From the NCBI GenBank assembly GCA_965113315.1, contig OZ220371.1: a DNA stretch of 64,000 nucleotides; one strand, written 5' to 3'. This DNA comes from Podarcis vaucheri (Eukaryota). Below the pieces are notes generated by a model. It had not been told where the DNA came from. It searched no databases and was given only the letters and a program-made list of their open reading frames with translations. Each line of letters opens with the position of its first letter. The first letter of the stretch is position 1. Shown piece after piece: positions 1 to 64,000 of the stretch. The position numbers and the translations under genes were made by a program.

Positions 1-3000
1 TACCTCCGCCTGTGCTGCTCACCCCGTCACCTCCACCACTGACAGAGAATTGGCGCAGGCATCAGTGCCAATTTCCAGTGTGATTGTGCCAATTTCCAGC
101 AAGATTTGCCCAAAATCAATGACGCTTCTCTGCCAGTAGTGGGGCAGGCACAGTGCTGATTTTGGGGCTTCTGCCACCTGAGGCAGAGGCCTCACCCCAC
201 CTAATGGCTGTGCTGGCCCTGCTAGGAGTTGCAGTTTGTTAAAGGTGTTTAGACTTGCTGGGAGGCTCTGACTACCCTCCCAGAGTTGCAATTTTCAGAG
301 TGCTTAGCAATCAGTCCCTCTTCACAGGGAACTCTTATAGCTCTGGGAGGGGAATAGGGGTCTCCTAACAATTCTCAGCACCCTTAACAAACCACAGCTC
401 CCATAATTCTTTGGGGGAAGGCATGCCTATTAAATGGATATAATGCAGCTTTAAAAGTACAGTGCAGATGTGGTCTGAATGTTGATTAACAATCCAGGGA
501 AATAAATCAAGATGTGAGGCGGGGAAGGGTGAGGGAAGAGCATGTGGTTATGGCATTTGTCTACAGTTTATCTAGCCTTGGAGCCATGGGCTTGGAGGAT
601 CATTCAAGCATGGGCAGTGTTTTGATAACTGAAGGCTATATTTCAATTAATTCTTTTGATGGAGAAATTTCAATCTGTACTGTTTCATGGCAATCATCCT
701 ACTTCTTTGTAGTGGTTTAACAATGCCCAGGAAAAAATGTATTTTCCAGTTTTACCCAGACATTTGGATTATGCATTGAGTGAAAGTGGTCAGGAATCAA
801 CTCCAGTAAAAATCAGTTGTCTGGCAACCTTAGCTGCTTATCATGATTGTTAAATCATTAGGAACATAGAAATAGCATAATACTCATGCCATAAATACAG
901 GAGTCTGGAGATGCTGGGCTTCTAATGCAGCTCCTCAACTCCATTAATTTTCTTTAACAAGACAAACAATACATTAATTTAAGCCTAAGGAAGAGCATGC
1001 ACTGCCTTCTGCATCATGGCTATGTTTGAGAATGCTGTTACAAGGGCATTCCCTAGTCATGAAAAGAAACATTTCTTAAAATATTTATTTACTCTCAAAC
1101 ACACATTCTGGAGATACTCTTAAGAGGACGACAGTTTGCATCTTTACATTTATTGCCTTGCCTTTTCTGTTAAAAGGTGTGCTAGCAGAAAAGAAACAAA
1201 TATTGCTCTCTACCACATTCCTTTTCCTTTCTGTCTATTTATTGTGGGAAGCCAAGGCCATCTCAGTAATCTCTGTTCACCGTTGTGCTCAAGGCTGTCT
1301 GTAGGTTGTCTACCTGGGATTTAGGAAGGTATTACAGTATTCTACACACAAGATTGCTGTGTTAACATCATCTGTGCTCTCTGTGCTGAACTTTGGCTAC
1401 AGGATTAAACTTACACAGGGGTTGCTAGCAAACATGGTTGGTTTAAGAGGGCTACATGCAGGGTCCAAGCAGGGCTCTAAAACACAAGCCTTGGGAAAGA
1501 AGAGTCTAAAGGTTGTGTCTGAATACAATACAATTAGGGCTGCCAGTGCTGTAGATGTTTCTTTTGTCTTGGCAAGGCTACTGTACTTTCAGCAGTTTCC
1601 TGACAAGCAAACATCCAAAAGGCAAACCTTTTCCTCATTATTGCATCTTTGTGCCAAGCAAAGCCGCATTTCTGTGTGCTATTCCACTGCTGAATGCCTA
1701 GCAAATACCCTCAGAAGCCCTACCTACTTACAAGCAGGTCAGAAGCTTGTATGAGAGTTGCTTTGAATGAACAAGTAGGTACAGCAGCTGTTTATTTATT
1801 TAACCTATTGTGGAGGTGAGGCATTTGGATTCATCTTGCTTCAAAGCTCTTTGCGATATAGGAGTTTCAGAAGTCCAAAGTTCAGAAATGGTAATGAGAA
1901 ATATGGAAGTACAGTGGGAAGAACCCAGTACTTATTGACATTATCTCTATAGGTATTCCCAATATCAGTTTCTTGTTGTTCCTTGTTTTACTGATTCGTT
2001 CCCAGCTTCAAAACTGCATGTTAAAACTGCCTGAAAATTATTTTAAAAGAGATATATTTTCTCAAAATACTTCTACTGTCCCTAATTCCAGGAATGGAAA
2101 GGCGGGCAGTTTCCTAAACAGCAACATAACACACTTTACAAAAGCAAGTAATATATGGTTTTAAAGGGTCAGCAATACCTAGTTGGTTCTTGTAGGTTTC
2201 CTCCCTCTCCACTGTCTGCCTCTCTTAACAAAGAAATACCAGAACGTTATAATTTAGCTAGCTTTACTTTTATTCTTAGAAGGCTGTTTGTACAAATGAC
2301 AGAACTATCAATTTGTACAAGCTACTAGGATAAAAGAAAGTGTGGTTACTGGAAGTGAACCCTAATAAGCAAAGAAGCAAATATTGCCAAATTCATCTAA
2401 CATCATTCATTAAAGAAGTATCTACTTGGCAAGTTATAAGCAGCAGCCTTCTTTAGTTCCTATTCCAGTTCCACCGTTGGCCACCATGTACAATATGATC
2501 TTATTCACAATTACTCCAACTATGTTCAATGGGACTTATTTCCCATGAAGCGTACATTGGGTTACAACCAAGGGACTTTAAAATTGGCCTAAAGTTAAAG
2601 TTCAGTGACTTCATTTCCCTCACTCTTATTTCCATCAACCACCTTAAAGTATGCGAAAAGAGTAGGCTTCACAGTTGGGACTAAAATGTCACAAGATGTT
2701 ACGGTGCAAAAGAAATATGAATTATTTGTTCTACATCAAAGTTATTATCAGCATCTTTAATATCTCACAATTCCACTTGTAGTCTGTGGGCACAATCCAT
2801 TCATCTTCTGCCTCCTATTGCCTGAGGACGTTTTCTGCTGCTGACTCCCTCCTCACAACCGCCCATTCCTGCAAACTGATAGCCCACCTGTGTGTGGAGA
2901 GTGGCATTCATGGAACAGCTGCGCACTGCTAATTGTGTGCAAAAGAACCCAACAGATTTGAATCTTATGTGTTTTGTTCTTATCTTAATGAGCAGAGCAA

Positions 3001-5000
3001 ATGTGAGACCCTTCAAAGATGTTTTCACAAGCTCATTGTTTATGAAAAATCTGTATTTGAAAGATACGATAAATCATTTATGCACAAATATTTCTAGGAT
3101 TTGTAAAGCATTCTGAGAAAGAACCAGGAGTTAACAGACATGCTCTGAACAGCTAAATGTGAAAAATATAAGCAGGCTTTAACAGAAAGTTGAAGATGAC
3201 TCACCTGTCTTTGCTTTTGATTTGGAAACAGCTAGCCCAGCTACATATTATTTTAACAGTGGTCATCCTGGACTTCAGCTGAACATGAGAGAACTTCTTA
3301 GCGGTATTTATATTAGATTTCTGTAATGGGATTACTACCAAAACTATCTTTCTGATTATCAAATTATGCTAGCAGACTACATGGGATCTCATTGGTTCTG
3401 AGGATACGCAAAACTTTGATCTAATTTTTTCCTATTGTTGTGCCAGAACTATATTTAAATGCCCCACCTGAGACTAGCAATTTTAATAGGCAATGTTCCG
3501 TTGGCCTCCCTGTGAGCAAGATAATCTTATATTCCCAAGCCTTGTGTAGAGGTTACTATTTTTAAGAGGAACAAGCATGTCCAACTTTGCACCACTGCAA
3601 ATTCAAGAAGGAGCAGAGATATGAAACTAGTTGTTGTGACTCATAAAGAAAACAAAGGTAGAAACAAAGCAAAATAGACAGAAGATTTTACAGGGTCTTT
3701 CCAAGTACGTATATTATTTGGGATTTCCATACAAAGATCAAATAGTAACCACCACCCCAAATCTCCTACTCTGCCAACTAACCCCTATCACAGCAATAGG
3801 AAACTCTTGGAAAAATAGATGGGAACTCTCCTGTTTTGTGCAGGCAATAGCCATGGAGTGGACCTGAATGAAGACTGCCAACCACTGTGGAATGGCTGGA
3901 TGGAATATAGGGCCTGGCGGGGACCCAAGAGCCTCCACAGCGGCTGGGGAAGCAGCAACAACCAAAGAGAAAATGGCACAGCTCACAGTGGCGCTGTGGA
4001 GGTGCTGTGGTGAGCCATAACCACCGCTCACCCCGAAGTAAGTGGCCATTGCTGCAGCAGATCCCATAACCATCTGCCAATCTAATGGCAAGAAGGATAA
4101 TGCATCAGTCCAAGACCGCTTTTGGAGGCAGAAGATGATGGCAGAAGATGAAAACTTCCTGCAAGATAGCTACAAGGCCTTGGGTTTAGCTAAGTCAGAG
4201 GAGGCATAATAACAGAGATATGGATTTAAAATCAAGATGAAAATATCCCTCTCACTTCCAGCATAAAGGCAGCTTGTAGTCTGGGTATAGTCCAGCTAAA
4301 GTCAAGTGTCTTAGGCTATGCTTGGTTTGCCACAGGGACATTTAAATCTCCTGATGAAGTGGATTCCATCACTTCTTATTGTCTCAGTCTTTCTGTCCTC
4401 TGCCCATCACCTTTCCCAGTCATAAGGCACACCTGGAGATCTGCATGCCACAGCAAGTGGGCACATGCCAGGACCAGGGAATTAGCTGGTTGGTGCAGCT
4501 GCCTGCTGCTGTTCTGAAAGGTCTTGGGCTGGTGTCTGGAATAAGGGATGGCAACGGTCAGTGTTTTGCACACAGTCAATGCTTTACCCTGGCATTTGAC
4601 ATTATCTGTCTGTCTGTTTGTCTATCTATCCCTATTCTCTTGACTGCAGTTTTAAACTGATTTTAATATTGTATTTATAAATTGCTGTAACCCGTCCTGG
4701 GAACTTATGAGTGGGTAAGAAATCGTTCCCATGGAACTTTGGGTGGATTGTGGACAAATACACAATTCATAGCAACATATTTAAAAATCCAATGAATAAA
4801 CAGACGATGATTTCTACTACATAGTTTCTTATAATGGCCTAAATCAATGGACAATTGTACAGAGTCTACTTCCCTGCTTCTGCTGCTCCTCTTTAGGCAT
4901 AATGCTGTTATTACTATGTCAGCTGCTGGCTGTTACAGTGAACTATTAACACTTATGCAGAGTTAAACTAAATTCAAATTTCTTATTTTGAAAGAGGAGT

Positions 5001-5055
<55 letters not shown>

Positions 5056-5057
5056 AG
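5001..5057. repeat. (GAAA)n microsatellite
   Basis: Uninterrupted agaaagaaag... tetranucleotide run. Confidence 0.97.
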
Positions 5058-5059
5058 AT

Positions 5060-5940
5060 TTCTTTGCAAAAACAGTATCATTTATTTTTCCTGCATTTTT
5101 CCTCCTTAAGACTTTTGTGTGACCTTTTGAACTGGGCGAAGCACTATGGCTTCATCTTCTAGTTATTTACATGAAGAACTCAAATGCCTTCATAAACATA
5201 ATCCTGTTTGCTAATTGCATCACCCATTCTGACCTCTTCCTACTTTTCTTGTAAATTGTTTATTTTTGTTCATTCCATTTGCCATTTAGAGATTCTACCT
5301 ACGCATATCGGTTTAGTGCTTAATCTTACCTCTTGATTCGCATCATCTTGCTGAGATATCAGAGACAGATCCTTCTTCTGCATACTTTGGGATTTTTTAT
5401 TGTTTGCATTAACATCCGTAGTTTGTCAGTCATGCAGCTGGGGTACACTCAGTCTTTCGTAAGCTCTTCTATGCTTCTGCAACGCGGGGGTTTCTTTTTA
5501 ATCAGCATATGGTCTGTAATATGGAGATTGTTTTGAATGTGATGTCATGGGAAAAAGTGTTAGTTGAGTCAATGTGGAAATTTGCCCAGATACTTTTAAG
5601 TTGCTCCTTCCTTGCACATACTGTCATCTGTTTGAGACCGTCCTGTTGCTTCCCAGTGGCTCCCCATCCTCACCCAGGATCACTTTCCAGTCCAAATATA
5701 GCACTAGTGGAGCAAATAATCCCCAAAAATGATTGTTTGTACAAAGCGCTTGGCAATCCAACCAAAATCCTTTCCAAATCCGAACCAAATGTGTCAGTGA
5801 GTATGAAACAGTTCTGTAGGATGCTTCTAAATGCCTCAATTTTATTTTTACAATATTGTGCCAATGGGATGATTTGTCATTGGTTGTTGAAAATTGTTGA
5901 GATGATTCAGTGCCGTTGTCAAGAGCTATAAACTGGAAGT
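5060..5940 (-). mobile_element. Highly degraded L1/Tx1-like LINE 3' fragment (tentative)
   Basis: Minus-strand peptide YCKNKIEAFRSILQNCFILTDTFGSDLERIL resembles the C-terminal CCHC/FW region of L1-clade ORF2. Multiple stops follow, then AATAAA next to the microsatellite. Confidence 0.35.
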
Positions 5941-6384
5941 TCACATTTTAATCTCAGCTCATATGTAAATCTACCGAATGGCTTGAGGTAAATCATGTTT
6001 GTCTCATAAGTTATCACAAGATGGAAGATAGCTATACCCTTCAGGGGAGTGGTTGTAAAGAATACATAATGTATGTGAAGTGCTTTCAGCAGGAAAGTAA
6101 AGTGTGATATAAATACCATGTTCTGTTTATATTTTAATATGCATTCATTCACATATTACTTACTTTATACTACAAGGAATGGGTATCATTGGATAAAAAA
6201 GCCTATTAAGATTTCAACATAGCCACCATGGTAGAAAAATGTTAAACATCCATGTAGGTTTAAATTCTTGTTTCTTTCCAAACTTTCTGAATGGATGCAT
6301 GTAGCAGGTCAGCAGTGGAGACTGCCACCTTCCCACCCTTCTCTCCATGTGCATTAATTGAGTGTCTGAAAGATCATAGGAAGA

Positions 6385-6620
6385 GCTGTGCTGGATGAGA
6401 CCAAAGTCTTATGGGAGGCAGCATCCTGTTTCCCATAAGGACCAAACTGATACCAATAGGAAGCCCATAAGAAGAACATAAAAACAATGGCCCTCTCTTC
6501 TTGTTGCCCAGTATTCACTCTGCCATTGATCCTGGAGTATAGTATACAGACATTAAGATGAGTAGCCCTTGATAGACCTATTCTTCCTAAATAGGCCCAA
6601 TCCCCCTTTAAAGTCTTGGC
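6385..6620 (-). mobile_element. CR1 LINE 3' remnant
   Basis: cataggaagagctgtgctggatgagaccaaag...gcatcctgtttcc matches the squamate CR1 3' end; same motif at 11527. Confidence 0.55.
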
Positions 6621-6765
6621 TGTGAGGTCTGGAAGACCTGCTCCCTGCCTTGCTGGCCTTTTCCCACCTGGCTTGGGAGGACTGGGCCCTGGCTGACTGA
6701 CTCTGACTACAGAAGCTGAGACTGCTGAACTGACCCTTGGGTTGGGGTATTGTTTAGGTGGGAAT

Positions 6766-6780
6766 GTTGTGTGTGTATGT

Positions 6781-6812
<32 letters not shown>
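6766..6812. repeat. (TG)n/(CA)n microsatellite
   Basis: Dinucleotide run seen directly. Confidence 0.95.
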
Positions 6813-6816
<4 letters not shown>

Positions 6817-7118
6817 CCATTATGGTTGTGTACTTTTCAATGTGCTTTATTTGTTGTGTGTGACTACTTTTGTTACATTTGTAATTACTTAAATCTTTTC
6901 ATGTTGTAATGCTGCCTTGAGCATGGTGTTAAGTATGGAAATAAGACATACAAATTAAATGATAATGGTGATAAGAAAGGAACTGTTTCTTCAGTTCCCT
7001 CCTCTTCCCGAGGTTAGGCTTTATAGATGACCTCCTGGAAAGTGGAAACTCACATGCCAATAAGGGGAAGATGATTGCTGCAATTTTCTGATACTTGAGA
7101 AGCTAAGGAAGATAATAC

Positions 7119-7317
7119 TGGTGGGCTCCATCACCCTCATAAATAAATTTGTGAAGATGAGAGGTGCTATGTGCACCTGTGAGATCCATAGTTCTGGAAT
7201 ATCCGTCCCAAAAATGAGTTGGTGATTCTACCACCCTCATAAGTACATTTGTGGAGTTTAGGAGTACTGTGTGCCCTTATGAGTCCCATAGTTCTGGAAT
7301 ATCCTTCCCCAAAACTG
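7119..7317. repeat. Diverged tandem duplication, 100-bp period, about 2 copies
   Basis: caccctcataa at 7132 and 7232; gttctggaatatcc at 7191 and 7291. Confidence 0.85.
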
Positions 7318-8074
7318 TCGCTGGACATAGTTAACTTTGATTATGCTATGTAAGATGACCTTGGTTTTCAGTCAGTCAGTTGAGGGAGGGCTAACCCAAC
7401 ATGGAGAGACTGTGCTGTCGTCTCTCATTTTTATGTCTGTCAGGAATAGTGAGATGTTATGTAACACTGGAGAGGGAGGGGGAGCTGGGAAACTGCAGTC
7501 AGCACTTCGTTTTATTTGGCTTCATGAGAACCGCTGAAGGCTGCAGAAGCATAAATGATAAAGCAGACTGCAGGGCAGTGGCCTTAGAAAGGCCTATTTC
7601 CCTTTGAACACAGAAGAAAGCTCAGGTCAATAAAACATCACCCAATGCCTAATGGGACAGGGAAGGAAACCCACCCAGATTTAAATATTAATCAAAATAA
7701 CACCATCCCTCCAAGAAAGCAAATGTATGTCACAAGATAGATCAAAGTCAGTGTGAACAGCAGCAGAGGAATTTGGGCAGATCTCTTCCTTTATTATTCC
7801 CACTCGCTAGATCCAGAATGGCTTTGCAAGAGCTCTACCTCATTATTCACTGAAAATGCAGGTTCCCAAGCGTTAGTCAAAATATAGGCAAATGCAATGA
7901 GTGGCAGAATGGTGCCAAAGCCTCTGTTGTTCATTCCTGGGAGCTGGGAAGGTTTAAAAATCCCTTTGGTTGTGCCTAAGTTGAGGTGGTACTGCTTCCC
8001 CTCTCAAGTCCTTGCTCAGTTCAGAAATATGGCCCATTTCTAAAATTAATTATTGACTAGAGCTTTGGGTGGTA

Positions 8075-8431
8075 GGGACGCGGGTGGCGCTGTGGGTAAA
8101 ACCTCAGCGCCTAGGACTTGCCGATCGCATGGTCAGCGGTTCGAATCTCCGTGGCGGGGTGTGCTCCCGTTGCTCTGTCCCAGCGCCTGCCAACCTAGCA
8201 GTTCAAAAGCACCCTCAGGTGCAAGTAGATAAATAGGGACCGCTTACTAGCGGGAAGGTAAACGGTGTTTCCGTGTGCTGCGCTGCCTCGCCAGAGCAGC
8301 TTCGTCACGCTGGCCACGTGACCCGGAAGGGTCTGCGGACAGCGCTGGCTCCCGGCCTCTAGAGTGCGATGAGGGCACAACCCTAGAGTCTGTCAAGACT
8401 GGCCCGTACGGGCAGGGGTACCTTTACCTTT
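8075..8431 (+). mobile_element. Sauria SINE (Squam1-type), full length
   Basis: tRNA-like head gggacgcgggtggcgctgtgg...ggttcgaatc, (ACCTTT)n tail, 13-bp TSD TAGAGCTTTGGGT at 8058-8070 and 8432-8444. Confidence 0.93.
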
Positions 8432-9191
8432 TAGAGCTTTGGGTATTTTTGTTCACTCTGTCTATCGTCCACTGAAATTATTTGAGTTTGTGGCCTTGTG
8501 CAACTCCTAACTAAGCAAGAAACATTTGAAGAGGATTGTATTTTAAGGAAGCATGCAGCAAGTCTCCCCACATTTTATTCCCAATAAAAAGTGAGATGGT
8601 GGTATAGCTTGGCCAGAACTGGATACATAAAAAAACAACAACAAGGGTTGCAATCCTACATGCTACCACTCACATTCAATTCACACGGATGTCAGCAGGA
8701 CTTTGAGGTTTATGTGCCCAAATTGCTAGCTTGCCCCAAAATGCTGGTGTGTTATAACAGTTGCACAATCACTGACAGAAACACTACTGATCTGGACCAT
8801 GACAATCCTAGCAGTTGTCACTTCACTAATTAAAGCTATGTTAACTGGAAAAGATAGAGAAGCGGAAAACAACCCCCCTCACCAAGACACCTGAGTCAGC
8901 CAACATTGCTCCAATCCAGTGATGAAATAAAGTGAGGCCGTTGAAAACAAAAGCCTGTTCAAGAGGCAATCAGCCCTACATCCACAGTGGCTAGCTGAAA
9001 GTGAAGGCTTCAAACTTCCCCCAAAGTGCTACAAATATTCAGGAATGTTGTTGTTGTTGTTTTAAAAAGAAATGCTTGAATTGGATGTTCAAATTCCACT
9101 GAGCACCCGGGCACTTTCCAGCTTGTGTCATTTATACTGTTGTCTCCTGTGAAGGAGGAAACAGCTTGCAATGTGCAAATGAGTGTGGCTG

Positions 9192-9702
9192 TGCGGCGAT
9201 CACACAGGGTCCCTGGACGTTTCACTGTCTATTGATCCCTGGGCCACCACTTTATTTCTCACTGCCACCACCCAGGCCCTGCCTGGTAAAATACTGAATC
9301 CAGTCAGGGTTAAATTGGAACATAACGTCTGTTTATTTATTGCAGTTTAACAAGCCTGTGGTTTCATAAACAGTCTCAGTCAATTACAGTCATGGGATGC
9401 CTATCCAGACCTATAACTTCCGCTACTTGCTCTCACTCACGAAACCACCTCTCAGATATTTACTTGTCTTCCTAGCTCCTAACTGTTCCTGATTCAGCTT
9501 ATTTCGCTACACTAACTCAGCCTACCCACAGACTCTATCTCAATTCACTCCCACTCCAACCAACCACCCAACTCCCAACAAACTCCTCCTTCGCCCCACC
9601 CAGAACTGGTTTTATAGTCCCTCTGACTCCACCCCCTTGGGTCCTGATTGGGTAACCTGTTTAATTATTTCACCTCCAACACTCTCATATGTTAACGTCA
9701 CA
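9192..9702 (-). mobile_element. Solo LTR
   Basis: TG...CA termini (TGCGGCG/CGTCACA), 5-bp TSD GGCTG (9187-9191, 9703-9707). CCAAT, TATAAAA and AATAAA occur in LTR order on the minus strand. Related to 13388-13879. Confidence 0.82.
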
Positions 9703-11524
9703 GGCTGTGTGTCCTGTTTTACAAGACAGTTGTTTATTTAAAGGAGATTTCTGTTCCAAGACTTGTTTGTCCCACCAGAAAAGACCCCTTTTGAACCATA
9801 AGATACTTTTCTGTCTGGTTAGGTGCTCGCTGCTTGCAGCACTGCAATGGTTCAGTATCTGTGATCAAGGAGCACGCAGAGAACAACTTGGCCACACCCC
9901 TATGACCTGTTATTGGCCACACCCTTGGGAGACGCTAGCAGACCCACAAGGCCCAGTAGGCAGCAGCCACCACTGGGTGAGACGTGTTTTATTTCTATTT
10001 CAGTCTATTAGTATCTATAATATTTTATTATATTATACTTCAATTGCAGTAATTTATTGCATCTATACAAAATAGCTTAGCATATACTAATTATTTGCAC
10101 ACCTGTGCCCTGGGTGTTGCGTTTCCTCTCTTTTTTTCCTTCAATGTGTATATGTCGGACATGCATTAAGTTCAGTGTTCACAACCTCCTGGCTTAGCCC
10201 ACATTTTAAAAGTTTTCTTAACAGATGATGCAGGTTGGATAACTCAAGAGATCAGCCACAGCTCTAGTAGCACCATACAGCATGCTTCGGCAAATGCTCG
10301 AGTCTATGCCACCCCATTGGTGATACCTTCAAGCAGAGGTCACAGCTGCCTAAGCTGCCCCCCCCCATCCAAACACTTTATCAGCTGTGGTTGCCATCTT
10401 TATTTCCACAAAATGCAGTGAACTGGAAGTTCTGGTTCCAGTGCATTGTGGGTAAAAAAACACCCTATGGCCTCCACCATGATAAATAGGGGCTGCTTTT
10501 TTGCGATAACAGCCTTGTGTTTTTTTTAAAAAAACCATAATGCCCTGCAAATAAAACTTCCACCCTGCCAGATGCCAAACACTCGAAATCATGGAGCCAG
10601 CCTTGATCAGTGACGACTGGAAATTATGGGCATGGTTCAACTAAGTGATACTCTTGTACTTCTTGTTTTCCTTGCAGCACTCACTGATTGCTGATGTGGT
10701 GGACCACTTTTTCACGCAGAATGGCATCATCTCTCACAAAGGGAATTGCTGTAGGGAAAACAATGAGCAAAGCTGCGTATCAAGTTCTCTCCACTGAGCA
10801 CATTATGCTACACTGGTTCCTGTCCCATAAGTGCAACTATCAAAAAAAAGCCATACAATACGGCCGTACTCGGGTGTTTTTAGCTACGGTGTACAACATA
10901 GGAGCAAGGAGCCCTACCACTTATGTCTATGCATACAGCATGAACATCTGTAGGGAGAGGGTCATCACACATATGACTGCACATGCCAATGTTCTTCCGG
11001 GTTTGGGGTTTTAGATACCAGAGAAACCTTCACATACAACTATATGTGGAAGGCACTAATCCCTGCACATATTCCCGCTGCTATAAACATAGAAGATGGG
11101 GAGGGCAAGCATGCAGCCTTGGGGCAGGGCTACTCAGCGTGACCCTGTTCCTTGCTCCAGTGTTAAGGGGCATCTACGGTGACGCGTTTTAAAAATAAAA
11201 AATGAATTGGATTCCACCAGTTTAAAAAGTCCCCGTGCAAAAGCACAAGCCAGGAAACATCAGAAAGCCGCGGTATCATATTTCTAATCAGATTTGAAAG
11301 GCAAAGATGAAGGAATACGCTTGAGCCTAAACAGGACTCTTGACAGTTACTATAAGTCAAAGGCAGTTAGCATAATTTTGTGGATGGATAGCAGGTGGGA
11401 GCATAAATTCCAGTCCAGGGTACAGTACTGGCTTGGGTTACTTTCAGACTGAATCAACAGGCCAATTTTTGTTTCCCTTAATAAGCTAGCTATTCTTGGG
11501 GGTCAGCTTTAATGTGTCTCTTGC

Positions 11525-11660
11525 TAAGAACGTAAGATGAGCTTGCTGGATGAGGCCAATGGCCCATCTCCTCCAGCATCCCGTTCTCACAGCCGCCAAC
11601 CAGATGTTTATGGTAAGCCAGCAAGCAGGACATGAATGCAACAGCACTCTGCCCAGCTGT
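11525..11660 (-). mobile_element. CR1 3' remnant, left part (split by L2; continues at 12821-12960)
   Basis: aagaacgtaagatgagcttgctggatgaggccaatggcccatc CR1 tail motif; the CR1 sequence resumes after the L2. Confidence 0.7.
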
Positions 11661-12820
11661 AATAATAATAATAATAATAATAATAATTTATTATTTGTAC
11701 CCCGCCCATCTGGCTGGGTTTCCCCAGCCACTGTGGGCGGCTTCCACAGAAACCAAAAAAACATTAAAATATCATACATTAAAAGCTTCCCTGAATAGGG
11801 CCGCCTTAAGATGTTTTCTGAATGTCAGGTAGTTTTCCATCACCTTGACATCCGATGGGAGGGCATTCCACAGGGCGGGCGCCACCACCGAAAAGGCCCT
11901 CTGCCTGGTTCCCTGTAGCTTCGCTTCTCGCAATGAGGGAACCGCCAGAAGGCCCTCGGCGCTGGACCTCAGTGTCCGGGCAGAACGATGGGGGTGGAGA
12001 CGCTCCTTCAGGTATACTGGGCCGAAGCCGTTTAGGGCTTTAAAGGTCAACACCAACACTTTGAATTGTGCTCGGAAACGTACTGGGAGCCAATGTAGGT
12101 CTTTCAAGACCGGTGTTATGTGGTCTCGGCGGCCGCCCCCAGTCACCAGTCTAGCTGCCGCATTCTGGATTAGTTGTAGTTTCCGAGTCACCTTCAAAGG
12201 TAGCCCCACGTAGAGCGCATTGCAGTAGTCCAAGCGGGAGATAACTAGAGCATGCACCACTCTGGCCAGACAGTCAGCGGGCAGGTAGGGTCTCAGCCTG
12301 CGTACCAGGTGGAGTTGGTAGACAGCTGCCCTGGATACAGAATTGACCTGTGCCTCCATGGACAGCTGTGAGTCCAAAATGACTCCCAGGCTACGCACCT
12401 GGTCCTTCAGGGGCACAGTTACCCCATTCAGGACCAGGGAGTCCTCCACACCAGCCCGCCCCCTGTCCCCCAAAAACAGTACTTCTGTCTTGTCAGGATT
12501 CAACTTCAATCCATTAGCCGCCATCCATCCTCCAACCGCCTCCAGGCACTCACACAGGACCTTCACCGCCTTCACTGGTTCTGATTTGAAAGAAAGGTAG
12601 AGCTGGGTATCATCTGCATATTGATGGACACCCAGTCCAAACCCCCTGATGATCTCTCCCAGTGGCTTCATATAGATGTTAAAAAGCATGGGGGAGAGGA
12701 CGGAACCCTGAGGCACCCCACAAGTGAGGGCCCAAGGGTCTGAACACTCATCCCCCACCACCACTTTCTGAACACGGCCCAGGAGAAAGGAGCGAAACCA
12801 CTGTATAACAGTGCCCCCAG
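11661..12820 (-). mobile_element. L2-clade LINE, 5'-truncated, uninterrupted RT C-terminal frame
   Basis: ORF 11772-12899 contains GVPQGSVLSP, HQYADDTQLY, SRLDYCNALY and LHWLPV. (ATT)n tail; 7-bp TSD CAGCTGT at 11654-11660 and 12821-12827. Confidence 0.93.
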
Positions 12821-13387
12821 CAGCTGTCATTCCCAGCAGCTGCCATTCAGAGGCATAATTCTTCTGACCGTGGAGGCAAGACATAGCCTTGTCCTCCATT
12901 CATTTTTCTATTCCTCTTTTAAAGCCATACAAGCTGGTGGCCTTCACTGCGTCCTGTGGCCAAAAAAGGTGAGCGTTAGATTTGAGTAAATATGGTATAC
13001 CCATGGGGGGAAATAGGGGAAAAGGTTTTGCAAAAAATATGCTGATTAGGAAAAATTGCAGACACAAAAACATGCATGTTAGGATAAATTCACGCTAAAA
13101 TGGTGATGAATTTCATTGAGGATTTAAAAAAAATATATTAAAAAAGTTGCAAGCTGATTTTGAAATGATGAAAACTGAACCAAGTATTGGCAAATAAGAA
13201 AAACTGACATTGACAAATTTCCCACATCCTAGTGAATCTAGGTTTCCCCAAGCCATCATTTAACACTTCATGAACTGTTCATGAACACAGTCTTTTTGAT
13301 GAATCCTGTACAACAGGAGTACTTCTCACTGGATTGAGCTCCAAATCTGTCAAAATCCATCAACTCTTGTTTAATATACTGTCCCAT

Positions 13388-13879
13388 TGTGGCGATCGCA
13401 CAGGGCCCCCGGACGTTTGACGGTCTAGTGACCCTGTGCCACCACTATGATTGCTTACTTCGCTGCCAACCACCCCGCTTCTCACAGGGGACACACGGAG
13501 TCCAGACAGTTGTTAACATTAACAAATAATCAAGTTTATTTTTAAATGCAGGAACAAGCGTATGGTTTCAGTTTATTTTTCTCTTGTCAGTTTCTTAATC
13601 TTAGTTCCTAACAACTCCAAACTGATTATTCCAACCATCTATCTGACTCAACCTAACAATTCCTCTCACTCTCTCACTATACAACTCGACCAACCCACTG
13701 CCTATTCCTCCCTCTTCCTTCTTCAACTCCCAAACCTCAACTCTCAACTCCCAAACCTCAACTCACTTTCAAAACCTCCCACTCTAACTTTTACTCCCCC
13801 CTTGCATTCTCACTGGCCAATCACATCACACCCATTTTAACCCTTTCGTTATGACCCATCCTAGGAAGCAAACGCCACA
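13388..13879 (-). mobile_element. Solo LTR
   Basis: Perfect inverted termini TGTGGCG...CGCCACA; 5-bp TSD CCCAT (13383-13387, 13880-13884); AATAAA on the minus strand; left end homologous to 9192. Confidence 0.87.
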
Positions 13880-14721
13880 CCCATCATTTTTGCTTTCAAC
13901 TTCAAAATAGAGAAAATCGGTTCCTAAGTACAGCAATTGTAACATTTAAGGATTCAAAGTCACAGGGCAAGTAGAAAAATAGAGGACTGTTGCCATTGTC
14001 AGTGTGCAACTCTACCCCTAATCTGTTCATCTTGTTGCTAGTCTTGAAATGCAGATGGCCAACGTATTGGCTTACCGTTTCTCCTTCCAAAACAGATGGT
14101 CACTGTGGTAGTGAGGACACCCCTTTTAAACATCTGTGACCAAAGAGATGGGCTTCTCTATATTAAGGTGGTGCTTGTGGATAAGAGAGGCAGACATTTA
14201 CTTGTAGCAACAGAAAAATATGCTGTTCCTGGATAAGTGATTTAAAGTAGAACTATGCAGCATATGCAGCTGTTCCTTGCCATTACCAGAGAATCTAAAT
14301 ATCTTAAAAGACACACACACTCTTCAGAAAAATATGTTATTAAATTCCTGAAGAGACTAGGTGGTGATTCTTGGGAAAGGGGGAAGTTAAAGCCTCCAGA
14401 ACTATGTAAGAAAAAAAGTGAATCATTTCTGCTTGAAGATAACCATATAAAGTATGGCCACCCAGGAAAAGTTTATCAAAATCCATGATATAAACTAACA
14501 GCTTTTTCCTTAAATAAAAAATCTTAAAAAATCAACATTGCACTGAAAGTGGCTCCCCATCAAAAAAAGGGTTGAAATATGCAGTTTCCAAACCTGCAGT
14601 TTCCAAACAATGAGTTTACAGTATTTTAAATGTAAATATTCTTCTTTGTTCTCATTGATCTGTAGTAAAATGTTTTTTACTTTGCTTATTTTTATTTATT
14701 TATGCAATGTAAGAATCTTAG

Positions 14722-14900
14722 TAGGAATGTAGGCAGCTGCCTTATACTGAGTCAGATTTATTGGCCTATCTAGCACACTAATGTCTGCACTGGCACAATA
14801 GCACAATAGGGAAAATTCCCAACCCTACCTAGAGATGTTAGGGATTGAATTGGGTACCATATGCTTGCAAAGCAGATCCATAACCACTATGCTACAGCCA
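14722..14900 (-). mobile_element. Degraded tRNA-head SINE with CR1-like tail (Squam3-like)
   Basis: Minus strand reads ggctgtagcatagtggtt...ccaattcaatccc (A/B-box-like) and ends in tctgactcagtataaggcagctg. Confidence 0.55.
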
Positions 14901-16084
14901 TTTCCTATTACTACTACTCAGTGCAATTTTTCTATATAAAGAGGTGCCAGAACTCACCACGAATGCCCCCCTTGTTCTCTTATAATGGCAATCATGCTCA
15001 CCTGAGAGGTGAGTTCCAGATGGAAAAAAGCCCCACTTCTATGACTACGACTACTACCATAAGCCCATTGTTCCTATAGAACTGGGGAGAGAAGCAGAGC
15101 TCACCAATACCTTTTACCAACAGTCACATCCATGCATTTTCTCTGGTGCAGCAATTATTAGCTCTGGAAGGTAATTTACATCAGAAAAACTGTGTGCAGA
15201 GAGCGTCTGAATACCCAGTTCCTGGTGCCATAGTGCTGATCCAATTTGCACACACAAACACACCAGCAGATATTGTTCAAAAGTTATTTAAATAGATGGG
15301 AAATTCAGCCATGGCTCTCTAATATCTTGTCTGGTTTGGCATTTCTGTTTTCACTGTAAAGAATAAAAATCCTTTAAAAGCAAAACACACACACACTCTA
15401 GTTATTTTGGGCAACAGAGAGCAAAGAAAGCAAAAGATGAAGGATAAATTTGGCCCACATATATAAACAGACCATGTCAACACTAAGTAACCAAGGTACT
15501 GGTTATACAACAGTCCCAGGCTATTACTGATCTAAGAATGCTTATATAAGGGACTGTAATAAAGTTAAGATGGTATCTTACATTGGGCCCAAGTTGTTTG
15601 GGAGTGACTATTCAAGAGTTCAGCTTTGCAAAAAAATAATGAAAAAGTAGAAAAAGTAATAAAGTCAATTTGTAAGAGAGCAATCTTGGCTCTCATAAAT
15701 ACCATTTTAGTCATCACCCCCACCTCCACTGCTATCATTATTTTCTGGAGGAAAACACTCTCTTAGGGAGTCCAGTAGTCATTTTGATATTTTCTGTAAC
15801 TGCAGCTCTTTTAGTACAACAGTGTTCTTTGCTCAGATGTAGCTTGTCAAAATACAGGATCATGCCAGAATATTTATATTTCACTCCTTGTAGATTAATG
15901 GGTGATAGTCAGTCCTTTAGGAAAGTAAATCCCATAAATCATAGCAACTCCAGTGTGTAACACAGTATGGATTCAGCCCCTCATGCTTCAGGGTGAGGAA
16001 TAGCCCAGGCAAAAGTATAAATCTCCTTCTATGCCAAAGCCAGGTTCTGGCTTCTTGCTCCTGTCTAGAAATACTACAATTTAA

Positions 16085-16944
16085 CTCTGCCTGTGCCACA
16101 AATCCAACTCAATGGTGTAACATTGGAAAATGTCAATCACTTCTCCTACCTAGGCAGTTATCTTTCCACAAGGGCCAACACTGGTGCCGAAATCCAGCAT
16201 TGCCTGAGCACTGCGAGTGTGGCTTTCTCCTGATTGAAGTGCAGAGTGTTTGAGGACATTTGCAGGGAAACCAAAATGCTCGTTTACAAAGCTATTGTAC
16301 TACCAACCTTACTATATGCTTGTGAAACATGGACCACTTATAAACGCCATCTCCAACTCCTCGAAAGATTCCATCAACGGTGTCTCCGAAATTTTTTTAC
16401 ACATCACTTGGGAAGACAGGAAAACTAATATCAGTGTACTGGAAGAAGCAAAGATCACCAGTGTTGAAGCAATGATTCTTCAACATCAACTGTGTTGGAC
16501 TGGTCATGTTGTGTGGATGCCTGATGATTGTCTTCCAAAGCAACTACTCTATTCCAAACTTAAAAATGGAAAGCATAATGTTGGTGGTCAACAAAAGAGG
16601 TTTAAAGACTGTCTCAAGGGAAATCTTAAAAAATGTAGTATAAACATTGACAACTGGGAAACACTGGCCTGCGAGCGCTCCAGTTGGAGAACAGCCTTTA
16701 CCAAAGGTGTCATGGGCTTTGAAGACACTCAAACTCAGGAAGCAAGGGAGAAACATGCTAAGAGGAAGGCACGCTTGGCAAATCCACACCATGATCAACT
16801 CCCGCCCAGAAACCTTCCCCACTGTGGAAGGACGTGTGGATCCAGAATTGGCCTCCACAGTCACTTATGGACTCATTGTTAAAACCATGTTTATGGAAGA
16901 CAATCTTACTCAGCTATGAGTGATCGCCAAAGAAGAAGAAGAAG
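16085..16944 (+). mobile_element. RTE-clade LINE 3' fragment, frameshifted
   Basis: Peptides VYKAIVLPTLLYACETWT and PHCGRTCGSRIGLHSHLWTH (RTE C-terminal Zn motif); (GAA)n tail. Confidence 0.88.
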
Positions 16945-17789
16945 AGCTCCTTGGAGCACTGATGGTGTAGGTTTGCCATCCTGCAGAACTCCTTACAACA
17001 CAACTGAACTAGAAAAGGATACTTGAGTACTAGGAAATATGAATGCCTTCTTCTAAAGGTGTACCCCTACAAGCACTCATTCTGATAGTAATGTATGCCC
17101 TCTAATAATATATTTATTTCTTTTAGGGCTCAGCTAAAAGCTGCAACGTACAGGCAAGTGATTTCTGGCATTCTTTCTTTTTTCCCTCTCTTCACATTTT
17201 AGTTTTTCCATTAATGGATAGCTGTGATCAGAACAGCATGTTTATTTCTCTCTCCCCAGTTAGATTCTGCCTCCAGCAGAGCAGAATGTCCTGATGTGGC
17301 CATTAGAACAAAAGATACAGTTTTGTAATGCGCTATTGGTTCTCCCTCCCCTCCTTTTGTAATCTGTCCTTATTGGGAGAAGAGTGGGATAGAAATATGT
17401 GGTGGTGGTAGTGCTGGTTGTATCTTCTTTCTCTTGTGTACCCTTTGTACTCTTCTATCAAATGGCCATCTTCTCTCATTTGGCCTTACAGCTTCCTTGT
17501 GTCTTCACTAAACTGGCCATCAAGGTTGAGATAATGTGGCAGGAGTTGCCTTGTCCTCCTGGCCTCAAAATTCTCTCATGCTCTTGAGAAGGAAGTGTTT
17601 CAAGGGAAGGCAGAGGAGCCAATATGCTACTGATATCACCAAGGGGAGGGAAAGATAACTTCATCATGCCCATCTCCCATCATGGGCTTACCATATGCAC
17701 GGAATTTGCTGAAACTTTGCCAAAAAAAGCTTATAATTTTTTTGCATCTGGATTTTCACTTTTTGAAATATGGCAACCCTACATCAGAT

Positions 17790-19451
17790 TGTTGTTGTTT
17801 AGTCGTTTAGTCGTGTCCGACTCTTTGTGACCCCATGGACCAGAGCACGCCAGGCACTCCTGACTTCCACTGCCTCCTGCAGTTTGGTCAGACTCATGCT
17901 GGTAGCTTCGAGAACACTGTCCAACCATCTCGTCCTCTGTCGTCCCCTTCGTCTTGTGCCCTCAATCTTTCCCAACATCAGGGTCTTTTCCAGGGAGTCT
18001 TCTCTTCTCATGAGGTGGCCAAAGTATTGGAGCCTCAGCTTCACGATCTGTCCTTCCAGTGAGCACTCAGGGCTGATTTCCTTAAGAATGGATACGTTTG
18101 ATCTTCTTGCAGTCCATGGGACTCTCAAGAGTCTCCTCCAGCACCATAATTCAAAAGCATCAATTCTTCGGCGATCAGCCTTCTTTGTGGTCCAGCTCTC
18201 ACTTCCACACATCACTACCGGGAAAACCATGGCTTTAACTATACGGACCTTTGTTGGTAAGGTAATGTCTCTGCTTTTTAAGATGCTGTCTAGGTTTGCC
18301 ATCGCCTTTCTCCCAAGGAGCAGGCGTCTTTTAATTTTGTGACTGCTGTCACCATCTGCAGTGATCATGAAGCCCAAGAAAGTAAAATCTCTCACTGCCT
18401 CCATTTCTTCCCCTTCTATTTGCCAGGAGGTGATGGGCCCAGTGGCCATGATCTTCGTTTTTTTTGATGTTGAGCTTCACACCATATTTTGCGCTCTCCT
18501 CTTTCACCCTCATTAAAAGGTTCTTTAATTCCTCCTCACTTTCTGCCATCAAGGTTGTGTCATCTGCATATCTCAGGTTGTTGATATTTCTTCCGGCAAT
18601 CTTAATTCCGGCTTGGGATTCATCCAGCCCAGCCTTTCGCATGATGAATTCTGCATATAAGTTAAATAAGTAGGGAGACAATATACAGCCTTGCTGTACT
18701 CCTTTCCCAATTTTGAACCAATCAGTTGTTCCATATCCAGTTCTAACTGTAGCTTCTTGTCCCACATAGAGATTTCTCAGGAGACAGATGAGGTGATCAG
18801 ACACTCCCATTTCTTTAAGAACATGCCGTAGTTTGCTGTGGTCGACACAGCCAAAGGCTTTTGCATAGTCAATGAAGCAGAAGTAGATGTCTTTCTGGAA
18901 CTCTCTAGCTTTCTCCATAATCCAGCGCATGTTTGCATTTTGGTCTCTGGTTCCCCTGCCCCTTCGAAATCCAGCTTGCACTTCTGGGAGTTCTCGGTCC
19001 GCATACTGCTTAAGCCTGCCTTGTAGAATTTTAAGCATAACCTTGCTAGCGTGTGAAATGAGTGCAATTGTACGGTAGTTGGAGCATTCTTTGGCACTTC
19101 CCTTCTTTGGGATTAGGATGTAGACTGATCTTCTCCAATCCTCTGGCCACTGCTGAGTTTTCCAAATTTGCTGGCATATTGAGTGTAGCACCTTAACAGC
19201 ATCATCTTTTAAAATTTTAAATAGTTCAGCTGGAATATCATCACTTCCACTGGCCTTGTTATTAGCAGTGCTTTCTAAGGCCCATTTGACTTCACTCTCC
19301 AGGATGTCTGGCTCAAGGTCAGCAACCACACTACCTGGGGTATACGAGACATCCATTTCTTTCTGGTATAGTTCCTCTTTGTATTCTTGCCACCTCTTCT
19401 TGATGTCTTCTGCTTCTGTTAGGTCCTTTCCACTTTTGTCTTTTATTATGG
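17790..19451 (-). mobile_element. RTE-BovB LINE, 5'-truncated, single frameshift
   Basis: ORFs 18349-19356 (NYRTIALISHASK, NNLRYADDTTL) and 17799-18449 (AWRALVHGVTKSRTRLND, BovB C-terminus). Frameshift in the T-run near 18460; (CAA)n tail; 79-bp flanking direct repeats. Confidence 0.95.
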
Positions 19452-19823
19452 AAACTTTATTATGGAAACTTTGCCAAAAAAAGCTTATAACTTTTTTGCG
19501 TCTGGATTTTCACTTTTTGAAATATGGCAACCCTACATCAGATAGGAACAAATAAACCTATATTTCTCAGTTCTTTCCTTTAACCCTCAGCCTTCGCCAA
19601 GGGTTTAACATTCCTGGTATGCAGCCAAATGCACATCTTTGCAATACTACAGCTTCTCCCCTACAGACAGGCAATTGCTCCATCAGAGCATGGGTTTGTT
19701 GGGGGGGCAAGTCTTTTGTTGGAGGGGGCAGAACCTCAGTTAGCTATATTGATTTATACTGATTTTTATTGATGGGGGGGCATTTGCCCCTCCCTGCCCC
19801 ACTTGTCTATGCCCATGCATTAG

Positions 19824-19933
19824 AGTTTGGATTTGATATCCCGCCTTTCACTCCCCTTCAGGAGTCTCAAAGCGGCTAACATTCTCCTTTCCCTTCCTCC
19901 CCCACAACAAACACTCTGTGAGGTGAGTGGGGA
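19824..19933 (-). mobile_element. SINE 3' fragment with L2-type tail (Squam2/CORE-like)
   Basis: gatatcccgcctttcactcc...ctcaaagcggctaac...cccacaacaaacactctgtgaggtgag. Confidence 0.5.
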
Positions 19934-20383
19934 GCCCTCTTTCACTAGGAACTTCCTGTAATTTGCCTATTTCCTGTGTGTTCTTTGTTTTTCTGCAAAG
20001 AAGGGGTTCAGAGGACTATTATGCAACATCACAACTAGCAGCAAGCTGGCCTGGGGATCCACTGCTGCCATCATTGTCAATTTGGATGAAGAGTCGGTCC
20101 AGGTAAGCTGGTAGAAGCAAGTTGCCAGGTTAGCCACAACTTCTGGCCACTAAGTTTACAGCATTAACATTCCCACAGCCTCTGCTCCCTGTTAGGGGTT
20201 GGGAGCCCTGCATTGCTGTAGAATTGGATCCAGCATAGAGTGCAAGAGTGCATAGAGTGCATCTCTTTTCAGATCCAGTCCCAAAACTGGCGATCCTTTG
20301 TTTTCATACCAACACAGACACCTCACAGATACCACCTCCACCCAGGATTGGGAAGGGAAAGGCATGTTCAGCTTCCAGAAATA

Positions 20384-20707
20384 CAGTGGTGCCTCGCAAG
20401 ACGAAAAGAATCCGTTCTGTGATTCTCTTCGTCTAGCGGTTTTTTCGTCTTGTGAAGCAAGCCCATTGACGGATTAGCGGATTAGCGCTATTAGCGGCTT
20501 ATCTGCTGATCGGATCAGCTGATAAGCGGCTTAGCGGCTTAGAAAAAAGGGGGGAGGAAAAAAAAACAGCAGGAACTCGCAAGACATTGTCGTCTTGCGA
20601 AGCAAGCCCATAGGAGATTCGTTTTGCGAAGCACCTCCAAAACAGAAAACCCTTTCGTCTAGCGGGTTTTCTGTCTTGCGAGGCATTCGTCTTGCGGGGC
20701 ACCACTG
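20384..20707. mobile_element. Tc1/mariner-pogo (Tigger-type) MITE
   Basis: 22-bp TIR CAGTGGTGCC(T/C)CGCAAGACGAA at both ends, TA TSD. Confidence 0.92.
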
Positions 20708-20851
20708 TACCTTTATGCCTTATCTAATAGTTTCTGTGATAACCCATTACGAAAAAGATACTTAACAGACCCAGCTAAGCTATTTATTTTAGAAAAACTC
20801 ATTTGACCACCTTAGCAGACCACTCCCACTCCCCCCCCCAAATCCCATGTA

Positions 20852-21168
20852 AGTAAAGGTAACGGGACCCCTGACCATTAGGTCCAGTCATGACCAACTC
20901 TGGGGTTGCGGCGCTTTTCTTGCTTTACTGGCCGAGGGAGCTGGCGTACAGCTTCCGGGCCATGTGGGCAGCATGACTAAGCCACTTCTGGCAAACCAGA
21001 GCAGTGCACAGAAATGCCGTTTACCTTCCAGCCTATTTATCTACTTGCACTTTGACGTGCTTTTGAAGTGTTAGGTTGGCAGGAGCAGGGACTGATCAAT
21101 GGGAGCTCACCCTGTCGCGGGGATTCAAACCACCGACTTTCTGATCAGCAAGTCCTAGGCTCCGTGGT
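20852..21168 (-). mobile_element. Sauria SINE, slightly 5'-truncated
   Basis: Reverse complement of the SINE at 52344; 16-bp TSD CCCCAAATCCCATGTA. Confidence 0.9.
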
Positions 21169-22289
21169 CCCCAAATCCCATGTAGTTATATATAAAAAAT
21201 GGCCCTCTTCAGACATTTCAGAAATGTATAGGACTACACCTCCAACCAATTTAGGGAAAATCTTTGATGGAACAGCTGCTAGCCCATTCAAACCCAGGAT
21301 AGATTAGAAATTATCCCAGGAGAGTCTTATTTTGAAATCTTGTTTTCTTTTGGATAGTAAAGGAATGTGCTTTGAACTTCTTCCATGTTGTAGTCTTTGG
21401 AAGCTCAGTGTTATTCTATGTTGTTCATCTTGTTAAGAGTTCATGACAAAGAGTTCTTCTAAACAGGAAGGCTGTTTTATTTCTGTCTCCTGAACGATGA
21501 TAACTGAACCGAATTCTCTTAAAAAAAAAAAAAAACACCTCTTGAATATCTTTCTTAATCATTGACATCAGGGAAGGTGTACCAGGTTGACAGCAATTTG
21601 TTTGTGTTCAACTTTGGAAACTTCTTAAGGGTGCTGGAAAATTACCACTGCAGACCTACAAGGAGGAATTGAGAAAGAAACAGGTAGTGATGGTGATGGG
21701 GAGACATAATCCACCCACATTTTGTCACTTGGATTATTAAGGTACAGTAAAGACTTTGCTCATCGCTGCATTCGTTCAAATGAAAGGAACTGTGGCCATT
21801 AAACAATTACCTTTGAAGAAACTGATGATAAATCAAAAAAGTATTGCCAGTGACATGGTAATTTTGGATTCAGTTTAAAGTTGTCCAGTGGCTCAAGCAG
21901 GACCATACAAAGATATTTTAAAGCACACACAAGAGGGTTATGAAAAGGATAAACATCTATCGTTGAGGAAGATTAATGTGCAGGGACAGGCAACATAAAC
22001 AACAATCCCCATCGCCCCTAAAATAGATTGAACTCATGAGAAGGTAAATTTACACATTCAGTTTTTTCATGCATTGGCCATGATGTCCAGGAAATCTCCC
22101 AGGGAAAGGTGTTACACCTCACTAATTGGCATGAAGCTTACAAAGCGGAACTAAAGTGCTTTGTTAAGGTATAAGCAGAAGAAAGAAGGGAGGGGGGGAA
22201 ATGCATGTGAAAAAAGATTTCTGCCATAGGGGAAAAAGAAGAAGCTGACCTGTTTCTCTAAGGGATGGGGCATTTGATTAATTCTGGAT

Positions 22290-22323
22290 ACACACACACA
22301 CACACACACACTCACTCACACAC
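22290..22323. repeat. (CA)n microsatellite
   Basis: Dinucleotide run seen directly. Confidence 0.9.
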
Positions 22324-22348
22324 TTCAAGAAGATTGAAAGGTTTCTTC

Positions 22349-23552
22349 TTCTTTTTTGCCAAATATTTTTTATTAAAATTCCATTTAACAAACCAATCAT
22401 ATCATATTAATTATTCCAAATTATATCAATGCATATCACAAAGTCCAAATTTTAACCGAATTTTGAATTTTTGGTGGGGGGTACCCATGCTTCGAGTTCG
22501 GTAGGGGTCCAATCATCTTATATTTCTGCTGCTTTGAAATTCACAAATCCCATCTTCTCATCTCCTTGTTGTTATCATTTTTCTCCTTAATAACCTCCGA
22601 GTTGTTTCCACAAGTGAGTTGAAAGGAACGTTGTTTATATTTCTGTGTGAACTTTGTAATGCTCTCCGGTAATTAATCTCACGTAGATCCAAAAATCCAA
22701 AAGTCCTGTTCAAGCCGCCGTCGCCATTTTAGTCAGTTCCGATGAAATACAGTCTAGGCGTCCGCTCCTTAATTTTCCCAGACCAGTTGCACCATAAATC
22801 AGTCTTTCCAGAAGGGTTATTGCCCTTTCAAATTTACGATCCAATCCTGATAACAGAACAGTGGCTCACCCCCCCCCCGATGACTGTAGATCTTGCAACA
22901 AAGTCTGACTCGTAATGGCGGATCGCATTTGTAACTACGCCACAAGAAAGCCTCTTTTCTTTTCAGATCTTTCACAAAGTAAAACCTTTTGTTAGTATTT
23001 TTTGTTTCCACACAGTTTATTTTTCAGTCTCACTTGCTATCAGTCATTGTGACGGTTCTTCGGGGGGGGGGTTATTAGGTAAATCATGGTGAAAAAGAAA
23101 GAAAGTCCCCCCCCTTTCCGTTCCATTCAACATACCGACATGGCTGTGATTCCTTGATGTAGTCTTCTGTTCATTCCGTCCCATCACTCTTGCTTATCTT
23201 CTCAGTGGTAGATTTATTTAGCAGATAATACACCCCTGACTTCGCTCAAAACATGTGCATTTACTTACTCCAATTTTTTTTATATTAAGCCATGCAACTA
23301 GTTTCGCTCCTGAAAGCGGCGTCCGGGAGCTCCGGAGCTCGCGCGAGGGCTTTCCGCCCAGTGCCCCCACCCCCTCCTTCTTTCGAACTCGGGGGTGATT
23401 TATGGGCAACCGCGGGCAAGGCAGCATCTTCCCACCCCCTGGGAAGAAGAAGGGAGGCTGATATACTCCCCATAATCAGCCTCTAATTACCTCGTGCGAG
23501 CCGGAAAGATGGTATTGTCAGCCATCTTCCAAGGCACCCCTAGCGGCCCCCC
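22349..23552 (-). mobile_element. Non-autonomous L1-like retroelement (about 1.2 kb, no long ORF)
   Basis: 17-bp TSD GATTGAAAGGTTTCTTC (22332-22348, 23553-23569). G-run 5' end with YY1-type AAGATGGC (23521-23528), CpG-rich 5' region, AATAAA (22369-22374) and short A-rich tail. Confidence 0.75.
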
Positions 23553-23954
23553 GATTGAAAGGTTTCTTCATGTAATTTGGAACAACTGTCCCTCTATAAA
23601 TTTTGTTATATCAAAGATTTAAGTGCATACAACCCCTGCCACCCTTTGCAGTAGTGCAATCCTGTGTAACTCGGATCACAGACTTAGGGTGACTCAAATA
23701 CTGTTCCCCCCAAAAGCTGTCCAAAGTAAACAGCAAGAGTATCTAGGAAGCACAGAGACTTAGGAACAAATTGAAGTTGCTAAAGTTCACACTCTAGACC
23801 CTGCCATCTTGGGAGCTTCTGGCTGGGCAATTAAGCCTGTGTGGTCTTCTTTCAGGAAGCCACTATTGAACATAACAGCAGCAAAGGAGCTGAGAAAGTG
23901 CAAATGTCACAAAATTGTTTTGGAAACTACCGGATATATTTTTAAATTTTCATT

Positions 23955-24013
23955 GCAAAGAGTTGGACTAGATGACCCTCATGGTCCCTTCCAACTTTAC
24001 AATTCTATGATTC
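23955..24013 (+). mobile_element. CR1 extreme 3' end
   Basis: gttggactagatgaccctcatggtcccttccaactttacaattctatgattc, including the ATTCTRTG tail motif. Confidence 0.75.
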
Positions 24014-24809
24014 GAAGATACAAACAGATTCAAATTTGTTTATTTGCATTTAATCATCAGACCATTATAAAACAAAGCTTTAACAGAATGAAAGTAACAC
24101 AAAGTAACAAAGAGAAGTTTAACTCAGACCCAAATAAACTACAACATAAACAAGCTTGAAATGCTGGATTTGCCTGGCAAATCACAGCATGCTCCGTTAA
24201 AGAGGAAAAATGGCTCCTTTTCAAACAAATATTAAAATGCAACAAAGTACAATGACAATCTGAATCAAATTACACAAACCCTAAATGAGTGAAAGCATCA
24301 AACAAACCTAGAATTCTGAATTCCTGTTTCCATGGCAGGAGATATCATTCTTTCTTAAGAATTTTATCCTCTCATTTGTTAGTGACAAAAAGTGTCAAAA
24401 AGTGTTTATTTCTCTTGTCCACCCAGTAGATCAATTATAGACTCAAAGTCTGCCCATCTCTTGTATAAAAATAGTTAAAGCAATTATGTATATAATGACA
24501 GCTAATTACATATATGTAATATATGAAAACAATTTCAAATCCAAAATAGAAACCAGATGGTGTCCAACAGTTTGCTAGAGAATTCTCCAGCTTTGAAAAT
24601 CATTAGTACTTGGCTCTTCCTGGATAAAAGAATTTAATAATAATTTCCAGCTGATTTTGATAAGGTCTGGCAGTACACCTCGCTGAATACTTATTGCTGG
24701 GTATCACAAGTGGAAAGAATGCTATTGCACCGAAGTCCTGCTTGTAGACTTCCCATAGGCTTCTACTTTGCCACTATGCTAGGGTGTATAGGGTGTTAGG
24801 GGAGGGGCA

Positions 24810-25200
24810 ATACCTCTGATGGGGGACATGCCATGCTCCTTCTGGGGTAGTTTGCCCACCTTTGGTCTCTACCCTGCACTCAGCTCATCTGTGGCTCCTA
24901 GAAGCTGTCAACATGTAACAGCAGCCACACCCCAGGAAACGGCCTTGACTGGCCGGCTAAACCAGATGAGGGTAGCTGATGGATCTTCTGCAGCCAAACT
25001 GGTGCCAAATGCATTGCACTGTTTCCTTTGGAGCACATCAGTGAGGCTGAGAGTCTTGTCATCTGGGCAGCCCAAGACCACTATATATACTGCTAGGGCT
25101 TGTGTCCCAGAGAGGTCACTTCAGTGATGCTAATGCAGTGATTTGGCTTCACCCCCCAGAGGCACACTCCAATGTTTCTCAAGACAGATAGATGCGACTA
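24810..25200 (+). mobile_element. RTE-related non-coding fragment or non-autonomous derivative (tentative)
   Basis: Resembles RTE 5'UTR-type sequence and ends acagatagatgcgac; no coding motifs. Confidence 0.4.
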
Positions 25201-25242
25201 AAAAGGAGAGAACAAGATGGTGGACTAGATGGGCCTCTGATT

Positions 25243-26082
25243 TAGGGTTACCAGACGTCCCCGTTTCCCGGAGACAGTCCCTGGATTTGCGAATAAGTCC
25301 CCAGACAAATTTCATCCCTGGAATGTCCCCAGATTTCATCTAATGTCCCCAGGAAACACAGCAGCGGCAGTCTCAGCAGCCTGGAGCAGTTGGCTCTGGC
25401 TGGCTTCAGGAGCTGCTTGGAAGTCCCATTATGATGGTGGTGCAGGGGCTCTAAGATGCAGCTTCCGGGCTGCCTCCACCTTCCTTGACCCCAGCAACTA
25501 AGCTGTGAAGGGAGGCTTCGTGCTGCCTATCGGAGCAGCCTCCCAACTCCTACTTGCGTGCAAGCAGGAGTGGGGTGGGGATCTCTCAGCTGTGAAGAGA
25601 GGCTTCAAGCTGCCTATCAGAGCTTGCGTGCAAGCAGGAAGGAGCAGGGATCTCTCAGTTAGGCAATGGGAAGCCTTGCTTCCCAGCTGAGGGATCCCTC
25701 CCCCTCCTGCTTGCATGCAAGTAGGAATGGGATTGGGGCTGCTCTGATGGGAAGGGAGGCATTATGCTGCCCAAGCCTCGCCGCTGTCGCTGCTCTCGGC
25801 CCTCCTTCTCCACCTTCCATGCTTGACCCACTGCGCACCGCTTCCCCACCACCACCACCACCACCACCGAAGAACTAACAACTCAGGGGCTGCCCAGGCT
25901 CACAGAGAAAGCAGATAGAAGCCTCGGAGGAAGGGGAAATGTGGCGGTTGAGGTCAAAGCAGCGGCTGCCCCTCAGCCACCGCCATCGCTGCAGCATCAA
26001 TGTCCCAAACGTGTATTATTTATTTATTTGTTTGTTTATTTAAAGTGTCCCCGGATTCATTGAAAAAAATCTGGTAACCTTA
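25243..26082. mobile_element. hAT (Blackjack-like) MITE with GC-rich interior, inserted in a CR1 tail
   Basis: TIR TAGGGTTACCAGA / TCTGGTAACCTTA; subterminal gtcccc repeats; degenerate 8-bp TSD CTCTGATT/CTCTGGCT. It splits the CR1 tail ggactagatgggcctctg...tgatccagc. Confidence 0.8.
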
Positions 26083-27165
26083 CTCTGGCTTGATCCAGCC
26101 AGGTTTATCTTACATTCCTTAGCCCATCCGAGTGAGCTTGACTACCATAGGGCAAGCCAGTCATGGGGAGGCATCCAGTGTTGTTGCTTCTTGAGTGGAA
26201 GGAGAGCTGTAGTCATGGAATGCAAATCTGTCTGTCTAGAGACATTGCTTTGAAGAGAATTTATAAATGGCCATTTCTGTAGTAAGAAGCTTACATGGCA
26301 AACTGTTGCCTCCTGTTTAAAGAAAGTTGTACCAGCATTAAAGCAGAGAATTGCAACAACCGTCATTGTAGGGATGGCACATTAATTCTGGAAAAAAGAG
26401 CATTAATTAAAATAAACAAGCTAAAAACATGTTCAGACTGGAATGCTGTGTGATTAGAAAAAGAAATTGAGAATCAGCGCTACACAACTGGGCTTCCTAC
26501 TGCTATAATCCATATGGTCCTTTATCAGGAACATCAAGTGCACAGTATCGAAGCAACACAGCAGGAAGATTCTAACTGTTGAGTTCCCCACAATTTTACT
26601 TTGGTATGTTTCATCCATACACATTAATTAGAGCTGGACGAAGGCCATGGAAAATATTCTCAAACATTTGTGCAGATAAAAAGCACAGATGCTTTGATGA
26701 TATTTCCAACTACAAAAGCTACTGCAAATATTCACACCAACAGATGTTTATTCTGGGACAGGACAATATACTGATATGGCCTGACGATTATGTATATTTG
26801 GTAAAGAGCTGTTAAAGTATTTTATTTGACCCTAGTGTACAGCAATTCGTACAAAACAGCATCACTTGAAGCAATTGTCCAAATACAATAGTACAGAAAG
26901 AGGCATGTGGTTTGTATGTATAGCACTAAGAAGAAGAGCAGCTAACTTTAATTGTAATTCCTTATGGATATGTTTGATTTTAGAAGATAAGCTAGAAACC
27001 ACATTTTCTTCTCTAACTATCACTTGCCCAATCATCATTATAATACAGTTAGTTACATACAGTAAGGCATTTTTTAACATATTCTGCTCCTCTGTGGCTG
27101 CTGTGCTTTGCTAACCCACGGTTTAGCAATCTCCAGACAATCCATGAGCTAACCAAGGTTTACAG

Positions 27166-27490
27166 CATGGGTAGGCAAACCAAGGCCCGGGGGCCAGATC
27201 CGGCCAAATCGCCTTCTAAATCCGGCCCGCGCACAGTCTGGGAATCAGTGTGTTTTTACATGAGTAGAATGTGTCCTTTTATTTAAAATGCATCTCTGGG
27301 TTATTTGTGGGGCCTGTCTGGTGTTTTTACATGAGTAGAATGTGTGCTTTTATTTAAAATGCATCTCTGGGTTATTTGTGGGGCATAGGAATTCGTTCAT
27401 TCCCCCCCCCCAAAAAAATATAGTCCAGCCCCCCACAAGGTCTGAGGGACAGTGGACTGGCCCTCTGCTGAAAAAGTTTGCTGACCCCTG
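27166..27490. mobile_element. hAT-Charlie-like MITE with internal tandem duplication of about 65-70 bp
   Basis: Ends CATGGGTAGGCAAAC / GTTTGCTGACCCCTG; perfect 8-bp TSD GTTTACAG. Confidence 0.88.
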
Positions 27491-27524
27491 GTTTACAGCT
27501 TTGTTTTGTCTGAGAGAGTTAAAC

Positions 27525-27660
27525 CAGGCATAGGCAAACTCGGCCCTCCAGATGTTTTGGGACTACAATTCCCATCATCCCTGACCACTGGTCCTGTTAG
27601 CTAGGGATGATGGGAGTTGTAGTCCCAAAACGTCTGGAGGGCCGAGTTTGCCTATACCTG
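27525..27660. mobile_element. Short palindromic hAT MITE
   Basis: Near-perfect 136-bp fold-back CAGGCATAGGCAAACTCGGCCCTCCAGA...TCTGGAGGGCCGAGTTTGCCTATACCTG; TSD (A/T)GTTAAAC. Confidence 0.9.
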
Positions 27661-30600
27661 TGTTAAACCATGAGGCCAGATTTGGACAACCACATAGCAC
27701 AGCAGCAGTCTCCTCTCTGGGAGCCCATTTATTTGCTTGTTCATGATAAACCAAGGTTTGGCGGAGCACTACATGTGAACCAGACCATTGGTTGTTACAG
27801 CTCATAATAGAGAACCCATACTTTTAATATAAATATGTATTTTAATTATGGACTTCAGAGACAACCATTTAACACTACTCTTATTTCCAATTTAAACAAA
27901 GCTGATTCTACGGGAATGTTTCTAATACTAATGCCCCTGTAAGAAATGAACTGAAAATTAATCCTAGTCTCTTTACAAAGCACTTGCATAGACACTTGAA
28001 TATGCCTGGAACAGAAATATAATATGCTTGGCTGCAGGCCAGAGCACAATTATGCATGCTTAAACCTCATGCTCATATAACTATGTAATGAATCGCAGCC
28101 TTCGTCAATTATAAATAAAGCCATTTCCCTTTCTAATTATGTTAGGCAGGGATATACTTCTAACTTTGTCAATTACAGGGGCAGGAATGGTTTCCCTTTT
28201 AACTAGATTAGCTAGGAGCAGTCTTCTAAGATTGAGGCCCGTGCATGATGCAAACATTGGAGCCTCCAACATATAAGAATTTGGTTTCGTAAAAAGGCTG
28301 TGCCATTATTTCAGTCTCACTTTCAACAAATACATTGTGTCCTGTAACATGTTAAAAGTTGGGCAGAGGGCCTGGAGACCTTGGGCAAGGGATGCAAGGG
28401 AAACATTGCCTGATCTATAATGTCAAAAGCCTGTAGTCTCTGTTACCCAGGAGAACTCACTGTGTAGATTTGAACCACCACAGAGCGCATGGGTTCAGGC
28501 AACCCTCCCACCTGTAAACATGGTGAAAGAAATGTAGGAGGAGAGCTGGAGGGTGCATGAACTGGCCCTACCACCTGACAGTATGTGCCATAGCATGTAT
28601 CCTCCTCTAGCCACACATTTGACTGGCATGGCAAAGGGATGTGTGCAGCGTAAGAGAGATGCAAATGCATGTTGTACCCAATAGCCCTTCAGTCCACAGT
28701 CCTGCTGACAGCACAACTTGTGAACCCTTCCTGGTGAAAAGGATTTCCCTTTCATTGACATCAATAAAAGGAGAGGAATAAAAAATAGCCATCCCCATGT
28801 CAACTATATGTGTGCATATATGTAAATATATATCTATATATCTGAATGCATTTTTTGAGGATTTGTAACTGCACAAATACGTATGCCATAAGGTCTGCGC
28901 TTCTTTTAAACAGGTTCGGGTTCTATGTAAAACCGTGCACTTTCTTTAGCGTTGTAATATAATTACAAGTGTTTAACATAAGGGTATATCACCTTACGAC
29001 CGAGGTTCCAGTAACATCAAGTGAAACCATTTTGTAGTTAATTTCCTGTATTCAGACACCCAAAGAACTAAACTTGATTTATTTTGCTATGTTCTGATGT
29101 GGAATACTCTATGAAGAAAAACACCTTGTGAACTTCAATTATAACCACTTTTGGTCATTTATGAGAGGTGAGTTTATATAATTTGGAAGGAGACCTACCG
29201 ACAGCTATATACACAAAAACATGCCAGTGGATTAATTGAGAGATAGACTGGGTGGTCCATGTCTCCGTTTACAAGAAGAAAACAATCATCAGGAGATGAA
29301 GTATCTTCTAATATAAACCTCCCTGCAAATGCCACGGATCCATGCATTTTCTCTTTCTTCTATCCTGCAAAATTATTAGAATTGAATACAGGCTTGCTTT
29401 CCCCAGTAATCGCCATAAGTCCTCAACAAATAAAGGAAGGCAGTCCTTTGATGTGGAAGAAAACAAAACAAAATGAAAAACTTAAACAATCTGAATCCCC
29501 AGCCTCTGGATTTTGCAAATATGCTCTTTCACAACCAAATTGCCATCACGCCAGAAGAAATCCATATAATTCAGATTTCAACCATTTCCCGAGCCTTGTG
29601 CATCATGTGTTTCACACGTGACATGGAAGGCTTGGTGTTCCTGAATTCACTCCATTATGGTAGGCAAGGCATATTGTTGAATGCTCTTCATTAACTTTAC
29701 AAAGCACTTACGTTTGCCTCATAATGCATAATTCCACTCATAGCAGCTGAGTTGTTAAATTGCAAAGGACATTAGAAATTACTCACCAGAGGCAAGCACC
29801 ACACCCAGCATAACGTGGCAGTATCTCTAGGGTACAATTATTTTTTCCTGACCCGAGGCTGCTAACAATATGTAGAAGAAAGCTTAAAGCAAAGGAACCC
29901 ATAACAACAACAGTCATTGTCCTAGAATTGGGACTAATTCAGTTTTGGTGGTTTTCAACCTAGGCTGTTTGGGGAATTTACTATGCTTTGGTGGTTGTAG
30001 TGCCACTGCAACCTATCTTAGGTCAGGTAGCAGCCTAGTAATGGGTAATGGGTGAGACTAGACGATTATGGGAAAATAACTTTGAAGGACATCATTTTCA
30101 TATACTGGAGTAAAAGAGAACATTTTAACATTTCATCAAGTTCTTGGAAAGCTGAGGCAGCCAACCTGTGGTGTTAGCCGAATTCCATGAAGTCCTCTTG
30201 GCACAATTTCATGGTGAAAAGGAGGAAAAGGAGATGGCAGAAAGGGAGAGAGGAAATGAATAAAAAGGGCCCATTGCTCTTAACTCCCTCCCAAGTTTCA
30301 TTGGCAGCCCTGCTCATTTTGACTCCAGCCCTGCTCACTGTAGGTAACTTGCCCCTGTCAAATTACTCCTGAGGGATAGTGTTCCTCAACAAGAACAAAA
30401 AGATTGTCCGCCTCTGCACATATTAACCATAGTTTCAAACTTTTTGCTAGTATGGGTCAGAGGTGTTCTAAGCACTTGTAATTAATTCTCCCCTAAAGTG
30501 CCAAGTACCAGCATGTCCTCACAACTCATTTCCTTTGTTAATTGGCACCAAACTGCTAATGATGATTTATTTCACACAGTACCAAAGTCACACTTTTGAA

Positions 30601-31528
30601 GAGCACATCATATTTCCTTAACCTCCTATTTCAGAATAATAAAAATGAACACCGTGGATTTCCTTCTACTTCCTCAGCTTTAAAAGCATTCAGTGTATCT
30701 CATCCTAAGCACTTGTTTACTGGTTCAGAAAATCTTGTGAGTAGCCCATTAGTGCAATAGCTCTAGACAAAGCAGAATGCAAGTCCAACTCACATTGAAA
30801 TTGGTAATTGGTTTAATGATGGCTAAAATAGAATGAAATATAGACAGGCAGACAAAAATATTGCTCCAGAAAGCATAAACTCACTATTCTTGTTATCTTA
30901 GGCCTTAAATAGAGGACAAAGTACTACCAATGGTGGTAATGAATAGTAGCAATAATATTCTAAAAATCTCCTCCAGTAAGTCCTTAAAAGAGATCCTACC
31001 ACCTTCAGATGGCAGGCTACCAAAGAGAGGGGTTTTTTTATGTGGGGGCACCAATTTGTGAACTTCCTTCCCATGGCAAATTTGCTTGGTGCTGTCATTT
31101 TGGGTGCCAAGCGAAACCTGGTCTGTTCACCTGTTTGTTTTAACAAATTTACTAATTTGGATTTACATGATTTGAACAGATCTAATATAAAGAGTAGAAT
31201 TTCTGATTAATGTACTGCATGCAAAGAGCAAACTTCTCTTTTCTCCCCCAAAGAAATGCAGCCACCCTCGATATTCTCTGCTGAATGACAGGTCCAAATC
31301 CTTGCTTATTAAAGCAGCATCAAATTTATGGGGTTGAGCTTATATAACTCTGCAGCTGCAGTGTAACCACTTCAGCCGTCTGTAGCTTCAAAGTAGTTTC
31401 TGGCAAGAGAGGGGGCGAACCTCAAAGGTAGCCAAAGAATTGTTCTGTATATTAATGAAAAGAAACTAGAAAGTATGACCATTTTTGGAGAAACAGAAGG
31501 AAAGATATGGATAAGAACCTAAGTCTAC

Positions 31529-31592
31529 AATCCTAGGTATACTGATCTGGGAGGAGACTCAAATCCTAGGTATACTGATCTGGGAGGAGACT
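31529..31592. repeat. 33-bp-period tandem duplication
   Basis: aatcctaggtatactgatctgggaggagact occurs at 31529 and 31562. Confidence 0.92.
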
Positions 31593-31818
31593 AACAGTAC
31601 AACATACTTCTGTGTAAATATGAAGCTCCACCCCAATGATAAATTTCAGCCTGCAGTCCTAAACACCCTTTCGAGTATAGCCCATTTGACTCAGTGGGAC
31701 TTACTTAGGAGCAAGCATATCTGATTTGCTAGTCACTCTGTTCTGTATTTTGTCCATCAAAAATATATTCTTTGAGATGGGGTAACCAAAACTGTGTACA
31801 TTATTATCCTATACACCA

Positions 31819-32605
31819 AATCATAGAATCACAGAATTGTGGAGTTGGAAGGCGATCCCAAGGGTTATCCCAACCCCCTGCAATGCAGTAATCACAGCTA
31901 AAGAATTCCTGACAGATGGCCATCCAACCGCTGCTTTAAAACGTCCAATGAAGTGGATCCTACCACCTTCCTACTGAAATATACTCAGTGATTTCATGCT
32001 CTTTATTCAGCTCATAATGGTGAGGAGGAATGAATGAATCTCCCCTCAAAGTATCTGCTTTATATACATTATTTACACAATGGGCTACACATGATTGGCT
32101 AATTCCGGAATTCTACTGTAAGCCAATCAGGTTGTGGATTCACTTCTATCCGGAGCATAATTGGGTGGTTCCTGCCAACCAATCATAGTGCTGCATTGTT
32201 CTAGGACCAATCAGACTGCTGCATTCTGAATCCTATTGTTCTAGGACCAATCAGACTGCTGCAGTTTGGATCCTATTCAACTCAGTACATAACACCTACG
32301 TAGGTAGTCTGTTCCACTGTTGAAAAGCACTTACCATCAGAATGTTCTTCCTAGTATTTAGTCAGAATCTGCTTTCTTGCAATTTGAATCAATTGGCTTG
32401 GGTCCTACCCTCTGGAGCAGCAGGAAACAAGCTCACCCCATCGTTCATGTGACAGCCCTTCAACCATTTGAAGATGGCTATTATTATTCTCTTCTCCAGA
32501 CTAAACATACCCAGCTCCCTCAATCATTTATCATAAGGCTTGGTTTCCACCCCATTTATCATCTTGGTCACCCTCCGAACACATCCCAACTTCTCAACAT
32601 CCTTC
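31819..32605 (-). mobile_element. CR1 3' fragment interrupted by a solo LTR
   Basis: atcatagaatcacagaattgtggagttggaagg (CR1 3' end); resumes ggtagtctgttccactg after 32299. Confidence 0.8.
31975..32294 (-). mobile_element. Solo LTR (CCAAT-rich, Gypsy-like)
   Basis: TG...CA termini, 5-bp TSD CCTAC (31970-31974, 32295-32299), several ccaatca repeats, TATA and AATAAA on the minus strand. Confidence 0.85.
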
Positions 32606-32803
32606 TCAGCAGTGATGCCCTCCCTGTAGAATCCCCTCCAAAGAGATGTCAGGGAGATAAAGAATTACACAACTATTAGAAAACATCTGAAGGCAGCCCA
32701 GTTCAGGAAAGTTTTTAATGCCTGACATTTTATTATTTTTTATATTTTGCTGGAAGCAGCCCAGAGTGGCTGGGGAAACCCAGTCAGATGGATGGGGTAT
32801 AAA

Positions 32804-32836
<33 letters not shown>

Positions 32837-32850
32837 CATTATCATTATCA
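32606..32850 (+). mobile_element. L2 3' end with (ATTATC)n tail
   Basis: Homologous to the 3' end of the L2 at 11661 (catctgaaggcagcc...cccagagtggctggggaaacccag). Confidence 0.85.
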
Positions 32851-35075
32851 AGATGAGAACCAAATAAATCCAAATTTTGCAGTGCAGTAATGAATGTATT
32901 AGTGAAATTATCATACAAAGTGTATTTGTATCCTAGGATAGTTTGCTAGCAACAATGTGTATATTAGTCAAAACAGCAAGCAAAAATGTGTTTAAGAGAA
33001 ATTCACGCTAAAATGCTGAATAATTTGTATGAGGATTAAAAAATAATTATTCACAAGTTGCTGCAGAAATATGGAGAACTGAATTTGAGGCTGGCAAAAT
33101 GAAAAACAGAGCTGAAATGAATGTGGCCTTCCATCCTTAGTGATGACTGGGGAGCTCTTAGTATGGGTTTCTTTTTCTCAGGAATTCAGGTGAGTGGAGA
33201 GGTGGTGGCAGACACAAGCTGGGATATAGCCAGCTGACTGTGTCCTTAAGGCAGCTTGGACATATTCACATCCTCTACATTAGATGTAAGAAAAGCCTGC
33301 CTCAGTTGGCAGCTCTTCGTGCACATGGGTGGAAGGTGAGAGAAACGTGAGCAGGGAGGTGAGATGGCAGACTGTGAAAAGTTTTCTGGGTTAGTGAAGT
33401 TCTGAGCAACAGCTCAAAAGTTCTTAAAGTTCTTCTGCCCCCTTAAAGCTTCTGGAAACAATTGCTGGCAAAACGATACGGTGTGCATGCATTGTAAATT
33501 ATGAAGCGAAAATTTGTCAGGACTTTAATGTTTGTAGAGGGAGCCACCTAATGGATACATCCTAATGCAACCCCATGCGTATCTACACATATATGTATTA
33601 CAAAGCTCCCCTTCAACCCTACAAGCCCAGTAACCCCCACACTAGCAACCCCACACTGTAAGCAACAAACAGGCACCAATCAACTCTACAAATTACCTAC
33701 ACCTTATGTACTCAGGCAACAGAGCTATGTGATGCAGGTAACACAGGTGAATGTACATGGTCAGATCCTTAGTCTATCTAGCCAAGTACTGCACTGCTTA
33801 TGTTCTCTGGCATCAGCTATTGAAGGTTTTAGGAAGAAATCTTTCTCGGTTCTGCCATCAGAGAACCTCCTAAACTGGAGATGGTGGTGGGTATTATGAT
33901 GATCTGTTTTTCACCAGCAGGTTCCAGCCAGAGTGGGTTACAATGAATTAAAAACAGGGATTGAATAGAAGAACTTGTACATGCAATGCATCTGTTCCAG
34001 CTTTGCCTTCAAATATTTGGCTATCTGCTGTCCAGTTGGTGCACATATTTGACTGGTCCCCCTCCCCCCCACAAGAGAACTCCTTACCTGCTCATGGAGA
34101 AGGCAACCATGTACTTGTTTTAATGCGGGTCTTCCATGATTAGTTTTTGATCAGCTGTCCTAGATTTTAAAATATGCAAAGCAAAAAGAATTGTATTGCT
34201 TCAAGTTTACTTAGGATGAGTTTAAAAATGCCCTGACTCAAGATTCTCTGATGCTATTGCTTTTAATTTTTAAATATTTAGCATTTGTCATTTCTGTCTC
34301 TTTTTGGCATTTACACCAAATCCTGATGGCTTTCAAACCAATGGGAGATTTTGTAATTGTTTTACAGTGATTACGCCTTGCCAATGCATTAATATATTAT
34401 ATTCAAAACCATATTTTAATGTGAATTATATATGTTCACAAACATTAGCCAGATACTATTGCCTGTTTAGCTCTCCTGTGAGAATCAATATCTAAACTCT
34501 TGTCCCACAAAACAAAGGATATGAGATTACTTGCACAGCATGGAAGAATAACTTAAGATGAAGGAAACACTACAGAATGAAACTATTAATTTTCATAACA
34601 TAGCACATGTATTGTTGCCCCCCCAAAAAATTGCTCAATGAATATCACAGATTTGTTGGAAGGAGCAGAAATATATACACAGCTGTGCAAGTGACCCTGA
34701 TACCTGCATTGACTATAACGCCAATATTTGTAATATAATATTTATATTACGATTACATGTCTCTAAGGATAAAGTTACTTTATGGCAGAGCTCTTACACC
34801 AGATATGTTTATACAAATTTACATCAATTAATCAAAGAGACCGGGAATATGTAATCAAATCAAATCCTGCTTAAAGCAAAATTGTTAAGGAGAGAAATTC
34901 TCTCAGCTCCCAACAAAACCCCACAGTAGTTTGCTAACTGCTATCACTGCTCACCCTGCTTCAAAATTATCCAAGATGGGAGTTTTGAAGATGAATACTG
35001 CAGACATAACTAAAGCCATACTCCCAACACAAGAGTTAAGCATATTTAAGTCAATTGATTTTAATGGACTTAAGC

Positions 35076-35679
35076 CATAGCTGTCAACTTACAGATTTGA
35101 AAATAAGGGACCAGCCTTAAAAATAAGGGACCAGCAGCCTTGAAAATAAGGGACCAGCAGCCAAAATAAGGGATCTGCAGCCTCACTTGTTCCAGGCACT
35201 CCAGTCTTCCTATCCTCCTGCAGTCTGGTCGAACTCATGCTGGTAGCTTCGAGAACACTGTCCAACCAACTTTGTAACCAGAGGTTCAACTGAATAGAAT
35301 CTGAATCACATGCACCACAAGGCCTATGCAGCCTCAAGATGGCTCCCCGGGCTGGCTTTGCACTGCAAAGTTTGCAGCAGCACGTGCAACAAAATGGCGT
35401 CCAGCATTCAAAAACCTCCTCAGCTTGCATTAACTAGCCACACACAAGGCATGCAAGCTCCACCCCCCCAGTCGTTCTTAGACTTCTTATTGAGTGAGCA
35501 ACACAGCCAAGCAACACAGTTGGCCGGCAGGGAGGGAGGGAGAGGAGCTGCTTCCTTTGAAATTTAAGGGACATCATTTAAGGGACATTTAAGGGACATC
35601 CATCAATAAGGGACAGCAGCGGGACATGGCGCTGGAATAAGGGACTGTCCCTTCAAATAAGGGACATTTGACAGCTAAG
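35076..35679. mobile_element. hAT MITE containing a BovB internal fragment
   Basis: TIR CATAGCTGTCAA / TTGACAGCTAAG; perfect 8-bp TSD ACTTAAGC; arrays of (A)TAAGGGAC subterminal repeats; 35192-35268 matches BovB 17850-17927. Confidence 0.88.
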
Positions 35680-36819
35680 ACTTAAGCATACTTAATTCTA
35701 CCATTTGATTACAGTATATTTTATGAGACTTACTGCGCAAGCATTTAATCTCATCGCATGAGGCTACTATGGTCACACTTATGGAGATCCAAATTTTCCT
35801 GAGTTACATATACTCTGAGAGGAGACATTGCAGAAAGCAACTGGATTTAATTTGCACCTGCAAAGTGAGATATTGAACTTCATTAACATTTTGGGTAGAA
35901 ACAATGCTTGGAAAACACATCTCTAAGTGTTAAGAAAATAAAGGTGGAACACCTGCAAGTCAACCTTTCTTAAAGCTAATTTAAAAGGTGTGGCCATGAT
36001 TAAAATATATTCCTAGGAAGAAGCTTATAGCACAAGCAACCGAGATCTAACTATTATCAGTGCTTAATGCTCCCAGCAGTTACCATAATGAGATGGGGAT
36101 TTATTTTTTATTTTTTGGTCATTTGTTAAGTCACTGGGATGACTTGCAGATGGTTTCGATAGAAAACCCACTGGCTATGACAAAGTTTGCCCAATTATAT
36201 GTTCATGTTTATAATTACTTGTTTTTTAAAAAAGGTTTGACACAGTTCAAGCTCTCCATAATATTGTAATGTACAGCATGTACAGGATTCTGATTGCTGT
36301 TGCATTGCATCAAGGATCTTGTGGTTTTAAAGTTCAGTTGCCTATTTGGAATGATGCTGCACTGCATCACAGCTTTTCTGCCCATAAAGCTGCACCAGCA
36401 ATGAATCATTATCACATTTGTTTATTTGGCTGTGATATAAGAAGAGTTATTATGCGATTACATAATGTGGTCTAACATAATAGGATAAAAATATCTTTTA
36501 GCTAGTATGAATATGTGAGAGCACCAATCTGGTCCACTGGATGGAGTTGGCATGTTGTCCTAGCCTTCACCATGGCCGGCCATCCAGCAGTCCATCAATC
36601 TACAGAAAACACATACTAGATCTTAAATATGTACACTATATTTGGATTAGTATCCCTGTGAGAATGATGCATAGCTCCACCTGCCCCAGTTGGCAATGGG
36701 GTTTAGGAGATGCCACAGAGAAAACCGTCTCCTTAGCCACGATTTCCGACACTTAAGAGGGTCTACCAAGATCCTCCTCCTATTAATCTTGATACCTGAA
36801 AAACTGTGTATGTAAAGTG

Positions 36820-36884
36820 CTGCTGACCTTCTGATCGGCAAGTCCTAGGCTCTGTGGTTTAACCCACAGCGCCACCCGCGTCCC
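36820..36884 (-). mobile_element. Sauria SINE 5' head fragment
   Basis: Reverse complement of gggacgcgggtggcgctgtgggttaaaccacagagcctaggacttgccgatcagaaggtc. Confidence 0.75.
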
Positions 36885-37679
36885 TCTCAAGATCCCATTA
36901 CACACACACACACACAAACACACACACATATATAAAACGACCGTCAATCGATAAAAATAAATTGGGCCTCAAGTGTTAGAATAATCACCACTCCTGTTTT
37001 CTCCAATGAAATGAGATATTCCACTTCCAAGTTCAATAACTTAATTTCCTAGAATGCTGCCCTGCACACCAGCAGCCACACCACAATTTTCAAATCACAA
37101 TTTGGACGCCACAGGATTGAACTCTTCTTTCAACTCCCTCCCTGGGATGTTGCCTGGTGGATGTCACTGACGAGGACAGCTCCCCATTTTAATAATCCAA
37201 CTGGGAGAGTTGCGAATGGACATCCATGGAAAACGCTCTCATTTTACAAGCCCCCTTCTCCGCTGCCACAAAGACAGCAGCAAAACTCAGGAATTTTCTT
37301 CATTCTTATAATTCAGCTCTTCTTTCGTGTAAACAGAAGTGCGGAACTTTTTTTTTTTTGGGGGGGGTATTTTTTAACATGCATAAATGGAACATATCCA
37401 TTACATTACAAGGCTGTTGTAACCCATGTGTCATTCACCGCCCCTCGCCCCACTCTCGCAAGGCATCAGCATGAACATTTTAAAAGGGGTTTAAAACTGA
37501 AGATTATTTTTTTCAACACGAAATAAGACACGAAGGGGAGGGAAGTGCATTTTGTACTGGGTTTTTTCTTCTTCTGAGCGCTGCTGCTTTATGACAGCTA
37601 CCCTAAACCCTGGAATTCTCCGCTTATTTTCTTTTATGGACAGCTCTCACTGCTCTCCCCAGGATGGAACCTATGTTTA

Positions 37680-37930
37680 AAAATGAACCCGGAAGTTCGC
37701 ACGATGAGATGGGTCACTAAATTTTCTTAGCTCTATAACGCTAGGGTTGCCGTATATCTCTTGAGGACGAGAACCATAGAGATAGATCCTAGAGCGGATT
37801 AAACCATGCCATTTAAGGGCAGCGCCTCGACGCGCCTGTGTGTGAGATGCGAAACGCTTCCTTCCGGAAGGGGTACGCATGCGTAGTGGATCGAAACGGG
37901 ACACAGGTGGCGAGGAAACATGGCGGAGCC
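37680..37930 (+). promoter_or_regulatory. RPL7L1: RPL7L1 CpG-rich promoter / 5'UTR
   Basis: ETS/GABP motifs CCGGAAGT (37689) and CTTCCGGAAG (37861), NRF1-like palindrome TACGCATGCGTA, YY1-like AACATGGCG over the start codon. Confidence 0.7.
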
Positions 37931-37933
37931 TGA
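37920..37933 (+). CDS. RPL7L1: Ribosomal protein L7-like 1, coding exon 1 (MAEPE)
   Basis: AAACATGG Kozak context and donor GA|GTGAGT; phase matches exon 2. Confidence 0.85.
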
Positions 37934-38273
37934 GTGAGTTTTCGAGGGGGAAGAAGTAGACCGGGGGAGAATCCGTGTCCATCCTCGGGGAGGGCTTGGG
38001 CTTCTGCTTTGTTTGTTGGATGGAGGCATAGTCAGAAGCCTGTAAGAACAATAGATACGGGTCACAGTGCTTTGTACTGGATCGGTGGAGGGAGATCGTA
38101 CGATATGGAAAACCACTGCTTCTAGTATTCTGTGTGTATGTTTACTAGAACGAATTAAGTCCTTGCATAGGACCCATTTGTGCAATGCATTATGTATATG
38201 AATGTGTGAAAATCGCTTTCCATTAGATCTGTTTTTGTGTTCTGTCTGACGCGTTCAAACTCTTGTGTTTTAG

Positions 38274-38382
38274 ACCACCAAAGAAGATTCCCCGGGTGCC
38301 AGAAAATCTACTGAAAAAAAGAAAGGCGTATCAAGCAATCAAAGCCACCCAAGCAAAGCAGGCGCTGTTGGACAAAAGAAAG
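38274..38382 (+). CDS. RPL7L1: RPL7L1 coding exon 2
   Basis: ttttag| ... |gtaggg; encodes [36 protein letters not shown]. Confidence 0.95.
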
Positions 38383-39477
38383 GTAGGGGAGGCATATTGT
38401 AGGTCAGGACATTGTACGCTCCCCTGATCAGCTCAGGCAGGAATTCCCTTGATCAGGCCAGCTGTAATAAATGTTAGATAAATGATGCATGTAATGTAAA
38501 ATCAGGTTTCAGTTAAAATCCTTGGGAAAAGAGAAGTGGTAGAAATCAAGGGTGTATATCTTTTTGCTTTAGAAGGATGTAGTCTTGCTTACTTGGATTT
38601 GTAGGAAACATTATCACCCTTTTCACCTCTCCAGTATTGTAAGAATAGGTACTCCCTCACAACGTATTCTTAGAATGACTTTTTCTGTCCATCCTTTATC
38701 AAACCTTTTTCTTGAAGTACCTCTGTATGACTCTGTAACCAAGACTTGCTTGAACCATTTTGTGACTGAATCAAACTAGAATGCTCACTTTGATATAAAG
38801 TTCCAAATTCTATCACATCCCATCTACTTTTCCATGGTAACTTGCCTGCCCCAATTGTAGATTAAGCTCCTTAAATTGAAAACCAGCCCTTTTTCTAAAA
38901 GGAAAAAGAAATAACCACATAGGTATTTCAGTTCAGATAGCAGAAATAAGGTTAGGTTAAATTAAGATAATCTGTTGCTATACCGCTTCCAACAAATTTG
39001 GGGTTAAACACCGCCCTGTAACTTATTGTATTGATACAATTGAAAATGCTCAGTTTTCCAATAAATTATTTGACCTTTATATTATCAGTCACTCAGGTGT
39101 GCTTGCTCCCATATTCTTATGCTGTCATCCAGGAAGGGAGTAAGTGTTTTTTCCAGTTATAACAGTAGGCCACATGTTAGCTAGGTATATTATGTGTTTT
39201 GCGGCTGCTGATAAAACACATTGTGAATAGATGTATTGGAAGTTCATATCCTGTTATTGCTTTATTTTGTTTATAACAGTTTCCCTGTATTTTAGGGCAT
39301 AACCCCAAAGATACAAAACTATGATACTCTTCATTGCTGTACAACAGCTGGCATGTCATTGTTCTGAACATTTTGTATTTAAAAAACATGTTTACCATTA
39401 TGTACTGAACTGAGTAGCATACAGATAGTGACTTAAAATAAAGGCATATCTTCTAAAATTTAATTTCCTTATTGTAG

Positions 39478-39641
39478 CATCAGAAAGGAAAACAAATCAG
39501 ATTCAAACGTCTTGAGACATTTTTGCGGGATTCTCATCGGAAACACAGAGATGATGTCCGTTTGAGGCGCATGGAACATAAGCCCCGGCTGCTGCTAATG
39601 CCTGAGGGACACAAACTGGCTTTCGCAGTACGGATTGCAGA
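39478..39641 (+). CDS. RPL7L1: RPL7L1 coding exon 3
   Basis: tgtag| ... |gtaagc; encodes [36 protein letters not shown]...[10 protein letters not shown]. Confidence 0.95.
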
Positions 39642-40507
39642 GTAAGCATCTGTTTGTCATATGTAACTTAGTTTTCCAGCAATCTGCTGGTTTCCACTGC
39701 TTTGCTCATTCTAGTTTTCCGATTTGTGCAGATTATGTGGATTGTTTTTTTAAAAAATAAGTTACCGTCCATGGACATGTTTGCAGAAGAGTGAATTGGT
39801 GGTATTGATGAATTATGACAGAACAAAAAACCTTCTTGAACTGAACACTGAATAAAAGCAATAACAGCAAACCTTGGCTTCCTGCTTTTGGTTTGTTTGA
39901 GTGAAGCAAACCATGAGCATTGGTTTGGACATTTTGCTAAGCCCAAGGGTAGGGGATTTGATCCAACGATGTGACAGGTTCCTGATGTCCCCCCTCCCAC
40001 ACCCATAGTGCACTTCAAAATGTAGGCAGGGGCACCCATCAGATGTCATTATGACACCAGGTTAAGCTTTTTTCCTTTACAGAAGGGCTTGATTTCAATG
40101 GACCTTTGGACAACAAAGCACTTCTTGCTTCGACAATTGGGGCCTGCACTTACTGCTGTCAAATCCGGTTTGCAGAGAAACGGGCCCCTTATTGTCCCTT
40201 TACAGTTATGATTTTACCCACTCCACAACTGATGGCAAAGGAGTAGCTCTGGCTAGAGAAAAACAGCCTTGTGGGCCAAATATGACCTGTGGGCTGGAGG
40301 TTCCCTATGCCTCCGCTAAGCCCAGGGCTCATAGTTTGTTGCTTCCTGCTGAATGGAGAAATGAAACATCGGGCTGTAGCTTTAGGACACAACTTTCAAG
40401 AAAATGTAAAAAGGTGATTGTTAATGCATATCTATATTTGTTTCTGCTGACTATGGAGCTTTCTGTCCAAGGGGAGAATTTGGCTGATTTCTTCTACTTT
40501 GCTTTAG

Positions 40508-40645
40508 AATTAAAGGTGTGAGCCTACGCGTGCGGCATGTCATACATAGGCTACGGTTGAGAAAGATTTACAGTGGCACGTTTGTTAAATTGTCACCAAC
40601 ATCTCTGAAAATGCTGCGTACTGTGGAGCCTTATGTGGCATGGGG
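40508..40645 (+). CDS. RPL7L1: RPL7L1 coding exon 4
   Basis: tttag| ... |gttagt; encodes [46 protein letters not shown]. Confidence 0.96.
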
Positions 40646-40845
40646 GTTAGTACAACTTTTATTTTTGTGTGTGGGAGGGATGGTTAAAGGCAATGAAATG
40701 AATATAAAAGGCACCATAACTTCGAAAAAGTTAAGTAGATTTCTTTTTTGCATGCTAATACTGGCATGTCAGGAAAGATGAACTGGCAAGTACAAAACTG
40801 CTCTCAATCTATTTTTCTGTGACCTTTTTGAGGATGGGGATGGAA

Positions 40846-40901
40846 TCTCTCTCTCTCTCTCTCTCTCTCCCTCTCCCTCTCTCTCTCTCTCTGTGTGTGT
40901 G
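40846..40901. repeat. (CT)n(GT)n compound microsatellite
   Basis: Seen directly in RPL7L1 intron 4. Confidence 0.9.
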
Positions 40902-41525
40902 TTACTGCTGCCTTTGGAAATGGTACAATCATCCAGGGCTTATTAGCCTGACTTTAAATATAGCTATATATACATTTGATATATTTAGTGTGGGTCTTTT
41001 TATCTGTTGACATCAATAGATGTTTTGTATGAAGGTGGGTTAACAGCATAATATACATTTGTGCAGGGGGTTAATTATGCAACACAGGTTGGGCTCAGAT
41101 CAGGCGGCATTTGCAGTCTGCTTCAAAGAAGATTTTGTGCATTTGTCTTCTGAAAACAATTTAGGCATGAATATGCTGCAATAATCCACTTCGTAACTGA
41201 ACTATAAAATAGGCTGTTAATACAACATCAAAACTTTGATTATAAAAATACATGCCACAATGCATTCTGTCTTGGAGCAGTAGTTTGCACAAATCTTGCC
41301 TAGTTCTATACCTTGAGTCCCATTGAGAAGAGGTATGTTCTAAGGATGGCGGGAGTATTAAAAACAAGTAGGAAACTGTTTCATACTGTGCTTTAAAATG
41401 ACTAGTGTTGTGGCCATTCTATAGGAGCTAAATAGCAGTTACTTACCAAGTAAGTTGCCATTTTGGAAGGATCTTGTAGTTTTTGAAAAATTCTCCAGCA
41501 ACATCACCACTAATTTTGTTTACAG

Positions 41526-41635
41526 TTATCCGAACCTGAAATCTATTCGAGAGTTGATCCTGAAACGAGGCCATGCAAAGGTCAATAAGAAAAAGCTTGC
41601 TTTGACAGACAACATTCTGATAGAGGAGCATTTGG
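41526..41635 (+). CDS. RPL7L1: RPL7L1 coding exon 5
   Basis: ttacag| ... |gtaaga; encodes [37 protein letters not shown]. Confidence 0.96.
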
Positions 41636-41769
41636 GTAAGAGATTTTATGTAGGGGAGGACACTAAGCTTTGGGGCAGCATGTGCGTTATTGTGATCTAA
41701 GAAAAGGGTAGTGAAATGACCAAAGAAATTGGATGTTACTGTGTTTCTAAAATCATTTCTCCCTCTTAG

Positions 41770-41978
41770 GAAACTCCGGTATTATTTGTTTGGAAGATCT
41801 TATTCATGAAATTTACTCAGCTGGGAAACATTTTCATGAAGTCAACAACTTCTTGTGGCCGTTCCACCTGTCAGTAGCTCGCCACGCCGCCCGCAATAAA
41901 GCAGGGTTCCACAAAGAGATTGGTGATACTGGATTTCGAGGTAGTGGAATCAACAAACTCATCCGTCATTTGAACTAG
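41770..41978 (+). CDS. RPL7L1: RPL7L1 coding exon 6 (stop TAG at 41976-41978)
   Basis: cttag|; encodes [14 protein letters not shown]...[13 protein letters not shown]...INKLIRHLN*. The LSVARHA motif distinguishes RPL7L1 from RPL7. The spliced CDS is 744 nt (247 aa). Confidence 0.96.
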
Positions 41979-42839
41979 GCTCAGGTGGGTGCTCTAACAC
42001 CGGCTTTTATGGATTTCAATTACTGCTTAGTTATATGTTAAAAATGGTCTTGGAGTTCCTTACGAAGAATGGCCATAGTTCAGAAAAGTGGACCACATCT
42101 CAAATTATTCATTGTGCTGTTGGATTGTGAAATTTATAGGAAGATAAGGAAGCCAAAACCATCAAGTTTCAATCTCGGGGTATAAAACCAGAAGATGGGA
42201 GTGATCTGAAGTTTGACTCCTCAGCATCTTAAATTTGCAGGATTGGGTAGCAGAGTTGGACCTCCTGTAGAGTACAGAGACTGATGAACTGATGGTCTGG
42301 GCCAGAATGAGACAAGTTCGTGTGACTTCATATTCAGTTGTCCTCATGTTTGGCAGCTTCTGGTAGATTCCAGTAAGTTGTATTCAAAAAACAGAGCAGG
42401 ACTAAAAGTTTACTCTGCAGTGGATCATACTTTATAAAAATCCACATGGTTTGTGTATATTATGTCATATGCTTCAGAGAAAGGTGGAGAAAATTCCCGT
42501 CAGTAGTAATAGTAGTTTAGGTTCTTACATACTATGAAAGCATAACTAACTGGCAATTCATAACCCCAATTCATTTAAAGAGCAGTTAAATCCAAGCAGC
42601 ATCTTAAGTTCTCAGTGTTTTGAGGTGGGTTTTTTAAACTGTTCAGGATTCCATCTCCAGTTACACTGCATGTTTGTGTGCTAGACAGTAATGAGTTTAA
42701 CTCTCAACAGCAACTTCCTTGTATACTTTTTTTCCAGCTCAGTCATAAAAGTAACATTTGCTTTTAATATTTTTCCAACAGCTTTCTTCAGTAGGCACTA
42801 AACATAATTATAGTGATTTCTTTTTACTTTTTCTAACAG

Positions 42840-43950
42840 GTTATGAACGTTATTAAGGATGTTCTGGAAGATATTTATTTGTACTCCATGATGTACATTG
42901 GCTCTTCAGAGACGCCTGAGACTGCAACATGACAATACTTCTGTTCCTTTCTCTGTCTCACTGTGTGATGGTGAAACTACATTTCCATAGTTGAGTTGAA
43001 AGAGATCCAAGATGTGATTTAAATGTTATCCTGCACATAGAATGGAAAAAGAATGGAAGAACTCCTAAAATTCCACTTGCACAGCCCTCTGAAATTAATA
43101 TATTGCTTACAACAGTGTTTCCCAAACGTTTTTGGGCAACGGCACACCTGTTTACCGGAAAAAAATCTCGCGGCACACCACCATTAAAGCCCCGCCCCGT
43201 GACGTCAGCGCGCAGCGTCACGCCGGGAGGGACGCACAAAAGTGAACGTTTTTTCCCTTCCCCTTGCCGGGGTGGGAGGAGGCAGCAGAGCGAGGGACTG
43301 AGCGGCGGCTGAGGCGGCTGTTGTGGTGGTGGCGGCGATAGCGGGCGGAGGAGGAGCCGTCGCCGGGAGTTGCTGCTGTTGCTGCTGCTGCCCGGACATG
43401 CCGGCCTCCTCCTCCTCCGCTGTCTCGCGCTCCTCCCTTTTGCGTGCGCTGCCCCGCCGCTCGGCACCACCACCGCGGAGCCGCCCCCGGCTCGACGCGG
43501 ATCCTCGCCGCCGCCGCCTCTCGCCCGCCTCCCTCCCACGGCACACCAGCCGGTGTCTCACGGCACACTAGTGTGCCGCGGAACACCGGTTGGGAAACAC
43601 TGGCTTACAAAGACAGTGGGGATGTTTTGAAACCCAGCAATGCTTTTTGCATGGAGTTTCATTATGCATTTTGAATACAAAAGTGGGAAAACTTGGCATT
43701 TTTAAGATGCACGCTTGGGAGTAGGAAACCTAATATGATCTAAACCTGGTGATCATATTCTGCAGGAATATCCTGAACATGTCAGGATCCTCTTCCCAGA
43801 TTGCTTGAATTGGCTGGCAAGTAGTTGATGCCTTAAATTCTCCTGTCAAACCCTTTGGTCAGCCCATGTCTAAAATAGCCACTTTGAACGTAGTTTTCAA
43901 ACTTCTTTTGTATGTAAAGTCTCGAATAAAAAGATTTATTAAATTTTTGC
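42840..43950 (+). other. RPL7L1: Putative RPL7L1 terminal non-coding exon (3'UTR)
   Basis: Donor CAG|GTGGGT at 41984/41985; acceptor tttctttttactttttctaacag| at 42839; AATAAA at 43925-43930 followed by a GT-rich tract. Confidence 0.55.
43113..43602. mobile_element. hAT-Charlie-like MITE carrying CpG-island-like cargo
   Basis: 13-bp perfect TIR CAGTGTTTCCCAA; perfect 8-bp TSD GCTTACAA (43105-43112, 43603-43610); subterminal CGGCACAC repeats. Confidence 0.93.
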
Positions 43951-44103
43951 TTTGTGGTGCTTGCTTATATACCATCAACTATCTCCCCTTGTCCACCCTC
44001 CTGGCATAAATAAACTTGGGGAAAAACCTAGTTTTTTCATTAGCCATTAGTAGAGCTGCAGAGGGAAACATTAAGCTAGAGACAATTTGTCAGGATGGCA
44101 GTA

Positions 44104-44322
44104 CAGTCATACCTGGGTTGTCAAATGCCTTGTGAGGCGAACGTTTTGGCTTCCGAATGCTGCAAACCTGGAAGTGAGTGTTCCGGTTTGCAAACATTCT
44201 TTGGAATGCGAATGTCTGATGCTGCTTCCCATTGAGTGCAGGAAGCTCTTGCAGCCAATCGGAAGCCACGCCTTCGTTTTCGAAAGTCGAACAGATTCAG
44301 TTCAAGAACCAAGGTATGGCTG
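44104..44322. mobile_element. Tigger-type MITE, degraded
   Basis: TA + CAGTCATACCT ... AGGTATGGCTG termini; related copy at 47520-47670. Confidence 0.7.
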
Positions 44323-44610
44323 TGTATATATAGATGCCAATATTTTAGTGAAAACGCTCCACAGCAATTAAAATCAGTAGGAAAAACTCATTGGTGCCAA
44401 TCCTAGGTGTCTTAAGCCTAACAGCTACAGTATGTGCAGGGCTGTGAGCCAGATCAAGCTGATATTTCCAGTCCCTAAGGTTGTAATATTCTTGCTAACC
44501 TTCGCCACAACACAGACAAAATTAAGTAGTTTATTGGCAGTAGACTCACCTAAGTAAATATAGGCAGCTATACAGGACACTTATGATACAAAGATCAGTT
44601 GAAGTTCTAC

Positions 44611-44616
44611 TTTATT
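44611..44616 (-). terminator. MAD2L1: Candidate MAD2L1 polyadenylation signal
   Basis: AATAAA on the minus strand about 255 nt past the stop codon; a second one lies at 44530-44535. Confidence 0.55.
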
Positions 44617-44871
44617 TTTTTATCCTACAAAATACAATTAAAAACATTCAGTCCACACTCCTGTAATAACCAGAGTGAGGAAATTCAGTCGCATATCAAA
44701 TAACAGAATTTCAGCATTCATTCTTAGAAATATATCCACAGTATATTTAAGCTATGTACAAAGTATGTTTTCCCTGTTAGTTTTACTGGAACACAAAGGA
44801 TCTATGCAGAATGTAATTACTATTTGCTAAAGAAGTTAAGAGGAAGCTTATGTACAGTCTTATTTGCAGAG

Positions 44872-45044
44872 TCAGGGGAAGCTGTCCTTTTTGTAGGCCA
44901 CCATACTGTTGACTTTGTGTATTGTAGTTGTGAAGGAACGAAGACGAACTTCTTCAGAGTTAGCAATGAACTGTGGACCAGACTCTTCCCATTTTTCTGG
45001 AACAGCTAAGTCTTTGTCTGTGAAAATCAGCAGGTCAAATGCAC
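44872..45044 (-). CDS. MAD2L1: Mitotic spindle checkpoint protein MAD2A, coding exon 5 (stop)
   Basis: ttgcag|; encodes CAFDLLIFTDKDLAVPEKWEESGPQFIANSEEVRLRSFTTTIHKVNSMVAYKKDSFP*. The spliced CDS is 618 nt (205 aa). Confidence 0.97.
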
Positions 45045-45413
45045 CTGCAAGGAAAAACCCAGTGTTACTAGATTTATATTGCATGCCTATATTCTAAATT
45101 CATTTTTAAGGGTAGAATAAAATTGTATGCTTGTATTTAAAATTCAAGCACATTCATACTTTTTCTGTATTAATGCTGCAATAATACATTAATTGAACCA
45201 AATTAGGACTGGATCATTCATTCATATCCATCACTTGATGGCTAACTACAATATGTTGAAATTGGATTATCAGAACTGCAGTTTACTGAACGAGTGTTAA
45301 CCAGATTTAGGGTCATTGTCTAGTTTTAATGCCTCCAAACAATTTTACTGATGCAGCCCACTACACTTACAGCCTTCCTTCCCATGAAAGACCCCATCTA
45401 TGTTATGTCAACT

Positions 45414-45668
45414 TAAAGTGAGGTTACAAGGAACCAGACAGAGGGCCTTCTCGGTAGTGGCGCCCGCCCTGTGGAACGCCCTCCCTTCAGATGTGAAGGA
45501 AATAATCAGCTATCTTCTTTTTAAAAGACATCTGAAGGCAGCCCTGTTTAGGGAAGTTTTTAATATTTAATGCTGTATTGTTTTTAACACTTGATTGGAA
45601 GCCGCCCAGAGTGGCTGGGGAAACTCAGCCAGATGGGCGGGGTATAAATAATAAAATTATTATTATTA
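45414..45668 (+). mobile_element. L2 3' end in MAD2L1 intron 4
   Basis: Close match to the 3' end of the L2 at 11661-11930; (ATT)n tail. Confidence 0.9.
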
Positions 45669-46190
45669 ATGTGAATCACTTTCATTGAACTTTTGACAGC
45701 ATTTTCTGCAAACAGCAGCAGTCTGCTTGTTTGAATTGCTGTGAAGTGTGAGTAAGCGGGCGGGATGAGGGTGATAAGCCTCTTCCCTTCCACCCTATAA
45801 CTGTTCCTGCTATCCCACCCTATTTTCTTTCCAACAGGTGTTACACCTGATCTCAGAGCACCACTGAGAAAAGGCTGGGGAGAGCATGGGCAGGGAAAGG
45901 ATACAGCACCATCCAGTTTGAAGAGACTATTTTGCAGCTGTTCAGCCCACTCAGATTTTATAAAATAATATGGCATCATCTGAAAATTAACTCATTGTTC
46001 ACCTTATGCCAGATAAATTGTTTACATCCCTTAAATGTTTGGCAATGCACTTCTTTACAGAAATTCGGTTGTATGTGAAAATGTATCAAGTTGCAGTACT
46101 CATTTCCTTGCTCTGTAGCCTATACTATGAATAAGCCCCCAAATAGATTTGCTGCATTCTGTCAAGAGCATCAAGTGACAAGATACTTAC

Positions 46191-46294
46191 ATGTTGTTTC
46201 TAGTAAAGGAAGGAAAGTTACTGTGGCTGTTATCTGTCTGATAACAGATTTTATTTCATCCTGTATAGCTTTCTGAGATTTCTCTCTCGGTGCA
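46191..46294 (-). CDS. MAD2L1: MAD2L1 coding exon 4
   Basis: ttttag| ... |gtaagt; encodes APREKSQKAIQDEIKSVIRQITATVTFLPLLETT (104 nt). Confidence 0.97.
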
Positions 46295-47163
46295 CTAAAA
46301 TAGCAATCAAAAGCTGTCATTAAACAAGTCTGACATCATAAATTAACAAAGCTATTAGTTTTTTACATAGTAAATATCCACTGGTCCAAATTATATGCCA
46401 TGTTTGGTGTGGTTGCTTTGCAGGTTTCCATTGCCTATGCCAGGGAGGCAGAACCATTGGCTTACAGGCCAAGTTAGGCCTGGCAGACCCTAAACCTACT
46501 CCACATCTGATGTCCTATGCAACACCAGAGGTGGGACAGGAACAATTAGCAGCCTTACAGTTACACTTCTGGCAAGCCCACTTCAGGCAGGTATGTGCTA
46601 GGCTATAGAATTTTGGACTTTTTACTCCAAGTGCAGTCAATACCTGACTATAAATTGTGGCTTGGTGAATTCAGAGCAGTGATGAAAGGGAAAAGCTTAC
46701 TTTCGGTCACTTGATGTCATGCAATTGACAGGACATACCCATCTGTCAGAATGGTCCACGAGGGTGGGGTAGGGTGGCGGAGGTCAGGAGCTGGTCTGCC
46801 GGTCAAATCTTTTCCCCCACTCCTAGCCTACATCTATAGCATTTTACTTGTGTGCATTTGCTACTGACACCCCAGGCCTTAGAATGCAGTAGCTGACCAC
46901 TTTGCAACGACAACCCTTGCTTTACTCATTTGCAAGCCACGTCTCCCCCTTAGGAAGTCCCCATTTTGAAGGAGGCAGCTACATATCTCTATATCCACAA
47001 GCATATCCATATCATCCATCTCTACAAGACAATTAAGTTGTCACCACAATTTACCATATGCTTTTTTGGGCCTGGGGTGAGGGAAGAGCACATTTTGAAT
47101 ACAAAGCTGAATAAATGCCTACATTTTGCGTTGTTTGAAACAATGGTGTTTGAATGCACTTAC

Positions 47164-47284
47164 CTTTCATCCTTTGCAGCTTTGTCACATTCAATGTCAA
47201 ACTGCCACCTTTCCAGAACTTCACTGGTTTCTTTACTGGAGATCACCACTACTAGCCGCTGAACTAGGCATTCATAGAGCCATT
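47164..47284 (-). CDS. MAD2L1: MAD2L1 coding exon 3
   Basis: cccag| ... |gtaagt; encodes EWLYECLVQRLVVVISSKETSEVLERWQFDIECDKAAKDE (121 nt). Confidence 0.97.
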
Positions 47285-47519
47285 CTGGGAAAAAAACCAA
47301 GACGAAAAATAGCTTCCCAGAAGTCCCAGTGTTACACACCCTTAAAACATTTTAAACCACCTGAAATAAACACTACTACTGTCTTTCTGCAAACTATTAA
47401 CCATACAGGCAACCTGCAGTTTATAGGATACACATGGTACACTTGATGTAGGAAGCCTGATGTGCAAGAATTATGCCAGAACTTCAACTAAATAAAAATT
47501 TCAAACAGTATTCCTATAT

Positions 47520-47670
47520 AGTCAATCCTTGGCTCCCAAATGCCAAAAACCCGGAAGTAACTGCTCCGGTTTTCTCCATTGACTTTGCCCTTTGATCCTT
47601 GGTTGTCAAATGTTTTGGAAGTCGAAAGGTCTTCCGGAACAGATTACGTTCAACAACTGAGGTTTGACTG
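47520..47670. mobile_element. Degraded Tigger-type MITE in MAD2L1 intron 2
   Basis: Shares cc(c/t)ggaagt, ggttgtcaaatg and aagtcgaa blocks with 44104-44322; ends gaggtttgactg. Confidence 0.55.
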
Positions 47671-48749
47671 AACATAAATGAGGTGACTTAATTTTATACA
47701 CGAGGAATGGCCAACTTCTGTATTCTTGGTAGTGGACCTGTTTTTCTAAATTGCTTGGGAGTCCACAGTATGTTTTGCCACACAAACTTATCTCCTTATA
47801 TGGCTTCAGGCTTTACCAGTTGCTCCCATCTAGCAGTAGTGATTTCAGAGTTCTGGAACATATATGCAAGGTATATACAAATTACAAAGGTAATACAAAT
47901 GTATTACCAACACCCATTATTGAGGTTGCTGCTAACTGCTCCCATCGTGAAAAAGGACTCTAAGAATAAAGGAGTGTTTACCTTTGTACTATCTTCTGGA
48001 GACTGCAGAAACAGCACTTCACTGATGCAAAAGCCCAATAAAGATGAGTTTATCTACCTTTCCATTTCTTTAAAAAGGAAGTGTCTGCTCAGCTTCAACT
48101 GATTCTCCAACTATGTCCCTTCCTAAAGAACACAAATCTGGCCAATTGCTGCATCCAGGTTAGATTACTGAAAGGAGCTGCCCTTATAAGAGCATTTAGA
48201 AACTACAATCAGTGCAAAATTTGGTGGCCAGAATACTTTCTGGTGCTCACTATTCAGATCATGTTACCAGTCTTATTCCATCAGCACTGCTTCCAGTTTG
48301 TTTCTAGGTCTAATTCAAGGTGCTGGCAGGACCCCAGTTGTGGAACCCTCTCCTACGTAAGTCTAACTGAACCTATATTTGATGGTTTTTAGGCAGGCAG
48401 ACAATACATTTTTCTTCTGTTATGATTTTAAAGGTTAGTAATCCTGCTTTTCTGATGTCTGCCCTTTAAGTGATTGAATAGAAAAGAAACAAGAGGTGGC
48501 ATAAGATTTTGCTGAGAGCACATAGGCACTGTCATCCAAAGAAAGATCTTGTATTCATCTACTTTGTGCAATTTTGACAACAATATTTTCTTTAAGGGAA
48601 ACTGCTGAAAGTTTTAAAACTACGTTTTGGCCAATTTGTTGAGCTACTAGGGTCATTTTAAATTATTGTAAGTCTGAGGACAGGGACTGTGTTGTTTTCT
48701 TAATCTCTATGCAGTAATAAGAAAACTGTCAGGAAATAATAAAAAATAC

Positions 48750-48896
48750 CTTTTAGCTGTCCCACCACATTGTTCAGATAATTTTTAAGTTCAGAGTCTG
48801 CAGTTACAAGCATAGTAAGTCCATATTTCTGAACACGTGTAAATGTTTCAGCAGGATAGATCCCACGCTGGTATAAGATACTGTTGATACCATATG
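48750..48896 (-). CDS. MAD2L1: MAD2L1 coding exon 2
   Basis: ctag| ... |gtattt; encodes SYGINSILYQRGIYPAETFTRVQKYGLTMLVTADSELKNYLNNVVGQLK (HORMA domain, 147 nt). Confidence 0.97.
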
Positions 48897-50389
48897 CTAG
48901 AAGGGAAAAAAATATTCAAGTGTTAACAATACAAGGACCATCACCTTACTTTTAAATTCCTTCAGTTGCTTCCAGCAGAAAGCATAGCATGTGCCTGTTT
49001 TTATAAGTGGCAATCTTCTCTGCGGGGCAGAGATAATGGCTCAAGGGGCAGAGTTCATGCCAGGTGCCAAAGCTATTGGCCGACAAAATTGGAATTAGCA
49101 GTCTATTATTTTATTCTGGCTACAAACCAGTAGCACACATAGCATGGTTATTTTAAAGAGTCACCCTTTTTTCAACATACAGTTTAAAAGTTTAAAATGA
49201 AAGCAGATAAGGACTCTAATAATTGCACATGTGGTCATTTTGGTCAGGGCAACTTCTAATTTAATACTACAGTGAGTAGGTTAAAGCTACACTTGCCAAA
49301 AATCTTACATTGTTACCTTTAAAACGTAACTTCACATTGTTTATTTTTTAATGAAAGCAATCATCTTTAGACCTAAGTTTGTGTCGAAGGTTATTTGTAC
49401 ACCTCCAACTTTATGTTTGCTATCTGTATCATAATTTTTCCTTACACCTAGAACTGAAATTGCACAGCTCATAGAATACTTGATTAAATGATATCAGGTG
49501 GACTTATGCAAAATGTGAAACAGGTAATGCTGCTCTCTCACAATACTTCAATTAGATGAAGTAATATGGCAAGCGTTTGTAAATCAATGTCTACAAGGGC
49601 TTATGGCTGAGGGATACTAACTTGAAGGGAAGCTTAAGCCAAACCACAAATGCTCATAACTGGCCCAAGAGTGGACAAATTGGAATAAGCATGCTTATTT
49701 TAAAGAGTTACCCTTTTTCCGATATAAAGTTTAAAATGAAAGCAGATAAGGACTCTAAGGAGAACAGGCAGTGCAATCCAGTGCTTTTGTCCACAAAGCT
49801 GGGAAAACTCACCAGCGCGGTGCTACAGACGTGTGTGACTATCAACATCTAAAACAACCAAGTCTTGTGGTACCTTATATTTATTACAGCTATAAGCTTC
49901 TGTGAAGTACACAACCAAGGAGGTTGACGGCGCAATACTACAGGTGCCTGCTCAGAAGCACGTTCTTTTCAAGGGCGCTTACTCCCGGGCAAACGAGTGG
50001 AGCTCCTTACCTTGGAAAGCTACTCCACGCATAGCCATTAAGGTTTTTCTCTCTCTTTTATATTGCGATGCAAACTTTTGCTGGCACGCTGTGGGGCGCT
50101 ATACCCTCAGCAACAGGATGTTTGTGTAAAGCAAATAAATCAACGTGGGGGAAAGTAAAGGAAAAGAGAAGAAAGGATGGCTGCCCTATGCTGCGTCCCG
50201 CTCCTTCCCCTCCAGCTCGGGCGCCCTCATTCCCTCGCAGCAGCATCCCCTCCTCCCGATCCTAAGCGGGCGTCCCTACTCGGAAGTAAAGCCCCTTGGA
50301 TTCAGCGGGGCTTACTCCAGAGTAAGCGGCTCCCCTAGGAGCAGCCCGCTCAACCGAGTCCCTCCTCTCTCCTTTCCCGGCTAACTCAC

Positions 50390-50462
50390 AGAAAAACTCG
50401 GCGACGATCTCGGCGCTGCCCCGCAAGGTGATGCCCTGCTCCCGGCTCTGCTGCTTCGCCAT
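50390..50462 (-). CDS. MAD2L1: MAD2L1 coding exon 1
   Basis: ATG at 50462; encodes MAKQQSREQGITLRGSAEIVAEFF; donor |gtgagt. Confidence 0.97.
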
Positions 50463-50745
50463 TCGAAGAGGACGAGGCGGCGACGGGGGTTGAGCTCGGA
50501 CTCCGGGCGATCTTCCCGCCACCTGATTCAAAATCCAGTTCCGCCTGCTTCGCGTCGCGCGAGAGTACAAGGCAACAGAGGGCGCACCCCCGTTGCGCGT
50601 GCGCAGCAGGAAAAGGGGGGTGGGGCCAACAGCAATGCAAGCGTCGTTATCCCCGACGCCCGTGTGCCGTAAAGCGTTCTGGTGCCTCTAGCCTATAGAA
50701 ACGCGCATGCGTGAAATCTTTGAGCTATTCCGCCCCCACGTCCCT
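50463..50745 (-). promoter_or_regulatory. MAD2L1: MAD2L1 CpG-island promoter / 5'UTR
   Basis: CHR motif TTTGAA (50527-50532, minus), E2F-like TTCCCGCC (50513-50520), NRF1 motif TGCGCACGCGCA (50594-50605, minus), GCGCATGCG near 50703 and a GC box. Confidence 0.72.
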
Positions 50746-52343
50746 TCATGGTGGTTGATTAGGGAGCTCCGTGGGTTTTTGTTAATAACGGGGAGAAGCG
50801 GGGATCCATTCTTGTTTCTCATAAGGAGAGGTTTTTATTGTTTGGGGTGTATTTTTTTTCTCTAGGGAAGGGGTTGGTGCAAACTAAAACCTTACTTGAA
50901 ACATGCAGGCGTTTCAGCTTTAAAAGTTAGAGCGCTGGAGCACGTGGCAAAAAAAGAAAATACTGTACGCTGAAGCTTATTAGCAAATAAAATTAATGTA
51001 AACTTCTGTGCAGTGTGATTGCCACTTCCCCTTTTTAGATTTCAATTAAATTCCCTTAATATATTTTACGATTTTTAAAAAGCCTACTTTTTGAACTAGG
51101 CATTGTTCTAGGAGCGAGGTGGGTCTCAATCCTGCATCTTCAGCGCACCTCTTTATCCTTGCTTTTGCTACCGGAGATGTGTATTTTAGGAGCCCGCTTT
51201 ATTTTTCTGTGTTAAATCATTTGCAACATGGGGTCTTCTTTTGTCGTTGGATCCCACCTGGGACCTTATCGTTAAGGGTGGGTAACTAATAAGCATAAGG
51301 GTCAGCATTTTATTATTATTAACAACAATTATATTATTTTCCACTTTTTATTTAGAGGTTGTAAGGCTGCTGAAGTATTTTGGGGCTTCATGATGTCTTT
51401 TGGGGGAAAATGCTGTACCTACAGGGGTACACGAAAGGGTTCCAAAAAGATATATGGCAGAATTTAGGCTGGATAATCTTCAAATTAACCTTCCAAGAAG
51501 AGGTACACCATTAAGTCTAAACTTTCAAAAGGAGTATATGGTTATTTTAAGTTTGGGAAACACTGCATTAGCAACAACAACAACAAATTTGTACCACACC
51601 CATCTGACTGGGTTGCCATAGTAAGGCAGGTATTCAGCCACAACCCCTAAAATCTCAGGAATTAAAAATGCCCCAGGAATACTTAGTGGATTGATTAAAA
51701 ATATAAAATGAAAACAGGCGATACTTCTCTATATGTTCAAAATGCAGTAACAGAATAAAAAGGAAACTAGGCTTGAGAGCCTCATGTGGAGTAGCAGAAT
51801 GTTTATTTAAAATATTTTTTTTAAGCTCTTCAATGGGTTCCAGAGTTGTGTTTAATAGATTTCTAGATAAAAATATTAGAGTATTTGTAGTCCACCAAGG
51901 GGTTTTACATTCTTCAAGTAAGAGTGCATATTGGGTGCATTTGGAAGGCATAACTAATACTCTGGGAAGAGAGTTCTTGCCATTTAACAACAATAATGCA
52001 TTGCTTAGTATTCAGTGCAAGAATTGTGATCTATCCTTTTCACACCCCAGTAAACAAATGGTAATAGCCTTTTATATCAAGGATGTTTGGTGCCACAGTT
52101 TATTTTCTTCGGGACTTAAGTGTATCTCTAATAACAGGATATGATGATGTGGGCTTTAATCAACAAAAAGTCCACCTTTGATAAAAGGAATTGAGTCTGT
52201 AAGGTACTATGAGGCTCATTGTTTGCTGCAAGGGTATCTAACATGGCTGCCCATTGACAGTTTGGGCAGTGGTCTTGAAATATATTGAAGAAAATAAACT
52301 TTTAATGGTCATGGGCATTTAGACCACACTAATCAATATAGAT

Positions 52344-52686
52344 GGGATGCGGGTGGCGCTGTGGGTTAAACCACTGCTGATCAGAAGGTCGGCGGTTCGA
52401 ATCCCCGTGACGGGGTGAGCTCCCGTTGCTCGGTCCCTGCTCCTGCCAACCTAGCAGTTCGAAAGCATGTCAAAGTGCAAGTAGATAAATAGGTACCGCT
52501 ACGGTGGGAAGGTAAACGGTGTTTTGTGCGCTGCTCTGGTTTGCCAGAAGCGGCTTAGTCATGCTGGCCACATGACCCGGAAGCTGTACGCTGGCTCCCT
52601 TGGCCAATAAAGCGAGATGAGCGCCGCAACCCCAGAGTCGGTCACGACTGGACCTAATGGTCAGGGTCCCTTTACCCTTTACCTTT
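52344..52686 (+). mobile_element. Sauria SINE
   Basis: tRNA-like head, ACCTTT tail, TSD TAATCAATATAGA/TAATTGATATAGA. Confidence 0.92.
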
Positions 52687-52986
52687 AATTGATATAGAAA
52701 TCACAAGGAGTCTGTTTGTTTTCTGCTTTATCTCAATGGTCCTGGTGGAAGATTGAGAACATACTGTGAAGCAGGGGAAATTCTTTATTTTTCCTGAAGG
52801 ATTTTTTCCTCTACATAGTGAATAGAAAGAATAGTAACTGCAGAATTAGCTGAATTAGTATTACAGTTAAGTCATTAATATTATTACAGTTAAGTCATTA
52901 CTCAAACACAGTCACAAAGCGATTTATCCAAAAATATTTGCCATTTGAATTAGTATGATTTTTTGGTAGCTTCCCCTTTGAATTAC

Positions 52987-53000
52987 CCACAAGATGGCAG
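52987..53000 (+). promoter_or_regulatory. Candidate CTCF site
   Basis: CCACAAGATGGCAG, one deviation from the CCASYAGRKGGCRS consensus. Confidence 0.4.
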
Positions 53001-53850
53001 TGCTTACCTAGAAGTTCTTGTCTACCATGTTCCCTCAATATTATGAGATGCTTTTCTGTAATTTCTGAGCTGTTTCTAGTTACATATTGTTCCTACATTA
53101 TTATATCCAAATAGCATTTCATAGAGAAATAAAACTAGTAGTGTTGCTTATTAGACTTGAATTCTTGAAGCAAGTCAACACAGTCTTTACTGACTTCACT
53201 GCACTGCTACAAGATAGATTAAGTGATGAGCCCTCACCCGTGTTTGATTGTATTTGAATGGATTTTCATCTGCTTGTGTTCAAGCTATCTCCCAGCTTGT
53301 TTCTTTGCCTAAAGGTCAGGAGTATACCAAGGAGCCTAACGGGCTCCATAAAGTGGGAGATGGTGCTCAACAACCTGAGCCATTTGGATGTCCCAGAGGT
53401 CAGCCACATCTTAGACAGGAGCACCAGTTATATCAGCCAGAAAATCCCCCAGAACTGTTTGGAAACCCATTGGATCCATCCACCTCTGAGGGTAACCACC
53501 CTAATAGTGCTTTTTTTGTAAGAAAAAAAGGTATTACCATGAAGTTCTTGTAGTAAGTGTCACATTTTAAACATATCCTGCAATGTACTTCGTCTTTAGA
53601 TAGCTTCCTGCTTTTTGTATCAACTGCAGAATGTCGTTCATGTAGCGACCATGATTCCACATATTGGGTAGGGTTGAACTGAGTAAGGGAGGGTCCTACC
53701 ATCCTGATGAACATCCATGAATAAATTGTCCTTATAAGCAGAGACGACGAAAGTTAGTATAAGATTTACCTGAGAGAATCCTCTTTCATATTCACTCAAA
53801 GAAATTTGCTTTACTCAGTTTGTCCTTGACTTAGACACAGACTTTATGCA

Positions 53851-53851
53851 A

Positions 53852-53882
<31 letters not shown>
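53851..53882. repeat. (TAT)n microsatellite, probably the tail of a degraded minus-strand L2
   Basis: Trinucleotide run followed by gagcattccaca, an L2-like sequence. Confidence 0.85.
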
Positions 53883-55321
53883 TGTTAAAGAGGAACATTT
53901 TTGCCTGGCTCCTAAAAGTGTATAATGAAGGCTTCAGTCAAACCTCCCTGGGGGTGAGCATTCCACAAACGGGGAGCCACTGCAGGAATGGCCTGTTTCA
54001 TGCTGCCACCCTCCGGACCTGTTGTGGAAGGAGGCACACAAAGAATGAAATGCACAAACTGTTTTGCTGCTTTCTCATTAATGTATGTCTTACCTGGTCT
54101 TAAACATTTTTTCCTGGAGTGTACGTATAAAAAAGGCAAGAAAGAGCCAACAAGATGTATTAAATTAAGCAAGGCATGAAGAAAGTGGATGGAGATTTTT
54201 TTACCAGTTGCGGGAAACCTCAGGAGGGAAGATCACTCTTCTGCTTGGTCCTGCCTGCACGTTTTCTACAAGTGTCTGAGAACAGGATGGGTGTTGGGTT
54301 AGATGGCCCATTGGCCTGATCCAGTAGATGCTTCTTATATCCATGCCCAGACTACATCCCCATGCACACAGGCCAGATGTTGTACTGTCCACCACACTGC
54401 TCCTTGTTCTGGCTTGTTGCAAGGCAGCTTCCTATCTTAAAGACGATGGGCTTGGGACTTTCACTTCCTTTCAAACTTCATTATTGCAGAAACAAAGTTG
54501 ATGAGAAAAATACAGAGATTTTATTCTGAATAATAATAAGATTGAGATGAGCCAGATGTATTGAAACAAAATAGGGTTGTGCCAATCACTGAGCAGTCCC
54601 ACTTCCCCCCAATCATTCTAAATACCCTCGTGATGAGAAGTTCTCAATCTGGACAAGGTTTATAACAAGGGAAAGAAACACAATGCTCTCAAGCTCACTT
54701 CCCTCCATTAGGGAAAATAGGATTCTTCAGCCAAAATCTAGTAAGATCATTTAAATAATATTAAATAATTTAGTAAAAAGCAGAAAAATTGCTCTTGGGA
54801 CTGGGAAGATTGAAGCTCTATAAATCAAAGAGGAATGTCTGGCAAAGGTCAGCATCTTATTAGCAAGGGGTGGGGGAATGAACATAAACGCATGAGAAGA
54901 GTACAAGCATCATGACAAAACCAACTCAGATACCTATGCCAATGAAAGTTAGTATTCCAGATAAAAAGCAATTGGAAACTAGATGTGACAAACATGACCT
55001 AACAAGGTGCAACTGCAGGAAAGAAATGGCTTTTCTACTGAACTTTATCAGGAAGTATGTACACAATAAGAGCAAACACACATGATGAGGAAGGCCTTGT
55101 GGAATAGAGAGAGGCATTGGAGCCCCTTATTTTATGAGGCAGTCTTAAAGTTAGTGGTCTCTGTATCTTATACTGACTTTTACACGTGCAATCTAGAATT
55201 TATCAAGAGGCCCATCTCACTACAGGGAATGGGGGAACCAAAAATGCTTCCACTCCAGATCCTTTCCCCAGTTCTCAGGCTTGAGTAAACTTCTTCAGGA
55301 CGCTTTCAGCCAATGTGGATA

Positions 55322-55424
55322 CAGTGGTACCTCGGATTACATACGCTTCAGGTTACATACTCTTCAGGTTACAGACTCCGCTAACCCAGAAATACTGCTT
55401 CAGGTTAAGAACTTTGCTTCAGGA
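55322..55424. mobile_element. Left arm only of a Tigger-type MITE
   Basis: TA + CAGTGGTACCTCGG and cttcaggtta repeats; truncated at the LINE 3' end. Confidence 0.75.
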
Positions 55425-58360
55425 ACGAACAAACGAAAATGTTTATTTGGCTTTACGCCCATCATGAAGCACAACACAACAAAACAAAGCAAAACAAATA
55501 AAACACTGGACTCGTACAGGCCACCAATAATATAACACAATTCACAGCTCACAAGGACAGATATTAGCAAATCAAAAGAAAAATTTAAGATTAAGATTTC
55601 GACACTACACTAAAATCAATATCTGATGTCATTATAGAAAATTCTTATAACTATCAATAATCGGCTAACATTCCATTCCGTCTCTTATACGAGAGGACGG
55701 CTGTTAGGAATTTAGCAACCTGTAGGTAATATAAGGATCCACATCTTGAAGAACCCAGGCAAGCTGGTTTGTCAGCCATAGGCTGAATTATAGAGTTTAG
55801 TATACCAGCACAAACTGAACTGTACATAGGGCAGATAAACATGACATGCTGTAGAGATTCAGATGTTTTCATATCACAAGCACACTTTGAAGGGACTTGG
55901 CCCTTAGTGAATCTATGTCTCAGGACATTTGTTGGAAAAACATTGAACCTAGCTCTAATGAAGGCATATCGGTGAGACGCGGTCATAAGCGATGTTAAGT
56001 AGGACGGAGCACGGTAGATAGGGATTATGCCGAAATTTAACGGCGAGCAGACTCCACCACCAGCTAGGAAATTTTGGTATAGCTCCGCATCATCCAGCCT
56101 TTGATTTATACACCTTTTTGCCACATTTAGATCCAGTTTGAGCAATTCAGTGGGACGAGATCTCATAGGACAGCAATTTGGCATGGATTTTTCCTGACCA
56201 CAAATTTGTGAAATCATCCTGCCACATGCATTGAATGAGATAGTGGTTCAGGAGTTTGTGCCATAGGGATATCCAATAAATCAAAACTCTCCTCCATAGA
56301 ACTAACTCCACTGAAGGGATCTTCATTTCTAAACGAATAGCCGCATTACTTACGCATGTTGGTAATTTTAGAATTCGGCGTAAGAATTGGCTTTGAAGCG
56401 ACTCTAAAGGTGAGAGGTTTGCAAAGGCAGCCCATAAAGGTGCAGCATAGGCCATTGTGGCCATCACTTTGATGCTATACACCTTCAAGGCCGCAGGGAT
56501 GAATAAGGCCCCCTCAGAGTAGAAAAAACGGAGGAGAGAGTGTGTTAGGGCTTTTGCCTTGTTTTGAAGGTATTCAACGTGCGCTTTCCACCCTAAATTA
56601 TATTGAAAGTAAATACCTAAATATTTAAATTTATGTACTTGTTCGATTTTCGTGCCCTCCAATTTCCATGAATAAAGTTTTCGACTCCTTGAGAATATCA
56701 ATACTTTAGACTTGGTGTGGTTGATAGACAGATGATTAGAATGGCAATATGTCGCAAAAAATCTTTAGTGCCCTCCTTAAACCCACTCTGGAGTAAGAGA
56801 GTAGTACCGCATCATCTGCGTAGAGAAGTAAAGGACAACGATAATCTGCTATACGAGGGGTGTGGATAAATTTTTGTGAGTCGACTAATGGGTTCCTCAT
56901 ATCACTAATAAATAGGTTAAAAAGAAGTGGCGCTAAAATACAACCCTGGCGAACACCCTTATTTACTGGCACTGGGTTAGTTAGGTCTCCAGCAGGGGAT
57001 AATCTCACCCTGGCCATGGACCTGGCATGAAGTTGGGAGATAAAGCCACAGGAGCCTTCTATCTATTCCCCAGCAGGCAAGTTTATCCCATAGTAATTTC
57101 CTCGGAATACTATCAAACACAGCTTTCAAATCTATGAAAGCTGCGCAAAGTTGGCCCCGTCGAGGTGTCGAGTATTTCCGGGCTAAGTGAAAAAGAATAA
57201 TTGCCTGGTCTGTTGTGGATCGGTTTAATCTAAATCCAGCTTGCTCATGCCCAATCAGGTCAGCCTCAACTGACCGCTTCATCAACCTTGCCAGCAAAAA
57301 ATGGGCATATATTTTCCTAATGGACGATAGCAGACTGATATTCCGGTAATTCCCTGTGTCACCGGGAGGACCTTTTTTGTAGATAGGAATTATAATGGCC
57401 TCCTTCCACGTTCCTGGTATTAAGCCCGTGGCATTTATTGCATCAAATGTTTTAGCTAAAATCCCTGCCCACCATGCAGAATGTAGCTTTATAGCCTCAA
57501 CAGGGACCAAATCTGGCCCAGGGGCCTTACCAGTTTTCAGCTCAGCTATCAATTCTAGGATTTCAGCAGGGTCAGTATTGGGCCAGATGGGAAGGGGATT
57601 AGAAGGTCTCCAGTGAGTGTCCGGAGCTTCTGCCACTGAGAAATATTTTCTCAGGAACTGCTCCCATGTAGAGGCCGGGATCACCGTTAAGGGATATTTC
57701 GTGTTTCTTCCCTTTATTAAGGACCAAAATTTCCGGGAGTTATGAGATTTTGAGGCAGAAATTATAGTCTGCCAGCGATTTAAATGCCATTCCCGTTTGG
57801 CCGATTTCTGGGCCTGTTTGTATGCTTTTCTAGCCAGGGAATAAGATGGAGGTAAGGCCGGAGCGCCGGAAAGTTTGTAATCATTATATATTGTATGTAG
57901 ATGGAGTCTGGCTAGTTTACAAGCAGAGTTAAACCAAGAATCGTTTTTAACTCCATAGGTTGGAGAAGTAAAAAAGCAGGTTAAAATTTCTATCAGGCAA
58001 GAAAAAAAATTCATACAAGTAATAGGATCACGCGGACTATTCCTACGTCCGGCAGCTCGCCAGAAAACTTTTCTCGGATAAAATCCATATATTTATGGGC
58101 GAGGGCAGGGGACCATCTAGTCCCCTTTATTTTAGTGGACGACTCTACAATCACCGGGATTGGGTGGGTGCGCTCGAGCAACTGCCAGTCAACACATAAC
58201 TTGGTTGTCAGGGGAAGATGATCACTAAACTGGGCATTATCAATTTTAAAAGAGATGACATTCAAAAAAAGATCCCGGGAAACCAATACATAATCGAGAA
58301 CACTGTTTGATTTTAACCCCAGGTGGGTGAACTCTCCTGGTATATCTGGAGGACATCTGA
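55425..58360 (-). mobile_element. Non-LTR LINE (RTE-X-like), 5'-truncated, frameshifted EN-RT-CCHC ORF2
   Basis: ORF pieces: LDYVLV...SDHLPL (APE end), GKAPGPD / NYRNISLLS / FIDLKAVFDS, GVRQGCILAPLLFN / LLYADD, FKYLG, and CACD...HVMFIC. AATAAA near the 3' end. Clade assignment is tentative. Confidence 0.88.
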
Positions 58361-58920
58361 TGTTTTCACCCATTCACAAACTTGAGTGATAGTGGGCCTC
58401 TTCATTTGTCCAGTAGGTGTCAGATAATGATTACCATCAGCCATCCATTTGTTCCATTCTTCTCGCATAAAGAACTTAAATGGCTTGTTGATGGAAATGT
58501 TGAGAGGTTGAAACTGGTTGGTAAGACCTCCAGGAATTACAGCTAGGTGAGTCTTCACTTCTTTAAAGCACTTTTTTTGTAGTTTCGCTAATATGTGCTC
58601 TAAAGTGGTCAAGTACTAATAAGGCAGGTTTTTTCAGAGGCCCTCCAGGACGTTTTGACCACACTTTTCGAAGCCATACTCTCATTCCATTTTCATCCAT
58701 CCATGCTTTCACTGAACATGTACAACGATTCCTCTTGGAATCACTTCTTTTGGAAATGTTTTCCTTATGAAAATTAACATGGGTGGCAATTTGGTGCCGT
58801 CTGCACAGCAAGACAACACAGCTGTGTAATGGGTTTTCTCATGTCCGGAGATTTTCATGTTGATAGTTTTGGCACCTTTCAGATCAACAGTCCTATTAAA
58901 TGGCATATCAAAGGATAGCA
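58361..58920 (-). pseudogene. pogo-superfamily (POGK/Passer-like) DDE transposase fossil fragment
   Basis: FDMPFNRTV...GHEKTHYTAVLSCCADGTKLPPMLIF, AWMDENGM...LLVLDHFRAH and IPGGLT...QPLNISINKPFK lie in three frames; QPLD reads QPLN. Confidence 0.88.
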
Positions 58921-59332
58921 TGTAGCAAACGGTCAGGCTAGTCAAATGACCACACAGCAACAGAAAAATAAAGCAAAGTTTTAATTGTTTGCCAGCAGCA
59001 AGGAATGGCACGGAGGAATAAGTTCCGAAGTCCGGCCCGCCCCAACAGGGGAGGCTTCCCTTTATACATTCTTGAATCAGGTCTTTATCCAATCAAATTA
59101 CATATACTCTGATAGATACAATAGGTTCTGCCTAGAGACAGGGCATGAGGAGTAGGACATTACCGTTCCATGTCTTTGTTTGGTAATCCTTATCAGCCTA
59201 TCTCTGTGTGTCTCTGGGTAGTGGGTGTCTGAGTGTATTTACTGGATATGGGGGCCTGGCCTAGATCAACAAAATGGCTTCCTTGCTTAACATTTTAACT
59301 CTCAAAATGGCTTCACTGAGCACGTTGCTACA
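58921..59332 (-). mobile_element. Solo-LTR-like element
   Basis: Inverted termini TGTAGCAA...TTGCTACA; TATAAA and ATTAAA on the minus strand; no clear TSD. Confidence 0.65.
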
Positions 59333-59864
59333 ATGCCTTTCCCTGTCAATTTCCCAGAATACATAATTGAATAGGGCTATTACTTTATTTATTGAATTTG
59401 TTAATTGCTTTTTTGCCACAGAAACCTGCGACTTAAAATTATTTTAAGCAGATAAACCCTTTTCACCCAAAGCTTGAAGACTAGGATTCCACCCAGTGTC
59501 TTAACGGCCAAAAGTTGTGATATTTTGCTATAGGGAAGGCAAAACCTCTAGACTGGCCAATTTGTCTACAAGCAAATACCTTCCTGGCTCCAAATACAAC
59601 AAGCTTAGCAAGACCAGGAGGCACAAAGAAAAACTGGTTAGACAGACTAAAACCTGTCTTCCTCTTCTCTGGAAGGTTCAAGCTGGGGAGGTGGTCTCCA
59701 CCATTCCTCCTCTGTCCAGTCCTTGACAATACTAGTCTGTCATTCCTTGGATGCAGCATGTCAGGTGAAACAACCAATCACTTTCTCATGATAATTTCCA
59801 CCATGTCTAACATCTTGGGTAGTTATAATGAAGCACGTGAAAGTAGAGTGGTACCCACTTAGAG

Positions 59865-60550
59865 TGAAACAAGGATCAGACAGACACAGCTTTTGGAGAA
59901 AAAGAAGGTGAGGTTTTATTGCTGAGCAATAAGGACCCAGTTGGAATCTTTTCCAAAAGGACTGGGACCCAGAGAGATACAGGCCCTGAGGTTATATACC
60001 TGAGCAAATCACAGATCATGAGACAGTCACGAACGCCAGCGAAAAATAGCCAATTAGCGTGCTTCTTGCCATGCTCCTGATCTTACGCAGAGTTTTACTC
60101 CTAACTTCTGCTTTCCATTGTGTGTACAATGATGCACAATGATGTACAGTCTGACCTTTTCCCTACTTCTGACAGGGAGGGAATCTCCTGGTGCTACCTC
60201 CCCCTTACGCATCTGCTCTGTAGGGATTTTTGTGGTTAGGCCCTTCCTGTTTTGTGGACCATTTTAGCCTGTAGTTGAGGGGGATATTTGTACCAGCGCC
60301 TTGTGATTCATGGCTTCCCCTTTCCTATAGGGTACAGGATGTTACTAGGTGAAAGGTTGGTTCTAGACTTGCGGTTCCAAGCAGTTTGCAGTTAGCTAAG
60401 GCAAAAAGCTTTCTTGATTCAAAATGGATTATAAAAATACTGTAAGCCCTGATTATGTGTGAGCATATGTGAATATATTGATTACTGATAACTGATTATA
60501 TGAATAGCATAAGGGTGGCCCCCCTTTCCTTGCTTTAATGGTACTCGTCA
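59865..60550 (-). mobile_element. ERV-like solo LTR
   Basis: TG...CA termini, flanks TAGAG/AAGAG, AATAAA near the left end and TATATAA on the minus strand. Confidence 0.55.
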
Positions 60551-63500
60551 AAGAGCTTTTTTATTCTTCAAAAGGATTGCTATTTTAAAAAAATAAGTTT
60601 TTATTAAAGATTTTCTCAGGTTACAAAAGTGCATATATGTTGACAGGTTGCTTATGCTGTTCATTGTGTCATCCAAACATACAATGTCTTCTGCATGCAT
60701 GTCAGTCTCACTGCATGGTTATTCTTGTGACCATCCATTACATTGCTCCTGCTACTGAAACATCTGCAATTTTGTCTATTCAATGCATAAACCATGCAAT
60801 CCTGGTCCTGAAACCATGCACTAGTGGAGGCCAAAAAAAGTGCATATTTTGTGTAATACACCTACTCTAATTATGGTGATATATTTGAATTTGTCCGGGT
60901 GCTCCCATGATATCTTCAGACTTTGGGCTCCCACCAGCTTGCAGAATCCCCTTGCTAGCTGGCTCTCAACTTATATACCTGATTGTTGTGAGGGTAAGTT
61001 GAAGAGGGGGAGAACCCTGAACTCCTTGGGAGGAATGCTAAAGGCTAACACAAATGAGTACATAGCAGAAAATTAGTAGGCGAGCCCTTACCCCCAACTG
61101 AGGTGGCAAATCCTCTATACATAACCTCACTGAATATTATTATTAATTGCAATGGGATACACTTCTGAGTAAACATGCATAGGATTGGGCACAGATAGGG
61201 AAGCTTCAAAAGCAGTGAAGTTGTGGGAGGAGGGGGAAGGAAAGATGACAAAAGAAGCAAAACCCAGTAATTTCTGGGGACACCAGCGGCATAGCTAGCT
61301 GCTAGGGAGCAAGGCAAGCCACCTGTGGGGCAGGGCGCGCTACTGAAATCAAAGTGCCTGAGCATAGCACAGCAGCTTGAGCAGCAGGGCCAGCCCCATG
61401 CTGCTTTTTCTGGCCATACAGTACTTGCAGGTGTCCAAGCTAGTGCATCACTCCCAGGGGAGACACCATGGCTCAGATGTGCTACAGGGCCAGCACCTCC
61501 CAGTTGCGTCCTTCTTAGCCGCCCTCAGCAGTTGAGTGCCCTGCAAGCACAGCCCCAGGCTGCACTGCTTTGGGGAGTGGCACACTGTGCTCTGGGGCGT
61601 CCTGGACTTGGGCGTCACTTTGGGCTCCGGCATGTTGCCCCCAACGTAAATGCCACCCGATGCACACATCCCCAGCTACACGACTGGGTGACACCAAATC
61701 ATAAACCCATATCCCCATATCCTAAACACATCATATTTCCTCCCTCCTTACCACTCAGGACAGTCCATCCCAGTTTTTCTACCTGCTGTTTCCAATCCTT
61801 TCCAACTCATGCCACTAGCAGGAGTGCTGCTTTTACAAGAAATTAGTTCTTTATAACAAAGGCCAAATTACCCTTCTTTAAAAATGGTTAACGATTCCAT
61901 ACTTCCAGATTTTGTATTTGTGATGCCTCATCGACGTTTTATGCAATATTAAGGCCCTATCTGGAAACACCATAACACTCCCCATGATGCTACACCCCTA
62001 CATTTACTACAGACAAACCAAAAATTTGCATGACTGAAGAAATATTTGAAAGGCGAAAGGCATAGAAATAGAACGTAAATAATCTGTGTTAAGGACAAGA
62101 ATGAAACAGTTGGGATGTGTTGGGGAAGCTAAGCACTATAAGAAGCGAGGAAATAGAAAGGATTCCAGACTGCTTTTTCAAACGGTTGTTGTGGAAAATC
62201 TTAAAAATCAATATCTTAACACCATCCCTTCTGAGTTCTCAACAGTATCTAACCCTCAGACAGAATAGAGGGGTTGCTTTTTGAGGTGACTTCTATTTGC
62301 TCCTTCAAGAGCCTGTCTTGTCAAGCCACTGTTCATATTTTCAGCAGGCTTTTTGACTGGATGCAGGCCCTCATCTCTTAGGCCTCCTCAGCTGAGGAAA
62401 TTGCACAGGTTCTGTAAATGGATGTTAGTTCAGGCCTGTGAGACAAAATATGGGAAACGGCTGGGGTAGGCATCCAAATCACTGGGATTTTTAATTTGGA
62501 GGAGGCATATTTTCTAAAGAGTCCCCCCCCCCCAATGCCTAACCAAGTGCCTCAGTTCCTGACTGCTTTTTTCCTTTCTATGAGGCAGCTCGTCTATAAT
62601 TATGATTTCTGTTGTTAATCAGTTTTGCCATTATTGTTTTCTAAACCCACTGAGAAGCCTATTTTTGGACTAAGAAGGCAGCGTACAACTTTGTTCTGAC
62701 AATAGAATTGTGGTGTGTGTTTGTAAATAATAGTCAAAAATTGAAACACCCCCCATGAGGCAATGCAGTTGCACTTGTGAAATAATTGTTCAAACAAACA
62801 GTTGCACTGAAGACCTGCTGTACGTATTTGGGCACGCTGCCGTTGTGCTCTTTTCTTCAAACTGAATTTGGGCCTTGATCCTACAATTTGAACATCGCAA
62901 AGGGTATTCACAGAGTTTGGTAGTACCTTGCACAGAATTTCTGCCATGACAGACTTTTGAACAAAATAGGGTGGGAAGAGGAGAGAGAAGTGACTTTCGG
63001 GGCTTACATGGACAACAATAACTTTTATTACCTCCTTGTTTGTACTTGAAGTCTCTCAAAATTATAACAAGTTGGCTAAACAAAAATGACGTGACCCTTA
63101 ACAAGAGAAACATTTGAGAAGGTTTTAAGAGAATTTAAAAGATGGCTGTGGTTACGTAAATTGTTTGTGTTAGAGAACACCAAAATAAAGTTCTGTAATA
63201 GTAGCTTGTTGACTTAATACGCATTTCAAAATGATACTTTCATTTCATTTTCTTATAGAAAGTAGCATCAAAAGGAGAGTACGGCAAGTGAGCACTGAGG
63301 CATAATTTAATGCAAATCAATCAAGTATAGTTTTCTGTTTTATTCATGCTGTCAAAATATTATACATAAATTTTGTCATGTGCCAGGTGACCTACAGTTA
63401 GTTATTAGCTTGCTCATTCTTAGATTAAAAATAGGTGGATTTGACATCTAATGTACAGTAGAACCTAATAGTTCTCTTTCACCAGATGTTTTCCTTTTAC

Positions 63501-64000
63501 TTCTTAACAGCACAGTCCACTATTTCCAAAATTCTCCCATTCAAAATCCTCTTTAATTTTCAATCCATGTATCTCCGAATTTGAACATTTTAAAACAGGA
63601 ATTTCAAGGCTGATCATCTGGCTTAAGGTATTTCCCCACAGCTGTCTTCATAGCAAACATCCCATTATGTCATAGAAAGGCAGAACATATTTCCTTGAGA
63701 ACATTGACAAATGAATCTTAGTTGCTGTCCCCTTAAAACAGGCATACTCAAACCAATGTATCCAGTCACTGAATTTTAAAAGTTCACCACTATATGGATA
63801 AATCTGCTTTTTCCTGATATTATTCCATCCTGTTCTCATCAATATTTTCCAGTGTTCCAAACTTCAGTTTTAGCTCCACAAACTTCCAGCTTTCCTCAGT
63901 TCTGTAATCATTTTATTTCTTTAATCCAAAGGGGATAGGTATCGAAACCTTACAGGCAAATTACAACGTATGTCTCAAACTTTGGGATTGTTGAAATATA

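Follow-up and report, generated by a model that had tools for sequence, protein, structure and literature searches.

A likely recent and polymorphic Buster-type hAT MITE with a GC-rich interior in the probable 3′UTR exon of RPL7L1

Introduction

Non-autonomous hAT families that are young and abundant and whose interiors are unrelated have already been described from a lizard genome, that of Anolis carolinensis, among them the orphan families hAT-N3_AC, hAT-N4_AC and SPIN_NA (Novick et al., PMC3014272). Anole hATs with terminal inverted repeats (TIRs) similar to those reported here use the target NYYTARRN (PMC3014272), and the target of TcBuster is nnnTAnnn (PMC3499496). TcBuster belongs to the Buster subfamily together with AnBuster, SPIN/Charlie and the ZBED5/FAM200-like transposases (PMC3499496, PMC12637253). 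Elements that carry foreign sequence have been treated as Pack-TIRs, defined by an internal sequence of 100–5,000 bp between the ends of one TIR element and by a parental copy that is at least 90% identical and unique and has TE-free flanks (Tan et al., 2021, PMC8277862). Four multicopy Pack-TIRs were reported in that study, one of them a frog hAT with a 5′UTR in three copies (PMC8277862).

Here, we describe an element in a 64,000-nucleotide stretch of DNA (the window), which an earlier sequence-only reading had taken for a young hAT MITE carrying the captured 5′ end of a host gene. Judging by SINE-like repeats in the window, the host presumably belongs to a lizard lineage other than Anolis. 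The element is an ordinary high-copy hAT MITE of the lizard type, and for the copy at 43113–43602 the reading of its interior as cargo is not supported.

Materials and methods

Four public runs, out of 24 runs found, were aligned to positions 41980–44060 of the window at 80% likeness. Three of them (X1, X8 and X3) are DNA-type and fall under two species labels: X1 and X8 carry the same label and come from different samples, and X3 is from organism B. The fourth, X23, is an RNA run from organism F, under a third species label, of which about 12% was read; its RNA therefore stands for another species, one that carries the empty allele. X1 is probably the window's own source sample and is therefore not independent, and X8 and X3 are other samples.

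Results

A compact element with perfect ends

Direct reading of the sequence placed the element at 43113–43602 (490 bp). Its TIRs, CAGTGTTTCCCAA at 43113–43125 (+ strand) and the right TIR at 43590–43602 (− strand), are 13 bp long and agree at 13/13 positions, and the target-site duplications (TSDs) of 8 bp at 43105–43112 and 43603–43610, both GCTTACAA with a central TA, agree at 8/8, so that the perfect TIR and TSD of the sequence-only reading were confirmed. Empty sites retain one TSD copy (498 nt skipped, that is, 490 + 8). A pair of a perfect 13-bp TIR and an 8-bp TSD occurs once within the whole window and in none of 20 block-shuffled windows, and self-BLAST found no second full copy of the element in the window.

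The left subterminal region (43126–43182, + strand) consists of a T-run, GGCACAC at 43141, an A-run and GGCACAC at 43172, a layout found in 6/6 left ends of related hAT elements, the alignment of which has 24 invariant columns. On the right (43534–43589, + strand), the end alignment delimits a subterminal region that contains a GGCACAC (43540) and a palindromic block of 21 bp (43561–43581), the latter identical in 7/7 aligned ends and itself the search pattern. The subterminal motifs bearing GGCACAC are likely transposase-binding sites. Motif reading further placed an ATTAAA hexamer, a putative alternative poly(A) signal in a + strand exon, at 43183–43188, where some other copies of the family differ, and a GC-box-like run, a full CRE (43200–43207) and a second CRE half-site at 43190–43222 (+ strand); the half-site and the CRE form a small inverted repeat. 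Depth and a predicted long imperfect hairpin (see below) mark 43262–43540 as the GC- and CpG-rich interior, the standard body of the family, in which G-rich triplet runs stand opposite C-rich triplet runs with a CTG run (43369–43391) between them.

Elsewhere in the window, a solo 15-bp match to the same TIR lies upstream of MAD2L1 at 51551–51565 (− strand), and a TIR/TSD scan of the window found no partner end for it. Other small DNA elements are a 136-bp hAT MITE at 27525–27660 (TSD 7/8), a 324-bp TA-flanked element at 20384–20707 and an inverted-repeat-bounded element at about 44103–44323, between RPL7L1 and MAD2L1. An Rfam scan of 38000–52000 gave no match at the gathering score.

The ends align with those of Buster-type hAT elements

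The target at 43105–43112 has the central TA of the nnnTAnnn type, and loose ends at the TIRs of other copies gave the consensus CTCTAGAG (right end in X1, both ends in X23). Because this consensus fits both nnnTAnnn and NYYTARRN, it points to the Buster type. A 21-nt right-subterminal pattern matched 43 metagenome loci, and a 44-nt degenerate end pattern matched none; a central TA was present in the flank of 31 of the 35 loci with a readable end. Four of the 43 loci are full-length elements of 2.3–2.75 kb, two of which hold intact ORFs of 628 and 649 aa that are 42% identical to each other. The first ORF (628 aa) was placed by the Atlas with ZBED5-like and FAM200C clusters (0.98), and the Pfam scores of the two transposases lie just below the curated cut-offs (21.2 vs. 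21.4 and 23.6 vs. 27.3).

Both ends of six related elements align with the ends in the window, with the same TIR, T-run and GGCACAC spacing, and BLASTN similarity to the 43 loci is limited to element positions 424–490, the last 67 bp. These alignments set the cis-acting ends at about 70 bp each and the filler at approximately 43183–43533. Judged by its ends, which are homologous to those of elements with ZBED5/FAM200-like transposases, the element is a non-autonomous Buster-type hAT MITE.

Among the metagenome loci, L002 (353–3006) and L012 (349–2987) are intact-looking Buster-type elements with the same end layout, and relative to these ends their transposase ORFs run in opposite orientations. 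L008, L023, L037 and L038 (307–359 bp) show apparent compound ends, in which a short MITE abuts the right end of a relative and the flanks are mismatched. In X23, 16 RNA reads (14 starts) join 43602 to 43113 via the 8-mer CTCTAGAG. Such a joint probably stems from two copies in head-to-tail tandem, inserted at a single target and transcribed. In X23, loose ends preceding 43113 further resemble another hAT end, which hints at stacked insertions.

The interior is shared by a high-copy family

Flank depth was 77–80 in X1 (left flank), 21 in X8 and 87 in X3. Relative to the flank, summed contig depth over the interior bins 43240–43519 was 5,057–8,727-fold in X1, 3,074–5,765-fold in X8 and 5,620–10,836-fold in X3, and it was 14,657–23,263-fold in the two end bins; summed depth is not copy number, since short overlapping contigs are added together, and alignment at 80% likeness may pull in GC-rich simple repeats that inflate it. 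Division by the worst-case 31-fold overlap left an interior floor of 99–350, so that the family numbers no fewer than about a hundred to several hundred copies, with low thousands plausible. Matching contigs numbered 4,105 in X1, 1,228 in X8 and 5,221 in X3. In X1, 2,832 of the 4,105 contigs were at least 95% alike, showing the high copy number and homogeneity that a MITE requires.

With its high copy number in each of the three DNA-type runs, the interior is not unique cargo. It is the standard body of a high-copy family and not a one-off capture. The sequence-only reading had proposed the 5′ end of a host gene as cargo, which, taken strictly, would mean that an empty MITE gained a single-copy gene 5′ end at 43113–43602. 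The appearance of the interior is the one point in favour of this proposal, which fails against the high copy number in 3/3 DNA-type runs and the presence of the interior in the RNA reads of the third species label; we consider it almost certainly wrong.

Depth in the end bins was 2–5 times that of the interior, and sister families that share the ends but differ inside were revealed by loose ends at 43158, 43520 and 43556. This depth contrast and the loose ends indicate that the family is modular, with shared ends and variable interiors. Moreover, the copies include triplet-length variants at 43312, 43370 and 43536. No donor-like loose end was present among the rows listed for the four runs; a single-copy donor contig could be hidden among a further 260 loose-end rows and 10,545 contig pieces.

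The bin containing 43190–43222 reached a summed depth of about 15,000–20,000 times that of the flank, and it therefore belongs with the end region that the family has in common. The second subterminal motif is followed immediately by the GC box and CRE, and their bin matches the shared ends in depth. This arrangement favours the possibility that the MITE came from a lizard autonomous Buster through internal deletion and that the interior, or just the left portion carrying the GC box and CRE, was native to that Buster as its promoter or UTR. Deletion derivatives indeed make up most of the non-autonomous hATs of the anole (PMC3014272), and for the left 100 bp this possibility overlaps the explanation that we prefer below. 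However, the four full-length relatives are all AT-rich and lack any GC box or full CRE in their left ends, and the transposase ORFs of the full-length relatives lie in either orientation to the ends; the GC-rich interior is therefore unexplained by these relatives. In addition, no lizard autonomous copy was seen among the metagenome loci and the four runs. A native promoter is accordingly an unlikely source of the interior in our estimation.

Composition, folding and possible origin of the interior

The element has the composition of a CpG island, with a GC content of 0.68, 56 CpG and a CpG observed/expected ratio (o/e) of 1.0 over 490 bp. For the interior at 43185–43537, GC was 0.72 and CpG o/e 0.98, compared with 0.42 and 0.33 for the whole window, consistent with the very GC- and CpG-rich interior that had been claimed. 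The further sequence features of that claim were likewise recovered: the GGC/GCT/CCT triplet runs, the adjacent GC box and full CRE at 43190–43207, where the CRE, TGACGTCA, stands beside the GC-box-like run, and a CATG at 43397–43400 with ORFs both ways, its position and both translations being correct. For these motifs, which were chosen post hoc, dinucleotide shuffling produced a CRE in 11 of 2,000 sequences, a GC box alone in 1,473 of 2,000 and a CRE adjoining a GC box in 1 of 2,000.

An ATG-ORF of at least 64 aa arose in 1,220 of 2,000 shuffles, indicating that the ORFs of the element are of chance length; a coding first exon as the interior was rejected on this ground. Protein searches, whose negatives are weak because the queries are of low complexity and the searches are blind to non-coding donors, found no match for P0002 (the minus frame with the MSGQ ORF) among 8,000 longer candidates or in 1.84 billion representatives, for P0003 (the plus ATG ORF) among 1,982 protein candidates, or for P0005 among 495 protein candidates. 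P0001 had no usable Atlas match, none of P0001–P0005 belonged to a Pfam family (P0004 by Pfam scan only), and P0006 had no sequence match in the PDB. The element is short and non-coding (490 bp, chance-length ORFs, no protein or Pfam match), as a MITE requires.

Folding predictions gave the interior a long, imperfect hairpin with the CTG run at its centre, both as RNA (z = −7.7, 0/100 shuffles) and as DNA (z = −6.5, 0/100 shuffles). This prediction survived block shuffles (0/60 in each) and separate shuffling of the arms keeping 2-, 3- or 4-mers (0/80; z = −4.7, −5.1 and −2.9). Three control windows at the MAD2L1 and RPL7L1 promoters folded normally (z = +1.3, +0.3 and −1.8). Direct alignment of arm against arm was weak, its score being reached by 24 of 1,000 and 84 of 1,000 shuffles; with so marginal an alignment, a fold-back duplication was rejected as a proven event.

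Composition of this kind would also suit a founder capture, in which the ancestor of the family took a host CpG-island promoter or 5′UTR once and was then amplified to hundreds or thousands of copies. The triplet runs and CpG richness resemble vertebrate 5′UTRs, the rarity of a CRE beside a GC box in the shuffles points the same way, none of the 43 related hAT loci matches the interior, and sister families hold other interiors in the same ends. There is precedent as well: multicopy Pack-TIRs favour GC-rich sequence, the frog hAT-N8_XT having taken the CAPSL 5′UTR (PMC8277862), and anole hATs pick up extraneous DNA (PMC3014272). Nevertheless, self-complementarity sets the interior apart from the two host promoters, and the loose ends listed at its left boundary (43194) enter hAT subterminal motifs, not host DNA. 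Interior reads in X23 at 80% likeness were about equal by strand (37–59 vs. 21–57), not in the one-strand excess expected of an expressed donor 5′UTR, and the products of four of the six frames lacked a protein match, a weak argument where the donor is non-coding. We therefore hold a founder capture to be possible but improbable.

A second, older hAT-like element with another end type lies at 25243–26082 (840 bp; TIR 12/13, flanks 6/8 alike). Its triplet-run interior has a GC content of 0.60 and a CpG o/e of 0.31–0.37 and folds on itself (z = −6.9), so that the same anatomy, a GC-rich self-folding interior in hAT-like ends, is seen twice in 64 kb. For the copy at 43113–43602, one private interior change was listed, CG to TG at 43445, which hints at past methylation of the copy. 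Given this change and the o/e of 0.31 in the older element, youth rather than shielding from methylation is the likely cause of the high CpG content.

A young insertion in a probable + strand terminal exon

In X1, both junctions of the insertion were present and no empty-site joint was seen. In X8, which has the species label of X1, one contig jumps from 43104 to 43603, and in X3 (organism B) a joint runs from 43106 to 43605, both skipping 498 nt, the length of the element plus one TSD copy. Furthermore, 28 RNA reads of X23 (organism F), with 20 starts, run across the same empty site. Empty sites in a sample of the same label and in two relatives make the insertion a young one, which is likely polymorphic within one species label or else fixed in no more than a sublineage. 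The proposed check for insertion polymorphism thus gave a filled site in X1 and an empty one in X8 under the same species label, and the claim of a young non-autonomous hAT element is borne out by its perfect ends and by the empty sites in X8, X3 and X23.

The flanking genes had been named correctly as RPL7L1 (best PDB match, E = 2.5e-25) and MAD2L1 (MAD2A match from an upstream exon, E = 8.7e-22). The last coding exon of RPL7L1 (41770–41984, + strand), delimited by the PDB match and by zero X23 depth after it, has its stop TAG at 41976–41978, and a candidate splice donor GT follows at 41985, 6 nt past the stop. The last coding stretch of MAD2L1, by sequence reading, occupies 44872–45093 (− strand), with its stop 1.27 kb from the element.

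RNA depth in X23 was zero on 41980–42819, stood at about 20–65 on one strand from bin 42820–42889 to about 43880 and faded by 43940. The first mate of the exon reads lay on the − strand throughout, which in most stranded libraries denotes + strand RNA. Together with a pyrimidine-rich candidate acceptor (AG at 42838–42839) and an AATAAA at 43925–43930, these reads outline a terminal exon at 42840–43945 (+ strand) that hosts the insertion and is likely the spliced 3′UTR of RPL7L1. The exon measures about 0.6 kb when empty and about 1.1 kb when filled, and the insertion lies 273 nt from its start. RPL7L1 thus appears to have an intron (41985–42839) beginning 6 nt after the stop and a wholly untranslated terminal exon, whose junction to the coding exon we infer. 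Under the 50-nt rule, an intron this near the stop would escape nonsense-mediated decay. No − strand RNA was seen in X23 on the flanks up to 44060, and the MAD2L1 messenger therefore ends further right in X23. At 43925 the + strand reads AATAAA, and 10 bp away, at 43935, the − strand holds its reverse; the RNA that X23 shows there is of the + strand alone.

A strictly intergenic position was rejected, because the + strand exon crosses the empty site in a relative. The sequence-only reading had placed the element between two convergent genes; this holds for the coding sequences and fails otherwise, since the empty site is inside the + strand exon in X23. Its suggestion that the RPL7L1 3′UTR might be altered gains from the same observation, the exon in the relative being a terminal one.

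Whether the copy does more than lengthen this exon was weighed against RNA of the whole family. As an orphan CpG-island promoter the copy could give antisense RNA into MAD2L1 or RPL7L1, or its ATTAAA at 43183, which is followed by a U-rich stretch, could shorten the RPL7L1 messenger. A CpG o/e of 1.0, similar to the 1.03 of the MAD2L1 promoter island, and the CRE and GC box are consistent with such activity. However, interior depth in X23 amounted to about 80–105 reads for the whole family, approximately twice that of the single RPL7L1 tail exon (40–60), and was spread over both strands; 76% of the aligned reads continued into unlike sequence, and no start pile-up occurred within the element in this one run, about 12% of it read, from a species with the empty allele. 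For this one run, such reads look like copies transcribed as parts of other RNAs and unlike a single expressed donor 5′UTR or a strong family promoter. With the methylated past hinted at by the CG to TG change at 43445 as a further point against it, a role of the copy as a promoter or poly(A) site is very unlikely.

Discussion

The likely explanation of the locus is a recent, polymorphic insertion of a high-copy Buster-type hAT MITE with a standard GC-rich interior, which acts as a passive passenger and lengthens the spliced 3′UTR of RPL7L1. A ZBED5/FAM200-like transposase made elsewhere in the genome would bind the TIRs and the GGCACAC motifs, within about 70 bp per end, excise the element and paste it into an 8-bp nnnTAnnn target. 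The interior would then probably be dispensable filler made inside the element, through internal deletion or the repair of gaps, through fold-back copying and through slippage of triplets. We infer this internal origin; building of the filler by fold-back, as proposed, would explain the self-complementarity of the interior. At RPL7L1, the 3′UTR would gain 498 nt and, as predicted, an imperfect hairpin of 280 nt, most likely with little or no effect.

In a bolder form, the founder capture would mean that a lizard Buster MITE family, having taken up a host CpG-island promoter a single time, spread it with its CRE, its GC box and a hairpin of 280 nt to hundreds or thousands of sites, of which some are still polymorphic within species; we regard this as distinctly doubtful. 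Its consequences would be considerable. If a host donor were found, the family would be a Pack-TIR of far higher copy number than those reported (PMC8277862), and its many young CpG-rich copies would allow tests of de novo CpG-island formation. A true founder capture would thereby provide a natural allelic series for what makes CpG-rich DNA a working island in a reptile. Under the preferred explanation of a passive high-copy MITE, presence or absence between samples of one species label offers a homoplasy-poor marker, and the filled and empty alleles form a natural test of a hairpin insertion in the 3′UTR of a ribosome-biogenesis gene.

No published description of the family was found in the literature searched, which consisted mostly of non-subscription journals, with Repbase and Dfam outside its scope; the family may still have been described. 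Compared with Pack-hAT-N8_XT, which carries the CAPSL 5′UTR, the family similarly has a GC-rich interior of about 300–350 bp in hAT ends, several insertions with distinct TSDs and possible chimerism with a host UTR (PMC8277862), and the approximately 350 bp at 43183–43533 fall within the internal length of a Pack-TIR. In contrast to that frog element, it has at least hundreds of copies rather than three, and no parental copy has been identified (PMC8277862). For the family to count as a Pack-TIR, a parental copy would have to be identified.

Like the Buster subfamily, the element shows an 8-bp nnnTAnnn target, short TIRs and a dependence on subterminal sequence (PMC3499496, PMC12637253); unlike an autonomous Buster, the element at 43113–43602 has no transposase gene. 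The closest described kin are the orphan hAT-N families of the anole, a kinship set by description and not by family identity. The CpG-rich self-folding interior found here is not part of the description of the anole families, with which it is likened by description only (PMC3014272). The TIR of hAT-N3_AC, CAGTGGTTCCCAACCT, and CAGTGTTTCCCAA belong to the same TIR class (PMC3014272). The 8-bp TSD pattern NYYTARRN and the length of a few hundred base pairs are also shared with the anole families (PMC3014272), several of which exceed 1,000 copies, and the family described here is likewise high-copy (PMC3014272). Finally, as in the anole, where families resemble autonomous elements at their ends only and diversify through uptake of extra DNA, common ends here enclose interiors that differ from one family to the next (PMC3014272).
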